Made by a program: the position numbers and the translations under genes. DNA of 64,000 nucleotides, taken from the NCBI GenBank assembly GCA_048940925.1, contig JBHLOC010000022.1:19442-83441 (forward strand), in the 5' to 3' direction. Of this stretch, positions 1 through 64,000 are shown in pieces. Below the pieces are notes generated by a model. That model did no database searches and was not told the origin of the DNA. It was given only the letters and a program-made list of their open reading frames with translations. The DNA comes from Promethearchaeota archaeon. Lineage in GTDB: Archaea > Asgardarchaeota > Lokiarchaeia > Sigyniarchaeales > SOKP01. Within the stretch, counting starts at the first letter, position 1, and each line of letters begins with the position of its first letter.

Positions 1-66
1 AGAATTTTGAAATCGATAAAAGGATCAATTTCATTTCATAAAAAAAGAGAAAAAAACTTAATATTT

Positions 67-1203
67 TTAATTGTTTCTTGGGGGCAGCATTCTTACCATT
101 CTCGGACCCTCAATAAGAGAAATAGCATTTTCAGGGCAATGATAAGCACACACTCCACATCCCACACAGATATCTTCATTTCTTACTGCTATATTGTCAT
201 CATTTAATTCGATGGCTTTATTGTAGCACAAATCTACACAGATGCCACACCCAACACACAAATCTTCATCAATACTAGATAAATAATTAGTAGCATTAAC
301 AACGGGGAAAATGAGACAGTCTTTAGCAGTTAAGCAACAACAACTACAACAATTACAAATCGCTACTTCTTCTTTGTTAGTATCACCATGTAGGTGGTAT
401 GCTTTATGAACCAATCCCGCATCTTCACATTTTTTTAGAACTTCAAGCGCTTCTTCTTTAGATACCAAGTTAGAAAACCCATGATTAGAAGTATGTCTTG
501 CAGATTTACCTAATGTCATACATGTTGGTATAAGTTCAATTTGTTTACATGGTTCTCCTAAAAATTCCTGGTGTTGTCGACAATAACAATGTCCTATAGC
601 AATATCATCATATTTTTCAATGAGTTCTCGTATCCGTTGAGTTGGTAAAATCTGTTCTGTTGGAACTTGGAGTTCTTTATTAACAATTACATTAATTTCT
701 TCACCGGTTACAAGATTTTCTAATATAGGGACTGTTCGATCTACTGGTCCCATCCTACTTAATGCTGCTCTCATTCCATCATAGTTAGATTGTACGTATT
801 CACTCGATTCTTCATTAAGTTTATAGAATAATTTAGCTAATTTGTAATTCTCCTCTGTTTTATCAAGTTTTTGCATGAAAATATATTCAAATTGTCGTCC
901 CATCATTAATAAACGATATACCATTACCCCATATCGGTTGGGCTGATTGAAAATAACCCCAGTTTTTGCTAGAGCATCTGTTTTTCTCAAGATTTCATCT
1001 TCAGATAAACCACTACTTTCTTTTAATTGTTCCATTGTTTGGGAGATATTTTTCTCAAAAGCCATCACAAGATCGAGATTTTCATCCTTAATGGTATACT
1101 TTAATATTTCATGCAGTGTTTCCGACCAACCATGATGAAAACCCCCCGCTTTAGCTAAAATATTAGCCGCTTTTCTATAATCTGCTTCACTCATTTTTAA
1201 CAT
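67..1203 (-). CDS. 4Fe-4S dicluster domain protein with N-terminal HTH-like region
   Basis: C-terminal CVGCGICVDLC and CVGCGVCAYHCP ferredoxin motifs; additional Cys clusters (CYCR, ICNCCSCCC). Confidence 0.8.
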   Translation of the reverse strand: MLKMSEADYRKAANILAKAGGFHHGWSETLHEILKYTIKDENLDLVMAFEKNISQTMEQLKESSGLSEDEILRKTDALAKTGVIFNQPNRYGVMVYRLLMMGRQFEYIFMQKLDKTEENYKLAKLFYKLNEESSEYVQSNYDGMRAALSRMGPVDRTVPILENLVTGEEINVIVNKELQVPTEQILPTQRIRELIEKYDDIAIGHCYCRQHQEFLGEPCKQIELIPTCMTLGKSARHTSNHGFSNLVSKEEALEVLKKCEDAGLVHKAYHLHGDTNKEEVAICNCCSCCCLTAKDCLIFPVVNATNYLSSIDEDLCVGCGICVDLCYNKAIELNDDNIAVRNEDICVGCGVCAYHCPENAISLIEGPRMVRMLPPRNN

Positions 1204-1421
1204 CTAAATTGATTAATTTATATCAGATAATTATTTTAGTATTTTATTGAAACACGAAATGTAAATAAAGTTTTATTATTTATCTTAATAGCTTTATTGC
1301 TTTTTCTTTTAATTCTAGGTAAAATGTATGGAGTTTTTTTGATCATCTTAAAATATTTATTCAATCTATATATTTCAACATTATATTATTTTGATTTTAC
1401 ACAAAAAAGAGAATATGAAAT

Positions 1422-2753
1422 ATGAAAGAAACAAAAGAAGTATATTTAGTAGACCATGTAAGGACACCATTTTCTCAAGCAAATCCTCTAGATCCCGACG
1501 ATGACGTTTTTAGTAAAAAGTGGGGTACCGAACTTGCAGCTCATGTTTTGAGGGATATGTTTGACACCCGAATACCAAGCAAAGGCAGTACACTCAAACG
1601 TGAGAACGTTAGTGAGGTTCTGGTTGGCGGTACTTTATTACAACATGAACATGGAACATTTGGGGGAAGAATGCCCGGATTTATGACAAAATTTCCCTTC
1701 CATGTACCTGCAACGGTATTCGATAAACAAGACTGTTCTGGTATGACAACTTTACATGTTGGATTTGGAAATATTGCATTGGGTTATTCTAATGTAGTAG
1801 TAACTATAGGTTTTGATCAATTTACTCGAGTGCCATTACACAATTATGATGGAAAAGTAAAAGTATTTGGAATTCCCCCAGATAAACTGATGCTTGATCC
1901 AGAGAATAAATGGTATAATGATGATTTATATGATTGGAAAACTAGTCGTCTATTATTTCAGGCAGCACAAAAACTTGCGGAGGAAGAAGCAGATCTATTT
2001 ACTAAAGATGAATTGGATAAATTTAGTGTACGAAGTCACAATCTAGCAGAAAAAGCTCAGGAAAATGGATATTTCAAAGAAGAAATTATGGGTATTAAAG
2101 GACATAAAGTAGGAGATCCTGATAATGAAATTGAGATCGAAAAAGATCAATCTATTAAAAAAGCAGCTACACTAGAAAATATTACTAATGCACCCTCTAT
2201 AAGCATTCCTGGATGGGCAGGTGGCTATAAAAATCCTATACTCACAAAAGATGAATATGTCGCGAAATTTGGGACAGATAAGGGTATTATAACAACGGGA
2301 AATAGCTCTCCTTTGTGTGATGGAGCGTCACTTTGTTTGCTAACATCTAAAGAAGCTCTTAAAGAATACAACCTAAAACCCATGTCTAAAGTAGTCTCGA
2401 TTGGTTTTGCAGGAGTAGATCCAACTGTACGTGGACGAGGGATAGTACCAGCAGCTCAAATGGCTTTAAAGCATGCAAATTTAAAAGCGGATGAAATAGA
2501 TTATTGGGAAATTAATGAATCCTTTAGTGTTGTTGCACTATATGCTGCTAATAAATTAGGAATTGATTGGGAAAATAAGATGAATATTCATGGGGGTGCA
2601 ATATCAATTGGTAATCCAGCATCTGCTACCAGCTTGAGGATTACGACAACATTAGCCAGAATACTAAAAGAGAAAAAGGCAAAATATGGACTTGCAGCTA
2701 TGTCGTGTGGTGGTGGTCAGGGAACAGCTGTGATAATTGAAAATTTAGATTAA
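1422..2753 (+). CDS. thiolase-family protein with substituted catalytic residues
   Basis: Thiolase motifs RTPF, RSH, GNSSP and EINESF are present, but the catalytic positions read D104, N398 and S428. Confidence 0.85.
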   Translation: MKETKEVYLVDHVRTPFSQANPLDPDDDVFSKKWGTELAAHVLRDMFDTRIPSKGSTLKRENVSEVLVGGTLLQHEHGTFGGRMPGFMTKFPFHVPATVFDKQDCSGMTTLHVGFGNIALGYSNVVVTIGFDQFTRVPLHNYDGKVKVFGIPPDKLMLDPENKWYNDDLYDWKTSRLLFQAAQKLAEEEADLFTKDELDKFSVRSHNLAEKAQENGYFKEEIMGIKGHKVGDPDNEIEIEKDQSIKKAATLENITNAPSISIPGWAGGYKNPILTKDEYVAKFGTDKGIITTGNSSPLCDGASLCLLTSKEALKEYNLKPMSKVVSIGFAGVDPTVRGRGIVPAAQMALKHANLKADEIDYWEINESFSVVALYAANKLGIDWENKMNIHGGAISIGNPASATSLRITTTLARILKEKKAKYGLAAMSCGGGQGTAVIIENLD

Positions 2754-2799
2754 TAAAATAAAATATGAGGTTAAAATAATAAAAAGAGGTATAAAAATT

Positions 2800-4104
2800 A
2801 TGAAAATAAGAGAAGTATACATTACAGATTATATTAGAACACCATTTTCAAGATCTCGACCAAGAGAACCACCAAGAGATGTTCTTGGAAATTTACGTCC
2901 CGATGTAATGACTGCTTTAACATTAACGGAAATGTTTGATAATCGATTAAAAGATAAAGTTAAACCCGAAGATGTAGATGAGTTTTATATTGGGGCTACT
3001 CATTTTAATAATGAGTATGTAACTTTTGGAGGAAGATATCCCATATTTTTAGCGAAATTTCCAGCAAAAGTATCATCTGTTGCATTAGATAGAGCTTGTG
3101 GCTCAGGAATGACAGCTGCTTCAGTAGGATATGATAATATTGCTTTGGGATATTCTGATGTTGTAATAGCTTCGGGGAAGAATAATGCTACTATGTCACG
3201 ATCAAGACCTCCGACGGTAAGAGAACCAAACCCTGCTATGTTGAAAGGACATGAATTTTTTGTTGATGATGTTGTTGACTTCCGTTGCGCATATTCAATG
3301 TTACAAACCGCACAAAAACTCCATGAAGTGAATGCAAACATATTTTCAAAAGAAGATAATGATAGATTTGCAGTTCGCAGTCATCAATTAGCCGCGAAAG
3401 CTCAAGAAGAAGGATTTTTCAAGGGGGAAATTGTCCCTATTATGGGACACATAGAAGGAGATGAGGATACTCCATTATTAATTGAACATGATACATCAGT
3501 AAGAAAAAATGCTACATATGAGGGCACAAAAGATTTAAGGGGATTAACCACCCCTGGATGGGCTGGTGGATACTATAATCCACTTTTAACTAAAGAAGAA
3601 TACATTGAAATATTTGGAACAGACCAAGGCTTAGTAACTGCGGGAAATTCATGTCCAACAAATGCAGGAGCAGCAACCTTATTGTTGATGTCAGAAGAAG
3701 CCATGAAGAAACATGATCTAGATCCATTAGTACGCATTGTTTCTATTGGATTTGGAGCGGTTGATCCTACTGTTATGGGAAGAGGTCCAGTTCCAGCATC
3801 CTGGATGGCATTAAAGCATGCAGGATTAACAACTGATGATATTGACCTTTTTGAAATCAATGAGGCATTTGCTATTGTAGCTCTAAACTGGATCCATGAG
3901 ATGGGATTAGATAGTCGAATTGATGATATAAACATTAAAGGTGGTGGCATTTCCATAGGTCATCCGATCGCAGCAACAGGTCCCAGAATAGTTGGTACAT
4001 TAGCAAGAATCTTAAAAGAGAAGAATGCTCAACTTGGCCTTGCTACGATGTGCTGTGGTGGAGGTCAAGGAACTGCTATGATACTTGAGAATACAGATGT
4101 TTAA
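2800..4104 (+). CDS. acetyl-CoA C-acyltransferase (thiolase)
   Basis: DRACGSG (C100), NEAF, GHP (H388) and CCGGGQG (C418) all intact. Confidence 0.92.
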   Translation: MKIREVYITDYIRTPFSRSRPREPPRDVLGNLRPDVMTALTLTEMFDNRLKDKVKPEDVDEFYIGATHFNNEYVTFGGRYPIFLAKFPAKVSSVALDRACGSGMTAASVGYDNIALGYSDVVIASGKNNATMSRSRPPTVREPNPAMLKGHEFFVDDVVDFRCAYSMLQTAQKLHEVNANIFSKEDNDRFAVRSHQLAAKAQEEGFFKGEIVPIMGHIEGDEDTPLLIEHDTSVRKNATYEGTKDLRGLTTPGWAGGYYNPLLTKEEYIEIFGTDQGLVTAGNSCPTNAGAATLLLMSEEAMKKHDLDPLVRIVSIGFGAVDPTVMGRGPVPASWMALKHAGLTTDDIDLFEINEAFAIVALNWIHEMGLDSRIDDINIKGGGISIGHPIAATGPRIVGTLARILKEKNAQLGLATMCCGGGQGTAMILENTDV

Positions 4105-4113
4105 AAATCATCA

Positions 4114-4156
4114 TTTTTTTTTTATAGAAGAAGTATTGAAATGTAAGGAAAAAAAA
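4114..4156. terminator. putative bidirectional oligo-T terminator between convergent genes
   Basis: T10 run on + after the thiolase stop and A8 run (T8 on -) after the Fe-S subunit stop; archaeal intrinsic terminators are U-rich. Confidence 0.35.
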
Positions 4157-4159
4157 GGT

Positions 4160-4744
4160 TTATAATCTATTTTTTGGTCTTGAGGGTATATAATAGACTA
4201 ATGGATTAGTACCTACTTCTGGTTTAAGTTGAAATAACCCATTTTTAGTTAATTTTTTTGATACAATACTATCAGGGTTATTTAAGTCTCCAAAAAATAA
4301 CGCCTGACCTTCACAACAAATTACACAGAAAGGTTCAAGTCCTTGATCAATCCTATGAGCACAAAAATTGCACTTTCGCGCAAGGTTACTCTCATCTTCA
4401 AATACAATGATATTATATGGACATGCTGCTAAACATAATTGACACCCAGTACATAGTTCTTGGTCTAATATAACAATCCCATCATTTCTTTTTTGCAGAG
4501 CTTCCTCAGGACAAGATTCAACGCAAGGTGGGTTCTCACAATGATTGCATAATTTAGGAAGGAAATCCAATGTCAAATTTGGAAAGCTTCCCCCGGGAGT
4601 ATCCTTCACATCACTACCTTGTGTTTCAACCTTTATCCAATAATCAGTTGTATTATTTTCAATTTTACATGCTATACTACATGCTTCACATCCGATACAT
4701 CTTTCTTGGTCAATAACCATTCCTAATTGTTTTACTTTACTCAT
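4160..4744 (-). CDS. molybdopterin oxidoreductase iron-sulfur subunit (DmsB/NrfC-like)
   Basis: CIGCEACSIAC, CNHCENPPCVESCP, CTGCQLCLAACP and KCNFC motifs; ATGA overlap with the catalytic subunit gene. Confidence 0.92.
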   Translation of the reverse strand: MSKVKQLGMVIDQERCIGCEACSIACKIENNTTDYWIKVETQGSDVKDTPGGSFPNLTLDFLPKLCNHCENPPCVESCPEEALQKRNDGIVILDQELCTGCQLCLAACPYNIIVFEDESNLARKCNFCAHRIDQGLEPFCVICCEGQALFFGDLNNPDSIVSKKLTKNGLFQLKPEVGTNPLVYYIPSRPKNRL

Positions 4745-7005
4745 TTAATTTCACCCTCACTTTTTATTATTTCAACAGCAACATCATTCATATGCATATT
4801 TGGTTCATAGACTTTATCCTGTACAGGATTAATAATGTCATGTGTTAAATGATTCAGACTTCCCTCTCTAAATTGCTCTATCCACCAACCTTCCGTAATA
4901 TCAACCACTCCAGGTTTAACACCTTCAGTTACTCTAGCTTTCAGTGTTGTTCGAGCTCTATCATTATAGACGGTAACCAAATCACCAGTTATTATATTTC
5001 GCTCAGTAGCATTAATTGGATGAATATCCACTATTGGCTCAGGATTTAAATCTAATAAAGATTGCACATTAGCAAACATAGAATGTGTACGAAAACGACT
5101 ATGACCATTAATAAGTGTCAAGGGGTATTTCCTTATACCTGGAGTTATCGGAGCTTCAATTGGAGGAAGATAAACGGGAAGAGCTTCTCCATCATCATAT
5201 AGCTGTTCTGTGTATAGTTCGATTTTTCTTGAAGGTGTATTAAAACTTAGAGGAAACTTTGCCCCTTCTGGAAGCTTCGGTAACCTCATAGCTTGGGTCT
5301 TCAGCGTGTCTCGAGTGATCCCTTCAAAGGTGCGTGTTGCCATAATAAGATCTATTAGTCCTTCTTCTCCACCTTTGAAATATTCTCCAAATCCAAGTCG
5401 TTCAGCAAGTTCAGCTACAATATTAACATCAGATTTAGATTCATATAAAGGTTCAATTATTTTTTGTTGGAATTGTACATAAGGATATGGTTGAGCTAGA
5501 AAATCTGAAAATTCTAAAAAACTACAAACAGGAAGAATTAAATCGGCATATCGAGCAGAAGGAGTCATGAATAATTCAGTTTGTACAATAAATTCTAATT
5601 TAGGATAGAATTCATTAATTATTTTATTAGAATTAGCACACTGATTTAAGAAGTTAATGAAAGCAAACCAGAGAGCCTTTATTGGGTAAGGCTTCCCAGA
5701 GATCACAGCATCATATAGGTTTAGGATTCCAAGTCTATGGAAGCTAGGTTTATCAGGGATGGCCTTAAGAAAAGGGTTCCAATTTAAAATTGCTGGTATA
5801 TATCCTGAACTTACTGATGTAGTTATATTACCAGTAATAGCAGCTACAGAAATCACTCCTCTTAAAGAGATATCTCCATGATATGTCCTTGTAAAACCCA
5901 TATGAGTTAAAAACACGACTTTTTTGGAGTTGCCAATTCTTTTAGCTAATTTAATTATAAGATTTTTATCAACTCCTGTAATTTCGGCAGTTCTTTCGGG
6001 AGTGTATTCAGATGTTAATTCAATCAATAATTGAAGTACTGGTTTACATTCAATTCTATTTATAGTGTAAGTTCCAGTAAGATTTGCATCTTTTACATTT
6101 GAACGAGTTAGTGTTTTATAAGAATTAGAAGGTTCATGCCATATAATATAAGCATCTGATTTTTTAGCATCAACGTCTTTTCCTCGTAACATTTTTCCAT
6201 TATCAGTTCTTACCAAATAAGGTCCATTTGTGTGTTCTAAAATGAATTTTTTATCATGTAATTCATTTTGAAATATAAAATTCATAACACCTAGCGCTAA
6301 AGCACTATCTGTTCCAGGATTTAGACCAATATAATCATCAGCTTTTGATGCTGTAACTGTGAAACGAGGATCTACTACAATAACTTGAGTTCCTTGTTCT
6401 TTAGCATCCATTATTTTTCTCATATTTTGTAAAGGCATGGATTCAGCGGGGTTTGTAGCCCATATCATTAACAATTCAGGGTATTTCCTCTGCCAAAATT
6501 CCCCATGCAAATGCATATAAGGAAATTGGTGTCCTAAAATTATTCTACTTCCACAGGGTAAGCCTGCATCTCCATACCCCCATGCGCTCACGCGTGTACT
6601 CTGAGTTAGACTAGCTAATCTCAAGTATGCTCCAAATTTGGTGGTACCAGCACCAGGCCCCCCTAATACCCATCCAATCGATTTCCATCCATATTTCTCA
6701 GATAGTTCTTTAAATTTAGAGACAATAATCTCATAAGCTTCATCCCATGATATTCGCTTAAATTTTCCCTCTCCACGTTCACCAACCCGTATCATAGGAT
6801 ATTTAATCCGATCTGGGTGATAAGTAATATCTAAACTAAGGAGACCACGTAAGCAAATTCTTTTTTCCTTTTCATCAGGGAACTCTGCAGGTTCTAACTT
6901 AACAATGCGATCTCCCTTTACATGAGCTAATATTCCACAGCAATCTATTCCACAATGAGCAGGACAAGCTGTCCTTATAATTTTAATATTTTCATTTTTT
7001 ACCAT
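4741..7005 (-). CDS. DMSO-reductase-family molybdopterin oxidoreductase catalytic subunit (no Tat signal)
   Basis: N-terminal CPAHCGIDC...CLRG Fe-S motif, RIKYPM, SWDEA, VDPRFT, YADLILP, C-terminal HS/HP cofactor-binding domain. Confidence 0.92.
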   Translation of the reverse strand: MVKNENIKIIRTACPAHCGIDCCGILAHVKGDRIVKLEPAEFPDEKEKRICLRGLLSLDITYHPDRIKYPMIRVGERGEGKFKRISWDEAYEIIVSKFKELSEKYGWKSIGWVLGGPGAGTTKFGAYLRLASLTQSTRVSAWGYGDAGLPCGSRIILGHQFPYMHLHGEFWQRKYPELLMIWATNPAESMPLQNMRKIMDAKEQGTQVIVVDPRFTVTASKADDYIGLNPGTDSALALGVMNFIFQNELHDKKFILEHTNGPYLVRTDNGKMLRGKDVDAKKSDAYIIWHEPSNSYKTLTRSNVKDANLTGTYTINRIECKPVLQLLIELTSEYTPERTAEITGVDKNLIIKLAKRIGNSKKVVFLTHMGFTRTYHGDISLRGVISVAAITGNITTSVSSGYIPAILNWNPFLKAIPDKPSFHRLGILNLYDAVISGKPYPIKALWFAFINFLNQCANSNKIINEFYPKLEFIVQTELFMTPSARYADLILPVCSFLEFSDFLAQPYPYVQFQQKIIEPLYESKSDVNIVAELAERLGFGEYFKGGEEGLIDLIMATRTFEGITRDTLKTQAMRLPKLPEGAKFPLSFNTPSRKIELYTEQLYDDGEALPVYLPPIEAPITPGIRKYPLTLINGHSRFRTHSMFANVQSLLDLNPEPIVDIHPINATERNIITGDLVTVYNDRARTTLKARVTEGVKPGVVDITEGWWIEQFREGSLNHLTHDIINPVQDKVYEPNMHMNDVAVEIIKSEGEIK

Positions 7006-7480
7006 CTTAAATCTCTAAAACCTAAGTTTTTCAATAAATACTTAAAAATATTAGTAAAGATAATGAAAAGATTATTATAATTATTATTAGAAAGATTAAA
7101 GAAAAGTAAAACTATACTCTTAGAACTTAGCTAAAAGAAAGGTTAAAATAATTTTGACTTCAGAGGAAATGAAATCTTTATTCCAAACGATTAAGATCAG
7201 AAATGGTTTACAAACTAAAAGAAAAATAGAAGTCATTCATAAAGGTTATTTTCTAGATTATACTCTCTAAATAAATACAGGACAAGTCAAATCATGAATT
7301 CATTTTTGGATTTCTAATTTTGATATTTAATATTTTACTCCAATTTATCTTTAAATATTCAGCTACTTATCACTTTTTATAGATTTTGATGATGAAAAAT
7401 ATTATAAATAAAAGAAAATTACAAAATCAAATTACGGTAGTAGGGATTAAAAAGTTTATAAAATTCAATGTGAGGAGAAC

Positions 7481-7702
7481 ATGACAATAGCTAAAGGTAA
7501 AATAACTAGTAAAAAGTCTGGTAATGGGGGGTATAAGAGTCTATGGATCTATATTCCAAGTAAAATTAGTAAAGATATTTCTTTTCCCTTTGAGGATAAT
7601 GAAGAAGTACTAGTAGAAATAGAAGATAGATCTTTAGTTATCAGTAAAAATGATGAAATTTCCAAAATTGTTAAAGATCAAGAGTCAAAGAGTAATACTT
7701 AG
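7481..7702 (+). CDS. AbrB/MazE/SpoVT-like small DNA-binding protein
   Basis: SLWIYIPSKI...PFEDNEEVLVEIEDRSLVISK swapped-hairpin pattern; GAGGAG SD upstream. Confidence 0.55.
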   Translation: MTIAKGKITSKKSGNGGYKSLWIYIPSKISKDISFPFEDNEEVLVEIEDRSLVISKNDEISKIVKDQESKSNT

Positions 7703-7843
7703 GATACTCAAAAACGAGATTTTGTGAAATGAAGTTATTATAACTTTTCGAATGTAAATAACCTTTTATTAATTCATTAAAATGAAAAGAATTTAAATTT
7801 ATAAAATACTTTTAAAAACTAACTTTAAAATTACACCTAAAAT

Positions 7844-8374
7844 GTGAGTTTTCGAAATATGGTTAGCGAACATACAACTGACCAAGAATATACTAAAGAA
7901 AAAGGGCATATCAAAATAGACTGGGGAAGACAAGGAGGAGTTATTGCAGCTTATATAGTTCTTCTCTTAGGTTATTATGGAATAATTGCAAATACAATGA
8001 TGTTTGATGAATATGGTCACTGGATACCTTTCACTGAAATGGATAGGACCATCCTCTTTTGGACATATACTACTTATTTACATAATTTCTTTTTACCTGC
8101 ACTTTTATTGTTTTTTGTATGTTTTATATTAACATATAAAGAAGATATTCCCCACTATGGAATTAAAGCTTCATTATGGGTAGTACCACTCATCATCGCT
8201 GAAGGATTCATCTTCTATACTGTGATGTTTGGCTTCACATCTGAACCTACATATCTCAAATTTGGTCGCATTGAAGGGTACCTTGATATCATTATTTTAT
8301 TCGGATTGGCGCTTTCTGGGGCAATAAGTGGTATGAAACTAAAACAGTATATTGAACAAAGAAGAGAAGTCTAA
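7844..8374 (+). CDS. hypothetical membrane protein (about 4 TM)
   Basis: Four hydrophobic segments in a 176-aa ORF; alternative ATG at 7859. Confidence 0.7.
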   Translation: MSFRNMVSEHTTDQEYTKEKGHIKIDWGRQGGVIAAYIVLLLGYYGIIANTMMFDEYGHWIPFTEMDRTILFWTYTTYLHNFFLPALLLFFVCFILTYKEDIPHYGIKASLWVVPLIIAEGFIFYTVMFGFTSEPTYLKFGRIEGYLDIIILFGLALSGAISGMKLKQYIEQRREV

Positions 8375-8592
8375 TTACATCTAGATCTTATATAAATTTT
8401 TGGTCATTCAGTTAATTTCAATAAAGAACTTTCATCTAATAATCAATTAGATACGATTTCATATATTTCTCTAAATTTCTGTTGACCACAATTGAAATAT
8501 ATATATTTAATGGAAATTCCATATTATTAATTAAAAAGGTAATAAAAATTAAAAAAAAATAATTTATTTAGAATTTTACTTAATGCCAAGTT

Positions 8593-11025
8593 TTAACTGA
8601 GCTTTTTCTTTCTCATCATTGCATAAATAATACCAATCATCGATACCGCTGAGATTGTCAATGTAATAATCAATGGAGATGCTGGAATTAGAGGTGGTTT
8701 TTCTGGAAGTCCAACATATTTTATTAACTGAAAAGTTGGTAATTCAACTTCATAATAGAAGGCAGGCTGTCCGTCTCTATTATTCATTAAGAATGTCTCC
8801 CAATCTTTCCATAAAACTGCTCCACCTTTTAGTTGATAGGCGTAGATATATGGATACAATTCATTACATAATTTATTAGCCATTTTACTTACCATTTCGT
8901 ATTTATGGAATGATGTTGACACAAACATTTCCAATATCCAGCGAGTAATATTTTCATCAAAACAGAATACACGATTATAAGCAGGATAAATCGGATCCCT
9001 TGGTGTCATATAATAAGCTTGAATCCAACCCTCTGGAATCGTCCTAGGTATGTATAGATACGAAATATACGCATGAGCTGAAAAAATCGAATGTGTACCA
9101 TCAAAAGTGTCACTCCAATAGTAACGGAGTGTATCATAAACAAGTCCTGTCACTTTATTTTTCCCAGTTTCAACTCCTTCGCTAAAACCCACTCCAATAT
9201 TCTTACAAGCCTCCTCAAAAACATTCTTTATATCTTCCACACTATCATCCCAGTACAAATTAAGAACAAAAATGGGATCAGTCTCAGCAACCTGTTGCCA
9301 ATCAGCATCCGTGCTAGCGGAAGTTAAACCTCTCTCAGCGCATCGTTGACTAAAATTATAATTGAATGCCCCTGGTGTTTTTGTATAATTATCCTCTTCG
9401 GTTGTAAGTAAAAGCTCTCGTGCATAGTTAAGATTAAAATCAGCCATTGGCACACTCGCATTATAAAAAATGTTTCCGCGGTATACTATGTTTCCAGGTC
9501 GAACAGCGCGACCATCTAACACAGTATTAATCATTTTATCATAATCAAATGCATAATTCAGTGCTTTACGCAGTGCTCGAGGAACCCCTGCACAAGGTTC
9601 TTTATCAGAATAGAAGCTGTATGAAGCGCGTCTATACGAATCATAGCCTAACATGGGATCAGCCCAATATGATTCATTGATGCAATTCAATGCAATAAGA
9701 ATAGCATAATTTGTAGGATAACCTTCTATATACTCTATATTCTTATTCGCCATAACTGCATCATAATCTATTGGTGTATTAAAAGTATCAAAAGCACAAT
9801 CTACTGCATGAGTCAAAACTCCAGTATTCAATGCATCTAAACCTACTGAACCTATAGGAAATCTGATAATCTCGAGTCTATCAATATCAAACCAACCGTC
9901 TTCTTCAAGAGCAGTTTTATTCCAATAATCTTCAAACTTTACCATATAACCCCCCATAGCAGTAGCTGATTCAGAATACGATACATACTTGTAGGGACCT
10001 GTACCAATACAATGATCAACGATTGTAGGATTCTTTGGATGTCGAATATACGAGGGACCTACACCGTATTCATCGTTTTTGTAACCATAAATTCCTCTCC
10101 CCGTATAATTTTTATAATAAGCGGCATATGAAATTTTTTGTGGTGTCCAAAGACCACCTACTCCTCCATAGGTATTCCAACGATTAAAAATAACATCAAT
10201 CTTTCCTCCTGATTTCTTATTTTCAGTTATTTTTACTTCTTTGATAATTGGATACCTGTCATACATTGCATAATGGATTGCACTACCGCCTTTCCATCCA
10301 CCCCAAGGGTCAGGATTTCTAACAACTCCATTTTCATCAGCAGTGACTCCGGGGTATTTTGTATCTTTCCCAATTATGTAGCCCGCATACCATGAAGGAT
10401 CTGGTGTAGAGGGGCCATCTACTCCATCTTCATCGAGAGTTGGTGCAGCATATTCGGATATATTATAATCTTTACTTTGTGACATCCACCAATCATCAAC
10501 CGAATCCCAAAGTGAGGTATACCCTGACATAGAATAGCCTGTACCTTCACCGGTTAAATTACCTGTGATCAGATATAATCGATCGATGTTCCACTTAAAT
10601 ACAGTAGCATTCCAATCAGAGCCATCATGGAATTTCACCCCTTCTCTAAGCGTAAAACTTATTACTCTTCTTCCACCGGAATTATTAAATCCATAAAGAT
10701 TTTCTTCCACCGGTCGCCACGTTGTCTCCCAATCAGTAACAAGGATACCTTTCCACTCCTCCTCTCTTGTTTTATTTCCAATACCTCCGTCGTATGCTGC
10801 GTTTAATCCATAAGGATACTCACAAGCTATTGGAAAGAAATGAGTGAATATGACGCCTCCTACGGATATTGCAGGGTCCCAATTATCTGGACCTGCGGCG
10901 GATACGCCATATCTAAAAATTTTTATTTCCTCTTCTTTTTGAGCTTTAGCTATAGTAGGAAGAAAAGGTAATATCATAGAACTCAATAATAGAACAGACA
11001 CTAAAATCTTTGAAAATTTTTTCAT
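8593..11025 (-). CDS. ABC transporter substrate-binding protein, family 5 (OppA/DppA-like), C-terminally anchored
   Basis: Signal peptide, FTLREGVKFHDGS, IGTGPYK, LRKALNYAFD, C-terminal TM plus basic tail; divergent from oppBCDF. Confidence 0.88.
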   Translation of the reverse strand: MKKFSKILVSVLLLSSMILPFLPTIAKAQKEEEIKIFRYGVSAAGPDNWDPAISVGGVIFTHFFPIACEYPYGLNAAYDGGIGNKTREEEWKGILVTDWETTWRPVEENLYGFNNSGGRRVISFTLREGVKFHDGSDWNATVFKWNIDRLYLITGNLTGEGTGYSMSGYTSLWDSVDDWWMSQSKDYNISEYAAPTLDEDGVDGPSTPDPSWYAGYIIGKDTKYPGVTADENGVVRNPDPWGGWKGGSAIHYAMYDRYPIIKEVKITENKKSGGKIDVIFNRWNTYGGVGGLWTPQKISYAAYYKNYTGRGIYGYKNDEYGVGPSYIRHPKNPTIVDHCIGTGPYKYVSYSESATAMGGYMVKFEDYWNKTALEEDGWFDIDRLEIIRFPIGSVGLDALNTGVLTHAVDCAFDTFNTPIDYDAVMANKNIEYIEGYPTNYAILIALNCINESYWADPMLGYDSYRRASYSFYSDKEPCAGVPRALRKALNYAFDYDKMINTVLDGRAVRPGNIVYRGNIFYNASVPMADFNLNYARELLLTTEEDNYTKTPGAFNYNFSQRCAERGLTSASTDADWQQVAETDPIFVLNLYWDDSVEDIKNVFEEACKNIGVGFSEGVETGKNKVTGLVYDTLRYYWSDTFDGTHSIFSAHAYISYLYIPRTIPEGWIQAYYMTPRDPIYPAYNRVFCFDENITRWILEMFVSTSFHKYEMVSKMANKLCNELYPYIYAYQLKGGAVLWKDWETFLMNNRDGQPAFYYEVELPTFQLIKYVGLPEKPPLIPASPLIITLTISAVSMIGIIYAMMRKKKLS

Positions 11026-11493
11026 ATTTTTCTTCTCGTTAGTTCTAATTTAAAATTATAATTTTTTTTTTTGATCATTCTACCTTAGCAAAAAAATTCT
11101 TGGTAGAATATAATATAAAATTACATCAACAACATATTTAAATATTATAACAATTTCGACAGAAAAAATGTGATTTCTGAAAAAAATGTTAATAATAAAG
11201 AGAAAAAGACAAATTTTAATAATTTCTTAACTTAACTTGATTTTTTTTCTCTTCATATGGTGAATACAGGGAATAATAAATCCGGAGGAAACATTTGGGA
11301 AAATATCTAAACAAGATTCCAGGATAAGAAAGAATTCTTCAAGAAATCCAATATATTACATGAAATGAACTGAAATACACCCATAAGATCTCGTTGTTTC
11401 CTTAAATATTCAGATATTTAGAAATTATTCTTATTTCTAAATGAGAGATTAAATAAAGAAAAAAAAATTTGGATTTTATGAATTCAAAATAAA

Positions 11494-11740
11494 TTACCCA
11501 AGTTTATTCTTTCTTATCATTGCGTAAATTATGTCAATTATCGATACCGCCGAGACTGTTAATGTAATAATTAGTGGTGATCTTGGAATTAGAGGTTCTC
11601 CTTTTGAGAGTCCTACATATCTTAGGAAATACGGAGATATAAGACCCCAGTAGCCAACTGACCTATTTGCTCTATCTTTTACCCAAAATGTTTCCCATTC
11701 TTTCCATAGGCATTCCCCACCTTTTGCTTGATAAATAAAT
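11494..11740 (-). pseudogene. 3' remnant of a paralogous family-5 substrate-binding protein gene
   Basis: Translates FIYQAKGGECLWKEWETF...YVGLSKGEPLIPRSPLIITLTVSAVSIIDIIYAMIRKNKLG*, colinear with the C-terminus of 8593..11025; no start codon and an in-frame stop just upstream. Confidence 0.85.
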
Positions 11741-11914
11741 CGTAATTATTAAATAAGGTTAAGTTTTTTTTATAACCATACTTAGCAATTATAAAATAAT
11801 AAATAATCAGAAAATATAAACAAGAAATAGAGATACCAATAAAATTACAAAATCTCTTGATTTTTATGTAAATTATATTATATATTTAAAAATCCTATTA
11901 TATATGAAAGTGGT

Positions 11915-12985
11915 GTGGAAATGGCTCGTCAAGCTCGTAACATGATAAAGTACATTATTAAACGGATATTAATCATGTTTCCCGTTTTAATAGCAGTATT
12001 AACATTTACATGGCTTTTATCTCATATGATGGCAGTCAATCCTTATCTAAACAAAATAGGAGGTAGTTTGGAACCGGATTTATATGAACGAGTATTACGA
12101 GAAAGTGGGTGGTATGATCCTTGGTATGTAAAACTTGGTATTTACCTTAGAGATTTTTTCACTGGAAACTGGGGTGAAAGTTATGTCGTGCTCCCAGGAG
12201 AAAAAATAATAAATATAATTGCTCAAATCTTTCCTAAAACAATTGAATTAATGATATTTTCAATCATTATCGTTCCTATTATTGCTATAAAACTAGGTGT
12301 TACTTCTGCAAGACATAAGGATAAACCAAAAGATACTTTAATTCGAGGTGCTGCAATTCTAGGAGCAGGTTTCCCAGTATTTTATATTGCTGTCTTATTA
12401 CAATTGTTTATTAGGCTCTCATTAAGAGATTTTACTGGAGGGGGTATTAGTATTGAGGTGTTATACTCAAATAACCCCTCATTAACACCACCAGTTCCTT
12501 CAGGGGGTGTTGGTACAGGATTTAGAACTATTGATAGTGTCTTATATAATCACCAAGTATACTTGTGGGATACACTTATTCATTTGATCGTTCCTGTAAT
12601 GTGTATGATTTTCGTATCTTTATCTAATGTAACCAGGCAGACACGATCAAGCATGTTAGATGTTTTAGATCAAGATTATGTCAGAACAGCACGAGCAAAG
12701 GGAGTTGCAGAATCAGATGTTATCAATAAACATGCTCTTCGGAATGCTATTCTCCCTACAAGCCATTTAGTTATTCAAGGAACTGCTCTATCACTTTTAG
12801 GATCTCTCTTCGTAGAAGTCACATTCAATTATACTGGTTTTGGATATTACATGATAATGTCGATTTATGGTGGTGATTATTTAGTAATAAACGGACTTCT
12901 TGTTTTTTCATGCATAATTATAATTTCAGGTACACTTATAGCTGATGTTGCGTATACGATTATCGACCCTAGAATTATGTATTAA
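11915..12985 (+). CDS. oppB: oligopeptide/dipeptide ABC permease (OppB/DppB)
   Basis: YIIKRIL, TRSSMLDVLDQDYVRTARAKG, HALRNA, DPRI; likely start ATG 11942. Confidence 0.92.
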   Translation: MEMARQARNMIKYIIKRILIMFPVLIAVLTFTWLLSHMMAVNPYLNKIGGSLEPDLYERVLRESGWYDPWYVKLGIYLRDFFTGNWGESYVVLPGEKIINIIAQIFPKTIELMIFSIIIVPIIAIKLGVTSARHKDKPKDTLIRGAAILGAGFPVFYIAVLLQLFIRLSLRDFTGGGISIEVLYSNNPSLTPPVPSGGVGTGFRTIDSVLYNHQVYLWDTLIHLIVPVMCMIFVSLSNVTRQTRSSMLDVLDQDYVRTARAKGVAESDVINKHALRNAILPTSHLVIQGTALSLLGSLFVEVTFNYTGFGYYMIMSIYGGDYLVINGLLVFSCIIIISGTLIADVAYTIIDPRIMY

Positions 12986-13008
12986 AAAAAAATAGAAAGG
13001 TAATTAAA

Positions 13009-14001
13009 ATGGAACAAATTTATATTGAAGAATTAAAAGAAGAAAAAATTCTTTCAGAATATAAAAAAAATAAATTTATTAGATATCTAAAATTCTATTT
13101 AATTCCTGGTTGGCGTGATCCAGAATTTAGTGCTGAAGAGTATGAAATTGGAAAAATTAAGTCAAAAAGGAGATTATTTAGACGCCTTATCACGCCTTTA
13201 ACAATTGTGGGAATGATTATGATTATGTTTATCGCTATTTTAGGCGTTTATGCTCCTTGGTTAACACAATTTACGATAGAGAATGTTTCTAAGCCTTTTT
13301 TTCCTAATGAGGCACCATATTCTCCACCATCAGCAGCACATCCATTAGGTACTACAAAATATGGGTATGACGTTCTTGCAAGGGTGATCTGGGGGGCAAG
13401 AACTGCACTTACTGCAGCAGCTCTTCCTGTCTTAATTTCTGTAGCAGGAGGTTTAGCATTAGGTACAATTTCCGCCTATTTTGGTGGAAAAGTAGATTAT
13501 CTTATTATGCGTTTTTGTGATTTTTGGTTTTCATTTCCATGGTTGATTCTTGTCATAATAATTTCACCTATGATAGGACAAGATTTATATAATCTTCTAC
13601 TCCTCTATGGTCTTCTTTATATACCATCTAGCACTAGGTGGGTGAGAGCTTTAGTTTTGCAGGTAAAACAGAACTTGTATGTTCAAGCAGCAATTACTGG
13701 TGGTGCAAATAAATTTAAAGTTATGTTTAAGCATGTTTTGCCTAACGCGATATCACCCCTTATAATTGGCTTTTTTGGATCGATGGCTATCGTAGTTTTA
13801 GGTTTTTCAAGTATTGCGTTTTTAGGACTGGGAGATGAAAGCTTTGCAGATTGGGGTACTGATATTAATTATGCAAGAGGACAGCAGTTTGCTTATTGGG
13901 CAGTACTTTGGCCTGGACTTTTTATAGCAATTACAGCAGTTGGATTTATGCTCATAGGGGATGGATTAAGGGATGCGTTAGATCCTAGGCTGCATATATA
14001 A
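13009..14001 (+). CDS. oppC: oligopeptide/dipeptide ABC permease (OppC/DppC)
   Basis: HPLGT..G.DVLARVIWGAR, HVLPN, GDGLRDALDPR. Confidence 0.92.
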   Translation: MEQIYIEELKEEKILSEYKKNKFIRYLKFYLIPGWRDPEFSAEEYEIGKIKSKRRLFRRLITPLTIVGMIMIMFIAILGVYAPWLTQFTIENVSKPFFPNEAPYSPPSAAHPLGTTKYGYDVLARVIWGARTALTAAALPVLISVAGGLALGTISAYFGGKVDYLIMRFCDFWFSFPWLILVIIISPMIGQDLYNLLLLYGLLYIPSSTRWVRALVLQVKQNLYVQAAITGGANKFKVMFKHVLPNAISPLIIGFFGSMAIVVLGFSSIAFLGLGDESFADWGTDINYARGQQFAYWAVLWPGLFIAITAVGFMLIGDGLRDALDPRLHI

Positions 14002-14100
14002 ATCGGAGAGGTTTTTAAAATTTTAGGGATAATATTTCAAACAAGAAATCTGCCAAATTATGGATTTGCTGTAATTGAATCTTTAGCTGCCTTTATCTTC

Positions 14101-17067
14101 TTGTATTTGATTTTGTTTTTTATAATTAATTTTACCTTTAAAGAAGATAAAAAAGTATTAAACGCTTATAGACGAAGTACATTAGAGACTTGTTTAATTA
14201 TTTTGGGTATAATTATTGGTATTCGATTTATATTTGAAATTTTTCAATATTGGAGTTTAATTATTCAATGGCTTAATATGGATCAATTATATTTTGCTAT
14301 AATGGTAACACTTTATTTTTTTCTTTATAAAAAGTTATTAAAGAGATTTGGAATTTCAAGTTTTTCAAATGAGTCTAGTCTCAAATACCATAATTTTAAT
14401 AAGGTTATTATTATTTTCATGGGGATTTCATGGATATTTGCCGCAATATTTTTTTCCATAATGATTCTTAATATTCCAGTTCAGGGTATTGGAGTATTTG
14501 AACTCTATAAGATATTTTGGAATACTGATGAACCTCCTAATATTTTTAACTTAAGTCTATTCTGGACTGCAGTGGTACTTTTCATTGACCTACTTTTAAC
14601 TAATTTAATTAATAGAGCTTTATCAAATGAGAAACGTATTGCGAAAAAAGTCCTTAGAAACTCGATGCTTATGAGTGCATTGATTACATATGGAATTTGG
14701 ATTATCCAACTATTAGTATTTGAAGTGTATTTGAATAAATGGCTTGGTTTTGAGTTGCTTATTCAAGATATTCGTGTATTAATTATAGTTGTTTCAGGAT
14801 TATATATCATATTCTTTTTTAGTTCTCTCAAAACTAAATTTTTACCAGAATTAAGCGAAATGAGTTCAAAGAAAGTCCAAAAGCTATTAGAATTAGAAGT
14901 AGAAACGAAACATGCTAACGTAATTACAACAGAATTAACATTAGAAAACCAAGATTCGACTCTCGATTCTGAAGTTACCGAATTTCGACCACCAGAAGCA
15001 ATTTCTTTTAAAAATTATACATATCTTTTAAGAAAATTCGCCAAAATTCGTTATTTAGATGAAGAAACTTCAACGAATAATATATTTAATAGAAAGAAAA
15101 AAGTCGCAATAATCTTGTGGAGTGTTACATTAGGTATTCTAGCGGTTATTATTTCTTTAATATTATTTTTTTCTGATCTTATTTTTCAAGTATTATTTCT
15201 AAGTTATCTATGCGCTTTATTTTTAGTAGGAGGAGATATTAGCCTTATTTTTATTTTTAATAGAATGAATCCTATTAATAAACGGGCTCCCAAAAAATTA
15301 ATTCAAAACACAATTCTTTATGGGGGATTATTTACATTTTGGACATGGATTATACCATTTTTTATCATTTATATGTATCTTTTTATATGGATCAATGAAG
15401 CTATTATCTTAAACATTACATATATTACTCTTCTTTCGATTTTGATATTTTATTTGGGAATTAGAATTTTAAGATGGTATGGAGTAGCTGTGAAAGTATG
15501 GGGCACACCAATAAGAAGAGCGGTTAATATTAATTTGGTTTGGCTTATCGTAAATTTACCGTTGAGAATTTATTATTTATTTTATTACGGTGGAGTATTC
15601 ACCATAGGTGAAAATCTGCCTTTTAGAATCGTTTATTTTTTTTACATTGGGGAACTTATCATAACAGCAATTAACATTTTTATTGGTACGATTTTAATAG
15701 CGAGATCTTATAAAAGAAAATTAATAGATTCATTAAAGTTTGCTATTCCGGTTCAGATTATATTATTTGTATTGATATTAGTCTTAACTCACATATTAGG
15801 TTTCCTTCAATCTCTTATTATATCATACCATTTCAATCTTCAAGATGCTCGTATTCCCTTACTTGTTGCAACAGGAATATATATAATATCAGTTTTCACT
15901 TCTCTAAGGATAAAAACTTTACCACAATCATCTGAAAAAATTAAGGAAAAATTCAGAACAATCCTCCAAACTACTGAAGAAGATCAAGTCCAAGTTATGG
16001 GTATTGGGAACAATGTAATTTTAGATGTTAAAGATCTTACAACTTATTTTTATACAGAAGAGGGAATTGTTAAAGCAGTAGAAGGCGTCTCATTCAAAAT
16101 ATATCAAGGCGAAACTCTTGGCCTTGTAGGTGAGACAGGATGTGGAAAATCTGTAACCGCCTTATCTATCCTCCGATTAGTAAGACCTCCAGGTGAAATT
16201 AAAAGTGGGAAAGTTATATTTGATGGGGAGGAATTACATACAAAAACAGAGCAAGAATTTTTAAAATATCGAGGAAACAAAATTACAATGATTTTTCAAG
16301 ATCCGCTAAATTCGTTAAATCCTGTATTTAAAATAGGTGATCAAATTTCAGAAGTATATCGGCTCCATATGGAAGATGAATTACTAATAGAAGCAGCCAA
16401 AAAGAATACAAGTATTTATGATATTGCCCGAAAATGGAGCCAAAGAATGCTAAAAGATTTGAATATACCTACACCGAGAGTAATCTTTGACAGATACCCT
16501 CATGAACTAAGCGGAGGAATGCGTCAAAGAGTCCAAATTGCAATGGCTCTTGCCTGTAGCCCTAAATTATTAATTGCAGATGAACCAACTACTGCACTAG
16601 ATGTAACAGTTCAAAATCAGATTTTAAAATTAATGAAAGAGTTAAGAAAAAAGTATAACACTTCAATCCTATTTATTACCCATGATTTAGGAATTATTTC
16701 AAAAATGTGTGATCGAGTTGCTGTAATGTATAGTGGGGTTATAGTTGAATATGGTGATATAATGAAATTGTTTAAAACACCATATCATCCTTATACAAAG
16801 GGACTTATAGCATCTGTGCCAGTTGTGGGAAAAAAAAGAGAACGACTTGAGATAATACCAGGAATGGTTCCTAATTTAATATATCCGCCCTCAGGGTGTA
16901 GATTTCATCCACGTTGTCAATATTGTTTTGAACCATGTGATTCAAAGATACCGAAGAAAATAGAAATAGAACCAAATTATTTTGTCGCATGTCATTTGTA
17001 CGATCCTGAATATAAAGAATTAGCACAGAATTCTATAGTAAAAGTAGAAGAATTGCTAATAGAATAA
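14101..17067 (+). CDS. oppD: OppD/DppD-type ABC ATPase fused to a roughly 635-aa N-terminal multi-pass membrane domain
   Basis: GETGCGKS, LSGGMRQR, ADEPT, HPYT and Cys-rich tail from about nt 16010; many hydrophobic helices upstream; frame is open back to 14002. Confidence 0.88.
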   Translation: MYLILFFIINFTFKEDKKVLNAYRRSTLETCLIILGIIIGIRFIFEIFQYWSLIIQWLNMDQLYFAIMVTLYFFLYKKLLKRFGISSFSNESSLKYHNFNKVIIIFMGISWIFAAIFFSIMILNIPVQGIGVFELYKIFWNTDEPPNIFNLSLFWTAVVLFIDLLLTNLINRALSNEKRIAKKVLRNSMLMSALITYGIWIIQLLVFEVYLNKWLGFELLIQDIRVLIIVVSGLYIIFFFSSLKTKFLPELSEMSSKKVQKLLELEVETKHANVITTELTLENQDSTLDSEVTEFRPPEAISFKNYTYLLRKFAKIRYLDEETSTNNIFNRKKKVAIILWSVTLGILAVIISLILFFSDLIFQVLFLSYLCALFLVGGDISLIFIFNRMNPINKRAPKKLIQNTILYGGLFTFWTWIIPFFIIYMYLFIWINEAIILNITYITLLSILIFYLGIRILRWYGVAVKVWGTPIRRAVNINLVWLIVNLPLRIYYLFYYGGVFTIGENLPFRIVYFFYIGELIITAINIFIGTILIARSYKRKLIDSLKFAIPVQIILFVLILVLTHILGFLQSLIISYHFNLQDARIPLLVATGIYIISVFTSLRIKTLPQSSEKIKEKFRTILQTTEEDQVQVMGIGNNVILDVKDLTTYFYTEEGIVKAVEGVSFKIYQGETLGLVGETGCGKSVTALSILRLVRPPGEIKSGKVIFDGEELHTKTEQEFLKYRGNKITMIFQDPLNSLNPVFKIGDQISEVYRLHMEDELLIEAAKKNTSIYDIARKWSQRMLKDLNIPTPRVIFDRYPHELSGGMRQRVQIAMALACSPKLLIADEPTTALDVTVQNQILKLMKELRKKYNTSILFITHDLGIISKMCDRVAVMYSGVIVEYGDIMKLFKTPYHPYTKGLIASVPVVGKKRERLEIIPGMVPNLIYPPSGCRFHPRCQYCFEPCDSKIPKKIEIEPNYFVACHLYDPEYKELAQNSIVKVEELLIE

Positions 17068-17126
17068 AGATGAATATTTGAAAACCAAATTAAAAAGATT
17101 TTAAAAATCATAAAAAAGCGATAAAA

Positions 17127-18890
17127 ATGATTTTTCCCGGATTTACAATCACAAGTTTTGTATTAGAAGGGGTGCTCTTAGTATTAATCTCAATTATTGG
17201 ATTTTTCTTTTTTAGGTGGTATTCAAGAGAGAAAGGATGGGAGTATTCTTTTATGAATGCTTTTTTTATAATTGGAATATGGTTTGTTATTGAATTCTGT
17301 TTAGGGGTATTAGTTCCATATTTATTCAACGTATCTTTCTTAACGGAATCTCTGATTTCAAATATAAGCATTATCAACATCATGATAATAGGAGTAAACA
17401 TCTTTATTGGACTCATTATTTTTGTAAAGTTCATTAAAAAACCACTAAAAGATTCAATAATTTTCACTGTTGTTGTCCAAGGGTTAATATTTGGAATAGC
17501 AACTATTATCAGAATCTTATTGGGGGTGTTTATAACTATGATTACTACTGATAATGAGGATATTTCTGCGTCGGGATCCTTATTCTTCATGATTATAATG
17601 ATATTGTTTGGCATAACTGTTTTTTATGTGAATTGGGGGGATAAAATACAGTTTGTAAAATATAGGAATATCATTATACTTATTTCTTTTATACCAGAAC
17701 TAATTTATTTACAAAATCAATTTGACGTACAGGGTGACGCATTCATACGTCAATTTAGCATAAACATAATGTGGACTATTTTAGTTTTGATAATTTCTAC
17801 AACCATAGTTAAACAAGTTTCATATAGAACAATTTCTCTTAAGGAATTCAAAATTTTACCGGTTCTTGAAAAAGGTATAGAATTACTTAAAGTAAAAGAT
17901 TTAAAAGTCTATTATCCGCTTTATGGAGGAATACTTAAAAGACAGTTTGGATCTGTTAAAGCTGTTGATGGGATCTCTTTTACTATAAGAACGGGAGAGA
18001 CTGTAGGATTAGTAGGGGAAAGCGGTTGTGGAAAAACTACAGTTGCATTATCAATTTTAGGATTGGTGCCAAAAGAATCAGGTGAAGTTGAATTTCATAA
18101 TAATACCCTCCTTGGTGAACTAACAAGAGAAATGAGGAGAAAAATACAATTTGTATTTCAAGATCCTGATGCATCCTTGAATCCGCGAATGAAAATTGTT
18201 GATATAATCGCAGAACCCCTCAAAAATTTGTTGGGCGTTTCTGATAAAACTGAAATCAGGAAACGAGTTTTAAAATTATTAGATGAAGTGTCTTTAAAAC
18301 GTGAGCATATGGATCGTTATCCTCATGAATTTTCAGGGGGTCAAAAACAAAGAATTGTTATAGCACGAGCACTTGCTAGTAATCCCGAGTTAATTATATT
18401 AGATGAGCCTACTTCCGCTTTAGATGTATCAGTTCAAGCTCAAATTCTAAACTTACTAAAAGATTTGCAAGCTACTTATGGATATGGTTTTATGTTTATA
18501 ACTCACAATTTAGCTGTCGTTAATCATATTGCTGATAGGATCGCAGTCATGTATCTTGGAAAATTTGTTGAAGTTGGCAATACAGATCAAATATTTTCAA
18601 ATCCTTCACATCCCTATACTCAAGCACTTTTAGAGTCAAGAACAGAACTTGATCCTACTAATAAAGAAATTAGGTTCGTTATTAAAGGAGAAGTTCCAAG
18701 TCCAATAGCACCTCCTCCAGGATGTTCATTTAATCCTCGTTGTATTTCAGAGGCCAGAACAAGTGATTGTATGCGAAAGGCACCTCATAAAATGGAAATT
18801 GAAGAGGGACATTATATCTGGTGCGTTAATCCTCCCATACCTATGCAGTCTAAGGTTACAGAATCTAAAGAGAGACTATCTCTCGAATAA
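17127..18890 (+). CDS. oppF: OppF/DppF-type ABC ATPase fused to a roughly 250-aa N-terminal membrane domain
   Basis: GESGCGKT, FSGGQKQR, LDEPT and HPYT from about nt 17880; about 7 hydrophobic helices upstream. Confidence 0.88.
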   Translation: MIFPGFTITSFVLEGVLLVLISIIGFFFFRWYSREKGWEYSFMNAFFIIGIWFVIEFCLGVLVPYLFNVSFLTESLISNISIINIMIIGVNIFIGLIIFVKFIKKPLKDSIIFTVVVQGLIFGIATIIRILLGVFITMITTDNEDISASGSLFFMIIMILFGITVFYVNWGDKIQFVKYRNIIILISFIPELIYLQNQFDVQGDAFIRQFSINIMWTILVLIISTTIVKQVSYRTISLKEFKILPVLEKGIELLKVKDLKVYYPLYGGILKRQFGSVKAVDGISFTIRTGETVGLVGESGCGKTTVALSILGLVPKESGEVEFHNNTLLGELTREMRRKIQFVFQDPDASLNPRMKIVDIIAEPLKNLLGVSDKTEIRKRVLKLLDEVSLKREHMDRYPHEFSGGQKQRIVIARALASNPELIILDEPTSALDVSVQAQILNLLKDLQATYGYGFMFITHNLAVVNHIADRIAVMYLGKFVEVGNTDQIFSNPSHPYTQALLESRTELDPTNKEIRFVIKGEVPSPIAPPPGCSFNPRCISEARTSDCMRKAPHKMEIEEGHYIWCVNPPIPMQSKVTESKERLSLE

Positions 18891-19099
18891 ATACTATATT
18901 TCTGTCCAATAATATTTTTTTTTCTATTTATTTTAGATTTAATACTCCTAATTAAATTTGGAAATTCCTCATTTTTCATTCTTTCTCAATAGAAGAAGAG
19001 AAAAAGGCGAGAAACATAAATTTATATTTATCATCTAGGTTATTTAATTAACTGATTAAAAATTGAAACTAAATCTCTCAAATAAACTGTGGTTAAATT

Positions 19100-21952
19100 A
19101 TGGAAGTATTCTTAAAACGGGCAGAAAGACCTTTTAAAGAAAGAATTGGTGAGGAAAAGACATTGTCCCTTTTCGAAAATATAAAAAAAGCAACAAATGA
19201 AATTCCTACTAAATTTAGAAGAGTAATTGGCTCAGATATACCGAAATATCTTTTTAATTTTTCTCGAGAGGTTGAAGAACTATCACCAGAAAATATAGAA
19301 GGAGTTCTAGCCCATGTTTTGATATTTGCGAAATCTCTTAAAGATCTTATTAATAAAGATAGAACCCAAATAACCCAAATTTTAATTAATAGAAGTGGTA
19401 ACAATATGCGTAACCTTCTAGATTTATTAGACAAATTCGCGGAAAAAGCAAAGCAAGGAGATATCATTAATGACGAACTCAATTTTGAAGATATTTTAAC
19501 ATTTGTTGTAGGAGATAAGACAATAATTACAGATCTTAATGAAATAGAATTATTTCTTAAACGTGCTGAAGGAAATTTTTCAGATAAAATTGGTAAGGAA
19601 GAATCTCATCATTATATAGAAAAAATTGCAGAAAAATTGAAAAAAATAGATAATAGTCACAAAGATTACCTCAGCTCAGATATCTCAAAAATTTTATTCA
19701 CTTTTTCACAGAGTATTGATAAAATTTCTACAGATAATTTAAAGAAAATCCTCCATCAGGTAGTATGTTTTACCAACTCGCTTTCTGATTTAGGAAATAA
19801 AACCAAAGATCAAATTGACCAAGAGATAAGGAAAAGGAGTAAAAATCAAGTTCATTCTATAATAGATCTTTGTAAAGCATTAATAGACGCTGCAAACGAA
19901 AATAGAATAATTAAATTATGTGAAACTCTTGATGAAATCCTTATACAGCTATATGGGGAAGAACAAAAACGAATACAATTTACTGACGTTGAAGCTTTTC
20001 TAAAACGAGCTGAAAAGAAGTATGCTATGATATTAGGAGAAGATATGATTCACTTGTTAATGGATGAATTATTGGAGGCTATAAATCAAATCCCAGAACA
20101 ACATAGGGAATATCTTGGTTCTGATCTTGCAAAGTTCCTATTTAAATTCTCAGAAACCGCATCTTTTCACGAACCAGAAAGGATTGAATTAGTATTTAAT
20201 GGAGCTATTATGTTTGCTAAATCTCTAGAAGAGCTAAGCGATCTAAATAATGCGGAAATAAATCAATTTATAATTAATAGATCAAATCATCAAGTTCGGA
20301 GTCTTTTTGAGTTATATAAAGCCTTCTTAGAAAAGATTAAGATTCGTATGCCATTATCTATAGAACCAACATTTGATGAAATTCTCAACCATACTTTAGG
20401 TAGATATAGTGGTCCAAAAGTAATAGAAAAAGGAGGCTTAATCCATGATTTAATGGCAGATTATCATGAAGAAATTCCAATTTCAAAAGAACATGCAAAC
20501 TGGGCTAAAGCGTTATCTGAGATAATCCCAAGATTTCTTGAGATCCTCTCCAATGCGGAAGGTGACCGAATTTTAGATCTTCTTTGGGAGAATAAGTTTC
20601 CAGAGAATCAAGTTATTGATCAATATCAAGAAAAGATTGCGGAGATTCCAAGAGAAAAAGAGAAATTATTTATGTTTAGACTAATGAATATGTTAACTAA
20701 CCAAATTTTAATTGATGATGAAAAAGATAAAGCATTAACTGGAGCATTAGCTTTTAGGATCCTTGGTACCGTTTTTGTTGAGATATATGGTGGACGAAAT
20801 ACTCAAATTAGAGCAATTAGGCTTAGTAGTCTATTAAAAGACAGAAAGGTTTCAAATTATGAAAAAAAGCAGGGTATCGATGACCATATAAACAGGATAC
20901 TTGAAGAGGATCTTAAAGCCATCCAACAAAAAACAATGACAATTAATACAATAATTCCAATTATAACAAAAAAAGGATATTTTATAAAAACATATGATAT
21001 TGTTACAAAAGATTTTCCAGAACTAATACTTAAATTAATCACTTATCGTGAAGAAGAACGTTTAAAAGATATTGGTGCTGACTATAAAAAATCAAGTTTT
21101 GCAGGAGAATTAATACCGCTTGTAAACGAATTTCTGCAAAAACTGGATTTAGCTAATAGATTTTATAAAAAGTATTTTGAAGAACTTAATAAGATTGCAT
21201 TTGATGCACAACAGAATATGCTAATAATCAGAAAATTTTTTAAATTATTAGTTGAGTTAAGGGAAAACTTAGATACCATTGAATTCTATGATTATAAAAT
21301 TGCTAATACAGAACATTCATTATATATCTTGTTACTGAAATATTTATACACTCCTTTATCAGAAGTTTTTGAAACTACAAGAATTATTCTTGATGAACAG
21401 GAGTACCAAAAAAAAATTATGAAACTCGATAAATATCTTAGTAAACAAAAACTGGAGCAACTTCAACTTGATATTAAATTCACAGAACAAAAAATTAGAG
21501 AGTATGAAAATTTTAAGGATTTTGATGCATATCAAAAAATTATGAATTTAACAAAATTTCTTAATAGAGACAAGAATGAAATTAAGTTTTTCGAAATTTT
21601 GTTTAAGCTACTAGATAAATCAGAAAAAATACATGTAATTTTAAAATCAAGATTTGAATTTTCAAAAACACTTTTAAAGTATTCAAATTCTTTGAAAAAA
21701 GTGCATTCAAGCCTTCCAGCAGCATTATCTGAAAATTTGGCTAATTTAAATGAATTTGATCAAGAAATTGATAAAATTATTAGCCAATTAAAGGAAAAAA
21801 GTCTTTCTGGTATACTCTCACCTTTTGAATTTAGAGAAAAAAATGAATCTGCTGAAATGTCGAAGAAAGAATTACTAAATCTATATTCGAATGAGGACTT
21901 CACCCTTCATATTAAGGCTATAGGAGAAATATCAGAAGTTACCCATTTTTAA
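19100..21952 (+). CDS. hypothetical alpha-helical protein with three 148-aa N-terminal tandem repeats
   Basis: 950-aa ORF; ExFLKRAE recurs at nt 19103, 19547 and 19991. Confidence 0.8.
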   Translation: MEVFLKRAERPFKERIGEEKTLSLFENIKKATNEIPTKFRRVIGSDIPKYLFNFSREVEELSPENIEGVLAHVLIFAKSLKDLINKDRTQITQILINRSGNNMRNLLDLLDKFAEKAKQGDIINDELNFEDILTFVVGDKTIITDLNEIELFLKRAEGNFSDKIGKEESHHYIEKIAEKLKKIDNSHKDYLSSDISKILFTFSQSIDKISTDNLKKILHQVVCFTNSLSDLGNKTKDQIDQEIRKRSKNQVHSIIDLCKALIDAANENRIIKLCETLDEILIQLYGEEQKRIQFTDVEAFLKRAEKKYAMILGEDMIHLLMDELLEAINQIPEQHREYLGSDLAKFLFKFSETASFHEPERIELVFNGAIMFAKSLEELSDLNNAEINQFIINRSNHQVRSLFELYKAFLEKIKIRMPLSIEPTFDEILNHTLGRYSGPKVIEKGGLIHDLMADYHEEIPISKEHANWAKALSEIIPRFLEILSNAEGDRILDLLWENKFPENQVIDQYQEKIAEIPREKEKLFMFRLMNMLTNQILIDDEKDKALTGALAFRILGTVFVEIYGGRNTQIRAIRLSSLLKDRKVSNYEKKQGIDDHINRILEEDLKAIQQKTMTINTIIPIITKKGYFIKTYDIVTKDFPELILKLITYREEERLKDIGADYKKSSFAGELIPLVNEFLQKLDLANRFYKKYFEELNKIAFDAQQNMLIIRKFFKLLVELRENLDTIEFYDYKIANTEHSLYILLLKYLYTPLSEVFETTRIILDEQEYQKKIMKLDKYLSKQKLEQLQLDIKFTEQKIREYENFKDFDAYQKIMNLTKFLNRDKNEIKFFEILFKLLDKSEKIHVILKSRFEFSKTLLKYSNSLKKVHSSLPAALSENLANLNEFDQEIDKIISQLKEKSLSGILSPFEFREKNESAEMSKKELLNLYSNEDFTLHIKAIGEISEVTHF
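19103..20400 (+). repeat. three diverged intragenic 444-nt (148-aa) repeats
   Basis: Each unit has ExFLKRAE...SD..K.LF.FS...F..SL.[DE]L...RS......DL/EL...[DE][DE]IL....G. Confidence 0.85.
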
Positions 21953-21966
21953 CAATCTATATTAGT

Positions 21967-23649
21967 TCATTTTTTCGATTTCTTATACTTTATACATTCT
22001 TTTATGAAATCGAAATACAATGGAGATGGTTTATATGGTCTTGATTTGAATTCAGGATGAAATTGTACTCCAACCATCCAATGATCTTTTCTATTCAGTT
22101 CAATACTGTTTATTATTTTACCAGTTTCATCTCGACTAGAAACAACCATACCTTTATTTTTAGCTTCATCGGTAATAAAACGCTCTTGAATATGAAATCT
22201 GTGTCTAAATCTTTCTAAAATTAATTTCTTTTTATATGCTTCAAATAATTTTGTACCCTCTTCCACTATTATTTTTTGTGCTCCTAATCTCATAGTGCCT
22301 CCTTTTTCTGTAACACTCTTCTGACTTTCTAAAAGATCTATTACAGGATAAGGAGTCTCAGGGACGATTTCTGTAGAATGGGCCTTATTCAGTCCCAAAT
22401 ATTTCCTGCAAAAAGCTACAAAAAATAGTTGGGCTCCAAAACAAATACCGAGAAATGGGATTTTCTTTTCCATGGCATATTCCGCAGATTCAATCATTCC
22501 TTCTACAGCTCGTTCGCCAAATCCAGGTGTTAATAGTATTCCATCACAATCACTTAGTTCCTCCTGAATCTTAGTATTTTTTTCTATGTTTATCATCTTC
22601 AATTCTGTTTTATACCCATGATGAGCGGCAGCATCCTCTAAAGCAACATTAATAGAAATATAGGAATCAGATATATTGAAATATTTGCCTGGCATTGCTA
22701 TTTTTACAGAATCCTTGGTTTTTTTGAATAATTCAACCATTTTTACCCATTCTGAATAATTAGTAACTTCGCTATAAGATACCAATTTTGCTTTAAGATC
22801 TATTAGCTCACAAATTAAATCTCCTAATCCTTGTTCTTCAAATAGTAAAGGCAATTCATATACTATGTCCAAATCTGGATTTGAAATTACTGCATTTTCA
22901 GGTACATTTGAATATAAAGATATTTTGCGCTTTATGTCCTTATCCAAAGGTTTTTCACTTCTCCCAATTATTATATCAGGTTGCAATCCAATACTTTGAA
23001 GCATCTTTACAGAATGTTGAGTTGGTTTAGACTTTTGTTGGCCTACCGCTCTAGAATAAGGAACAAGTGTGACATGTACAAAAGCTGTTTGTTTAGGTAA
23101 TTCTAATTTTATTTGTCGAAAAGCCTCTAAGAAGATACTTGATTCTAAATCCCCTACAGTTCCACCGCATTCAATTAATAATACATCTAAGTCTTCTTGT
23201 TCTGCAATTTCCATTAATCTTTCTTTAATTATGTCAGTAACATGGGGAATAATCTGAACAGTTTTTCCTAAAAATTTGCCTTTCCTTTCACTAAGGATTG
23301 TAGAAAGATAAATTTGCCCTGAAGTTATATTTTGAGAAGGGTGCATCTCTATACCAAGGATTCGAGAATAAGTGCCGAAATCTTGGTCAATTTCTGATAT
23401 TCGGTAAGATCTTTCATCAGATTCAAACACAGGTTTGAATTCCCATATATTTTCAGTTATGAAACATTCTCCATGCTCAATTGGGTTTAGGGTACCTGGA
23501 TCTATATTTAAGTAGGGATCTATTTTAACTACAGATACTTTAAAGCCACGAAATTGAAGTACCTTACCGATACTTGCTGTTGCAACTCCTTTTCCTATTC
23601 CTGACATTACTCCTCCTGTCACAAATACGAATTTACTACTTGCATTCAT
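21967..23649 (-). CDS. pyrG: CTP synthase (glutamine-hydrolysing)
   Basis: FVTGGVMSGIGKG, KIDPYLNIDPGT, GGTVGD, KSKPTQ; GATase residues GIC and QFHPE; start set at MNASSKFVF. Confidence 0.96.
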   Translation of the reverse strand: MNASSKFVFVTGGVMSGIGKGVATASIGKVLQFRGFKVSVVKIDPYLNIDPGTLNPIEHGECFITENIWEFKPVFESDERSYRISEIDQDFGTYSRILGIEMHPSQNITSGQIYLSTILSERKGKFLGKTVQIIPHVTDIIKERLMEIAEQEDLDVLLIECGGTVGDLESSIFLEAFRQIKLELPKQTAFVHVTLVPYSRAVGQQKSKPTQHSVKMLQSIGLQPDIIIGRSEKPLDKDIKRKISLYSNVPENAVISNPDLDIVYELPLLFEEQGLGDLICELIDLKAKLVSYSEVTNYSEWVKMVELFKKTKDSVKIAMPGKYFNISDSYISINVALEDAAAHHGYKTELKMINIEKNTKIQEELSDCDGILLTPGFGERAVEGMIESAEYAMEKKIPFLGICFGAQLFFVAFCRKYLGLNKAHSTEIVPETPYPVIDLLESQKSVTEKGGTMRLGAQKIIVEEGTKLFEAYKKKLILERFRHRFHIQERFITDEAKNKGMVVSSRDETGKIINSIELNRKDHWMVGVQFHPEFKSRPYKPSPLYFDFIKECIKYKKSKK

Positions 23650-24095
23650 AATTTCTACTTTCTTAGCAACATTTTTATCATTTTTCAAAATAAAATTATA
23701 AAAATAAACCAATTATTAAAAGAATTACTAATTCACTACAATATTATAAGTTATTTCCATATAAAACTTAAGTCTCTAAAACTAATTAATGATTTGAATA
23801 CAGTTTGAAAATTAGAGTGTTTAAAAAATTCGGATTCACCTTCTTTTTTTATGGTATTAAAGGAGAATGATAGTTTCCAGATGCATAATCATGTTACAAA
23901 TAATCTTTTTGATGAAAAATTAGGATCTGATTTAATATTAAGCCCTATTCTTCTTAAACCAGCTATTTCTGAAATACTCTTAGATTGCTCTTTTAGTTAT
24001 TTTTTATTGTCAAAATGGAATTTTTTAAAGGTCATTTTAATATAATTAAGACATATTTAGGAGAAATCTTGGGGATTGAGTAATAATTATTCGAA

Positions 24096-24917
24096 TCATT
24101 TACCCTTAAAGCGCGGTTCTTCCTTAGTGACTAATGATTTTGTAGCTGCTCTAAAATCACTCGTCTTCATTAAATCCCTAAGTCCTTCATTTTCTAAATC
24201 TAATGTATTTGAAATAATATTTTTAAAATAATCATGCATTACTTTCTTCATTCTTCCGATCGCTACACTCGGACCTTTAGGAGGTATCAAACGCAGAGCT
24301 TGATTTCTTGCGTAGGGCATGAGCTTATCCTGAGCTAACACTTTATTTACTAAACCAAGTTTTTCTGCGTCTTTTGCAGTAATTTTATCCCCAAAATAGA
24401 TTATTTCCTTCGCCTTTTGGAATCCTACTAAATATGGTAATACAAAAGATGAACTAAATTCTGGAATAACAGCGCGTTTTACAAAATAGAAACCTAACCA
24501 CGCATCTTCTGACATGTAAATTAAATCAGCACCGACTAAGGGCATTGTAATGCCAATCCCCACCGCCAAACCATTAATGACAGCAATCACAGGCTTATTA
24601 AAATTCCACATCTTCACACATAATTTTTTCTGAGCGATATCCATTAAATCTACTTCCTTCATTATTTCTTCTGGTATAGATGTTATATACTTCATATTAA
24701 AGTAGCCCCCGGATGAAAATGCATTAGCCTCTTTACACCCTGTCATTATAAGAACTCTAGCATTCTTATCTTTTTCCATATCATCAATCACAGTGTATAT
24801 TTCTAAGAATGTGACAAAAGACAACGCATTTCTTCTTTTTGGAATGTTAAAAGTGAGTGTGCAAATTCCATTATCTTCTTTTTCATAAATAACTTCACTT
24901 AAATCTTCTATATTCAT
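24096..24917 (-). CDS. crotonase-fold enoyl-CoA isomerase/hydratase (ECI2/PaaG-like)
   Basis: KPVIAVING.AVG.G, F...AVIPEFSSS, AEKLGLVN, PRFKGK. Confidence 0.88.
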   Translation of the reverse strand: MNIEDLSEVIYEKEDNGICTLTFNIPKRRNALSFVTFLEIYTVIDDMEKDKNARVLIMTGCKEANAFSSGGYFNMKYITSIPEEIMKEVDLMDIAQKKLCVKMWNFNKPVIAVINGLAVGIGITMPLVGADLIYMSEDAWLGFYFVKRAVIPEFSSSFVLPYLVGFQKAKEIIYFGDKITAKDAEKLGLVNKVLAQDKLMPYARNQALRLIPPKGPSVAIGRMKKVMHDYFKNIISNTLDLENEGLRDLMKTSDFRAATKSLVTKEEPRFKGK

Positions 24918-24976
24918 TATACACCAGCTTTACTTAATAATTTTTAAATCCATAATTAAATAAGAAGATAAAATAG

Positions 24977-26257
24977 TTATAACATCTTAAATAGTTGTCT
25001 TAGCGCTAAACTCATGATATAATCTTGAATTTGGGAAGTACCACCACCAACTCGGTGAATTCTGGAAATACCTAACAAATCCTGCATTAAAGTATTATCA
25101 CACAACCCTGCACCCCCCATTAAATCTGCACATCCATAACAAACTCTTTCTGTTAATTTTGCACTCTGAGACTTCAACTGTGACGCTGTCGCCATAAGTG
25201 CTAAATTAAAATTCTTAGGTAATGTACCAAACTGCTCATATTTTTCATCGATTAATTGGCATATGTGCAAAGCTGCTAAAGTCAGATTCATCGTTTTTGC
25301 CCACATCTCTGCTAATGGAAATCCAACTCCTTGATATTTTAAAATTTCTTGATCGAATTGTTTTCTCATATTTGCATATATAGTTGCATGAGAGATTGCA
25401 TTCCACGCTTCTGCAATATTAAGCAAAACTATACCTAACCTTTCTATATTTAATCCTTCAAAAAGATGCTCTCTACCTAATCCTGGTGCGCCTAAAACAT
25501 ATTCTGAAGGAATTCTTAAATTTGTAAAAACTTCTTTTCCTATAAATAATCTGGGTGTCCAAGGAATATTTATCCTTTCAACATTCCATCCTTCCCAAGA
25601 AGTATCCACTAATAATTGAGTCATAGTATTTCCATTGTTCTTTTCAGTAACAGCATAAACTATTGCCCAATCTGCTTTGACACCATTAGTTTGATATATT
25701 TTTTCTCCATTCAAAGTAAAGCTACCATCTTCATTTTCTTCACAGGTTGTTAACATATGAACCGCATCAGAACCTCTTTCTGGTTCTGTAATACAAATAC
25801 AACCAATTTTTTTTCCAGTTACTAATTCTTTAAGTGCTTTCAAGCGTATCTCGATATCCTCATTATGCAATATTAAAGGATTTATTACTAATATATTAGC
25901 GCCCATTCCCATAGTTAATTGGGGGTCGAAAAAATCAGTAGCAAGAATTCTCATACATTCTACAGTCATTCCATACGGCTCATAATTTAGATCTAATTCG
26001 CTAAAATTACTCATTCGTGTAACTAACCCTTCCTTACCAATCTCTGGGATCCAATCATAGAAATCTTCATTGTGAGTAATATTATGTTCTTTTTCAAATC
26101 TAAGGAAAAACTTTTGAGCTTTTTTCAAAAAATTAAAGTGTTTGGGTTTTAAAATACTCATCAAATTGTTGTTAAGAAAATTGTAGCGATTTTTTAAGCT
26201 CATCTTTTCAAGTATTTCATCATTTATACACTGAACTTGTCCTTTCTTATTTACCAT
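24977..26257 (-). CDS. acyl-CoA dehydrogenase
   Basis: ITEPERGSDA, LNGEK, RKQF, MGGAG, GGGTSQIQ; catalytic Glu probably in LNIER (IVD/LCAD-type position). Confidence 0.9.
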   Translation of the reverse strand: MVNKKGQVQCINDEILEKMSLKNRYNFLNNNLMSILKPKHFNFLKKAQKFFLRFEKEHNITHNEDFYDWIPEIGKEGLVTRMSNFSELDLNYEPYGMTVECMRILATDFFDPQLTMGMGANILVINPLILHNEDIEIRLKALKELVTGKKIGCICITEPERGSDAVHMLTTCEENEDGSFTLNGEKIYQTNGVKADWAIVYAVTEKNNGNTMTQLLVDTSWEGWNVERINIPWTPRLFIGKEVFTNLRIPSEYVLGAPGLGREHLFEGLNIERLGIVLLNIAEAWNAISHATIYANMRKQFDQEILKYQGVGFPLAEMWAKTMNLTLAALHICQLIDEKYEQFGTLPKNFNLALMATASQLKSQSAKLTERVCYGCADLMGGAGLCDNTLMQDLLGISRIHRVGGGTSQIQDYIMSLALRQLFKML

Positions 26258-26365
26258 AAATATAACTCTCTATTTTATTATTTAAAATTTAATTATGATT
26301 AGTATTAGTTTAAACTCCTAAAATATTTTTATCATAAGGAATCCAAAAAACTAAAAAGATTTGAA

Positions 26366-27577
26366 TTAGTCAAACTCGAATGCAACTTTAATTGAATTAT
26401 ACTTACTTTTATTTGAAGCAACTTCCAATGCTTCTTGATAATTATCTAAGGAAAATTTATGAGTAAGGAAATCACTAACATCAACATGACCTGAAGATAT
26501 TAATTCGAGTGCAATTTGCATGGTTCTCTGCTTCTCCCCATTGATAATTTCAGTTCCAAAAGTGTTTGATGCAGTAATAGTGATTTCCTTAGCCATGATA
26601 GGTGTCCAATCAACTTCAATGTTAGCAGGATAACCTATAAGAATTACAGTTCCCTTAGGTTTTACTAATCGCAGACTAGTAGTTAAAGATGATGGATTAC
26701 CAACACAGTCAAAAACAATATCTGCTCCACCACCTACTAGTAGAGGATCTTGTAGTGGAGGAGAGACAGTTCTTGCTCCTAACTTTTTTGCGATTCTCCT
26801 AATAATAACGCTTCCTTTTACCAATAATACTTCATCTGCGCCAAATTTTGCAGCAAGATCAATTTGAGATTGTCTTATATCAATGGCAATAATTTTGCAT
26901 TTAGAAAATCTTTTCAATGCTATAATTGAGGCTAATCCCATAACTCCACATCCAACAACAACTACTTTTTCATAATCTTTGGGAAGTTTTTTAAAAACAC
27001 CATGTATTGAACCAGCTAAAGGTTCAGATATTAATGCATTTTCGAAAGAGACAGAATCAGGTATCTTTAAAATTTGACTTTTATGTGCAACAATAAATTC
27101 TCCCCACCCTCCCCCAGTATCTCTACATAATCCAATAAACAATGCTGGTGCAATATCACCTTTATCGAAGTTATAACAAAGACTAAAATCTCCATTTTTA
27201 CAAGCATTACATAATTCAAGTCCCCTTGGCTCACAACTGAGAACCTCATCAACTAGCACTCTATCTCCGATTGTTAGATTTTTTATATTATCCCCGACTT
27301 CTACTATTGTACCTACGATTTCATGTCCAAGAACTCCAGGACTTGATACAAAATTGAGCTGATAACTAGATTGTTTAATCTTTAAAATATGAATATCTGT
27401 ACCACAAATCCCTCCTAATTTTACCTTAATTTTGACCCAATCTTCATTAATTAATTCTGGTGCAGGAATATCTTCAAATGAAACTAATTCATAAATTTTT
27501 GGTTCGAAATTAGGATCTTTTATTTTCTTACTGAGTAGTTCTAAAAATTTTTCAGCATGAGTAATTAACGCTTTCAT
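26366..27577 (-). CDS. zinc-binding alcohol dehydrogenase (MDR family)
   Basis: GICGTD, GHE.VG, four structural Cys, GCGVMG. Confidence 0.9.
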   Translation of the reverse strand: MKALITHAEKFLELLSKKIKDPNFEPKIYELVSFEDIPAPELINEDWVKIKVKLGGICGTDIHILKIKQSSYQLNFVSSPGVLGHEIVGTIVEVGDNIKNLTIGDRVLVDEVLSCEPRGLELCNACKNGDFSLCYNFDKGDIAPALFIGLCRDTGGGWGEFIVAHKSQILKIPDSVSFENALISEPLAGSIHGVFKKLPKDYEKVVVVGCGVMGLASIIALKRFSKCKIIAIDIRQSQIDLAAKFGADEVLLVKGSVIIRRIAKKLGARTVSPPLQDPLLVGGGADIVFDCVGNPSSLTTSLRLVKPKGTVILIGYPANIEVDWTPIMAKEITITASNTFGTEIINGEKQRTMQIALELISSGHVDVSDFLTHKFSLDNYQEALEVASNKSKYNSIKVAFEFD

Positions 27578-27660
27578 AATGCAAGATTTAATCTAATTAT
27601 AGTTAAATTTTTTCAATTTTATAATTTAAACTCCTATTTGTGGGAAAAAATAAAAAAAAA

Positions 27661-29382
27661 TTATAAAACTCCCATTGTAAGTAGTAATTTTGTACCATCT
27701 GGAGTGTCAAATTTTATTTTTACATCTAAAACTGCTGGTTTGCCTGAGTTTTTAGCTCGTTCAAGTGCAGGTGTAATTTCTTTAGGATCTGTAATAACTT
27801 CCCCATAACATCCAAAAGCTTCAGCAACTTTGGCATAATTGAATTCTGGTAACTCCGTATCTATATATCGTTTACCACATGCCAGTTTTTGACCTGATTT
27901 AATCATCCCCCAGGCACTATTATTAGCAATCACGTAAATTAGATTTTTTAGTTTTAACCTCACAGCTGTCTCAAGATCTTGGATATTAATCATGAAACTT
28001 CCATCACCAGATAATGAAATCACTTGTTTATTAGGTTTTGCTAATTTAGCACCAATACCATAAGGAACAGATGTTCCTAAGTGTCCCATTCCTACAGAAT
28101 TTAAAATTGAAAGCGGACCTAGAGATTTATAAAAATCTATTTGTTCCATTGTATAGCATGTAAGATCTCCTGCATCAATTATTAATATTCCATCTTCCTC
28201 TATATATTCAAGGACGTCTTTTATTAACCTTTGCGGTAAGATGGGTACTTTATCTCTTGAAATCTTTTTAATATTAGCATTAATTTGATTTTGTCTTATG
28301 GTTACTAATTTTTCCAACCACTCTCTCTTCTCAACTTTTTCGATTTTCTTTACTTCTTCAAGAATCTGATTCAAAAACATTTTGCAATCTCCAATTATTC
28401 CCAGAGTAAGTGGTTTATTTCGCCCTATGATAGTTGGATCAATATCTACTTGGATCATCTTTTGTGAGTCTTTCCAAAAAGGTTCTTGACCATGTCCTAA
28501 CACATGTGAGAATCTGACTCCAAGTGCTAAAATTACATCCGCGTCTGCTGTTGCTGTCATTGCAGGACCAGCTAATGTTGCTCCAATTAAGCATTTCGAC
28601 CTATTTGTTATTGTACCTATACCCATTATTGAAGTGATGACAGGGATTTGTAAATATTCTGCAAATTCAGTTAATTCATCCCAACCCTTTGCTCTTGAAA
28701 CACCCCCACCGGATATTATCAAGGGTTTTTCAGCCTTTAATAGAATATCTAATGATTTTTTTATTAGTTCACTATCAATAGCGGGATTATCAATAGCCCT
28801 ATATCTTTCCGCAGGTAAAATGATAATTTTATCTTCTTCAATTTCTTCGATAAATGCATCTTCAAAAATCTCTAGTAAGACGGGTCTTGGGTGACCGCTG
28901 TTCGCTTCTCTGAATACTTTATGAACAGCATCAGGGATCTCTTCAAGTTTTCTAATGCTTTTTTGATATTTTGTAATTGGTGTAAACAAGGTTATTTGGT
29001 CAAGATTTCCCTGTAGTGTGTGTGTATCTTCATATTTACTATTTACCTGAGGTACAAGTGCAATTACAGGTATACTGTCACTCCAGGCTGCACCGACACC
29101 AGGGACGAGATGTGTTGCTCCAGGACCTACTGTTCCAAAACAAATTCCAGGAGTATTTGTTACTCGAGCCCATGCATCAGCTGCATGTGCAGCTGCTTGT
29201 TCATGCCTAAATAGTATAGTATTGATTCCCTTTTCTTTTCCCCATCTGTATATAGCATCATACATAGCTAATAATTGACCACCAGGAATCCCAAACAAAT
29301 ATTTAACGTTTTCTTGGAGAAGACATTTTATTAAAACGTCTCCACCATTGATCTTCTTCTTTTCTTCTGTCAAAATTGTCAC
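27661..29382 (-). CDS. thiamine-pyrophosphate enzyme (acetolactate synthase / 2-hydroxyacyl-CoA lyase-like)
   Basis: FGIPGG, RHEQAAAHAAD, GPG, GDGSF...NN TPP motif. Confidence 0.88.
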   Translation of the reverse strand: MTILTEEKKKINGGDVLIKCLLQENVKYLFGIPGGQLLAMYDAIYRWGKEKGINTILFRHEQAAAHAADAWARVTNTPGICFGTVGPGATHLVPGVGAAWSDSIPVIALVPQVNSKYEDTHTLQGNLDQITLFTPITKYQKSIRKLEEIPDAVHKVFREANSGHPRPVLLEIFEDAFIEEIEEDKIIILPAERYRAIDNPAIDSELIKKSLDILLKAEKPLIISGGGVSRAKGWDELTEFAEYLQIPVITSIMGIGTITNRSKCLIGATLAGPAMTATADADVILALGVRFSHVLGHGQEPFWKDSQKMIQVDIDPTIIGRNKPLTLGIIGDCKMFLNQILEEVKKIEKVEKREWLEKLVTIRQNQINANIKKISRDKVPILPQRLIKDVLEYIEEDGILIIDAGDLTCYTMEQIDFYKSLGPLSILNSVGMGHLGTSVPYGIGAKLAKPNKQVISLSGDGSFMINIQDLETAVRLKLKNLIYVIANNSAWGMIKSGQKLACGKRYIDTELPEFNYAKVAEAFGCYGEVITDPKEITPALERAKNSGKPAVLDVKIKFDTPDGTKLLLTMGVL

Positions 29383-29600
29383 TTTATATTATGTTTTTCT
29401 TAATAATTGATATTAATCTTGTTTTTTTAATAATTTATTCATAAAACTCCCATCGAAGATGCTAATTTCATAAATTCAGGAGTTACAAACTTTATCTTTA
29501 CATCCAATAAATTTGATAATCAATTATATAAACACAGTAAAATAATGAGGATAAATAATTCATCAGTAAAATCTCATTGGAATTTTTTGTATAAGATGAA

Positions 29601-30590
29601 TTATAATCTAAAATTAACCAGACAACTAACAAAATTATTCATTGATTTCGAAATTTCATGGATATTATTATGTTTCAAATTAAGTATTCTAAGTGATTTG
29701 AGAGATTTTAATATTTGAGGTATGTCCTGAAAATTATTATGACTTAAATCTAATTCTGTAAGATTAGATAATTCTTTTATTGAATCAGGAAGCTTCTGAA
29801 GATTATTTCCTTTCAATATTAACTTTTTGAGACGTTTAAGTTCACCAATTGAGGGAGGGATCTCAGTCAAATCAAAATTGCTGTAATAATATTTTCGAAG
29901 TGAACTTAAATATAAATCTAAAGAGTTTAACTGTGAAAGTGAGTTAATAATATCTTGGTTTTGCTTAATATATTGCCAATTGAAATAATTTAAATTTAAA
30001 GCTTTAATATGCTTTTTCTCAATAACTAACCATGGTTCACTATTTTTTGTATCTTTTAAGTTTTTAAATAAAGTATAGCAAAAAAGATCAATTTCATAAT
30101 TGCTTTTTCCTCTAGCAAATAAAGCTTCTAAGTCTAAAAGGAAAAGCGATTCGTCAGGAACAACTCCAATATTAAAAGCAAATTTTTGTTTCCATTTAAA
30201 TAAATCATCTAAAATCAATTTAAAAATTGAATGAGTAGTCAATTTATTTGAATGATCGAAAAAAACCTTCAAAACAATAGGAGAATTATCGTGTTGAATA
30301 ATCCATCTTAATGGTGTAATACTCTTTTCAGAAAGATTAAAGAGTATATATCTCACTATAGATGCTCTTACAATAGCATTTACATCGGATACTAAATAAT
30401 TTTCGAGAGTTTTGAAAATTGTCTTATTATATAACTTTAATTCTTGAAGCATTCTTATGCTTTGAACTCGTATTTCTATATCATCAATTTGCTCTATTAA
30501 GGAAATTAATAATTCAGCTGTTTTTTCTTCGCTTATTTTTCTGTCTAAAAAACAATTCTTGATTTTTTCTGGAGTTATTGGTTCTTTCAT
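29601..30590 (-). CDS. HEAT-like N-terminus plus C-terminal leucine-rich-repeat protein
   Basis: LKKLILKGNNLQKLP, LTELDLSHNNFQDIP and LRILNLKHNNI repeats; SD.NAIVR HEAT-like segment. Confidence 0.8.
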   Translation of the reverse strand: MKEPITPEKIKNCFLDRKISEEKTAELLISLIEQIDDIEIRVQSIRMLQELKLYNKTIFKTLENYLVSDVNAIVRASIVRYILFNLSEKSITPLRWIIQHDNSPIVLKVFFDHSNKLTTHSIFKLILDDLFKWKQKFAFNIGVVPDESLFLLDLEALFARGKSNYEIDLFCYTLFKNLKDTKNSEPWLVIEKKHIKALNLNYFNWQYIKQNQDIINSLSQLNSLDLYLSSLRKYYYSNFDLTEIPPSIGELKRLKKLILKGNNLQKLPDSIKELSNLTELDLSHNNFQDIPQILKSLKSLRILNLKHNNIHEISKSMNNFVSCLVNFRL

Positions 30591-30959
30591 ATTTTTATTT
30601 TTTGGTATAAAAAAAGAGCTACTTTAAAAAACAATAATGATATGATTTTTGTAATTTCCAATATCTTAAAAATTGTATTTATAAATGAAATCAAGCAAAT
30701 ATAGTTAATTTTTGAAATTAAAACTTTATCTAATTCTTTTTAAAATTGATTATTCAACGATATAAAACTACTCTGATTTATTCAATTTTATTTTCATAAA
30801 AAACAAAAGAATTTACTTATATAATTCATCAAGGGATTCCAAATTATATTTCAGAGTTTTGAGAGAAACGTTTTTCTTATAATTGAATTTAATTTTATGG
30901 TCGTCTTATTTATAAGGTGAAAATAATTACAATATTTAAATAAGATTAAGGTAAGAAAA

Positions 30960-32489
30960 ATGCGCACTTATGAACAATATGTTGAAGATTTAAAGAAAAT
31001 GAAACCAAATGTTTGGATTGGTGAAGAAAGAGTAGGTCGAGAAGACCCTCGATTGTTAGGAGGAATGCATATTATTAAGGAAACTTTTGATTGTGCGTTT
31101 GATCCCGAATATGAAGATTTATGCTCTACAACCTCACATTTGACTGGTAAAAAGATAAATCGGTTTTGTCATATCCACCAAAGTAAAGAAGATCTTTTAA
31201 ATAAGCAAAAAATGACTAGACTTCTCTGTCATCGGGTTGGAGGCTGTATTCAACGTTGTATGGGTATTGATGCTTTAAATGCGCTTTCTATAATTACCTA
31301 TGAAATGGATCAGGCTCTTGGTACAGACTATTATAAAAAATTCATGAAATACATGGAGTATTTTCAAGAACGCGATTTAGTAGCTAGCTGCGCTCAAACG
31401 GATGCTAAGGGAGATCGCTTAAAGAGACCACATCAACAAGAAGATCCTGACCAGTACTTAAGAGTTATTGAAACGAGAGACGATGGTATCATTGTAAGAG
31501 GATGTAAAATCAACATTACAAATACTCCCTATGCAGACGAATTAATTGCCGTACCTTGTAGATATATGGGTCCAGAAGATAAGGATTATGCCGTTGCATT
31601 TGCTTTGCCAGCAGATTGGGAAGGTGTTAAACTCCTTACTAGACCTGCTTATCATCGAAAAAGTAAATTCAATACCCCACAAGTTCAAATTGGCGATGCC
31701 GAAACATTTATCATCTTTGATGATGTTTTTGTCCCTAATGAAAGAGTGTTCTTGAATGGTCATGGTGATCCGCGTCAGATACAATATGCCGGTTTTTTAG
31801 CTCTTATGTTTGCCCATTATCACCGTCATAGCTATACAGGGTGTAAACCAGCAATGTCAGAAGTATTGGGAAGCGCAGCAGCATTGGTTGCGGAATATAA
31901 TGGTATTGAGAGTACCTCTCATGTCCGCGATAAACTTTCTCATATTATAGGGACTGCAGAATTGGTTTTTGCTGCGGGTGAATCGAGTGCTTATCACTCT
32001 GAAAAATCACCATCAGGCACCCAAATTCCAGATGAAGTTCTTACGAATGCAGGTAGACGCCTTGCTGGCGAAATGATTTACGAAGAGTATCAAATTGTGG
32101 CAGATCTGGCAGGAGGACTTGTAGCAACATTGCCATATGAAGAATCATTTTATAGTGAAGAAGTTGGCGATTTGGCTATGAAGTATTTAAAAAGAAATCC
32201 ACGGGTAAAACCAGAAAATGTATATAAATGTTTTAAAGGTCTAGAAAATCTTATAGTCTCGGATTTAGCGGGATTAATGCAGGTTGCTGGACTCCATGGA
32301 GGTGGATCTCCGCAGATGGAAACAATAACTATGATGATGAGGTATGATACGGAAAAACTCAAAGATATCGCGAAATATCTTTTTGGAATCAAGTCAAAGC
32401 TAAAGAGATATGAAAGACCAACGGTTACTCCTCGTGAACAGCTTGAAAAATTTCGAAAAGCAATACAAAGAAAAAAAGAACAAGAATAA
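30960..32489 (+). CDS. 4-hydroxybutyryl-CoA dehydratase family protein (HpaB/AbfD fold)
   Basis: CIQRCMG and HRHSYTGC Fe-S ligand motifs, QTDAKGDR, HGGGSP. Confidence 0.85.
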   Translation: MRTYEQYVEDLKKMKPNVWIGEERVGREDPRLLGGMHIIKETFDCAFDPEYEDLCSTTSHLTGKKINRFCHIHQSKEDLLNKQKMTRLLCHRVGGCIQRCMGIDALNALSIITYEMDQALGTDYYKKFMKYMEYFQERDLVASCAQTDAKGDRLKRPHQQEDPDQYLRVIETRDDGIIVRGCKINITNTPYADELIAVPCRYMGPEDKDYAVAFALPADWEGVKLLTRPAYHRKSKFNTPQVQIGDAETFIIFDDVFVPNERVFLNGHGDPRQIQYAGFLALMFAHYHRHSYTGCKPAMSEVLGSAAALVAEYNGIESTSHVRDKLSHIIGTAELVFAAGESSAYHSEKSPSGTQIPDEVLTNAGRRLAGEMIYEEYQIVADLAGGLVATLPYEESFYSEEVGDLAMKYLKRNPRVKPENVYKCFKGLENLIVSDLAGLMQVAGLHGGGSPQMETITMMMRYDTEKLKDIAKYLFGIKSKLKRYERPTVTPREQLEKFRKAIQRKKEQE

Positions 32490-32526
32490 ATTTAGTTTTT
32501 TATTTTTTCAATTTCTTAATCGAGAA

Positions 32527-33489
32527 TTACATAACACATAAGACAAACAATTCAGTTTCAGAAAGAGATTCTAGTTTTAAATCTTCTTGATTTTTTATAT
32601 ATTGATCTATCGAGATGCCTTTATCAAAAATTTCATTGAATTTATCATTGAAAATCTGATAAATATTTTTATTCCGAGAGATATAAGCTCCTATTAGAAT
32701 ATTGGTAGGATCAAAACTAGGTTGAATTAATTCATTGTCAGTCAAACTAAAATTGCTGAAATTTTCATCAGTAACATGAATAACGATACTTTTGAATTCA
32801 ATGTCATAAGGAGCTATATGTTTTGACAGAAGATTAAACTCTCTACTTAACAATAATTCTTTAATAACTTCAGAATGAAAAATAACTTGGACACTAATAT
32901 TTTTAAGGTTGTCTTTAATCCGATTCATTCCAGCACTCATGGATTCTTTAGTATTTTGGGGGAGTTCTTCAAACCGATTTTCATGTATCAGATCAACTAA
33001 TGGGTTATTATATCGAATCCCTATTGCTATTTTACATAAATTTTGAGCTAAAAATGAATGATAAGATTCGTCAAAATTACTTAAATCATAATTAATAAAT
33101 TCAACTGGTTCTTGAGATACCTGTTCTTCAAAATTATATTTTTTAATAAAAGCCTTAAGAGAGCTTTCACAATTTTCTCTTTTTTCTTGAAATTGATTTT
33201 GGAGTTCCTCTATTCTTTCATGAATAATATTTTGCCATAGATCCAATTCAGGAGTGGCTATATGAATTTTCATAGGTCTATCATATATTTGAACAAGTCC
33301 TAAATCACTTAAAACTGAACATATCTTATACCCTCTTTTTAAAGAAAGGTTAAATTGATTACATACATCTTTCAAATTGTCAATTCTTCTATTTTTTAAG
33401 AGATAATGATATATCCTTTCGATACCTTTTTCTATGATACCAATAGAATCAAACAATTGACTGAGTGCTAAAAACTCGGTATCTTCCAT
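32527..33489 (-). CDS. putative TrmB-like winged-helix transcription regulator
   Basis: IYHYLL...LSLKRGYKICSVLSDLGLV...RPM wHTH pattern followed by a coiled coil; GGTGA SD before ATG 33489 (ORF track start is 33504). Confidence 0.55.
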   Translation of the reverse strand: MEDTEFLALSQLFDSIGIIEKGIERIYHYLLKNRRIDNLKDVCNQFNLSLKRGYKICSVLSDLGLVQIYDRPMKIHIATPELDLWQNIIHERIEELQNQFQEKRENCESSLKAFIKKYNFEEQVSQEPVEFINYDLSNFDESYHSFLAQNLCKIAIGIRYNNPLVDLIHENRFEELPQNTKESMSAGMNRIKDNLKNISVQVIFHSEVIKELLLSREFNLLSKHIAPYDIEFKSIVIHVTDENFSNFSLTDNELIQPSFDPTNILIGAYISRNKNIYQIFNDKFNEIFDKGISIDQYIKNQEDLKLESLSETELFVLCVM

Positions 33490-33493
33490 TAAA

Positions 33494-34024
33494 TCACCTA
33501 TCATTCATACGTTCTAATGTTAATTCAGCTAATACTTTAAAAGCTTCATCAACGTTTACGTTTTCTTTAGCGGATATTTCTACAAAACTCGCCATATTGT
33601 TTTTTTCAGCAATTTGTATTCCATATTCCCTATCAACTTTACGTTGAGTCTTTTCAAGATCAATCTTTGCTCCAACAAGCATAATCGGAATTGGCCCCCC
33701 TTTTTGCTTTACAATAGTAATCCATTCTGAAATATTATCTAGTGTAGAGGGACGTGTAATATCATATAATAAGAATGCTGCATTAGCACCTAAACAATAA
33801 GTTGGCAAGAGGAACCTAAAACGTTCTTCGCCACCTACATCCCAAATTTGTAATTTAATACGTTGGTCATTTAATTCAATGGTTTTGACATGAAAATCAA
33901 CTCCAATTGTTAATCTTTCACTTGGGTTGAAAATGTTATAACAATACCGTTTTGTGAATGAGGTTTTCCCTACTGAAGCGTCTCCTAACAAAAGTAACTT
34001 AAAAGTAAAGTCGTATGTTGTCAT
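33494..34024 (-). CDS. Rab-like small GTPase
   Basis: G1 GDASVGKT, G2 TIGVDF, G3 WDVGGEERF, G4 AKID, G5 SAK; no C-terminal Cys motif. Confidence 0.93.
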   Translation of the reverse strand: MTTYDFTFKLLLLGDASVGKTSFTKRYCYNIFNPSERLTIGVDFHVKTIELNDQRIKLQIWDVGGEERFRFLLPTYCLGANAAFLLYDITRPSTLDNISEWITIVKQKGGPIPIMLVGAKIDLEKTQRKVDREYGIQIAEKNNMASFVEISAKENVNVDEAFKVLAELTLERMNDR

Positions 34025-34380
34025 ATTTGTGAAACCTTTTTGCTAGTAAGGTATATATATCTATATTTAGTTTAATAAATTTTTATATTATTATACCACT
34101 CTTTTATTATATTTTTAATAGAAAAATGATTTTATAAATATAGTTTTTAAAATCTTTTGTATAGGTTCTCAACACATACATTCTCAAATATTGTAATTAA
34201 AAGAATTTAACAAAGATTTAATGAATAATTTTTTTATAATATAATTTGAATTGAATTATATTTTTGCGAAAAATTCAAATGAAGACACCAATCTTAAAAA
34301 CTTTTATTACTGAATTTATCGACCATCTATTAAACTAAGAAAGAAAAAGAATAAGTTTAAGTAATAATACAAGGGGTGTA

Positions 34381-34950
34381 TCAAGCTTTTTTAAAAATTT
34401 GTTTCATTTTTTCTTTAATTACAGGATTTGATTCTTTTTCAATATGAGTTTTCAATTCATTATAGATTAATGGATTTTTTATCATATTGTGAATACAAAA
34501 AAACTTTACAGCCGCCCAGCGTACAGAGTCATCAGGATCATTTAATAGAGGGAGTATATATTTAAAATATTTTACATCTCCAGTTTGTTCTAATTTAAAT
34601 ATTGTTTTAGCTCTTACTATAAAATCAGGATTATACAATTGGGGTACTAAGTGATCTTTAATTGTTTTATTTTTAATGAAATCCAGTATAAAATTGAAAA
34701 TATCGACTTTAAAACTATGTATCTCATCATTTTCTCTAATATACGATTCTAATATGCGTTCTGCTTTTTTACCAATCTTCAATAAAGATTCAAAAGCTAT
34801 AAAAAAATTATATGATAAATCAGCTGAATTTAACTTAAGTGAATAAATGAGGTATTCAATAATTTCGTCGTCAACTTTTGATATTTCTATAAGATCCCAA
34901 TTTAAATCATCTTCATCTTCCCAGATTTTATTATCCCTTAAATAACTCAC
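34381..34950 (-). CDS. HEAT-repeat protein
   Basis: LYNPDFIVRAK, LLNDPDDSVRWAA, ESNPVIK PBS/HEAT-like units. Confidence 0.72.
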   Translation of the reverse strand: MSYLRDNKIWEDEDDLNWDLIEISKVDDEIIEYLIYSLKLNSADLSYNFFIAFESLLKIGKKAERILESYIRENDEIHSFKVDIFNFILDFIKNKTIKDHLVPQLYNPDFIVRAKTIFKLEQTGDVKYFKYILPLLNDPDDSVRWAAVKFFCIHNMIKNPLIYNELKTHIEKESNPVIKEKMKQIFKKA

Positions 34951-35165
34951 TAAATCATCATTTGAATTTTATTCTTAATAATTAAAATAAAATAGGATTT
35001 CACTTTTAATTGATTTATTATTAAAATGAAAATAAAACAAAAAAGATATATTATTTATCTCTTGATTTAATAATAAGTTGAAAAAAAATTAATTTTGTAA
35101 ATGAACAATATATTCCAATAAAATTTGTCTTATTTGTAAATAATTGGGTCACTAAGGTTTTTTTA

Positions 35166-35326
35166 TTAGACGTTTAATACCCTATTTACATTATTATATG
35201 AAATATCTTAATTTTTTCCACTGAGGTTCCAAGTAATATTAAAATCTTAACAATTTCAATTGGTAAGATTTAAGCTGATGGTAAATCAGAACTAAACAAT
35301 ATTCTTTCATTTCCTACTGTCCTAAA
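35166..35326 (-). pseudogene. degenerate 3' remnant of an amidohydrolase-family gene
   Basis: FRTVGNERILFSSDLPSA*ILPIEIVKI... then, after a frameshift, SYNNVNRVLNV*; resembles the G.DRILFGSD.P...N..RLL C-terminus. Confidence 0.55.
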
Positions 35327-35402
35327 ATCTTAAAAGAATTTTTATTTACGAAAAAATTATTCATGTTATGTTTTATTCCATATATAAAGAGGTTAGATTT
35401 AA

Positions 35403-36851
35403 TTGAATGATTTATTCTCGGAAATTGATGATATCTTCCATTCAAGGTCTCTGGCAATTTATGGTGTGAGCAGAAAAGGTGGTTTGGGAAATGTTTTATT
35501 ACAAGGATTTATTGATCAAGAATTTCCTAAAATATTTATCGTTAATCCGAAAATAACTGAAGCTAATGTTAAAATAATGGGAATCCCTGTTTTTTCAGAT
35601 CTGAAATCCATTGGAGAGCCTATAGATCTGGTCATATGTTCCACTCATCCTAAATTCGTTCAAGATATCATCATTGAATGTGGTGAAAATGGAGTAAAAG
35701 CAATAATAATTTTTACAGCGGGATTTGGCGAAAAAAATGAAGAAGGAAAAAAAGCTGAAAAAAAATTATTAAAAATTGCTCGAAAATATCAGATGAGATT
35801 AATTGGACCAAATTGCATGGGATTATATTGTCCCAGTTCTAAGTTATCGTTCTTTCCAGCCTTACCTACAGAATCAGGATCATTAGGCTTAATTAGCCAA
35901 AGTGGTTCAATCGCTAATCTTATGGCTTTTATTTCAATGTTGAAAGGAATTTATTTTTCAAAAGCCATAAGTTATGGCAATGGCATTGATCTAGGTTTCA
36001 ATGATTTTTTAGAATATTTAGGAGATGACCCTAATACTAATATAATAGCATGTTACATGGAAGGTGTTAATGATGGAAGAAGATTCATTGAATTAATAAA
36101 AAAAATAAATAAACCTATAATTATTTGGAAGGCGGGAGTCACGCCTGCGGGATCAAAAGCAGCTCAGTCACACACAGGCTCCATATGTGGAAATAATAAG
36201 CTATGGGATAATGTATTTGACCAATATGGGATAATCAGGGTTTATAATTTGGAGGAAATGATTAGTATGATCCAAGCATTTATCAATCCTATTCCAGTAA
36301 GAGATTGTAGAGTTGCTATTCTATCAGGACCTGGAGGACCTGCCGTATCTTCAGCCGATGCATGCGAGATGAATAGTCTAAAGTTGGCAGAATTGACCGA
36401 TGAGACAAAACTGAAACTCCATGAACTACTCCCTGAATTCGGGTCAAGTATTTCAAACCCTATAGATTTAAGTCTTCAAGTACAATTTGATCCAATCATG
36501 GAAAAAAACACATATGAAGTAGTTGGAATGGATACTAATGTCGATATGATGCTTATTTGGTTATCGATGCTAAATCCTCGATATAAGGATTTAATAAAGC
36601 TACAAGATAAAATTTCTAAACCAATTGCTATCGTATCTGCCATAGATGTGAATGTTTCACCAGATTATTTCAGTAGTACTATTAAACGATCCTTCATAAG
36701 TATAACAACAAAAAAAGTTCCTATAATAATTAAAAATTTGAATCAGAAAGGGATTTCAATACATCCAAACGAAAATCTAGCCGCTAAAGCATTATATAAT
36801 ATTTATCAGTTTTATAACAAATCTAAGAAATTGATTGTTTTAAAACAATAG
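35403..36851 (+). CDS. acyl-CoA/acetate-CoA ligase (ADP-forming) alpha subunit
   Basis: AGFGE, IGPNCMG, SQSG, SYGN, AAQSHTG phospho-His motif, NPIDL. Confidence 0.88.
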   Translation: MNDLFSEIDDIFHSRSLAIYGVSRKGGLGNVLLQGFIDQEFPKIFIVNPKITEANVKIMGIPVFSDLKSIGEPIDLVICSTHPKFVQDIIIECGENGVKAIIIFTAGFGEKNEEGKKAEKKLLKIARKYQMRLIGPNCMGLYCPSSKLSFFPALPTESGSLGLISQSGSIANLMAFISMLKGIYFSKAISYGNGIDLGFNDFLEYLGDDPNTNIIACYMEGVNDGRRFIELIKKINKPIIIWKAGVTPAGSKAAQSHTGSICGNNKLWDNVFDQYGIIRVYNLEEMISMIQAFINPIPVRDCRVAILSGPGGPAVSSADACEMNSLKLAELTDETKLKLHELLPEFGSSISNPIDLSLQVQFDPIMEKNTYEVVGMDTNVDMMLIWLSMLNPRYKDLIKLQDKISKPIAIVSAIDVNVSPDYFSSTIKRSFISITTKKVPIIIKNLNQKGISIHPNENLAAKALYNIYQFYNKSKKLIVLKQ

Positions 36852-36923
36852 AAAAGACTTTAGTATTGTATAAATTCTGTAATGATAGCTTTCTCTTATA
36901 ATCATTATCCACCCTTTAAATTC

Positions 36924-39356
36924 TTATATCTGGATTTTTATATTCTTTTTACCAGAAATATCAAATTTAACTCCAAATTTTATTAGTTTTTGTAATTTGG
37001 TATATTTCCATGAATTTATAAGATTATTATTAATCTTAATTGAAGTGGGTTTATTTTCTGCGTAGACTAATATAGTAATTTCAGCATCTTTAATATTTTC
37101 TATTGAAAAACTCAAAGAGTCAGTAGTAGCATTTACTTCTTGAAATAATTTTTTTGCACAGGTTACAAATTTATCAGGACATCCAATTAAAGCCATTCCA
37201 CTTATTGTTATTGGGCATAGAATATAATATTTATAACTATATTTTTTTAAATATCCTACCTTAATTTTGTCATCTTTTTGAATTCTAATTAATTCTCCAG
37301 AAATATAGTCATAAAATAAGCATTCTCTATAATCATAACCAAGTTCTTTTAAGGTAAAAAACCTCTCTTTTACTCTCTTAGGCCATATGTTGCAGACCAG
37401 AATATATCTCCAAGTTAATTTATTAATTTTAGAATATGTATCGCAAATATAATATTTTCTATGCTTTTTGAACATTAAATCATTAGTAGTTAAGCATTTA
37501 TCTGGTTTTAACAATAAACCATCATCTCTACATGTCTTATGTAGTAATGGCCAATTTATATTTTCCTTTTTGTCACCGGGAGCAACTACACCTGCATTGA
37601 GGATTTGATATAAACACTTAAAATATGGAAACTTTTCACCAAACGGTCTGAATTTCACACCTTTCATTGTTTTGGAGCGAAATACATCAGGATTCGAATT
37701 AATGCTTACTGCATGAAAAAGAATATTCGTTTGAGTTGAATGTATAAATCTATAGGATAATGGCCATCTCCGATTATAATCACCTGAACATCGGGAAATA
37801 TTAACATTAGAATGTTTTATACTATATAGTAAGATTCCAGGAGTTTGCATACAATAAAAAATGTCAACATCATTTTCTTTGGCAGCATTAGCCATATTAT
37901 TTAACCATTGTTCTTTAGCGTTATAATTATTTCTCAATATTGGCATACTATTTATTTGGTTTTTCATCCAATCTTGCTCATAGACATTGATTCCACTTTC
38001 TTTAGCTTGATTCATTAACCAGTCCCAAAATTCTTTTTTTAGTGGAACTGCATGATTTTTATAGGTTTCAAATTCAAATTCTATCACATAAGGAGATCTA
38101 GCGTCCCAACGACGATTATGAGCAGTGATTGGTTTTTTAAATCGCTCCTGAATATAAGTTTTCAAATCTGTGCTAAAATTTTCAGGATCCGCTTCCCACC
38201 GTAATGTGTTTCCATACAAACCACCCCCTATTAAGCGAACAAAGGGTCTAAATAACGTTGTAAAGACTTTATTAGTATGCTTTAAATACCACCAACTATC
38301 AAAATTATAATAGCCTATAGGAATCTTGTGGTCATCGAAATAATTTTTAATTGCTAACATTGTATTTTCATAACTCAAACCCTTTTCTTTTTTATAATAG
38401 TAATAAGCACCATTATTTGTCCAGAAACCTAAATATGATGTTACTACATTAGCATAAAGACTTTTCTGCTTTGACTCATGATATTTTAATAAAATATTCC
38501 CTAATTTTTCCATTGATTCGTTAATTCCCTTTCCGAATAGTAGAATAAATTTCTGTGAGAATCCCTTAGGTAGTCCTTTAATCAATCCATGAATTCCGCA
38601 AGATATTCTTTTACCTTTACTTTTAGAAATTACAGTATTCAAAAAGCCATCCAACGGTGAAATTATATAGCAATTCAATTCATCATCATAAAAAAGAACA
38701 GGAGCAGAGGTGACTCCAATCTTCCTTGATGGGGGGCAAAAAATAGCATTTCTGAAGGTGAATATGTTAGTATTAAGACTTTCATTTAAAAATGAAGGAA
38801 AAAAAGTAATAAGTTCTGAATAATTCCCTTTATCTGTGATTTCTAAACCCTCTGGTATAAATAATTCAAAAACTATAAAATTTCCATCAAAATATTGTTT
38901 AATAGATATATCTACAAATTTCTCTTCATTTTCAAATCTAAAGTGCATGTCTGTTGATTGAAACGTTCCTAATTTATCAATATCATTGGTTTCGTTAATA
39001 TTCAATAGTTCTAGAGTCCTCTCACTTCGAGCGGGTTCAGTGTTTACATATATTTTATTTTTATGTTTGATTTTTACAATACCTTTTATTAGTTCTCTTT
39101 TATTTCCAAAAGAAATTGTGTAAATTCCTTTGTTTTTATCGATATCAACTTGAGGTATGTTATTTTGTTTAGGACATTCGATTAATTTACTCTTTTGGAT
39201 AAAATCTTTTGAGTTATATACATAACTAGCGTTAAACCTAGGAGATATAAAATATTTGAATATCCAAGGAATTAATAAATAAGCTATAATAAAGAAAATT
39301 CCGATATATAGAATTATACGTAAAATCAGAAATATTATACCTAGAAGTAAATCCAT
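36924..39356 (-). CDS. membrane-anchored putative glycoside hydrolase (clan GH-D-like, unassigned)
   Basis: N-terminal TM; WTNNGAYYYY, NFDSWWY, YEQDW, RCSGDY and DG.LLKPD motifs recall GH27/31/36 barrels. Confidence 0.55.
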   Translation of the reverse strand: MDLLLGIIFLILRIILYIGIFFIIAYLLIPWIFKYFISPRFNASYVYNSKDFIQKSKLIECPKQNNIPQVDIDKNKGIYTISFGNKRELIKGIVKIKHKNKIYVNTEPARSERTLELLNINETNDIDKLGTFQSTDMHFRFENEEKFVDISIKQYFDGNFIVFELFIPEGLEITDKGNYSELITFFPSFLNESLNTNIFTFRNAIFCPPSRKIGVTSAPVLFYDDELNCYIISPLDGFLNTVISKSKGKRISCGIHGLIKGLPKGFSQKFILLFGKGINESMEKLGNILLKYHESKQKSLYANVVTSYLGFWTNNGAYYYYKKEKGLSYENTMLAIKNYFDDHKIPIGYYNFDSWWYLKHTNKVFTTLFRPFVRLIGGGLYGNTLRWEADPENFSTDLKTYIQERFKKPITAHNRRWDARSPYVIEFEFETYKNHAVPLKKEFWDWLMNQAKESGINVYEQDWMKNQINSMPILRNNYNAKEQWLNNMANAAKENDVDIFYCMQTPGILLYSIKHSNVNISRCSGDYNRRWPLSYRFIHSTQTNILFHAVSINSNPDVFRSKTMKGVKFRPFGEKFPYFKCLYQILNAGVVAPGDKKENINWPLLHKTCRDDGLLLKPDKCLTTNDLMFKKHRKYYICDTYSKINKLTWRYILVCNIWPKRVKERFFTLKELGYDYRECLFYDYISGELIRIQKDDKIKVGYLKKYSYKYYILCPITISGMALIGCPDKFVTCAKKLFQEVNATTDSLSFSIENIKDAEITILVYAENKPTSIKINNNLINSWKYTKLQKLIKFGVKFDISGKKNIKIQI

Positions 39357-39486
39357 AGATAGTATCTACTTAAAAAAACTTAATTATTTTTAGAAATTCT
39401 TTTTAAAAAAAATAATTTACTTCCAGAAATCCGATTAAAAGAAAATTTCTATTTAATTTTATCAAATTAATTAATTAGGATTGGAT

Positions 39487-39609
39487 TCATAGTTGATCAA
39501 TTTTCTTGAGAATTACTTCTCTATTCTTTTCCCAATAATTATCGACGGCTTTTTTTACTGCTTTTTTTGTTATTTTTTTCACAATTGTTCTTTTTATAAT
39601 TGCTTCCAT
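39487..39609 (-). CDS. 40-aa basic small ORF directly downstream of pirin
   Basis: ATG 2 nt after the pirin TAG; MEAIIKRTIVKKITKKAVKKAVDNYWEKNREVILKKIDQL*. Confidence 0.4.
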   Translation of the reverse strand: MEAIIKRTIVKKITKKAVKKAVDNYWEKNREVILKKIDQL

Positions 39610-39611
39610 TA

Positions 39612-40475
39612 CTATTTATTATGTTTAATGAAAGTACCGTTTTGATATTCTCTAAAAGCAAGGCTTAACTCTTCTTCCGTATTCATTACTATCGGTCCTC
39701 GCCAAGCAACTGGTTCTCTAATTGGTCTTCCTGAAATTAATAGGAATCGAACAGATTTATCATTTGTGCTAATAAGAACTTCATCGCCATCATCAAAGAT
39801 AACAAGATTCTCTTTACTAATTAATTTTGCATAACTTTGATCAAAAAATCCTTCTCCTTCTATAACATAAGCGAAAACATTATGTCCTCTTCTGATTTTA
39901 TGTCGAAATTCTGATTGAGGAGCAATCTCAATATCCAAATATTCAGGATCAGTTATTATATCTTGAACAGGTCCTTTTATACTATTAATTTCACCACTAA
40001 TGATTTTAACTTTAACGGTATTATTATTCAATTTTACTTCGGGAATTTGCTCTTTTTTTATATCACGATATCGAGGATTCATCATTTTATGGGATGAAGG
40101 TAAATTTGCCCATAATTGAAAGCCCCATAGAAGTGTGTCTTGTTTATCACTTTTCGGCATTTCTTGATGGATAATACCACTACCAGCAGTCATCCATTGA
40201 ATATCACCTTGTTGAATAACACCACCATTTCCCAAACTATCACCATGTTCAACTTTACCATGTAAAATATAAGTAATAGTTTCTATTCCCCGATGAGGGT
40301 GCCATGGAAACCCTGCTATATAGTCATTGGGATTATCTGAATGAAAATCATCAAGAAGTAAAAAGGGATCAAGAGATTCATCAGCATAACCAAATGCGCG
40401 CTTTAACCGAACACCAGCACCTTCAAAGGTGGGTCTACTTTTTAAGTGTAGCTTTATCTTTCGAACTTCATTCAT
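39612..40475 (-). CDS. pirin family protein
   Basis: DPFLLLD, GFPWHPHRGIETITY, QWMTAGSGIIHQE, GPIVMNT. Confidence 0.95.
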   Translation of the reverse strand: MNEVRKIKLHLKSRPTFEGAGVRLKRAFGYADESLDPFLLLDDFHSDNPNDYIAGFPWHPHRGIETITYILHGKVEHGDSLGNGGVIQQGDIQWMTAGSGIIHQEMPKSDKQDTLLWGFQLWANLPSSHKMMNPRYRDIKKEQIPEVKLNNNTVKVKIISGEINSIKGPVQDIITDPEYLDIEIAPQSEFRHKIRRGHNVFAYVIEGEGFFDQSYAKLISKENLVIFDDGDEVLISTNDKSVRFLLISGRPIREPVAWRGPIVMNTEEELSLAFREYQNGTFIKHNK

Positions 40476-40767
40476 TTAAATCACATAGAATTTTCAAAAG
40501 AAAGTTTTTAATTTATATAAATTCAATCTTAAAATATCAAGAACTTTAAAAATTGAAAGGAAACTTAAGTTTATTCTTTATGATAAATAAATTTTTTATA
40601 TTTCTGCTTATTAAAATGAAGAGTAAAACTTGGATTATAACTGTTTAATAATTCGACTTATTTTATTATCAAAATTATAATATGTTATGATAAATATAAA
40701 TTGATTATTCTAACCTCAATAACCTAAAATATTTGTTAAAGCAACAGTAAAATTTTTGAATTAGTAT

Positions 40768-40944
40768 ACAAAAGATAAGATATTATATTGTGCGCTTTCT
40801 AGATGTATTGATAGTGCTACTACATATCTCTTGCTTAAAGAAGAGAGAGTAAAGACTTTCCCTGTTTTTATTGATCTTGATCTCATGAGAATTAAACTAA
40901 ATATATTTATTATGATATTACTCCCAAACTCTCTGTCACTATAG
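40768..40944 (+). pseudogene. possible relic of a PP-loop ATPase (ThiI/QueC-like)
   Basis: KILYCALSRCIDSATTYLLLKEERVKTFPVFID resembles LSGGIDS....LL...G..V.PV; no start codon. Confidence 0.4.
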
Positions 40945-40997
40945 AATATGTATAAGACCTCTTTTAAAAATATTTGATCCACTATTTTAATTTTATT

Positions 40998-42635
40998 TTA
41001 TATTTTCTTTCTATGTACTGCCTTTATATTAGATACGATGAGTTTTTCTTTCCAAAATGAGAAAAGATGAGAGAATTTTTTGAAAAGCTTGGGTTGAGCC
41101 ACATTATTTTTAGCATATTTGATATTCTTTATATCTAATCGCTGAAGAATGTATTTTAATCTCTGCTGAAAGGAAGTAAAATTTTTTTTACTTTTTGGAG
41201 ACCATCCTGTTTCGGCAAATGCTATAAGACGTGGAAAAGTTTGAAATTCTAAGATTTTTGTATTTGGAACTAATTCTCCCCACATACATGCTTCCAATCC
41301 TAATACCTGAGATTGATATTCTTCTTTCAATTTTTTTACCATCGGTTCATAATTATAAGCTTTTTTCAAGGATGTGAAAATATAAGGACGATCCAGATAC
41401 ACATACTCGTAATTAGACATAACTACTTTCCTACTTTGAATTTTTTCAATATGAATTTTCATAGAACTAGGGAACCAAAATTGGCAGATTATATTTTTAT
41501 CTAAGCCGTCTTCAATGATATCATTCCAGACGATTACTTTACGTTTATTAGATGCTAAAAATGAGGTGACTCTATTTGTAAAATATATTTGTAATTCTTT
41601 CTCATCTTTAAGTACTTCAGATTCAATCCTTAATTGGCACTCTGGACAATTTTCCCATCGTGTTTTAAGAACTTCATCTCCTCCAATATGTATTATCTTT
41701 GAAGGAAATAAATCCATTATTTCATTTAAAACATCTTGAGCAAATTCGAAGACTTCCTCTTTTCCTATACAAAAAACATCTTTATGAATACCCCAATGTG
41801 GAGATACTTTAAAATCATATCCTTTACAACTTAGATTTGGATATGATGCTAAAGCAGCTCTCGTATGGCCAGGCATATCTATTTCAGGCATTATCGTTAT
41901 GAATCGTTCCTTTGCATAAATAATAATCTCCTGAATATCTTCTTTTGAATAATATCCTAGATGAGGAATTCCATCTTTTTTTTTGCTAAAATAACCTCCA
42001 ATCTGAGATTCTTCTCGTTTTGATCCAATTTCAGTGAGTTTAGGATACTTTTTTATCTCAATTCTCCAACCTTGATCATCTGTCAAATGCCAGTGAAATG
42101 TATTCATTTTAAAGAGAGCCATTAAATCTAATAGTTGTTTAACTTCATCTTTTCCATAAAAATATCTTGCTTCATCTAGCATATACCCCCGCCAAGAAAA
42201 TCTAGGAAAATCTTCAACATCTAAGCAGGGAATTTTCCATTCTACATTTTCGATAATATTATCACTTTCAATTTCAGGAGGAAATAGTTGGCGAATAGTC
42301 TGAATACCATAAAATATACCATTAGGAGTTGTTGCTGAGATATTTATATTCTTAGGAGTAATTGATAGGAAATATTTTTCAAAATTGTGTTTGTTTTTGT
42401 CTTCTAATAACTGAAGATTTATTGATTTTTCATTAAAAGCAGTTATCTCATTAAGCTCCTTAAATTTTAAATTAAATCCTGTAGATGGTAATATTAGATT
42501 TTTTAAATACTCACCAATATTCAATAAATTTTTCCTTGTAAGAATTATTGTATTGTCAGTTAGGACAAATTTACCATTAGATATTTTTGTCTTTACTGGT
42601 TTTGGTATGATGTTAATATTTTGAATAAATATCAC
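40998..42635 (-). CDS. beta-N-acetylhexosaminidase (GH20)
   Basis: DFPRFSWRGYMLD, HWHLTDDQGWR, EIDMPGH, HIGGDE, WGE; no signal peptide. Confidence 0.93.
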   Translation of the reverse strand: MIFIQNINIIPKPVKTKISNGKFVLTDNTIILTRKNLLNIGEYLKNLILPSTGFNLKFKELNEITAFNEKSINLQLLEDKNKHNFEKYFLSITPKNINISATTPNGIFYGIQTIRQLFPPEIESDNIIENVEWKIPCLDVEDFPRFSWRGYMLDEARYFYGKDEVKQLLDLMALFKMNTFHWHLTDDQGWRIEIKKYPKLTEIGSKREESQIGGYFSKKKDGIPHLGYYSKEDIQEIIIYAKERFITIMPEIDMPGHTRAALASYPNLSCKGYDFKVSPHWGIHKDVFCIGKEEVFEFAQDVLNEIMDLFPSKIIHIGGDEVLKTRWENCPECQLRIESEVLKDEKELQIYFTNRVTSFLASNKRKVIVWNDIIEDGLDKNIICQFWFPSSMKIHIEKIQSRKVVMSNYEYVYLDRPYIFTSLKKAYNYEPMVKKLKEEYQSQVLGLEACMWGELVPNTKILEFQTFPRLIAFAETGWSPKSKKNFTSFQQRLKYILQRLDIKNIKYAKNNVAQPKLFKKFSHLFSFWKEKLIVSNIKAVHRKKI

Positions 42636-42729
42636 TATATTTCCTTTAATTAAACCTTTTAAAATATAAATTAAATATAATATTAAAATTAATTAGAATA
42701 GGAACGTCAAACAAATATATGACCATTTT

Positions 42730-44664
42730 GTGAATAAAATGAAATTGCACATTAAAAATGAATGGTTCATTGATGAAGAAGGACGTAGGTTATTGCTGCG
42801 AGGAGTAAATCTAGGAGGAAGCTCGAAAGTCCCCTTTAAACCCAATGGAGCAACCCATATTAAAACAGATTTTACTGATCATAGAGATATTTCTTTTGTT
42901 GGTCGTCCATTTCCTTTAAAAGAAGCAAGTGACCATTTTAACCGACTAAAGCATTGGGGTTTTAATTGTTTAAGATTTTTAGTTACTTGGGAGGCTATTG
43001 AACATAAAGGTCCAAAAATATATGATAAAGAATATTTAGATTATCTGGAAGAGTTATTAAAAATTGTTGAAAGTTATAAATTTTATACTTTTATTAATCC
43101 CCATCAAGATGTTTGGAGCAGGATGTCTGGAGGGGATGGTGCTCCTGGTTGGACGTTTGAAAAAGTTGGTTTAGACTTTAGTAAGTTCGATGAGGCTGAA
43201 GCAGCTTTTGTAATGCAATATAGATATAAACCTGAAGATGTTAATTCATATCCTCATCTTCATTGGATTTCTAATTCTCTTAGATTTGCTAATGGAACAA
43301 TGTGGACTTTATTTTTTGGAGGGAATGATTTTGCACCTATTTGTAAAGTTAATGGAATCAATGCACGAGACTATCTTCAGAATCATTATTTCAATGCTAT
43401 AAAGCAAGTAGCTATAAGGGTGAAAGATAATCCTTTTATTATTGGATTTGATACTTTAAATGAACCATATCAAGGGTGGATTGAATATTTAGTTGATGGA
43501 AGTGACATTGAAGGTTTTTCAGAAGCTTTAGGTTATGCCTTTAAACCAATAGATGCAATGTTGACTGGAGCAGGCTATACAAGAATAGTTCCATATAGGG
43601 AAATCAAACGATTTGGGATTAAAATAACAAGAGAAGATAAAATGAATGAAAAGGGAATTTCATGTTGGTTGGATGGTTACGAGGATATCTGGAAAAAAGT
43701 GGGAGTATGGGGCATAAATGATAATAATGAACCAGTCATTCTGAAAAATGATTATTTTAAAAAAAAAGATGGTAAAAAAGTTGACTTTTTCAAAGACTAT
43801 CTAACACCATTTATTAAAGATTATTCAAATATCATAAGGGATATAATACCTGAAGCTATTATCTTTTTTGAAGGTCCAGCGGAGAAATTAATGAAGTCAG
43901 AAGAATTAGTTTTTGATGTTCCAAAAAATGTAGTACATGCAGGGCATTGGTATGATGAGGCTACAATGGGTACAAAAAGACCAATGATAAAAGCAAATTT
44001 TGATACTTATACGAATAAACCAGTTATTGGGAAGAAAAATGTTAGAAAGATGTTTATAAGACAGTTAGGGATTATTAAAAATATCTCAAACAAGATTCAA
44101 GGGAAGATTCCTACGTTAATTGGTGAATTTGGATTACCTTTTAATCTTAATAATAAGGAGGGATATCATAAGTTCAAAACAAACCCTGAAATAGCTTGGG
44201 AAAATCATATTCAGTTGCTTACCATGTATTATGACGCTCTAGATGCTAATTTGTTACATTCTACTCAATGGAATTATACTGCTGACAATAACAATGATTG
44301 GGGGGATCAATGGAATCTAGAAGATTTATCAATTTTTAGTAAAGATCAACAACTTGATCAAAATGATATTAATAGTGGTGGGAGAGCAATTAAAGGATTT
44401 TGTCGCCCTCATTATATATGTTGTTCTGGAACTCCCTTAAAAATGCAGTTTAATTATAAAGAAGACGAATTCTATTTTGAATTCGATGCAGATCTCAAGT
44501 TAGATGTTCCCACGATTATTTATATTCCTAAGATCCAATTTCCTAAAGGTTATAAAATTGAAGTTTCTAAAGGAGATATTAAGGAGAATGAAGATGAGCA
44601 ATTAGTATACATTAATATAAAGAATGATGGGATTAATTTTGTTAAAATAACGAAACTCCAATAA
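42730..44664 (+). CDS. GH5 endoglycoceramidase/glucocerebrosidase-like glycosidase
   Basis: LRGVNLGGSSK, TWEAIEH, HQDVWSR..GGDGAP, NEP acid/base, GEFG nucleophile, WNYT, GDQWN.EDLS. Confidence 0.87.
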   Translation: MNKMKLHIKNEWFIDEEGRRLLLRGVNLGGSSKVPFKPNGATHIKTDFTDHRDISFVGRPFPLKEASDHFNRLKHWGFNCLRFLVTWEAIEHKGPKIYDKEYLDYLEELLKIVESYKFYTFINPHQDVWSRMSGGDGAPGWTFEKVGLDFSKFDEAEAAFVMQYRYKPEDVNSYPHLHWISNSLRFANGTMWTLFFGGNDFAPICKVNGINARDYLQNHYFNAIKQVAIRVKDNPFIIGFDTLNEPYQGWIEYLVDGSDIEGFSEALGYAFKPIDAMLTGAGYTRIVPYREIKRFGIKITREDKMNEKGISCWLDGYEDIWKKVGVWGINDNNEPVILKNDYFKKKDGKKVDFFKDYLTPFIKDYSNIIRDIIPEAIIFFEGPAEKLMKSEELVFDVPKNVVHAGHWYDEATMGTKRPMIKANFDTYTNKPVIGKKNVRKMFIRQLGIIKNISNKIQGKIPTLIGEFGLPFNLNNKEGYHKFKTNPEIAWENHIQLLTMYYDALDANLLHSTQWNYTADNNNDWGDQWNLEDLSIFSKDQQLDQNDINSGGRAIKGFCRPHYICCSGTPLKMQFNYKEDEFYFEFDADLKLDVPTIIYIPKIQFPKGYKIEVSKGDIKENEDEQLVYINIKNDGINFVKITKLQ

Positions 44665-44807
44665 ATTGCTTTTTATAAATCAAATTCTTCATATTGAAGT
44701 ATAAATTTAAATAGAAAGTTTAAATATTTCAAGATATCATAAGACTATATGAGCATTTAATAAAAACCCATTAATTGCAATCTCATTTCAAGAAGGGAGT
44801 AAAACTT

Positions 44808-45845
44808 ATGATTGAAAAAGTGATTACCTTTGGAGAAATCATGCTAAGACTTTCACCACCTAATTTTAAGCGTTTTACCCAAACACATTCTTTTGAGGTA
44901 ATTTATGGTGGTGGAGAGGCAAATGTTGCTGTTTCTCTTGCTAATTATGGAATCCCTGTTGATTATATTACTAAATTACCGAATAATGAAATCGGTGATG
45001 CCTGTATCCAATTCCTTAGACAATTTGGTGTGAATACAGATAATATTATAAGAGGTGGGAATAGAATTGGAATTTATTTCCTTGAAATGGGATCCTCTAT
45101 TCGACCAAGTAAAGTTGTTTACGATAGAGCGCATTCTGCCATTTCAGAAGCAAATCCTAAAGATTTTGACTGGAATAAGATATTTAAGGGGGCATCATGG
45201 TTTCACTGGACAGGTATTACACCAGCGATTTCACAAAATCTAGCAAACATTTGTCTTGAAGCTCTAAAGGTAGCGAGAGAGAAAAATATCATAATTTCAT
45301 GTGATCTTAATTATCGTAGTAAATTATGGAATTATGGAAAAACTCCGAATGAAGTTATGTCTGAATTACTCAAATATTGTGATGTTGCTATAGGAAATGA
45401 AGAAGATGCTGAAAAGGTTTTAAAGATCAAGGCACCAGATACTGATGTGACTTTAGGAGAAATTACTGCTGAAAATTATAGATTTGTTGTTGAAGAAATA
45501 ATGAAAAAATATCCAAATCTTAAAAAAATTGCAATTACTCTAAGAGAATCGATCTCTGCTAGCCATAATAAATGGTCAGCGATTTTATATGATGGAAATC
45601 ATATGTATATTAGTCCTCAATATGAGATTTCGCCAATTGTAGATAGAGTAGGTGGAGGTGACTCTTTTATGGGAGGTTTAATTTATGGATTACTCACATA
45701 TAAAGATAAGCTTCAGCAAGCGCTGAATTTTGCTGTCGCAGCATCCTGTTTAAAACATACTATAGTAGGTGATTTTAATTTGGTTTCTGTAGAAGAAGTT
45801 CTTAAATTAATGGGTGGAGATACTTCTGGACGTGTATCAAGATAA
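44808..45845 (+). CDS. kdgK: 2-dehydro-3-deoxygluconokinase (PfkB family)
   Basis: FGEIMLRLS, GGGEANVA, YDRAHS, DLNYR.KLW, DRVGGGDSF; ATG 44808 follows a GGAG SD. Confidence 0.88.
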   Translation: MIEKVITFGEIMLRLSPPNFKRFTQTHSFEVIYGGGEANVAVSLANYGIPVDYITKLPNNEIGDACIQFLRQFGVNTDNIIRGGNRIGIYFLEMGSSIRPSKVVYDRAHSAISEANPKDFDWNKIFKGASWFHWTGITPAISQNLANICLEALKVAREKNIIISCDLNYRSKLWNYGKTPNEVMSELLKYCDVAIGNEEDAEKVLKIKAPDTDVTLGEITAENYRFVVEEIMKKYPNLKKIAITLRESISASHNKWSAILYDGNHMYISPQYEISPIVDRVGGGDSFMGGLIYGLLTYKDKLQQALNFAVAASCLKHTIVGDFNLVSVEEVLKLMGGDTSGRVSR

Positions 45846-45870
45846 TTAATTCAAGAAGAGGTAAATAATA

Positions 45871-46674
45871 ATGAATAAAAATCAGAAAGTAATTATTACT
45901 GCGACTATTGCAAATTCTTGGATTTATCCTGAGGTTAAGAACTGGGCTCAAACAACTGATCAAATAATTGATGATGCAGTATCATCTTATGAAGCTGGTG
46001 CTGCAGTTGTTCATGTACATCTCCCCAGAAAAGAGGAAATTCAAATAGTAAAGCAAATTCGAGAAAAATGTGATATTATTATTCAGGCTGGTATGTCAAG
46101 TGAATCAATTCCTCAGAGAAAAGGCGATTTCGAAGCTAAACCTGAGATGATGTCAGTAATGTTAACCCATCACGCCGAACATTTTACTCAGACAAAAGTA
46201 GATGTTTTACATCCTTTAGATGAATTAGAAGAGTATTGTAAAAAATGTAAAGAACATAATATAAGACCAGAGTGGGAAGTTTGGCATAATGGTTCATTTT
46301 GGAATTTAAACTATTTAATTGATAAAGGTTTATTAGATTGGTCAAAACCACACATTTTAACCTTATTTTTTAATTGGCCAGGTGGAACTTGGTCACCACC
46401 TAATTATGATGAATATATGCATAGAAGGAGATATATTCCTCCAAATAGTGTTCATACAGTTAGTGTGATGGGTGAAGAACAAATGAAATTACTAGTTTTT
46501 GTTCTAACACATGGAGGAAATATAAGAATTGGTTCTGAAGATTATCCCTTTATCAAAAAAGGAGTACCTGCTAAAAATAATGCTGAGATTATAGCAAATT
46601 ATATAAGTATTTGTAAACACCTTGAACGTGAAGTTGCTGATCCATCTGAAGCTAGGAAAATTTTGAATCTATAA
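45871..46674 (+). CDS. beta-keto acid cleavage enzyme (BKACE/DUF849)
   Basis: YEAGAAVVHVH, PEWE, GGNIRIGSED, N.E and REVA.P.EAR.IL motifs. Confidence 0.85.
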   Translation: MNKNQKVIITATIANSWIYPEVKNWAQTTDQIIDDAVSSYEAGAAVVHVHLPRKEEIQIVKQIREKCDIIIQAGMSSESIPQRKGDFEAKPEMMSVMLTHHAEHFTQTKVDVLHPLDELEEYCKKCKEHNIRPEWEVWHNGSFWNLNYLIDKGLLDWSKPHILTLFFNWPGGTWSPPNYDEYMHRRRYIPPNSVHTVSVMGEEQMKLLVFVLTHGGNIRIGSEDYPFIKKGVPAKNNAEIIANYISICKHLEREVADPSEARKILNL

Positions 46675-46692
46675 TAATATGAGGTAGAAGAA

Positions 46693-47442
46693 ATGAAATT
46701 AAAAGATAAGGTATCAATAATTACTGGTGCAGGTGCTGGAATTGGTGAGGCAACCGCGAAATTATTTGCAAAAGAAGGATCAAAAGTGTGTTGTAATTCT
46801 ATTTCTAAATCTGCTAACAAGGTTGTTGAAGAAATTCAATCTAAAGGTGAAGAAGCAATTTTTGTCCAGGCAGATGTTGCCGTAGAAAATGATGCTCAAA
46901 GAATTATTGATAAAACTATAAAAGCTTTTGGAAAAATTGATATTCTCTTCAATAATGCTGGTATAGTTCTAGGCGGAACACTTGATGAAATGTATACAGA
47001 AGATTGGGATCGACTTATGGCTATTAATGTTAGAGGTGTATATTTAGTATCTAAGTATGCTATCCCTTATTTGAAAAAATCTAAAGGAGTTATCATTAAT
47101 AATTCTTCTTCTGTTGCATTCAGAGGAGTTAAGAATAGAGCAGCATATACTGCGTCTAAAGGAGCGATTCTTTCAATGACGAGAGCAATGGCTATGGATT
47201 ACTTAGAAGATAATATTAGAGTTAATGTGATTTGTCCTGGAACAACGGATACTCCCTCTTTAGCTGAAAGAATCAAAATTAAAGGAGGGGATTATGAAAA
47301 AGTAAGACAAGAATATATTTCTAGGCAAAGGATAGGAAGATTAGGAAAACCTGAAGAAATAGCTGATGGAGTATTATTTCTTGTTTTAAATGAATTTTGC
47401 ACCGGTGTAAGCCTTTTAGTTGATGGCGGTATGACTATGTAG
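46693..47442 (+). CDS. SDR oxidoreductase
   Basis: TGAGAGIG, NNAG, YTASK, ICPGTTDTPSL. Confidence 0.92.
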   Translation: MKLKDKVSIITGAGAGIGEATAKLFAKEGSKVCCNSISKSANKVVEEIQSKGEEAIFVQADVAVENDAQRIIDKTIKAFGKIDILFNNAGIVLGGTLDEMYTEDWDRLMAINVRGVYLVSKYAIPYLKKSKGVIINNSSSVAFRGVKNRAAYTASKGAILSMTRAMAMDYLEDNIRVNVICPGTTDTPSLAERIKIKGGDYEKVRQEYISRQRIGRLGKPEEIADGVLFLVLNEFCTGVSLLVDGGMTM

Positions 47443-47492
47443 ATAATAAATCAGAAATAATAATAAAAATTCAAATTTAATAGGATATTGTT

Positions 47493-48635
47493 ATGGATAT
47501 TGTAAAATTTGGGATAGTAGGTTGTGGAAATGCCAGTAATTATCATATATTAGGGAATAAAAAAGATCCTAATCCAAAGATTAAGTTTATAGCTGCTTAT
47601 GATATAAATGAAAAAAATTTGCTGCGTGTCTCTAAGAGAAATAAACTTAAACCCTATTCTGATTTAGATAAATTTCTCCAAAGTGATATTGATGCTGTAT
47701 TATTATTAGTTCCACATTATTTACATGCTGATTTAACAATAAAAGCTGCGGAAGCAGGTAAACACGTATTATGTGAAAAACCTATGGCTTGTACTCTTGA
47801 AGATTGTGATAGAATGATTGTGGCAACTAAAAGAGCAGGAATAAAGTTCATGATTGCAGAAAATCACAGATTCTTGCCAGTCCACCAATATATAAAAACA
47901 CTACTTGATAAGGATTTTATAGGAGATATATTCTTAGCCAGAACATATGAAGGTGCTTATTGTGATCCTCGAGAATTTCTGAATTCTAACTGGTGGAATT
48001 TTACCTTTGATAAAGGAGGGGGAGGTGTTGTCATGGATCAAGGGGTTCATAAGTTTGCCATGTTAAATTGGTTTTTAGGTAAGGTAGATTCTGCTCAATG
48101 TTGGTGTGTTAAAACACTCAATAGTCCACCAAATAAAGGAGAGGATACAGCAATAATATTATTGCATTACAAATCAGGAGCGATAGCAAGTATCTCTTTA
48201 TCTTCTACGACTGTTCATCCTTTAAATAATAGTACGGAATTACAAGGGACGAGAGGTACAATTTATGAAGATCATTCATGGGAACATCCTCTTAAAATAT
48301 TATCATCGCATCCCGAGGCAGAAAAAAAAGGTGAATTCTATTATCCCTCTAAATTTATTGAGCATGGTGCATATCCTCAATACTATACAATATCTGCTAG
48401 ATATGAGGATAATTATTTTGCTGAATGCATTTTAAATGATAAAGATCCAGAATTTACTCCTGAACAAGCTAAAGAAGCAGTGGCGGTTACACTTCTTTCA
48501 TATCTTTCTGCTAAGAAAGGAACGAGTGCTACTATGGACGAACTTATAAAAGTTGTAAAAAGTAAAGGTACAGAATATATTTTAAAAGATTTTTTGTTAG
48601 TAATTCAAAATAATTATAAGAATTTAAATTGGTAA
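47493..48635 (+). CDS. Gfo/Idh/MocA family oxidoreductase
   Basis: GIVGCG, HVLCEKPMA, GGGVVMDQGVH. Confidence 0.92.
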   Translation: MDIVKFGIVGCGNASNYHILGNKKDPNPKIKFIAAYDINEKNLLRVSKRNKLKPYSDLDKFLQSDIDAVLLLVPHYLHADLTIKAAEAGKHVLCEKPMACTLEDCDRMIVATKRAGIKFMIAENHRFLPVHQYIKTLLDKDFIGDIFLARTYEGAYCDPREFLNSNWWNFTFDKGGGGVVMDQGVHKFAMLNWFLGKVDSAQCWCVKTLNSPPNKGEDTAIILLHYKSGAIASISLSSTTVHPLNNSTELQGTRGTIYEDHSWEHPLKILSSHPEAEKKGEFYYPSKFIEHGAYPQYYTISARYEDNYFAECILNDKDPEFTPEQAKEAVAVTLLSYLSAKKGTSATMDELIKVVKSKGTEYILKDFLLVIQNNYKNLNW

Positions 48636-48668
48636 AAGTCTAATACTAATATTAAATGGTGATTAAAT

Positions 48669-49358
48669 TTGGCAAAACATATTGGTATTGTTGCTTGTAG
48701 TGCAGAAGGTGCTGCTCTTTGTTATAAAACAATTTGTATAGAAGCTCAAGAAAAAATGTTTAAATTTTGGCATCCTGAGATTACTATGCACACACCTGCT
48801 CTTTCTGATTATATGCAGCATATCTGGAATGGAGATTGGCAAAAAGTAGCGGAATTAATGCTTAATTCAACAAAAATCGTAGCAAATGCAGGAGCAGATT
48901 TTGCTATATGCCCCGATAATACAATACACCAAGCTTTTGATTTAATGATATCCAAATCGCCTATTCCCTGGCTACATATTGCTGAAGTTGTTGGGAAAGA
49001 AGCAAGACAAAATAGATTTAAACATCTAGGAATATTAGGTACAAAATATCTTATGAATTCACCAGTTTATCCAAATTCTCTAAAAAAATATAATATTACT
49101 AGTGAAATCCCTAATGAGAATGATCAAGAAAATATTGATAAAATTATTTTTGAAGAACTTGTGAATGGTGTCTTTACTGAGAAATCAAGACTATATTTTA
49201 ATAAGGTAGTTCAAAAACTTAAGAGTAATGGATGTGATGCTGTTATTCTTGGATGTACAGAAATTCCTTTACTCATAGATCCAAATGAGTGTCCTTTACC
49301 TACTTTAGATTCTACTAGATTACTCGCAAGAGCTGCAATAATGAAAGCTCTTGAGTAA
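48669..49358 (+). CDS. aspartate/glutamate racemase family protein
   Basis: CPDNTIH, LGILGT, ILGCTEIP, LDST; TTG start after GGTGA. Confidence 0.88.
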   Translation: MAKHIGIVACSAEGAALCYKTICIEAQEKMFKFWHPEITMHTPALSDYMQHIWNGDWQKVAELMLNSTKIVANAGADFAICPDNTIHQAFDLMISKSPIPWLHIAEVVGKEARQNRFKHLGILGTKYLMNSPVYPNSLKKYNITSEIPNENDQENIDKIIFEELVNGVFTEKSRLYFNKVVQKLKSNGCDAVILGCTEIPLLIDPNECPLPTLDSTRLLARAAIMKALE

Positions 49359-49394
49359 TTTACAACATCAATAGATGGATGTAAGTATAAGATG

Positions 49395-50180
49395 TTATTG
49401 GGTTGTCCATCCACCATCAATCCTTAGATCAGCTCCAGTGATGTATGATGATTCTTCAGTTGCTAAAAAGAGAATTCCTGCAGCAATTTCTTCAGGTGTC
49501 GCCCATCTTCCCATTACGCCTTCAGATTCAAATTCTTTCTTAATTTCTTCATAAGAAACGCCTCTATCTCTTGCTTGTTTTGCAACATCGCTTTGAAGCA
49601 TTGGAGTGTCTGTAGCGCCCGGACTTACACTATTTACTCGCACATTATAAGGGGCTAAGTCTAAAGCCAATGCTCGCGTATAACCTAAAACTCCTGCTTT
49701 TGTGGAACAATAATTAGCATGAGCAACTTGCCCAATGTGAGCAGCTACTGATGCTAACGTAATTATAGTTCCTGATCTTTGCTTTTTAAAAAAAGGAACA
49801 GCATATTTACATGTATAATGAGTACCTTTTAAATTGACATCAATTAGGAGATCATAATCCTCATCTGGAAAAGTCTCAACTGGTCCAACTCGCACCACTC
49901 CTGCATTGACAATTAAAACATCAATTCTGCCAAATTTTTCCACTGTATAGTTTATCATCTTTTTAACTTCTTCTGAATTTCGTACATCTACTTTCATTAT
50001 AGTTGTTTTATCTTTGCCTTCTTTAAGCATCTTAGAAGTTTCTTTTAAACCATCTTCATCTATATCTGAAAGAACTTGGATTGCTCCTTCTTTTGCAAAT
50101 AACATTGCGGTAGATCTTCCAATTCCAGAAGCAGCCCCAGTTATAACTACAATTTTATCTTTTACTCGAATATTTTTCAC
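49395..50180 (-). CDS. SDR oxidoreductase
   Basis: TGAASGIG, NAG, YCSTK, SPGATDTPM, DGG. Confidence 0.92.
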   Translation of the reverse strand: MKNIRVKDKIVVITGAASGIGRSTAMLFAKEGAIQVLSDIDEDGLKETSKMLKEGKDKTTIMKVDVRNSEEVKKMINYTVEKFGRIDVLIVNAGVVRVGPVETFPDEDYDLLIDVNLKGTHYTCKYAVPFFKKQRSGTIITLASVAAHIGQVAHANYCSTKAGVLGYTRALALDLAPYNVRVNSVSPGATDTPMLQSDVAKQARDRGVSYEEIKKEFESEGVMGRWATPEEIAAGILFLATEESSYITGADLRIDGGWTTQ

Positions 50181-50229
50181 CTCTAACTTGAGAACAAATC
50201 TATAAATTAGTTTATAATTTTTCTTATTT

Positions 50230-51351
50230 ATGGATTTTGTTAGGTATGGGATAATTGGTTCTGGAGCAGCATTTAGATATCATCAACGTGCAGTTAGGAA
50301 TAACCCTAAAATTAAATTTATATCGAATTTTGATACAAATGAACAACTTGGACGTTCAATGGCTAAGAAGTATAATATGGAATATTATAATAACCTAAAT
50401 GAGTTTTTAAAGAGTGAAATAGATGCAGTTATAATTTTAGTTCCTCATTACCTTCATGAAAAGTATGTTATCGCTGCAGCAGAAGCTGATAAACATATTT
50501 TATGTGAAAAACCAATGGCAACAACTTTAGAAGGCTGTGATAAAATGATTAAAACAACTAAGAAAGCAGGAGTAAAATTTATGATTGCTGAAAATCATCG
50601 TTTTTTACCTACTCATAAATATATTATGGAAACAGTGCAATCAGGTATTCTAGGAAAAATTTTTCTAGTCCGTGCTTATGAAGGAGTAAATGAAATTGAA
50701 GGTCTTATGAAAAAGGGATTTTGGAAGGGTCATCCGATTATGGCAGGAGGTGGCTCACTTATGGATATGGGTGCTCACAAATTTGTTACAATGAATTGGA
50801 TTTTAAATGATACAGTGGAATCGGCATATAGTTGGATAACAAAACAATGTACCTCTTTGGATGAAAAAGCAGAAGATAATGCGATGGTTTTCTTAAAATA
50901 TAATAAGGGAACCATTGCAGAAGCAATATTAAGTTTTACTGTTGTCTCTCCTTTTAATAATAGTATGGAAGTATACGGGACTAAAGGTACAATTATTGAG
51001 AATCATGAATGGAAAAAACCAGTAAGATTATATTCTGAGCATGAAAATATGGGAAAAAAGAGGGGTAAATGGTTTGAACCTGAAATTGAGCATGGACCAG
51101 CATTAAGCTATTATATGATTTCAATGGGATATGAGGATGCACATTTTACAGAATGCATTCTTAATGATATAGAGCCTGAATTTACTCCAGAACAAGCAAA
51201 AGAAGCAATTGCAACAGTCTTGTTATCATACTTATCTGTTAAATTAGGAAAATCTGCAACAAAAGAGGATTTGATACATATTTACAAAACAAAAGGTACT
51301 AAAAGCATACTTGAAGGTTTAGAAAAAGTTGTTCAAAATAACTATGAATAA
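50230..51351 (+). CDS. Gfo/Idh/MocA family oxidoreductase (paralogue of 47493..48635)
   Basis: HILCEKPMA, FMIAENHRFLP, GGGSLMDMGAH, PEFTPEQAKEA. Confidence 0.92.
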   Translation: MDFVRYGIIGSGAAFRYHQRAVRNNPKIKFISNFDTNEQLGRSMAKKYNMEYYNNLNEFLKSEIDAVIILVPHYLHEKYVIAAAEADKHILCEKPMATTLEGCDKMIKTTKKAGVKFMIAENHRFLPTHKYIMETVQSGILGKIFLVRAYEGVNEIEGLMKKGFWKGHPIMAGGGSLMDMGAHKFVTMNWILNDTVESAYSWITKQCTSLDEKAEDNAMVFLKYNKGTIAEAILSFTVVSPFNNSMEVYGTKGTIIENHEWKKPVRLYSEHENMGKKRGKWFEPEIEHGPALSYYMISMGYEDAHFTECILNDIEPEFTPEQAKEAIATVLLSYLSVKLGKSATKEDLIHIYKTKGTKSILEGLEKVVQNNYE

Positions 51352-51385
51352 ATCAACAATTTAAAAAAAAGATATAATTTTATGT

Positions 51386-52507
51386 CTACTTACAAAAAAT
51401 TTCTTTATCTAAACTTGAAAGTCTTTCACATCCCGTATCTGTTATTCTATAACAGTCCTCAATTCCTACCAATCCCTGTCCTCTAACAATTTGCCACGCT
51501 TCCACATCTAATACCATATTTTTTTCAATTAGTCCTTCATATGTAGATCCTGGTCCAAAAATATGAGTTTCTTCTGTCTGTAGCCCAATACTATGCCCAA
51601 TGATATTACAACGCCCTCTTCCTATCTGTTTATAAAATTTAACTGCTCTATTATAAAGTTCCTTTGGATTCACTCCAGGTTTAAGATTTTCCAAGCAAAA
51701 TTCTTGCACTTTTATCATATTCTCCATTGCTTGTGCTCCTTTTTCGGGAATATCCCCTAGAACCGCTTCTCTACTAACATCCGAAACATATCCCTTCCAA
51801 ACTGCACCAAAATCAAATCTAATCAATTCACTAGGTTTCACTACAGTTCCCACTCCAGGAGCTTCAGGATCGGAATTACCAATATTCATGGTTAAATGAT
51901 CCCATCCTTCTGCACCTTCAAGAACAATGGTACTTCTAGCAGTTTGAAGTAATTCATAATCTGTGATTCCTTCTTTTACTAATTCAACACAGTTTAAAAT
52001 TGCTTTTTCAGCAATTTCAGTAGATTTTTTGATTCGTTTTATTTCTTCTTCTGACTTCATTAAACGCATTTCTAAAAATGCGTGATCTCCATCAATAAAA
52101 GAGACATTTGTAAATTCTTTTCGTAGATATTCAGATTGATAACGTGGCATTAAGGTTTCAATTCCTATAGTTTTATTTTGCAATTCTAGTGCTTCAATTT
52201 TTTCTCCCAAGATTTTTAAAGCACCTTGAGGTGACCCTATACGTTCATAATCTTTTACCCACGAAAACTTTTCTACGCTATCATATAACATCCAGATTAA
52301 TAGAAATACTTCTCCCTCACTAGTAATTATCGAAAAACTAGGATATTGATTAGATAGCACATATAAAATTGGATTTGGGGCAACATGTAAGGTAGGGATC
52401 CCTGTAGTATAGAAAACATTAACAGGCGTAGTGGCTATCAATGCATCAATATTATTCTTATTTAAAATTTCAATTGCCCTTTGCTTATTATATCCAATTG
52501 GTTCCAT
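51386..52507 (-). CDS. M24 family (Xaa-Pro peptidase/creatinase-like) metallohydrolase
   Basis: R.MKSEEEI, DFG..WKGYVSD..R, GHSIGL, GIED. Confidence 0.85.
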   Translation of the reverse strand: MEPIGYNKQRAIEILNKNNIDALIATTPVNVFYTTGIPTLHVAPNPILYVLSNQYPSFSIITSEGEVFLLIWMLYDSVEKFSWVKDYERIGSPQGALKILGEKIEALELQNKTIGIETLMPRYQSEYLRKEFTNVSFIDGDHAFLEMRLMKSEEEIKRIKKSTEIAEKAILNCVELVKEGITDYELLQTARSTIVLEGAEGWDHLTMNIGNSDPEAPGVGTVVKPSELIRFDFGAVWKGYVSDVSREAVLGDIPEKGAQAMENMIKVQEFCLENLKPGVNPKELYNRAVKFYKQIGRGRCNIIGHSIGLQTEETHIFGPGSTYEGLIEKNMVLDVEAWQIVRGQGLVGIEDCYRITDTGCERLSSLDKEIFCK

Positions 52508-52526
52508 TTTAGATCACACTTCATTT

Positions 52527-52871
52527 TTAGTCAAATTCGTCCATAAAGATTTCTAATCTTTCTAAATCGGACATTGTTCCTTTAGGTTTAAGTGTTCCAT
52601 CCATAAAAGCTTCCATGGGATCAATTTCACCGGTACATATTCCTAAAAACATGTCAGAATTTACTTCTAAGCTCATTTCAGCATTTTCATTAAAACCTTC
52701 TTCTACTCTTGCTTTCATATCTTGGAACACTAATTTTAATTTATAATCTATATCTGGAAACATAAATTGCATTGTTTTATTAAAATCTTCAAATTCTTCA
52801 GCAATTTCTGGATCATCTAATTTTTTAGCCCATTTTTCTAATGCATTTTTTAATTCTTCGGCAGATGCTAT
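52527..52871 (-). CDS. SCP2 sterol/lipid-binding domain protein (probable ATA start)
   Basis: GEIDPMEAFMDGTLKPKG SCP2 motif; frame open 33 codons beyond the listed ATG to an ATA 6 nt after GGTGA, giving 114 aa. Confidence 0.8.
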   Translation of the reverse strand: MASAEELKNALEKWAKKLDDPEIAEEFEDFNKTMQFMFPDIDYKLKLVFQDMKARVEEGFNENAEMSLEVNSDMFLGICTGEIDPMEAFMDGTLKPKGTMSDLERLEIFMDEFD

Positions 52872-52930
52872 AATTTTTCACCTTTTAAAATCTTTTAATT
52901 TACTTTTATTTTATAATCTTACCTATTTTT

Positions 52931-53716
52931 TCATTGGTTTTTAATTTTTTTTATTATCTCTTGTGGATATTTTGCCTTAAACCATGGAAGACTTGAATAG
53001 AAATGAGTAAAAATTCGAATTAAAAATGAAGTTTCATTCTTTTTTACATTAGCTTTATTGAAATAGATTCTTCGAAATGATTCGGCATACTTCCAACCAG
53101 GTAATTTTCTTCCCGCAAATCTAGTTGTGAATCTATAAGGAATCATTGTCCATTTTAAAAGCCAAAATTGAGTTTTATGACACGCAATTAATTTATGAAT
53201 TAGAGCAAAATCATTTTTTTTAAAACCAAAAAAGTAATTAGGATGTAGTGTTGTATAGAAATAGAGAATTGGAGTGAAGTTAAGTAATTTATTATATATG
53301 ACATAAAAAATAGCTCTGCCTGTATTTATATGATCCATGTGATAATACCCCGTATAAAGAGCTTCTGGAGCAAAAATAATATCTGGTTTTTCTTTTAAGA
53401 GATATTTGGTAATTCTCTCAATAAACTCTTTGTTAAATGGTACAAATCCATCAATATAGCCAAGGAAATCAATATTACTAGGAGAAATTCTATGGATTTC
53501 TTCTGCTGCATATAATTCTCTTGTTCTGATTTTTGCCAAGAAATCTCCCTTAAATTTATCATATTGAGCACCTGGAAGACCAAATTCTCCTTTAGTTATA
53601 GAAGCAATCCTTATATTATGCTTTTTTCTACATTTAGTGGCAAGATAATGCATAATATGACCGCATTTATGCTCTAAATCATCAGGATGAGCTTGAAAAA
53701 AGATAATTTTCGCCAT
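52931..53716 (-). CDS. PIG-L/LmbE family deacetylase
   Basis: AHPDD, TKGE.G, R..E and HMDH motifs. Confidence 0.88.
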   Translation of the reverse strand: MAKIIFFQAHPDDLEHKCGHIMHYLATKCRKKHNIRIASITKGEFGLPGAQYDKFKGDFLAKIRTRELYAAEEIHRISPSNIDFLGYIDGFVPFNKEFIERITKYLLKEKPDIIFAPEALYTGYYHMDHINTGRAIFYVIYNKLLNFTPILYFYTTLHPNYFFGFKKNDFALIHKLIACHKTQFWLLKWTMIPYRFTTRFAGRKLPGWKYAESFRRIYFNKANVKKNETSFLIRIFTHFYSSLPWFKAKYPQEIIKKIKNQ

Positions 53717-53738
53717 TATTAATCTTACTCAAAAATTT

Positions 53739-54629
53739 TTATTTAATTTTTTCAATCTGGGCTGATCTTTTTCCTAACAAAAGGGAACTTATTAAAACTA
53801 AAATGATTCCAATAATTAAATAAATTGTTGAGAAAATTGTTGGAGCATTTAACAGAAATATTAAGAAGTAAACACTTATTGGAGTTAACTGAATTGGAAC
53901 TTGTTGTATAGGTATTAAATTACTTGCTTGCCCTTCTCTAAAGGCTTGTTGGATTGTTGTTATACCAATCATGTTAGCAAGGACTAAAATGAATACAGAA
54001 ATGATAAACAATATTACTTCCCCTATATTAGCTGTCCCATTAAGTACTTGCGCGATAACTCCCATCATTGGGCCAACCCAAAAGTTAGAGAGTGAAAACA
54101 TAAAACCAGATAAAATTGCTAAGAGAATGCCCCTGTATTTTTCTATTCTTTTTTGGCAAATCTGAAGGATTAGAGAGAAGCCTACTAAAAGAGCTGTAAA
54201 AATTGTTATTCTAAGGACGAAACCTACTTCAAGCATATTTGTTTCAGCAATATTAATTGCTAATTCGCTAATCCCTAATAAAAAAGTTGCTAGTATCATC
54301 AAAGCAATTCCCACAATTTCAGGTGTTTTTAATTTCTCCCCTACTATTTTAACTGATCCTAAAGCTAAAATAATTAATCCTGATGCCATAAGACCTGGGA
54401 TAAGTGCTGGCCCTATGAATATTTGAGCTATTAAAAAAAAACACGATCCTACTCCCGATCCTAAGATTAAACCTAAAATCCATAGTGGTTTTATTACTAA
54501 ACTTCTCATAAATTTAGGATCATCAGATAATTCATTCACTACTTTTTTTTGTAAAACAGTTCCATAATTATTTACGCACCCAGAGATAATTGCAAAGGAA
54601 ACTCCAAACCAATAGAAAGTAGAAGTCAT
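53739..54629 (-). CDS. DMT-superfamily (NIPA/EamA-like) membrane transporter
   Basis: About 9 TM helices; LQKK, PLWILG, GP.L..GL, GEKL...EI.G. Confidence 0.7.
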   Translation of the reverse strand: MTSTFYWFGVSFAIISGCVNNYGTVLQKKVVNELSDDPKFMRSLVIKPLWILGLILGSGVGSCFFLIAQIFIGPALIPGLMASGLIILALGSVKIVGEKLKTPEIVGIALMILATFLLGISELAINIAETNMLEVGFVLRITIFTALLVGFSLILQICQKRIEKYRGILLAILSGFMFSLSNFWVGPMMGVIAQVLNGTANIGEVILFIISVFILVLANMIGITTIQQAFREGQASNLIPIQQVPIQLTPISVYFLIFLLNAPTIFSTIYLIIGIILVLISSLLLGKRSAQIEKIK

Positions 54630-54816
54630 GTTGTATCAATATTATGTTTTTTTATTACATTGAACTGAATGTTTTATTTTATGTTTTTAACATTTAAAAA
54701 AATTATAATTTTTAATATACCTATAAGAAATTACAGAGTTTAAAACAAAACTAAAGAATTATGAAATCTAAGAGTATTAAATTTCAAGTGGTTTTTATAA
54801 GAAAAACACAATGGAA

Positions 54817-54947
54817 AGCCTTTTGTCATTAAGGAAATTTTGATAGTATACTTTTTTTTTGCTTTTAGTTGAGAGATAATGCATGATATGTCCACAATTG
54901 TGCTCTAAATCATCAGGATGAGCTTGAAAGAATACAATTTTCGCCAT
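54817..54947 (-). pseudogene. frameshifted, truncated PIG-L deacetylase duplicate
   Basis: MAKIVFFQAHPDDLEHNCGHIMHYLSTKSKK then +1 shift in an A9 run, resuming KYTIKISLMTKG; nearly identical to the N-terminus of 52931..53716. Confidence 0.88.
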
Positions 54948-54969
54948 AATATATTGAATTAGGATTTTT

Positions 54970-55860
54970 TCACTTAATTTCTCCTAATTGTGCTGATCTT
55001 TTTCCTAATAGAAATGAGCTTATCATAATTAAAATGATACTCATAATTAAAGTAATTATCGAGAATATATTTGGGGGTACCAATAAAAAAACTAAAAAGT
55101 AGATAAATATCGGTGCAATAAGTATTGGAATGTTCTGAATCGGAATCATTGAACTAGCTTTAGCAACTCGAAAAGAATGTTGAATTGTTACTAATCCAAG
55201 CATATTACTTAAAATTAAGAATACGATTGATATAATGAAAATTATTAACTCGGCTAAATTAAAAATTCCACCTAATATATTTGCTATTACACTCATAAAT
55301 TGGCTTACCCAGAAATTAGCAAGAACAAACATAAAACCTGATAAGATGGCTAATAAAATTCCTTTAAATTTATTATATTTTTTTTGTAAATGTTGACATA
55401 ATAAAGATAATAGAATTATAATACCAGTAAATATGGTTGTTCGTATAGCGAATCCGATTTCTAATAGATTCGTCTCAGTAATATCAATTGATAAACCACT
55501 CATACTTATTAAAAAAGTTCCTAAAATCATTAGGATAATACCTATTATTTCCTCTCTCTTTAACTTTTCACCAACTATCTTAGCTGAACCTAGAGCTAAC
55601 ACAATTAAGCCGAATGCGGTAAGCCCTGGCATTAATGCGGGACCAATAAATAATTGTGCTGATAAATAAAATATAGAGCTAATTCCAAAACTTATGATCA
55701 CTCCTAATATCCATAGAGGTTGTTTGACTAGACTTCTCATAAACTCGGGTTCCTCTGATAAGTCATTTACAACTTTTTTTTGTAAAACAGTACCAAATTG
55801 AGTCAGTGATCCTGCTAATAGTGCTAGAGAAACACCTAACCAATAAAAATCAGCAGACAT
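54970..55860 (-). CDS. DMT-superfamily membrane transporter (tandem paralogue)
   Basis: Same length (296 aa) and colinear with 53739..54629. Confidence 0.7.
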   Translation of the reverse strand: MSADFYWLGVSLALLAGSLTQFGTVLQKKVVNDLSEEPEFMRSLVKQPLWILGVIISFGISSIFYLSAQLFIGPALMPGLTAFGLIVLALGSAKIVGEKLKREEIIGIILMILGTFLISMSGLSIDITETNLLEIGFAIRTTIFTGIIILLSLLCQHLQKKYNKFKGILLAILSGFMFVLANFWVSQFMSVIANILGGIFNLAELIIFIISIVFLILSNMLGLVTIQHSFRVAKASSMIPIQNIPILIAPIFIYFLVFLLVPPNIFSIITLIMSIILIMISSFLLGKRSAQLGEIK

Positions 55861-56007
55861 TTTTATTTAGATTTCTTTTCTAATCATGTATGAATGAATT
55901 AAATTGAATATTGTATTTTATGTTTTTAACTTTTAAATAATTATAAGTTCTAAAATACTTATGAAAATTTGAATAATTTAATATAAATTTGAACAATATT
56001 CAAAAAT

Positions 56008-57501
56008 ATGACGAGTAATGATATCAAAATTCAGGTTGTTTTTATAGGGAAACCACAGTGGGAAGCTGGATGGCCATATTTAGGTTATGATAATCTTAAA
56101 TTAATTAATATGATTAAGGATCATTTAATAGAAAAGTTTTCTACTATTGAGTTTAATTGGGGGGAAATGATTATCACATATGATAAATCTGTAGTTGAAA
56201 CTATTAAAGAAAATATATCTAAAGCGGATGGGATATTAATTTTTACTATAGGGCATTATGGAGACCCTGGAATAGTTCAAGCTGGAATTGAATTTATTGA
56301 AAGTGAAAAACCAGTTATTTTAGCTAATTATATATATGGGGGGGATCATACATTTACCAAAATCTATTCCTTGATTAAAGATAAAGGGCACCAGATCTTT
56401 CCGACATCTTCACAAAATATTGAAGATTTTGATAGATCAATAGATGTTCTTACCAAATTATTACGTTTAAGGGGAAAAAGAGTTTTAGTTTATGCTAGCG
56501 ATGTAATAAAGATGAATTGGGATGTAATATTAGGTTTGTTCAATCCAGAACGTAAAAGAATAGTAAAAGAACATCCAGAATTTCTTGAACAAGTTGAAAA
56601 AATGAGTAGTGATAGAGATTTTGAGTTTTATACAGATACAGCTGGTAAAGATCAAGCACATCAATGGAGAAGGAATGAAATAAAATATAAAGAGAACCTA
56701 CGAGAGATTTTTGGAATAGAAATGATAAGAGAAGATCCAAACGAGATTTTGGAATATTATAAAAAGGTAGATGAAGAGCATGCCAAAAAAGTTGCGGATA
56801 AATGGATTGAAAATGCGTTAAAAGTAGAACCTTCCGAAAAAACGCTATTAAATTCTGCAAAATTATACCTTGCTTTTAAAAAAATTTTAGAGGATAAGGA
56901 AATTGATATTTTTTCACCTGATTGTGGTACATTCTTATTAACAGGAATTTTACCTGCTTATCCTTGTATGGCATATTTTGAATTAAGTAATGAAGGATTA
57001 TATGGCATATGTGAATCAGATATGGATTCAACTGTAAGTTTCCTTTTTGGATTACATATAACTGGGCGACCCGGATTCGTATCAAACCATACTCTTGATA
57101 GCACCAATGATCAAATTACATATATGCACTGTGTAGCGCCAGATAAACTCTATGGAGTTAATGGTCCTTCAACTCCTTATGAAATTGTATATCATGGAGA
57201 AACCCATTATTTAGGTGCTTCTCCCTGTGTTAAATTTCCGATAGGTGAAATTGTAACAACAATAAAGATAAGTGTTTTTGACAAGAAAATCTCTATTAGA
57301 AGCGGTAAAATTATAGATAACATAGTTGATAAAAAGGGATGTGTTTCAAAAATGCTTGTAAAAGATAATGTTCGAAAGATTATTCGAAATTATGATTGGG
57401 AATCTTTCGGATGGCATAGAGTTTCATTTATAGGAGATTGGAGAAATAGTTTTAAAATCGGAGCACAAATTTTAGGATTAGAGATTATAGAAGAAGATTA
57501 A
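56008..57501 (+). CDS. L-fucose/D-arabinose isomerase-like protein
   Basis: YPC.A...L...G...CESD, HC..P and C-terminal GWHRV motifs typical of the FucI/AraA superfamily. Confidence 0.65.
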   Translation: MTSNDIKIQVVFIGKPQWEAGWPYLGYDNLKLINMIKDHLIEKFSTIEFNWGEMIITYDKSVVETIKENISKADGILIFTIGHYGDPGIVQAGIEFIESEKPVILANYIYGGDHTFTKIYSLIKDKGHQIFPTSSQNIEDFDRSIDVLTKLLRLRGKRVLVYASDVIKMNWDVILGLFNPERKRIVKEHPEFLEQVEKMSSDRDFEFYTDTAGKDQAHQWRRNEIKYKENLREIFGIEMIREDPNEILEYYKKVDEEHAKKVADKWIENALKVEPSEKTLLNSAKLYLAFKKILEDKEIDIFSPDCGTFLLTGILPAYPCMAYFELSNEGLYGICESDMDSTVSFLFGLHITGRPGFVSNHTLDSTNDQITYMHCVAPDKLYGVNGPSTPYEIVYHGETHYLGASPCVKFPIGEIVTTIKISVFDKKISIRSGKIIDNIVDKKGCVSKMLVKDNVRKIIRNYDWESFGWHRVSFIGDWRNSFKIGAQILGLEIIEED

Positions 57502-57584
57502 TAATTAAATGTTTATAGGAGAACTTAATTATTAATTTCAATTAATTTAAAACCAATATATAAATTATTCAAGAGAGTGAAATT

Positions 57585-58970
57585 ATGAATATTATAAAGG
57601 ACAGAAAAAAAAATGATGATGATAAGGTACATTCTAGACTAGGCCATCTTTTTTATTCTCTAGGAGCTGTACCTTCAGCTCTTCCTTATAATATGATTTC
57701 TGCCTCGTTTGTATTTTTTTATGTAACTGTAAAACATCTTGATCTTGGCCTTTCAGGTTTAGTTTGGCTAATATATGGAATTTGGAATGCAATTAATGAT
57801 CCTTTAATCGGGTTTTACATGGATAAGAAGAAAACTAGGTGGGGGCGTCGCATTCCGTATATAGTTGTTGGTACGATTCCGCTTACTATTGGATTTGTAT
57901 TTTTATGGTGGGTGCCTTACTCAAGTTCAGATCAAATTTTTATTTTTCTCCATGCATTACTTATGTTATTCATATTTGATCTTGGCTTTACGCTCTGTAT
58001 GACAGGTTGGTCTGCATTATATACTGAAATGTACGAAACAGAAAAAGAAAGAGCAACAGTGGTAGCATTGAAAGATGGAATTGCGTTTATTTCATCATTT
58101 ATTGGAATAATGTTGCCCCCAATGATTGCTGATGCCTTAGGATGGGAAGTTGCAGGAATTTTAATTGGAATAACAATCCCAATAACAATGTATCTTTCTC
58201 TTCTTGGGTCAAAGGAAAAACAAGAATATCAAATTGATGAACCTTTACCTATTTTTACAGCAATTAAAGAGACACTTAAAAATAAACCCTTTATAATAAT
58301 ATCCATAACTTATACATTGATTGACTTTTGTTTTGGATTAACTATAATGATACTTCCGTTATATGCAAAGTTTGTTCTTGAAGTGGATGAGGGACTAGTA
58401 GGCATTACGGTAGCAGGAATAGCAATAGGAATTATAATAAGTATACCATTATGGAGATATATTTATGCTAAAAGGGGTCCAAAATATGGGTTATTTCTTG
58501 CTATGATAATTTTTTCTTTAGGAATATGGCCATTATTTCTTATAGAGAACTTTATTATTCTAATACTAATTACAATTTTTCCTGGCCTCGGAGCTGGTGG
58601 TATGCTTATGACTGAACCAGCTGTGAGCGCTGCGATAGATTATGACGAGTTAACAACTAAAAAAAGACGTGAAGCATCTTATAATGGTATTTTAACGTTC
58701 ATTGCGAGATTATCTTTAGTTTTGTCTGGGATCACTTTAATAATTGTTGGAATTCTAACCGGATTTGATTCAGAAGCAGAGACACAACCATCAACAGCAC
58801 TTTTTGGCTTAAAAGCATTAGTAGGGTTTGTACCCCTACTTGGTGGTGTACTAGGAATTCTTGTTTTTAAATTCTTTCCTATTAATTATAAAGCCTTCAT
58901 TAAACAACAAAAGCAATTAGAGATTTTACACGAAGAGAGGATACAAAAATTAGAAAGAGAAAATATATAA
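57585..58970 (+). CDS. MFS glycoside-pentoside-hexuronide:cation symporter
   Basis: WNAINDPLIG..MD...TRWGRRIPY, IDYDE.....RRE..Y.G. Confidence 0.9.
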   Translation: MNIIKDRKKNDDDKVHSRLGHLFYSLGAVPSALPYNMISASFVFFYVTVKHLDLGLSGLVWLIYGIWNAINDPLIGFYMDKKKTRWGRRIPYIVVGTIPLTIGFVFLWWVPYSSSDQIFIFLHALLMLFIFDLGFTLCMTGWSALYTEMYETEKERATVVALKDGIAFISSFIGIMLPPMIADALGWEVAGILIGITIPITMYLSLLGSKEKQEYQIDEPLPIFTAIKETLKNKPFIIISITYTLIDFCFGLTIMILPLYAKFVLEVDEGLVGITVAGIAIGIIISIPLWRYIYAKRGPKYGLFLAMIIFSLGIWPLFLIENFIILILITIFPGLGAGGMLMTEPAVSAAIDYDELTTKKRREASYNGILTFIARLSLVLSGITLIIVGILTGFDSEAETQPSTALFGLKALVGFVPLLGGVLGILVFKFFPINYKAFIKQQKQLEILHEERIQKLERENI

Positions 58971-58982
58971 ATTTTTAAGCAC

Positions 58983-59960
58983 ATGTCTATTGAAGGGATA
59001 GAAGAAGCCTATTTTAGAATACAGAAAATAGCTAATAAAACTCCAGTATTAACTTCTCGTACTTTAAACAAATTAATTAATACTTCAGTATTTCTCAAAT
59101 GTGAGAATTTTCAGAGAATGGGAGCTTTTAAATTTAGAGGGGCTTATAATGCTTTAAGTCTACTTACACCTGAAGAAAGAAAAAGCGGTGTTATTACTCA
59201 TTCGAGTGGAAACCATGCTCAGGCTGTTGCACTTGCTGCATCATTATTAGGTATTAAGGCAACGATTGTTATGCCGAAAGGAGCTCCACAAATTAAAATA
59301 AATGCTACTAAGGAATATGGAGCCAAGATTATTTTATGCGAAAACACTCTGGAATCAAGGATTGAAAAAACTAACAAACTTATAGCAGAATATAAATACA
59401 TATTAATTCACCCTTTTGATAATGACAACGTTATAAATGGTGCTGGAACCGCTGCTTTTGAATTAATAAAGGAGATTGGAGAACTTGACATCCTTATCAC
59501 TCCTCTTGGTGGTGGCGGTTTATTAAGTGGATCTGCTATTGCAACAAAAAATTTATGTGAAAATGCTCAAGTTTTTGGTGTAGAACCTCAACTCGCTGAC
59601 GATGCATATAGATCAGTTCAAGCAGGATATATTATACCAAGTACTTACCCTAATACAATTGCAGATGGATTACGTACTTCCTTGAGTGAACGTACCTTCA
59701 AAATTATTATGAAATATGTTGATGGAATTCTAACTGTTTCTGAATTAGAAATACTTAAAGCAATGCGATTTCTATGGGAAAGAATGAAAATAATTGTAGA
59801 ACCTTCTGGAGCTGTACCTTTAGCAGCTTTATTTTCAGAAGATTTAGATGTAAAGAATAAGAAAATAGGCCTAATAATTAGCGGTGGAAATATCGATCTT
59901 ACTCAATTTTTTCAACAAATAAAAAAACGTGTAAAAGATACACAAGATTATATTAAATAA
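58983..59960 (+). CDS. PLP-dependent serine/threonine dehydratase / serine racemase family
   Basis: KCENFQRMGAFKFRGA, SSGNHAQ, GGGGLLSG, TIADG, VEPSGA, SGGN; no ACT domain. Confidence 0.92.
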   Translation: MSIEGIEEAYFRIQKIANKTPVLTSRTLNKLINTSVFLKCENFQRMGAFKFRGAYNALSLLTPEERKSGVITHSSGNHAQAVALAASLLGIKATIVMPKGAPQIKINATKEYGAKIILCENTLESRIEKTNKLIAEYKYILIHPFDNDNVINGAGTAAFELIKEIGELDILITPLGGGGLLSGSAIATKNLCENAQVFGVEPQLADDAYRSVQAGYIIPSTYPNTIADGLRTSLSERTFKIIMKYVDGILTVSELEILKAMRFLWERMKIIVEPSGAVPLAALFSEDLDVKNKKIGLIISGGNIDLTQFFQQIKKRVKDTQDYIK

Positions 59961-59995
59961 AGTGATAAAAAAAGATATATTTTGAAAGTTTATTT

Positions 59996-61063
59996 TTACT
60001 TCAATTCTTTTGGCTTTTCTCTAGGTATTCTTTCATATACTGGTAAAATAGGTTTAAATGGTTTGTGAGGTTCAGTTTGATACCAGTATGCTGTTGAAGA
60101 CAAGTCATCTGAACGTTGATTTGCATGTCCATGTTCAATTTTTACTTTAATATTTTTATGAAAGTAAATTGGATCTTCTATATGATATCGATAATAAGAT
60201 ATTTTCCCGCTCCACTGCTTTCCACCGGGCAATGTAATTCCAAAATAAGGTGAACAATAATATTCAGATGGACTCCATGAAGTACAAAAATAATCTTCAG
60301 TCCCAGTTCCATAAAGAATTATTTCACCATTATCAATTTCAATATAATCATCACCTTCACCAGGCCAATTGAATCTCTCGGTTTCAAATAAATTATGAAT
60401 ATCTAAATGACAGCCTATGTAATGACCCTCTCCCTCAGCTTCTAAAATAAAGTAATCATCTTCATGATTAATATTCTTTTTACTGAACATTTCTGCTTTC
60501 CAACCCTTTTCCTTTAATTTTTTATAATCTTGACCTTTACATGGGTTTTCCCGATTCCAATAAGCATGAAATCTACCATAAGAAGGATCTAATTTTTCAA
60601 AATTTTCATAATCAATATAAAAATAACAGATTAATACCTCATCAGTTTCATTTTCAATTTCTAATCTTGCTTGTTGAGAAAAAGGCATGGAAAAAAAAGA
60701 ATTAAATCCCTTACCATCTCTAGGCCCCATAGAAAGTGGTAGACTCCAGAAATTTACTGTCTTTCCATGTCCAACCCCAAAAAAATCACCAACAGGGCAT
60801 TCAACAGATGGATTTACCTCTTCATCCCACCACATGCGTAGAACAACTTTCCTTAAATAGTATTGATCTTTAGAGGCAAGAGTCATCCAAATATGCTTGA
60901 TAATTCCTGCTCCCCTTATATCACATATTATATATTTATTATGTTTTTCTATAATTACAAAATCGGCGTTGGCACCATTTTTATCATAGCTGGAAATACG
61001 CATTCTTTTAACATTCTTTTTAATCTTCGCTAAATTTGTAAGTGAATTAAATCCAAATTCCAT
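59996..61063 (-). CDS. DUF2961 / GH172 glycoside hydrolase
   Basis: G.G.I.HIWMT, PSVECPVGDFFG, GEGDD, GTGTEDYF, YR.H..DPI.F, IEHGHAN. Confidence 0.9.
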   Translation of the reverse strand: MEFGFNSLTNLAKIKKNVKRMRISSYDKNGANADFVIIEKHNKYIICDIRGAGIIKHIWMTLASKDQYYLRKVVLRMWWDEEVNPSVECPVGDFFGVGHGKTVNFWSLPLSMGPRDGKGFNSFFSMPFSQQARLEIENETDEVLICYFYIDYENFEKLDPSYGRFHAYWNRENPCKGQDYKKLKEKGWKAEMFSKKNINHEDDYFILEAEGEGHYIGCHLDIHNLFETERFNWPGEGDDYIEIDNGEIILYGTGTEDYFCTSWSPSEYYCSPYFGITLPGGKQWSGKISYYRYHIEDPIYFHKNIKVKIEHGHANQRSDDLSSTAYWYQTEPHKPFKPILPVYERIPREKPKELK

Positions 61064-61334
61064 TTAAGTCGCCTAATTATATTTTTTAAATTATTAAATA
61101 TATACCCAGAATTAAGCATTATTATTTAAGTTCTCAAAAGTTTAATCTTAATGATCCAAGAATGTATTAACATTTTTTTTATTATAGTAATTAATTCTCA
61201 GAAGTTATTTTTCAGATAGTAGAAAATCTTTTTTAGGTGTTTATTTTAATATGTGATAAAACTTATTTTCAATTTCATTTTTTTGCTAAAAATTTAGTAT
61301 ATGAAAATCTAATTATTCCCATAGAGTAATACGT

Positions 61335-61868
61335 ATGAAATTTACAATAAAAGAGGAAGAAATAAAGGAAAGAGTTAATGAACTGGCTCAAGAAGTTTAT
61401 AATTTCTTTAAGGAAAAAGAAATAGATTTTATTTATCTCATTTTCATTTTAACAAGTTCATTTGTTTTTGCATCTGATTTAATGAGAGTTTTATCTAAAT
61501 TAGGTTTAAAAATTCAAACCGATGTTATTTCTGTCAAATCATATGTTGGTGTGCAATCTGGAGATATTTCAATTAATCCAGATGATATATATAGACAGAA
61601 TTTAAATAATAAAAACATCCTTATCGTAGATGATATTTTAGATACTGGAAAAACACTTACATATGTTAAAAAACAAATTCTTGAAACTTATAAGCCTAGA
61701 ATATTAGAATTCTGCTGTTTTTTAGAAAAAGATAAACCAAATAGGAAGTTTAATTTTAAAGTTAGATTTCTTGGATTTAAGATACCAGATGTGTTTGTCG
61801 TTGGATACGGACTAGATTGCGAAGGAAGGGGTAGAGAATTACCTTATATAACTGAAATTAATCAATAA
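61335..61868 (+). CDS. hpt: hypoxanthine-guanine phosphoribosyltransferase
   Basis: VDDILDTGKTL PRPP loop, KSY, FVVGYGLD...R.LP.I. Confidence 0.9.
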   Translation: MKFTIKEEEIKERVNELAQEVYNFFKEKEIDFIYLIFILTSSFVFASDLMRVLSKLGLKIQTDVISVKSYVGVQSGDISINPDDIYRQNLNNKNILIVDDILDTGKTLTYVKKQILETYKPRILEFCCFLEKDKPNRKFNFKVRFLGFKIPDVFVVGYGLDCEGRGRELPYITEINQ

Positions 61869-61990
61869 AACTAACAATTATATTAATCAACTATTTTGGA
61901 ACATGGTTTTTTAAGTTTTATTAAACTTTAAATAATAATATATAAGATTTTAGAAATAATAGTTAGGAAAAATAGACTATTTAAATACTT

Positions 61991-63613
61991 TTGAGTGAAA
62001 ATAAAACGTCTACTAAAATTGATAATTCAAAATTCTTGGAAATTAGAGAAAAAGAGATCTCAATTGGTGATGTAGTAATTGAGATGCGTGGTATTAAAAA
62101 GAAATTTCCGGGAATTGTAGCTAATGATAATGTCAACTTTCAACTAAAAGCAGGAGAAATACATGCATTATTAGGTGAAAACGGTGCGGGAAAAACTACA
62201 CTTATGAATATTCTTTATGGTCTTTATCAGCAAGATGAGGGAGAGATCTACATAAAAGGACAAAAAGTTGATATAAAAACTCCCAAACATGCAATCGAGT
62301 TAGGTATTGGGATGGTACACCAACATTTTATGCTGGTTGATGTTTTTTCTGTCTTAGAAAATATTGTTTTAGGTCTAAAAGAATTAAAAATTAAAATTCC
62401 TAAAAAAAAAATTACACAAAAACTCGAAGAATTTAGTAGAGATTATGGATTAAAAATCGATTCTCGAGCTAAGATTTGGCAAATATCTGCTGGTGAAAAA
62501 CAAAGAGTAGAAATTATCAAAGCCTTATACCGAGGTGCTGACATTTTAATACTAGATGAACCTACGTCAGTATTAGCAGAATCTGAGATAACGTCATTTA
62601 TAGATATGTTAAGAAAAATGGCAAACGAAGGGAAATCAATCATTTTTATTTCTCATAAGTTAAGTGAAGTCCTTTCCGTAAGTGATCGAGTTACAGTTTT
62701 AAGAAAAGGCAAGGTTCAAGGTACAGTAAATACATCCATAACAAATAAACATGAATTAACACAAATGTTGGTTGGAAAAGAGATAATATCCCGACCTGAT
62801 AAGAAACCTACAAAGAAGGGAAATGTAGTTCTCGATGTAAAAAATCTAAAAGCATTTAATGATAAGGGGATTGAATCCTTAAAAGGAGTATCTTTTGAAA
62901 TTTCTGAAGGAGAGATATTTGGAATTGTGGGAATAGCTGGAAATGGACAAAAAGAATTATTAGAATCAGTTACAGGATTGCGTAAGGTAACATCTGGTGA
63001 GATTTATTTGAATAAAGAAAATATTACTAATAAATCTCCAAAAATAATTAATATGAAAAATGTGGCTCATATACCAGAAGAACGAATAGATATGGGTATA
63101 GTTCCCAATATGGATGTATCAGAAAATCTAATTTTAAAAAATTATAACCAAATTCCCTTTGTAAAAGATATATATAAGGGAAAAATAAGGCTACTTCAAA
63201 ATTATGAGGAAATTATTAATTTTTCAACCAAATTAGTAGAAAAATATGAAATTTTAACACCAGATATAAATACACCGGTAAAAAGCCTCTCAGGTGGTAA
63301 CATTCAACGTTTAATTTTAGCACGAGAATTGTCATCAAACCCCAAACTTATAATAGCTGCTCATCCTACATATGGATTAGATGTAAGTGCAACTGAATTC
63401 ATAAGATCACTTCTATTAAATGAAAGGGAGAAGGGTACGGCAATTTTACTAGTTTCTGAAGATTTAAATGAGTCAATATCTTTAAGTGATCGAATTGCCG
63501 TTATTTTTAAAGGTGAATTTATCAAAATATTTGAAGCGGAGAGTGCTAACCTTGAAGATATTGGGTTAATGATGGTAGGTGAAAAGGAAATATATTCAAA
63601 TGGAGGTCTTTAA
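61991..63613 (+). CDS. nucleoside/sugar ABC transporter ATPase (two NBDs)
   Basis: GENGAGKT, MVHQHF, LDEPT, LSGGNIQR, PT.GLD, SEDL.E. Confidence 0.92.
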   Translation: MSENKTSTKIDNSKFLEIREKEISIGDVVIEMRGIKKKFPGIVANDNVNFQLKAGEIHALLGENGAGKTTLMNILYGLYQQDEGEIYIKGQKVDIKTPKHAIELGIGMVHQHFMLVDVFSVLENIVLGLKELKIKIPKKKITQKLEEFSRDYGLKIDSRAKIWQISAGEKQRVEIIKALYRGADILILDEPTSVLAESEITSFIDMLRKMANEGKSIIFISHKLSEVLSVSDRVTVLRKGKVQGTVNTSITNKHELTQMLVGKEIISRPDKKPTKKGNVVLDVKNLKAFNDKGIESLKGVSFEISEGEIFGIVGIAGNGQKELLESVTGLRKVTSGEIYLNKENITNKSPKIINMKNVAHIPEERIDMGIVPNMDVSENLILKNYNQIPFVKDIYKGKIRLLQNYEEIINFSTKLVEKYEILTPDINTPVKSLSGGNIQRLILARELSSNPKLIIAAHPTYGLDVSATEFIRSLLLNEREKGTAILLVSEDLNESISLSDRIAVIFKGEFIKIFEAESANLEDIGLMMVGEKEIYSNGGL

Positions 63614-63614
63614 T

Positions 63615-64000
63615 ATGAAAACAAGAAAACTAAAATCTCTAACTATTCAGTATGAAAAGAGAGAACAAGTTACTTCGGAAGATTCTTTTAAATTTAAGCT
63701 AATTGCGATAATAGTGGCATTCATTATAATGGGCATAATTTTTACAGCCTTACAAATTAATCCATTTTCTGCTCTATTCTCTATTTTTTCTTTTTCATTA
63801 TTCAGTCCTAATGGAATTGCAGCCGTACTTACAAGAATGATTCCATTACTGCTTTGTGGGGTGGGGCTTGCTATTGCATATAAAGCATTATTTTGGAATA
63901 TTGGTGCTGAAGGACAAATACTTGTCGGTGCTATTGTTGCGATAGGGATTGGTGTTTTTATTCCAGGAATCCCTGATTTCTTACTTTTACCATTAATTCT
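63615..64000 (+). CDS. nucleoside ABC transporter permease (partial, runs off window)
   Basis: ATG 63615; PLLLCGVGLAIAYKALFWNIGAEGQ motif; frame open to the end of the window. Confidence 0.88.
   Translation, partial: MKTRKLKSLTIQYEKREQVTSEDSFKFKLIAIIVAFIIMGIIFTALQINPFSALFSIFSFSLFSPNGIAAVLTRMIPLLLCGVGLAIAYKALFWNIGAEGQILVGAIVAIGIGVFIPGIPDFLLLPLI

Follow-up and report, generated by a model that had tools for sequence, protein, structure and literature searches.

Within the window, the whole stretch of 64,000 nucleotides analysed here, two adjoining thiolase genes of a Promethearchaeota archaeon probably encode a thiolase that is obligately heteromeric and has a single active site in each tight dimer, on the same principle as the ketosynthase/chain-length factor (KS/CLF) pairs of polyketide synthesis. 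The upstream gene (copy 1) codes for a thiolase that has lost its catalytic fingerprints, and the downstream gene (copy 2) for a partner predicted to be catalytically competent. The original prediction, made from the sequence, had proposed for copy 1 the role of a subunit without catalytic function in an enzyme that is heteromeric or regulated. Our analysis supports this proposal, physical heteromerisation itself being a prediction from structural modelling.

Both open reading frames lie on the + strand, copy 1 at 1422..2753 (443 aa) and copy 2 at 2800..4104 (434 aa), and the products are 48% identical over a full-length alignment. The spacer of 46 nt (2754..2799, + strand) carries a Shine-Dalgarno-like GAGGT at 2786-2790, 9 nt ahead of the copy 2 ATG. 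No terminator-like site was seen in this spacer by an intrinsic-terminator scan, which is not valid for archaea, and the sigma-70 promoter and intrinsic-terminator scan gave counts close to those of shuffled sequences, the sigma-70 model being inapplicable to archaea. Upstream, an AT-rich intergenic region (1204..1421) separates copy 1 from a divergent gene for an Fe-S protein on the - strand (67-1203). This region presumably holds the promoter of the thiolase pair, whose two genes are likely co-transcribed. Both copies contain the Pfam domains Thiolase_N (PF00108) and Thiolase_C (PF02803) above the curated cut-off, with 90.8 and 114.4 bits for copy 1 and 117 and 140.5 bits for copy 2. By domains both are thus members of the thiolase family, and by fold as well, which for copy 1 is taken from a model. 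The predicted arrangement of two full-length tandem paralogues 46 nt apart was confirmed in its coordinates, gap and domains, as was the intact frame of copy 1, which runs over 443 codons with neither stop nor frameshift.

Thiolases carry a set of sequence fingerprints, and their catalytic residues are the Cys of CxS, the Asn of NEAF, the His of GHP and the Cys of CxG (PMC3406046). Copy 2 shows the motifs DRAC100GSG, N354EAF, GH388P and C418CGGGQG and therefore has all four residues of a competent thiolase (C100/N354/H388/C418). The corresponding motifs of copy 1 read DKQD104C105SG, N365ESF, GN398P and S428CGGGQG. Among its four equivalents (D104/N365/N398/S428) the Asn alone is retained, which sets copy 1 apart from catalytically competent thiolases (EC 2.3.1.9 / 2.3.1.16). 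All five fingerprints are altered on what is otherwise a full thiolase fold: CxS to D104-C-S, VMG to V-R337-G, NEAF to NESF, GHP to G-N398-P and CxG to S428-C-G. On the + strand, GAC (1731-1733) replaces the codon of the nucleophilic Cys and is followed by TGT for C105 (together 1731..1736), AAT at 2613..2615 replaces the GHP histidine, and TCG at 2703..2705 replaces the acid/base Cys of CxG. Every residue number originally reported for these motifs held, in copy 1 as well as in copy 2. Changes were also found at positions known to line the pocket, i.e. Met157, Met288 and NEAF (PMC3406046). Across the pseudo clade, which comprises copy 1 and its orthologues, the Met157 equivalent is Leu (L178 in copy 1), Arg predominates at the Met288 equivalent and NESF stands in place of NEAF. 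Basic residues that are conserved in all active relatives (R18, R20, R26, R33 and R235 in partner numbering) are lost from the pseudo copy. The Gly-rich CxGGG backbone is retained, and so is the GNSS motif of the pantetheine loop, given which copy 1 may still be able to bind a ligand, a point against the heteromer.

We examined 39 orthologues of copy 1 from Asgard assemblies (55-89% identity). None of the 39 had Cys, His or Cys at the three catalytic sites, as the original prediction required. Asp was by far the commonest residue at position 104 (33 sequences; W 3, S 2, A 1), as were Asn at position 398 (36; L 2, E 1) and Ser at position 428 (34; P 2, A 2, T 1). Because the same losses were found in all 39 orthologues, they are not a matter of chance. 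Catalytic C/N/H/C was present in 28/28 partners and in nearly all of 60 other Asgard thiolases. Position 337 varied across the pseudo clade (R, M, Q, I, W or S), and Asn365 was changed to Asp in its deep members. Within the crown group, D104, N398 and S428 were strongly conserved, an observation that counts against a heteromer in so far as a pure scaffold has no obvious need for these residues. The possibility had been raised that C105, one position off register, might act as the nucleophile. We discarded it: almost every orthologue had Gly, Ala or Ser as residue 105, most often Gly, and Cys was confined to three sequences of one alignment (P0001, P0004 and P0027) and to locus L096. C105 is a lineage-specific feature and cannot be the family nucleophile because it is not conserved.

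The loss of all three catalytic residues might be taken as the mark of a decaying duplicate, a young pseudogene awaiting its first stop codon, for which we see hardly any chance at all. The reading frame was intact in every copy 1 orthologue down to 55% identity. dN/dS, restricted to NG86 estimates with dS <1 owing to the near-saturation of synonymous sites in the AT-rich sequence, was 0.11-0.20 for the pseudo copy and 0.09-0.16 for the partner, and the dN ratio of pseudo copy to partner was about 1.0-1.3 in close relatives. Out of 197 family-conserved columns the pseudo copy kept 136 and the partner clade 145. The pseudo clade also has a private loop (1851..1940, + strand; residues ~144-173) with a G-K-V insertion and invariant V146, P153, W164, Y165, Y170 and W172, whose conservation is far above that of the same loop of the partner. 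Finally, a stem of 0.21 and an internal depth of >0.5 substitutions per site show the clade to be old. Copy 1 is under purifying selection and is not decaying; selection and conservation data refute the pseudogene, in agreement with the original view that the losses are not random decay and with a dN/dS that is not near 1.

The pairing of dead and live copy was strict. In 15/15 loci examined, four of which were approached from the partner side, the pseudo gene was co-oriented with a live sister and preceded it by 13-46 nt, whatever genes surrounded the pair. The live neighbour predicted for such D/N/S-type orthologues was thus found throughout, and the deep members of the pseudo clade had kept it as well. 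A G-rich Shine-Dalgarno-like motif preceded the partner ATG at the same spot in 10/10 aligned loci (GAGG, in one locus AGG). In most loci the pair adjoined genes of an anaerobic pathway centred on a molybdenum/tungsten enzyme; two of the 15 had no beta-oxidation genes nearby. The pair is rare: among 301 Asgard genomes sampled, about five carried it. When 1.84 billion representatives were searched with a profile, the pseudo clade emerged as a single 50%-identity cluster, and three further representatives without the catalytic triad were found outside the clade. P0272 and P0174, triad-less sequences whose loci could be located, had no live sister thiolase beside them and were set apart from the dead/live pairs as separate cases.

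Phylogenetic analysis placed copy 1 inside the FadA-like Asgard thiolases. IQ-TREE support was 100/99 for the pseudo clade, 100/100 for the partner clade and 100/99 for their sisterhood. The branching within both clades was largely parallel, with some weakly supported differences, and the distance matrices of pseudo and partner sequences correlated with r = 0.94. Both copies changed fast after their split (the partner stem measures 0.37 substitutions per site), each keeping residues that the other lost. Copy 2 is unusually diverged from other Asgard thiolases, and 22 family-conserved columns are missing in the partner alone and kept in the pseudo copy. One genome contained two pairs from different subclades; the pair therefore multiplies as a unit. 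These relationships indicate that one ancient tandem duplication gave rise to the pair, which has since apparently been passed on as a unit and, in one genome, duplicated as such. Adjacency and parallel trees would likewise be expected for co-inherited proteins that merely share a pathway.

Structure models were computed for copy 1 and for the complex. The AlphaFold2 model of the copy 1 monomer reached a pLDDT of 92.6, with low values (59-77) in the pseudo-clade loop, and its best Foldseek matches were the FadA structures 3goa and 1wdk (TM up to 0.92). In each of three runs the copy 1/copy 2 heterodimer model attained an ipSAE of 0.97, whereas the best of the three controls scored 0.00; the high value may stem from resemblance to solved thiolase homodimers and does not tell a hetero- from a homodimer. 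In calibration, 58 of 80 solved complexes attained this ipSAE mark, as did 2 of 110 mismatched pairs. The runs had at least 96% of contacts in common, and the partner pLDDT was 95. The modelled interface is the canonical strand-to-strand interface of the thiolase tight dimer, and residues 149-153, 156-157, 164, 166 and 169-170 of copy 1 contact the partner. Conservation of the tight-dimer interface was 0.845 versus 0.816 for the rest of the protein; interface positions were slightly more conserved than the rest in the pseudo copy and not more conserved in the partner. Clade-specific conserved residues were not significantly enriched at the modelled interface (10/42 and 15/73, i.e. 24% and 21%, versus a background of 16-17%; p = 0.12 and 0.20), which counts against a heteromer. 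In solved thiolases, the active site of one subunit is entered by a residue of its neighbour that lies 25 positions ahead of the nucleophile (Q64 in the enzyme of Zoogloea ramigera, R65 in PcaF; PMC7337054). The equivalent of this residue in copy 1 is T79, which is Thr in 37/39 pseudo sequences; the same position in the partner is T in 16, A in 11 and L in 1 sequence.

From these observations we propose that the genes specify a single two-subunit enzyme, with copy 1 as the non-catalytic sister paralogue and copy 2 contributing the sole working active site. In copy 2, Cys100 would act as nucleophile, Asn354 and His388 would form the oxyanion hole and Cys418 would serve as acid/base. Copy 1 would stand in for the second protomer of the canonical tight dimer, pairing via the strand ahead of the nucleophile loop, so that each dimer, possibly assembled further into an (alpha-beta)2 tetramer, would hold one active site. 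Copy 1 would also lend stability to a partner that departs from the family norm in its own right, and the conserved 72-84 segment and private 144-172 loop of copy 1 would help to shape the acyl-CoA tunnel of the partner. The T79 segment and the 144-172 loop at the modelled interface hint at a role of copy 1 in substrate specificity.

The retained thiolase fold and pantetheine-loop motif would also suit a self-standing acyl-CoA or CoA binder, probably a homodimer, that senses, sequesters or hands over substrate or exerts allosteric control over copy 2, no permanent heteromer being formed. MsTLP1, which lacks the catalytic residues, binds CoA weakly (PMC3406046), and strict gene linkage is fitting for a regulator of the neighbouring gene. 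Nevertheless, we regard such a binder as unlikely: the five basic residues and both pocket methionines are lost, conservation at the tight-dimer interface matches that elsewhere in the protein, and co-adaptation inside a single complex better accounts for the heavy divergence and long stem of the partner. The crown-group conservation described above, strict for D104 (33/39 over all orthologues) and almost strict for N398 (36/39), raises the different prospect that copy 1 was repurposed and uses D104, N398, S428 and R337, the latter co-occurring with D104 in 22/33 sequences, for another acyl-CoA reaction of the same pathway, e.g. retro-aldol cleavage, hydration, decarboxylation or thioester hydrolysis, with no need to contact copy 2. 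Asn365 of NE(A/S)F, the CxGGG backbone and the GNSS loop are all in place, and the thiolase-fold aldolases Ltp2 and Sal with their rebuilt active sites set a precedent (PMC12329534). However, no replacement residue is constant clade-wide at 104, 398, 428 or 337, and deep members carry W, A or S at 104, E or L at 398 and P, A or T at 428. The pairing with a live copy persists even where Asn365 has become Asp, and a DUF35/ChsH2 partner was not found in the eight loci with Pfam calls. The different chemistry that had been offered as an alternative is weakened by these sequences, and we consider it improbable.

The obligate heteromer we favour has its closest parallels among ketosynthases. In type II polyketide synthases KS-alpha and KS-beta, the chain-length factor, form a heterodimer, and PqsB/PqsC is a similar pair of the superfamily. 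Such pairs are encoded by neighbouring paralogue genes, assemble as a canonical tight dimer in which one subunit is without the nucleophilic Cys, have a single active site and use the dead subunit to help shape the substrate tunnel. The Asgard pair shares with them the adjoining, co-oriented thiolase-superfamily paralogues of which one lacks the nucleophile (15/15 loci), its heterodimer being a modelled one. KS/CLF and PqsB/PqsC are ketosynthases acting on ACP-bound or anthraniloyl substrates, whereas the Asgard pair belongs to the CoA-dependent Thiolase_N/Thiolase_C family; CLF has a conserved Gln with a decarboxylase role, whereas no replacement residue is conserved throughout the pseudo clade. 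Fold and domain order are common to the pair and to the degradative thiolases FadA, PcaF and T1 (EC 2.3.1.16; PDB 3goa, 1wdk and 6pcb). These homo-oligomeric enzymes are the best structural matches and, for copy 2, the best sequence matches, and copy 2 has all four of their catalytic residues. Compared with 1ulq, about 27 extra residues are inserted ahead of the pantetheine loop in the Asgard pair. Degradative thiolases occur as homodimers, as homotetramers or bound to FadB, and we know of none that has a dead paralogue as its second protomer.

Mycobacterium smegmatis TLP1 likewise has a thiolase fold in which CxS, VMG, GHP and CxG are not conserved, and it has no thiolase activity (PMC3406046). 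TLP1 is a monomer close to the SCP2-thiolases, with an extra C-terminal domain over the dimer surface and about 15% identity to a classical thiolase (PMC3406046). In contrast, copy 1 is 48% identical to a live sister that it always adjoins, and Thiolase_C extends to residue 440 of its 443, leaving no extra domain; with its position among the FadA-like Asgard thiolases, this led us to reject a TLP1-type monomer. Ltp2 and Sal, steroid side-chain aldolases of the SCP-x type, have lost thiolysis, acquired a defined new catalytic set and act in complex with the DUF35 domains of ChsH2 or of the Shy hydratase (PMC12329534). Copy 1 differs from both, having neither a conserved replacement set nor a DUF35 gene near the pair: PF01796 and PF12172 (OB_ChsH2_C and zf-ChsH2) were absent from the called genes of the eight loci (L090, L091 and L093-L098).

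A more far-reaching version, which we put forward with considerable reserve, casts the dead subunit as a specificity factor akin to a chain-length factor. The invariant aromatic loop (144-172) and the 72-84 segment would then rebuild the acyl tunnel of the partner, and the heteromer could cleave bulky or unusual 3-ketoacyl-CoA from the anaerobic molybdenum/tungsten-enzyme pathway. If this is true, thiolases proper would gain their first heteromer, and archaea an enzyme whose activity hinges on a dead paralogue. Thiolases are textbook homo-oligomers. Our search for literature on heteromeric thiolases, pseudo-thiolases or an Asgard thiolase pair, in which subscription journals were thinly covered, returned nothing relevant, and as far as the literature searched goes a heteromer of this sort is not known to have been described for thiolases. 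Should the dead sister be required, thiolases would join KS/CLF and the trypanosome prozymes among the enzymes that are activated or tuned by pseudoenzyme paralogues. The reach of such a finding is limited by the rarity of the pair in the phylum. The pair would also be a clean natural case of a symmetric homodimer turned into an obligate heterodimer after tandem duplication, and a heteromer would halve the number of active sites expected per complex. Automatic annotation lists both genes as 'acetyl-CoA C-acyltransferase', so that reconstructions of Asgard beta-oxidation based on gene counts would need correcting.

Both members of the thiolase pair are intact open reading frames on the forward strand. 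As originally predicted, copy 1 (P0001, 443 aa) spans exactly 1422-2753 and copy 2 (P0002, 434 aa) 2800-4104, leaving 46 nt between them. The proteins share 48% identity over their full length, and each clearly exceeds the Pfam cut-offs for Thiolase_N and Thiolase_C. Thiolases are recognized by the fingerprints CxS, NEAF, VMG, GHP and CxG; the roles of Cys89, Asn316, His348 and Cys378 have been defined, with Met157 and Met288 limiting the substrate pocket (PMC3406046). Alignment to solved thiolases located all fingerprints in copy 2, with C100, N354 (NEAF), H388 (GHP) and C418 (CxG) as the catalytic set. The equivalents in copy 1 are D104 (followed by C105), N365 (NESF), N398 and S428, while L178 and R337 occupy the Met157 and Met288 positions. 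Therefore, none of the five fingerprints is intact in copy 1, and both pocket methionines are replaced. Motif positions and codons bore out every residue that the original prediction had named in the two copies. Compared with the Thermus thiolase 1ulq, both proteins also have an inserted segment of about 27 aa immediately N-terminal of the pantetheine loop (PGWAGGY...FGT; residues 258-288 of copy 1, window about 2193-2285; residues 247-277 of copy 2, window about 3538-3630). Its pair-specific residues include G264, W265, G267, G268, Y269 and F283, and other Asgard thiolases have a shorter version.

We analyzed whether copy 1 is conserved or decaying. Its relatives at 55-89% identity formed about 38 clusters in a search of 5.8 billion proteins and came only from Asgard assemblies (labelled Promethearchaeota, Lokiarchaeota or Thorarchaeota) or sediment metagenomes; ordinary thiolases started beneath them, at about 50% identity. 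At 50% clustering (1.84 billion representatives) the dead clade is a single cluster, a narrow and rare family. Among 39 full-length members, the nucleophile site 104 is Asp in 33, Trp in three, Ser in two and Ala in one; the His site 398 is Asn in 36, Leu in two and Glu in one; and the acid/base site 428 is Ser in 34, Pro in two, Ala in two and Thr in one. Thus, none of the 39 retained the Cys, His or Cys, and C/N/H/C was present in 28/28 partner-clade sequences and in nearly all of 60 other Asgard thiolases. Pairwise dN/dS (NG86, dS < 1) was 0.11-0.20 for copy 1 versus 0.09-0.16 for copy 2 in the same genomes, and between close relatives dN of copy 1 was only 1.0-1.3 times that of copy 2. Purifying selection on copy 1 almost equals that on the live enzyme, and plain decay, which had been doubted from the outset, is excluded. 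The caveat that C105 might act as a displaced nucleophile was rejected, as Cys occurs there in only three aligned sequences and in the later-found locus L096, the residue otherwise being Gly, Ala or Ser.

The expected adjacency of copy 1 to an active copy was found in all 15 loci, the dead gene coming first in every one with a spacer of 13-46 nt. The copy 2 orthologue is the next downstream gene in five species-representative genomes carrying a copy 1 orthologue and in four metagenomic loci of much lower identity (55-67%); in two of these four, beta-oxidation genes are absent from the vicinity. Searching outward from four partner-clade proteins revealed a pseudo-type gene directly upstream on all four contigs; two were complete and two were cut at the contig end yet showed GNP and SCGGGQG. 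Only 5/301 genomes scanned from the phylum contained copy-1-type genes (at least 63% identity), with one hit at a contig end and the partner adjoining in the other four. A G-rich Shine-Dalgarno-like motif (GAGG, once AGG) precedes the second ATG in 10/10 aligned loci. No terminator-like site was found between the two genes by a scan for intrinsic terminators, a type inapplicable to archaea.

A genome of the same genus as the source (G276) contains two dead/live pairs of different subclades (C120:5496-8171 and C17:27581-30240, the latter being locus L091), 77% and 63% identical to copy 1, and duplication or transfer therefore involved the pair as a whole. On contig JBHLQA010000293.1, labelled 'Candidatus Odinarchaeota', the pair shares 86% and 89% identity with that of the window and is nearly identical to that of the Promethearchaeota contig L013, which may stem from faulty binning or labelling, or from recent transfer.

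In an IQ-TREE analysis (44 rows, LG+C20+F+G4; ultrafast bootstrap/SH-aLRT) the dead clade (100/99) and the partner clade (100/100) were sisters at 100/99, and a 63-row quick tree was concordant. The deepest split and the crown group are common to the two clades; two intermediate lineages branch in different order at weakly supported nodes. The distance matrices of the two clades correlated with r = 0.94 over 12 loci. Sister clades, largely parallel branching and correlated distances indicate a single old tandem duplication; the two genes would then have been passed on together, with the whole unit doubled in one genome. Long stem branches lead to both clades (0.21 dead, 0.37 live). Among 60 other Asgard thiolases, 197 columns are conserved in at least 85% of the sequences; 136 of these columns persist in the dead clade and 145 in the live clade. 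Of the losses, 31 occurred solely in the dead copy, including catalytic and pocket residues and an N-terminal arginine cluster, and 22 solely in the live copy. A pantetheine-loop Ser conserved in other thiolases is present in most dead copies and is Cys285 in every partner, in which N-N-A also replaces the E-H-M motif following strand N-beta-4. Thus, each copy keeps ancestral features that the other lost.

The best-supported reading is a putative obligate heteromeric thiolase with copy 2 as the sole catalytic subunit. Copy 1 would serve as second protomer in the tight dimer, stabilizing the complex and perhaps also shaping the substrate tunnel. AlphaFold2 (51-row alignment) modelled copy 1 as a confident thiolase fold (pLDDT 92.6) except for residues 140-170 (pLDDT 59-77), and the best Foldseek matches were the FadA structures 3goa and 1wdk. 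The low-scoring stretch corresponds to a private loop of the dead clade, with a G-K-V insertion and invariant aromatics (W164, Y165, Y170, W172), and its conservation far exceeds that of the corresponding partner loop. The heterodimer model reached an ipSAE of 0.97 in three runs versus 0.00 for the best of three controls, a score that neither discriminates heterodimer from homodimer nor demonstrates binding of the pair. In calibration, 58/80 solved complexes and 2/110 mismatched pairs reached the mark, and the result for this pair could be due simply to the large number of solved thiolase homodimers. The runs had at least 96% of contacts in common, with a partner pLDDT of 95. The modelled interface is the canonical strand-to-strand tight dimer (copy 1 93-103 against copy 2 89-99) and takes in part of the private loop. 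In the Zoogloea ramigera thiolase and in PcaF, a residue of the neighbouring subunit (Q64 and R65, respectively) extends into the active site (PMC7337054). The equivalent in copy 1 is T79, a Thr in 37/39 sequences, whereas the partner position is not fixed (Thr in 16, Ala in 11 and Leu in one), a small asymmetry that would fit a heterodimer.

New chemistry performed by copy 1 is less likely because the pairing is conserved clade-wide but no replacement residue is. A free-standing CoA-binding or regulatory role for copy 1 is likewise less probable than the heteromer. In principle, KS/CLF and further active/dead pairs within the thiolase superfamily are presumably comparable to this pair, which differs from MsTLP1, a monomeric thiolase-like protein, and also from the Ltp2 and Sal aldolases. 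A literature search covering few subscription journals found neither a heteromeric thiolase with a dead paralogue nor a description of the Asgard pair.

Near the pair, most loci encode MFE-2-type hydratases and dehydrogenases, crotonases and a cytoplasmic molybdopterin oxidoreductase plus its Fe-S subunit, surroundings that hint at an anaerobic catabolic route. In the window, a 754-aa molybdopterin oxidoreductase (domains Fe4S4, Molybdopterin and Molydop_binding) and a 194-aa Fer4_11 subunit lie on the reverse strand (4160-7005), converging on the thiolases. The same two genes lie downstream of the pair in most loci of the crown group (L011, L012, L014, L095-L098); at L091 a different molybdenum enzyme gene lies upstream in divergent orientation. 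The stretch immediately ahead of the window (L009, C74:1-19441) harbours an extensive catabolic cluster that includes a crotonase, another molybdenum enzyme pair, three carboxylesterases in tandem, an MFE-2-like SDR, an MBL hydrolase, a double hot-dog hydratase and an additional active thiolase (C74:14961-16241) belonging to another Asgard clade. Two Cys-rich paralogues, each about 378 aa long and bearing a 2x[4Fe-4S] domain at the C-terminus, are encoded on the reverse strand at 67-1203 of the window and 2242-3375 of L009. Orthologues occur near the pair downstream in L013 and upstream in L012, L014 and L096.

Independent triad-less thiolases of other lineages were also observed, with no live sister thiolase next to either. 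P0272 (L099:5001-6266; N/N/N/S) directly precedes crotonase and 3-hydroxyacyl-CoA dehydrogenase genes, and P0174 (L100:5001-6137; G/N/D/N) is part of a paa-type cluster, with a DUF35 gene and an SCP-x thiolase nearby. In the source genome, SCP-x-like thiolase-fold ORFs (C77:15675, C77:21579, C88:1668, C80:1510 and C57:50429) apparently do not have the nucleophilic Cys (e.g. GGATGG instead), the alignment being uncertain at such distance. Another Promethearchaeota contig (L017:2452-6670) carries three tandem thiolase genes of the other Asgard clade, all with C/N/H/C intact.

Follow-up and report, generated by a model that had tools for sequence, protein, structure and literature searches.

The 64,000-nucleotide stretch of DNA analysed here (the window) encodes a type I ABC importer of the PepT family (Opp/Dpp-type) from an Asgard archaeon labelled Promethearchaeota/Lokiarchaeota, which is composed of a surface-anchored family-5 binding protein, an OppB/OppC channel and two catalytically complete ATPases. 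Its components are those of the PepT family (peptide/opine/nickel, TC 3.A.1.5), namely the family-5 binding protein, two permeases with a BPD_transp_1 domain and two ATPases combining ABC_tran and oligo_HPY domains. In agreement with an earlier note on this DNA, both permeases are intact: the OppB-type protein (356 aa; 11915-12985, forward strand) matches BPD_transp_1 with E 1e-32, and the OppC-type protein (330 aa; 13009-14001, forward strand) with E 2e-27, along with a weak OppC_N match. The genes of the ATPases are likewise on the forward strand, oppD at 14101-17067 and oppF at 17127-18890, each being one open frame (988 and 587 codons, respectively). The substrates may be peptides or oligosaccharides; the matches to NCBIfam models of named binding proteins fall far below their cut-offs, and archaeal members of the PepT family also import sugars, according to work cited in PMC11284389.

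Each of the two ATPases is a single polypeptide with a lineage-specific membrane domain placed N-terminally to the ATPase. The earlier note had read about 635 (OppD) and 250 (OppF) residues of hydrophobic helices ahead of the ATPases, which the single open frames confirm; the chance of these N-terminal frames staying open is 1e-24 for OppD and 6e-10 for OppF, in DNA of 27-28% GC. From Pfam, NCBIfam and motifs, the ATPase of OppD (16021-17067, forward strand) carries an oligo_HPY domain and a Cys tail, residues 640-966 being ABC_tran plus oligo_HPY of the OppD/DppD-like type, and that of OppF (17883-18890, forward strand) has the same make-up, as is also seen from solved-chain matches, with residues 252-567 of the OppF/DppF-like type. 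Both have the Walker A, signature, Walker B, HPY and Cys-tail motifs that had been claimed for them, and the H-loop as well. The preceding 635 residues of OppD and 250 residues of OppF have no Pfam or NCBIfam match, and the reported lack of permease motifs in the extra domains also stands, as no Pfam match is obtained for OppD 1-640 or OppF 1-250 at E up to 1.

The topology prediction, in which lysine and arginine residues strongly alternate from loop to loop across homologues, gives 14 helices for OppD, with the N-terminus predicted inside, and 7 for OppF, with the N-terminus predicted outside, the ATPase being cytoplasmic in both. The AF2 model of OppD is of moderate quality (pLDDT 69, pTM 0.37). 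The membrane part starts with a six-helix core, which is followed by a cytoplasmic linker, a partial second copy of the core, a four-helix module inserted there and a second copy of the tail helix. The core (residues 1-245; 14101-14835, forward strand, as are all segments below), defined from AF2 helices and topology, closes with a tail helix that starts QDIRVL; it is matched by all 31 complete OppD proteins of related loci, and N171, E177, W200, Q203, E208, Y210, Q222, D223 and R225 are invariant. The hydrophilic linker (residues 246-330; 14836-15090) contains 13 K+R and 15 D+E and has low pLDDT. Residues 331-430 (15091-15390) form three helices which partially repeat the first domain, as evidenced by the hhalign match of 104-211 to 335-427 (97.8%, E 1e-12). 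These are followed by the four-helix module (residues 431-576; 15391-15828; pLDDT 75-89) and by a second tail helix (LQDARIPLL...) with the linker to the ATPase (residues 577-640; 15829-16020), where the repeat of the tail helix is seen between 221-270 and 580-629 (38% identity, E 2e-8 by BLASTP).

In OppF the four-helix module comes at the start (residues 1-140; 17127-17546), and is followed by a three-helix core with the cytoplasmic motif NWGDKIQF and an amphipathic linker helix (residues 141-252; 17547-17882; AF2 pLDDT about 90). This motif is near-invariant; W170, K173, Q175 and P190 are invariant among 16 sequences, and minimal OppF proteins of about 430 aa retain the three-helix core alone, the motif reading SWDPRSQL or NWDDRSQL.

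That OppD and OppF share a module, as the earlier note had noticed, is clearly established by profile-profile comparison, OppD 447-583 matching OppF 19-149 with 97.7% and E 1.7e-12 (hhalign; see also alignment A7), while as a control the first half of OppD against OppF profiles, both membrane-rich, gave nothing (E 0.15). The module is a four-helix bundle of about 125 aa with the pattern RWY...W...NIFIG...YKRK..DS..F..VQ, and an HMM of the OppF N-terminus alone retrieved OppD-type proteins from 1.8 billion sequences. The recurrence that the earlier note suggested looking for is also observed: besides OppD and OppF, there are free-standing copies of the module and one type that is joined to an amino-acid ABC permease. 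Since no conserved ABC neighbourhood was found around the free-standing copies, the module has a function of its own. It is an optional, mobile add-on, whereas the six-helix core of OppD and the three-helix core of OppF are constant across the family. The best fold match of the module models is the N-terminal 4-TM bundle of WbaP (8T53), with Z 11.3 and rmsd 3.0 over 125 residues for OppD and Z 10.2 and rmsd 2.9 over 121 residues for OppF, values below the Z of about 13 at which matches between helical bundles become informative; with 7-11% sequence identity, the likeness is restricted to the common up-down four-helix arrangement. Claudins are absent from the best 50 structural matches of either model, and the loops of the module are short and without strands.

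A small polytopic membrane protein, recognised from homologue clusters and linkage, is encoded at 7844-8374 on the forward strand. It is listed with 176 aa, but its start is probably the ATG at 7865, because the homologues have 171 aa. The protein is highly conserved, with more than 500 homologue clusters, all annotated as hypothetical and exclusively with Asgard labels, and it has no Pfam or PDB-sequence match. Its gene is found with the operon in 35 of 42 loci; in 30 of these it lies immediately ahead of oppB, and in the other 5 it adjoins the gene of the binding protein. Each of the three long PepT-type systems of this genome comes with a homologue, and for this reason the protein probably serves the importer as a sixth subunit.

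The binding protein (810 aa; SBP_bac_5, E 1e-22) is encoded by a divergent gene at 8593-11025 on the reverse strand; it carries a signal peptide and, at the C-terminus, a hydrophobic anchor with RKKK behind it. The 889-bp spacer holds, at 11500-11739 on the reverse strand, the last 82 codons of what is a relic of a second binding-protein gene, which tblastn aligns with residues 728-809 of the intact protein at 56% identity (E 1.7e-23); in the related locus L020 two binding-protein genes stand in tandem. The C-termini of the binding proteins of related operons have the common pattern IPG[FY]-helix-RKKK and match Loki-CTERM (NCBIfam NF033507) at 15-16 bits, below the cut-off of 19.9 bits, which about 24 other proteins of this genome pass; the binding protein of the window does not match this model.

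The fused architecture is conserved across Asgard archaea in independent assemblies, as seen in 42 related loci in metagenome-assembled genomes from many separate studies. The earlier note had allowed for orthologous loci in which membrane domain and ATPase are separate genes; instead, the two are fused in 31/31 complete OppD, with N-terminal extensions of 212-723 aa, and in 25/25 complete OppF, with extensions of 111-291 aa, and OppB, OppC and a family-5 binding-protein gene always accompany them. OppD fusions of about 1000 aa form some 35 protein clusters, all Asgard-labelled and 38-81% identical over the N-terminal part, and the sequence at the junction of membrane domain and ATPase is conserved among homologues. 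The number of helices varies between orthologues, from 6 to 14 on OppD and from 3 to 7 on OppF. Long OppD proteins pair with a minimal OppF and short ones with a module-bearing OppF, and thus the modules of OppD and OppF need not pair with each other.

These comparative data contradict the view, which we regard as extremely improbable, that separate membrane genes were joined by assembly or frame errors, or that the true starts are at the ATPases. It could draw on the public call of OppD, which begins at an internal ATG and has 882 aa, identical to the product of the window but lacking the first 106 residues, so that start sites are uncertain. OppD may begin at TTG 14113, where a homologue of 81% identity begins, instead of at 14101. 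However, the fusions recur in every complete gene and in the many clusters mentioned above, their junctions are conserved and the length of the frames is far beyond what chance would leave open. The architecture is thus a real, new variation on a known type of transporter.

In ABC importers that depend on a binding protein, the ATPases are described as soluble subunits, whereas here a whole lineage embeds both of them in the membrane and adds what is probably a sixth subunit. The solved PepT importers, OppABCD (8J5Q) and DppABCD (8WD9) of M. tuberculosis and OppBCDF (8Z21) and DppBCDF (8Z1V) of E. coli, are like the Asgard system in having a family-5 binding protein, two BPD_transp_1 permeases and two oligo_HPY/Cys-tail ATPases. 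The ATPase parts match them with E 1e-81 to 1e-131, the closest solved chains for OppD being Rv1281c of M. tuberculosis (8J5Q, E 1e-110) and OppD of E. coli (8Z21). Their ATPases, however, are soluble proteins, which have about 330 aa individually or, in M. tuberculosis, are joined into one chain, while the Asgard importer has 635 or 250 residues of membrane helices before the ATPase and an extra small membrane protein. As the earlier note had suspected, this lies outside known permease and fusion families, judging from Pfam, NCBIfam, PDB sequences and fold searches: the extra domains of OppD and OppF and the small protein have no Pfam, PDB-sequence or convincing fold match, and in the literature searched we found no description of the ATPase-fused architecture or of the small protein. 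The importer makes use of protein families with no name, no Pfam model and no structure. It contributes three new families of membrane proteins in which residues are conserved, together with a mobile module found on at least three different ABC components, and the gene calls have been corrected, since public ones truncate or leave unnamed several of the genes.

As to the role of the extra helices, an accessory helix bundle N-terminal to, and outside, a translocation core is known as TMD0 from TAP1/TAP2 and from ABCC proteins (SUR1, MRP1), where it serves assembly or partner binding. By analogy with TMD0, we consider it somewhat probable that the extra domains are peripheral accessory or anchoring membrane domains rather than a path for translocation. 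The likeness is one of analogy only: no sequence or fold relation to TMD0 was found, and in exporter-type transporters TMD0 lies ahead of the core membrane domain, whereas the Asgard domains are placed ahead of the ATPase, and in a type I importer. Substrate would still pass through OppB/OppC, driven by the OppD/OppF dimer, and the extra helices would surround the channel in the membrane as fixed anchors or scaffolds, holding the ATPases at the membrane and stabilising or tuning the assembly as TMD0 does in TAP and ABCC transporters; the membrane protein of about 171 aa would probably be a further subunit. Such an anchoring role is consistent with the continuous frames and complete ATPase motifs, with the extra domains giving no BPD_transp_1 match and no exporter-type fold among the matches listed, and with the conserved polar residues in the cores of OppD and OppF. 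On the other hand, a plain anchor would not call for residues as specific as the conserved charged E208, D223 and R225 of OppD, near the predicted outer face, or for the invariant WGDKIQ loop of OppF, and the separate function of the module also speaks against such a role.

These same residues could point to regulatory or sensor domains, which would respond to the state of the membrane, a lipid or an external ligand by gating ATP hydrolysis via the short linkers: E208, Y210, Q222, D223 and R225 of OppD are invariant polar residues at predicted membrane interfaces, and the WGDKIQ loop adjoins the ATPase linker. Regulatory additions to importer ATPases are established, but as soluble C-terminal domains (MalK, MetN, ModC). 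Sensing is in our view unlikely, given that fold searches recognised no ligand-binding fold and that the variation in helix number is not expected for one defined sensor. Rather improbable is a docking site in which the extra helices, possibly with the small protein, would hold the C-terminal anchor of one or more copies of the binding protein beside the channel. The IPG[FY]-helix-RKKK end is far more conserved than the rest of that protein (24-45% identity), and in P. syntrophicum, a cultured Asgard archaeon, a family-5 binding protein exceeds all other proteins in abundance by a wide margin (PMC11284389). Nevertheless, since Loki-CTERM, which the C-terminal pattern resembles, is a general sorting signal, the conservation of the pattern need not reflect the transporter, and the binding protein of the window fails to reach that model. 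Slightly less probable again is a second activity, in which the membrane domains of OppD and OppF, with or without the small protein, form a pathway or enzyme of their own (exporter-like or lipid-handling) served by the same ATPases. ABC exporters typically have the membrane domain ahead of the ATPase, there are 21 extra helices compared with 12 in the channel, and polar residues are conserved inside core helices; however, the two halves differ grossly, with 14 helices in one and 7 in the other (6 and 3 in minimal forms), both ATPases are of importer type, carry oligo_HPY tails and invariably occur with OppB, OppC and the binding protein, and no exporter-type fold is among the Foldseek/VIA matches listed. 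We give a similarly small chance as to docking to the OppD and OppF cores and the small protein forming an Asgard-specific membrane machine that couples the ATP cycle to a second task, which might be the handling of the lipid or helix anchor of the abundant binding protein or an action on membrane lipids; in that case the complex would have two functions instead of being an importer with passive anchors.

Asgard archaea are the closest known relatives of eukaryotes. Those in culture live on amino acids and peptides (PMC11284389), which, together with the abundance of the family-5 binding protein reported there, indicates that these transporters may be central to Asgard physiology. A paralogue in the same genome has a hydrophobic insertion inside its ATPase, which is unrelated to the four-helix module. 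A conserved helical protein of 950 aa, of no known family and with no Pfam match, is encoded at 19100-21952 on the forward strand and is a doubtful member of the importer system; it has 68-70% identical counterparts in loci L001 and L030, and in L030 its gene directly follows that of the small membrane protein, with no transporter between them.

The genes oppB (11915-12985), oppC (13009-14001), OppD (14101-17067, 988 codons) and OppF (17127-18890, 587 codons) are co-directional and belong to a complete type I importer, in which both ATPases are covalently joined to polytopic membrane domains. Indeed, analysis with Pfam and NCBIfam identifies OppD residues 640-966 as an OppD/DppD-type ATPase (ABC_tran plus oligo_HPY) and OppF residues 252-567 as an OppF/DppF-type ATPase, both having Walker A, signature, Walker B, H-loop, HPY and Cys tail, while no family from either collection is assigned to the residues ahead of the ATPases (635 in OppD and 250 in OppF); Pfam at E up to 1 returned chance-level matches only (DUF2070, Ycf9, DUF7672). 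In this DNA of 27-28% GC, the chance of the N-terminal frame staying open is 1e-24 for OppD and 6e-10 for OppF. The description in the earlier note, an importer with both ATPases fused to extra membrane domains, is thus correct, as the frames are open beyond chance, the ATPases are placed at their ends with complete motifs, and the extensions match no family. In respect to the start of OppD, TTG at 14113 is possible instead of 14101, being the start of an 81%-identical homologue, and the public gene call begins at an internal ATG, missing 106 residues, its 882 residues being identical to the window's product. An antisense frame that overlaps the start of oppF (17108-17614, minus strand, 168 codons) is probably no gene, and the palindrome TTAC-N4-GTAA is present as a single chance-level site distant from the operon.

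Helix boundaries were taken from AF2 models, the model being good for the OppF N-domain (pLDDT 80.7, pTM 0.73) and moderate for OppD (pLDDT 69.4, pTM 0.37), and orientation from the lysine and arginine residues counted per loop across alignments. The OppD loops with about 4-6 positive charges alternate with loops with about 0-1.7, from which we infer 14 helices, both the N-terminus and the ATPase lying inside; the predicted topology of OppF comprises 7 helices and starts outside, the ATPase again being inside, so that the topology check proposed in the earlier note puts both ATPases in the cytoplasm. In OppD a six-helix core (residues 1-245), a cytoplasmic linker (246-330), a three-helix repeat (331-430), a four-helix module (431-576) and a tail helix (577-602) precede the ATPase, and in OppF a four-helix module (1-140) is followed by a three-helix core (141-233), whose cytoplasmic NWGDKIQF loop is near-invariant, and by an amphipathic linker helix between this core and the ATPase. 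The module common to both proteins, already pointed out in the earlier note, is evidenced by profile-profile alignment of OppD residues 447-583 with OppF residues 19-149 (97.7% probability, E 1.7e-12), whereas two other helix-rich profiles compared as a control gave E 0.15. OppD is also internally repeated: residues 104-211 match 335-427 (97.8%), and a helix that begins QDIRVL (221-250) corresponds to one that begins LQDARIPLL (580-629). Within the family the constant parts are the six-helix core on OppD (as in the 642-aa homologue P0043) and the three-helix core on OppF (as in forms of ~430 aa with SWDPRSQL), and these cores are conserved, with invariant polar residues. The four-helix module is optional, its insertion site differing in homologue P0075 and two copies being present in P0047. 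As a long OppD is seen with a minimal OppF, and a short OppD with a module-bearing OppF, the two modules need not pair.

The fusions are widely conserved. Using the N-terminal part of OppD as query, about 35 clusters of ~1000-aa proteins were retrieved, all with the ATPase and with 38-81% identity over the N-terminal part; those with a named source are all encoded in MAGs of Asgard archaea (labels Promethearchaeota/Lokiarchaeota, Thorarchaeota or Hodarchaeales). Locus L001, from another metagenome, is syntenic and identical in gene order (OppD 997 aa, OppF 590 aa), and locus L002 represents a paralogous type (OppD 647 aa, OppF 568 aa). We have further carried out a scripted annotation of 42 loci from named Asgard genome assemblies, with the small membrane protein encoded upstream (7844-8374, plus strand) as bait. 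An N-terminal extension is present in 31 of 31 complete OppD genes, every one matching the first OppD domain and falling into a short (212-330 aa, n=23) or a long class (631-723 aa, n=8), and one of 111-291 aa in 25 of 25 complete OppF genes; OppB, OppC and a family-5 binding protein invariably accompany them. Orthologous loci, where separate genes might have been found, thus carry the fused forms throughout, and this settles the question of an artefact without recourse to reads: that joined genes or wrong starts have produced the architecture is extremely improbable.

The four-helix module also occurs outside these ATPases. A profile of the OppF N-terminus gave 95 matches among 1.8 billion representative proteins, and the recurrence search suggested by the earlier note finds the module on OppD/OppF and as a standalone gene. 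Among the matches are free-standing proteins that are complete at ~140 aa, one of which, P0062, is contig-internal. In protein P0084 the module is N-terminal on a polar-amino-acid ABC permease whose operon also encodes an SBP_bac_3 binding protein and an ordinary ATPase. Among 301 sampled genomes of the phylum, 36 have the module, in free-standing, permease-fused (frames of 350-378 aa in six genomes), OppF-fused and OppD-fused forms; 34 of these belong to the window's own family, of which 68 genomes were sampled, and one to another family. No recurring ABC context was found in the neighbourhoods of the free-standing modules, which include a kinase-like protein, TPR, fumarase, ferredoxins and a flavoprotein. 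In the window's genome a single 127-aa copy stands alone (contig C82, L010:1495-1878); it adjoins a polytopic membrane protein of >460 aa without an assigned family.

The small protein (176 aa) has >500 homologue clusters, all 'hypothetical' and all Asgard-labelled, the best 120 having at least 58% identity. Its gene lies directly upstream of oppB in 30 of the 42 loci, adjoins the binding-protein gene as in the window in 5, is near a contig end with the context absent in 5, and in 2 (L052, L030) is apart from the transporter or has none nearby. In the window's genome, homologues stand alongside all three long PepT-type systems: on contig C89 directly upstream of oppB (hhalign 97.9%), and on contig C3 about 2 kb upstream of the OppD gene. 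As judged from hmmsearch and the sequences, the ATPases of these two paralogous systems are without N-terminal helices. The small protein therefore probably serves Asgard PepT importers in general as an accessory subunit, contact with OppB/OppC being more likely than with the ATPase add-ons. Complex prediction pairing it with the first membrane domain of OppD scored 0.00, a value that speaks neither for binding nor against it. At locus L015 the usual place of the small gene upstream of oppB is taken by a 489-aa gene (11092-12561, minus strand), sulfatase/phosphodiesterase-like by eye only, a hint that the substrates of some importers of this type may be sugars rather than peptides. In L030 and L022 the left flank is syntenic with the window and the small gene is followed by the gene of a 950-aa protein with no transporter between, indicating that the operon was inserted or lost at this spot. 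In the window this 950-aa helical protein (19100-21952, plus strand) is encoded between the operon and the CTP synthase gene and has three internal repeats starting FLKRAE...IGEE; it has no Pfam match, is 68-70% identical in relatives, and in L030 comes directly after the small protein.

Between the binding-protein gene (8593-11025, minus strand) and oppB, the 889-bp spacer holds no detectable remnant of the small gene; there is instead a relic (11500-11739, minus strand) in which the final 82 codons of another binding-protein gene survive, anchor helix included, with 56% identity to the intact protein. Locus L020 has binding-protein genes in two tandem copies. The binding proteins of the window and of L013, L014 and L020-L060 have a conserved C-terminal end, IPG[FY/SA]-helix-RKKK, which resembles NCBIfam Loki-CTERM, the related operons scoring 15-16 bits, below its cut-off of 19.9. 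The window's genome encodes about 24 further large proteins that do pass this cut-off, so that this signal is general and not transporter-specific. No archaeosortase/exosortase (PF09721) homologue was found in the genome, and a full-text literature search gave no description of Loki-CTERM.

Among proteins of known structure, the ATPase parts closely match the ATPases of PepT importers (8J5Q, 8WD9, 8Z21, 8Z1V). The extra domains match no known family in Pfam, PDB-sequence or Foldseek searches: against PDB sequences, the profiles of the small protein and of the OppD domain had no match at E up to 1 and the module only a chance-level one (PsbZ, E 0.18), and Foldseek of the OppD and OppF models against the PDB gave none at E <= 0.001. 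A wide structural search with VIA returned only generic helical-bundle matches, claudins being absent among the best 50. The best match of the module in both proteins is the WbaP N-terminal four-helix bundle (OppD, Z 11.3, rmsd 3.0 over 125 residues; OppF, Z 10.2, rmsd 2.9 over 121 residues), at values below the informative level for helical bundles; that the modelled modules share this match supports a common simple four-helix bundle.

In the explanation that we favour, by a little over even odds when taken as a whole, transport would proceed via OppB/OppC as in the solved relatives, the extra helices would be fixed anchors or scaffolds positioned around the channel, by analogy TMD0-like in function, and the small protein would be a further subunit. 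That the membrane domains act instead as a sensor or regulator appears unlikely. That they dock the binding protein through its conserved C-terminal anchor is less probable, and a second pathway or an enzymatic activity is slightly less probable again. The fused architecture is a variant of a known transporter class that is real and conserved and adds three unnamed membrane protein families. It is apparently undescribed: the full-text literature search found no description of the fusions or the small protein, and a survey of Asgard transporters recorded PepT systems with the fusions unmentioned (PMC7997004).

Paralogous PepT ATPases of the same genome (C89:15657-17063, also L061:7658-9067; C89:14294-15625; C3:10552-13129) have insertions of another kind, inside the ATPase domain. 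In one OppF-like paralogue, Walker A and the Q-loop are separated by about 100 additional residues, two hydrophobic helices among them, an insertion that on comparison has no relation to the shared module. Both OppD-like paralogues have a charged coiled-coil insertion of ~50 aa, and the OppF-like paralogue on C3 a basic one of ~60 aa.
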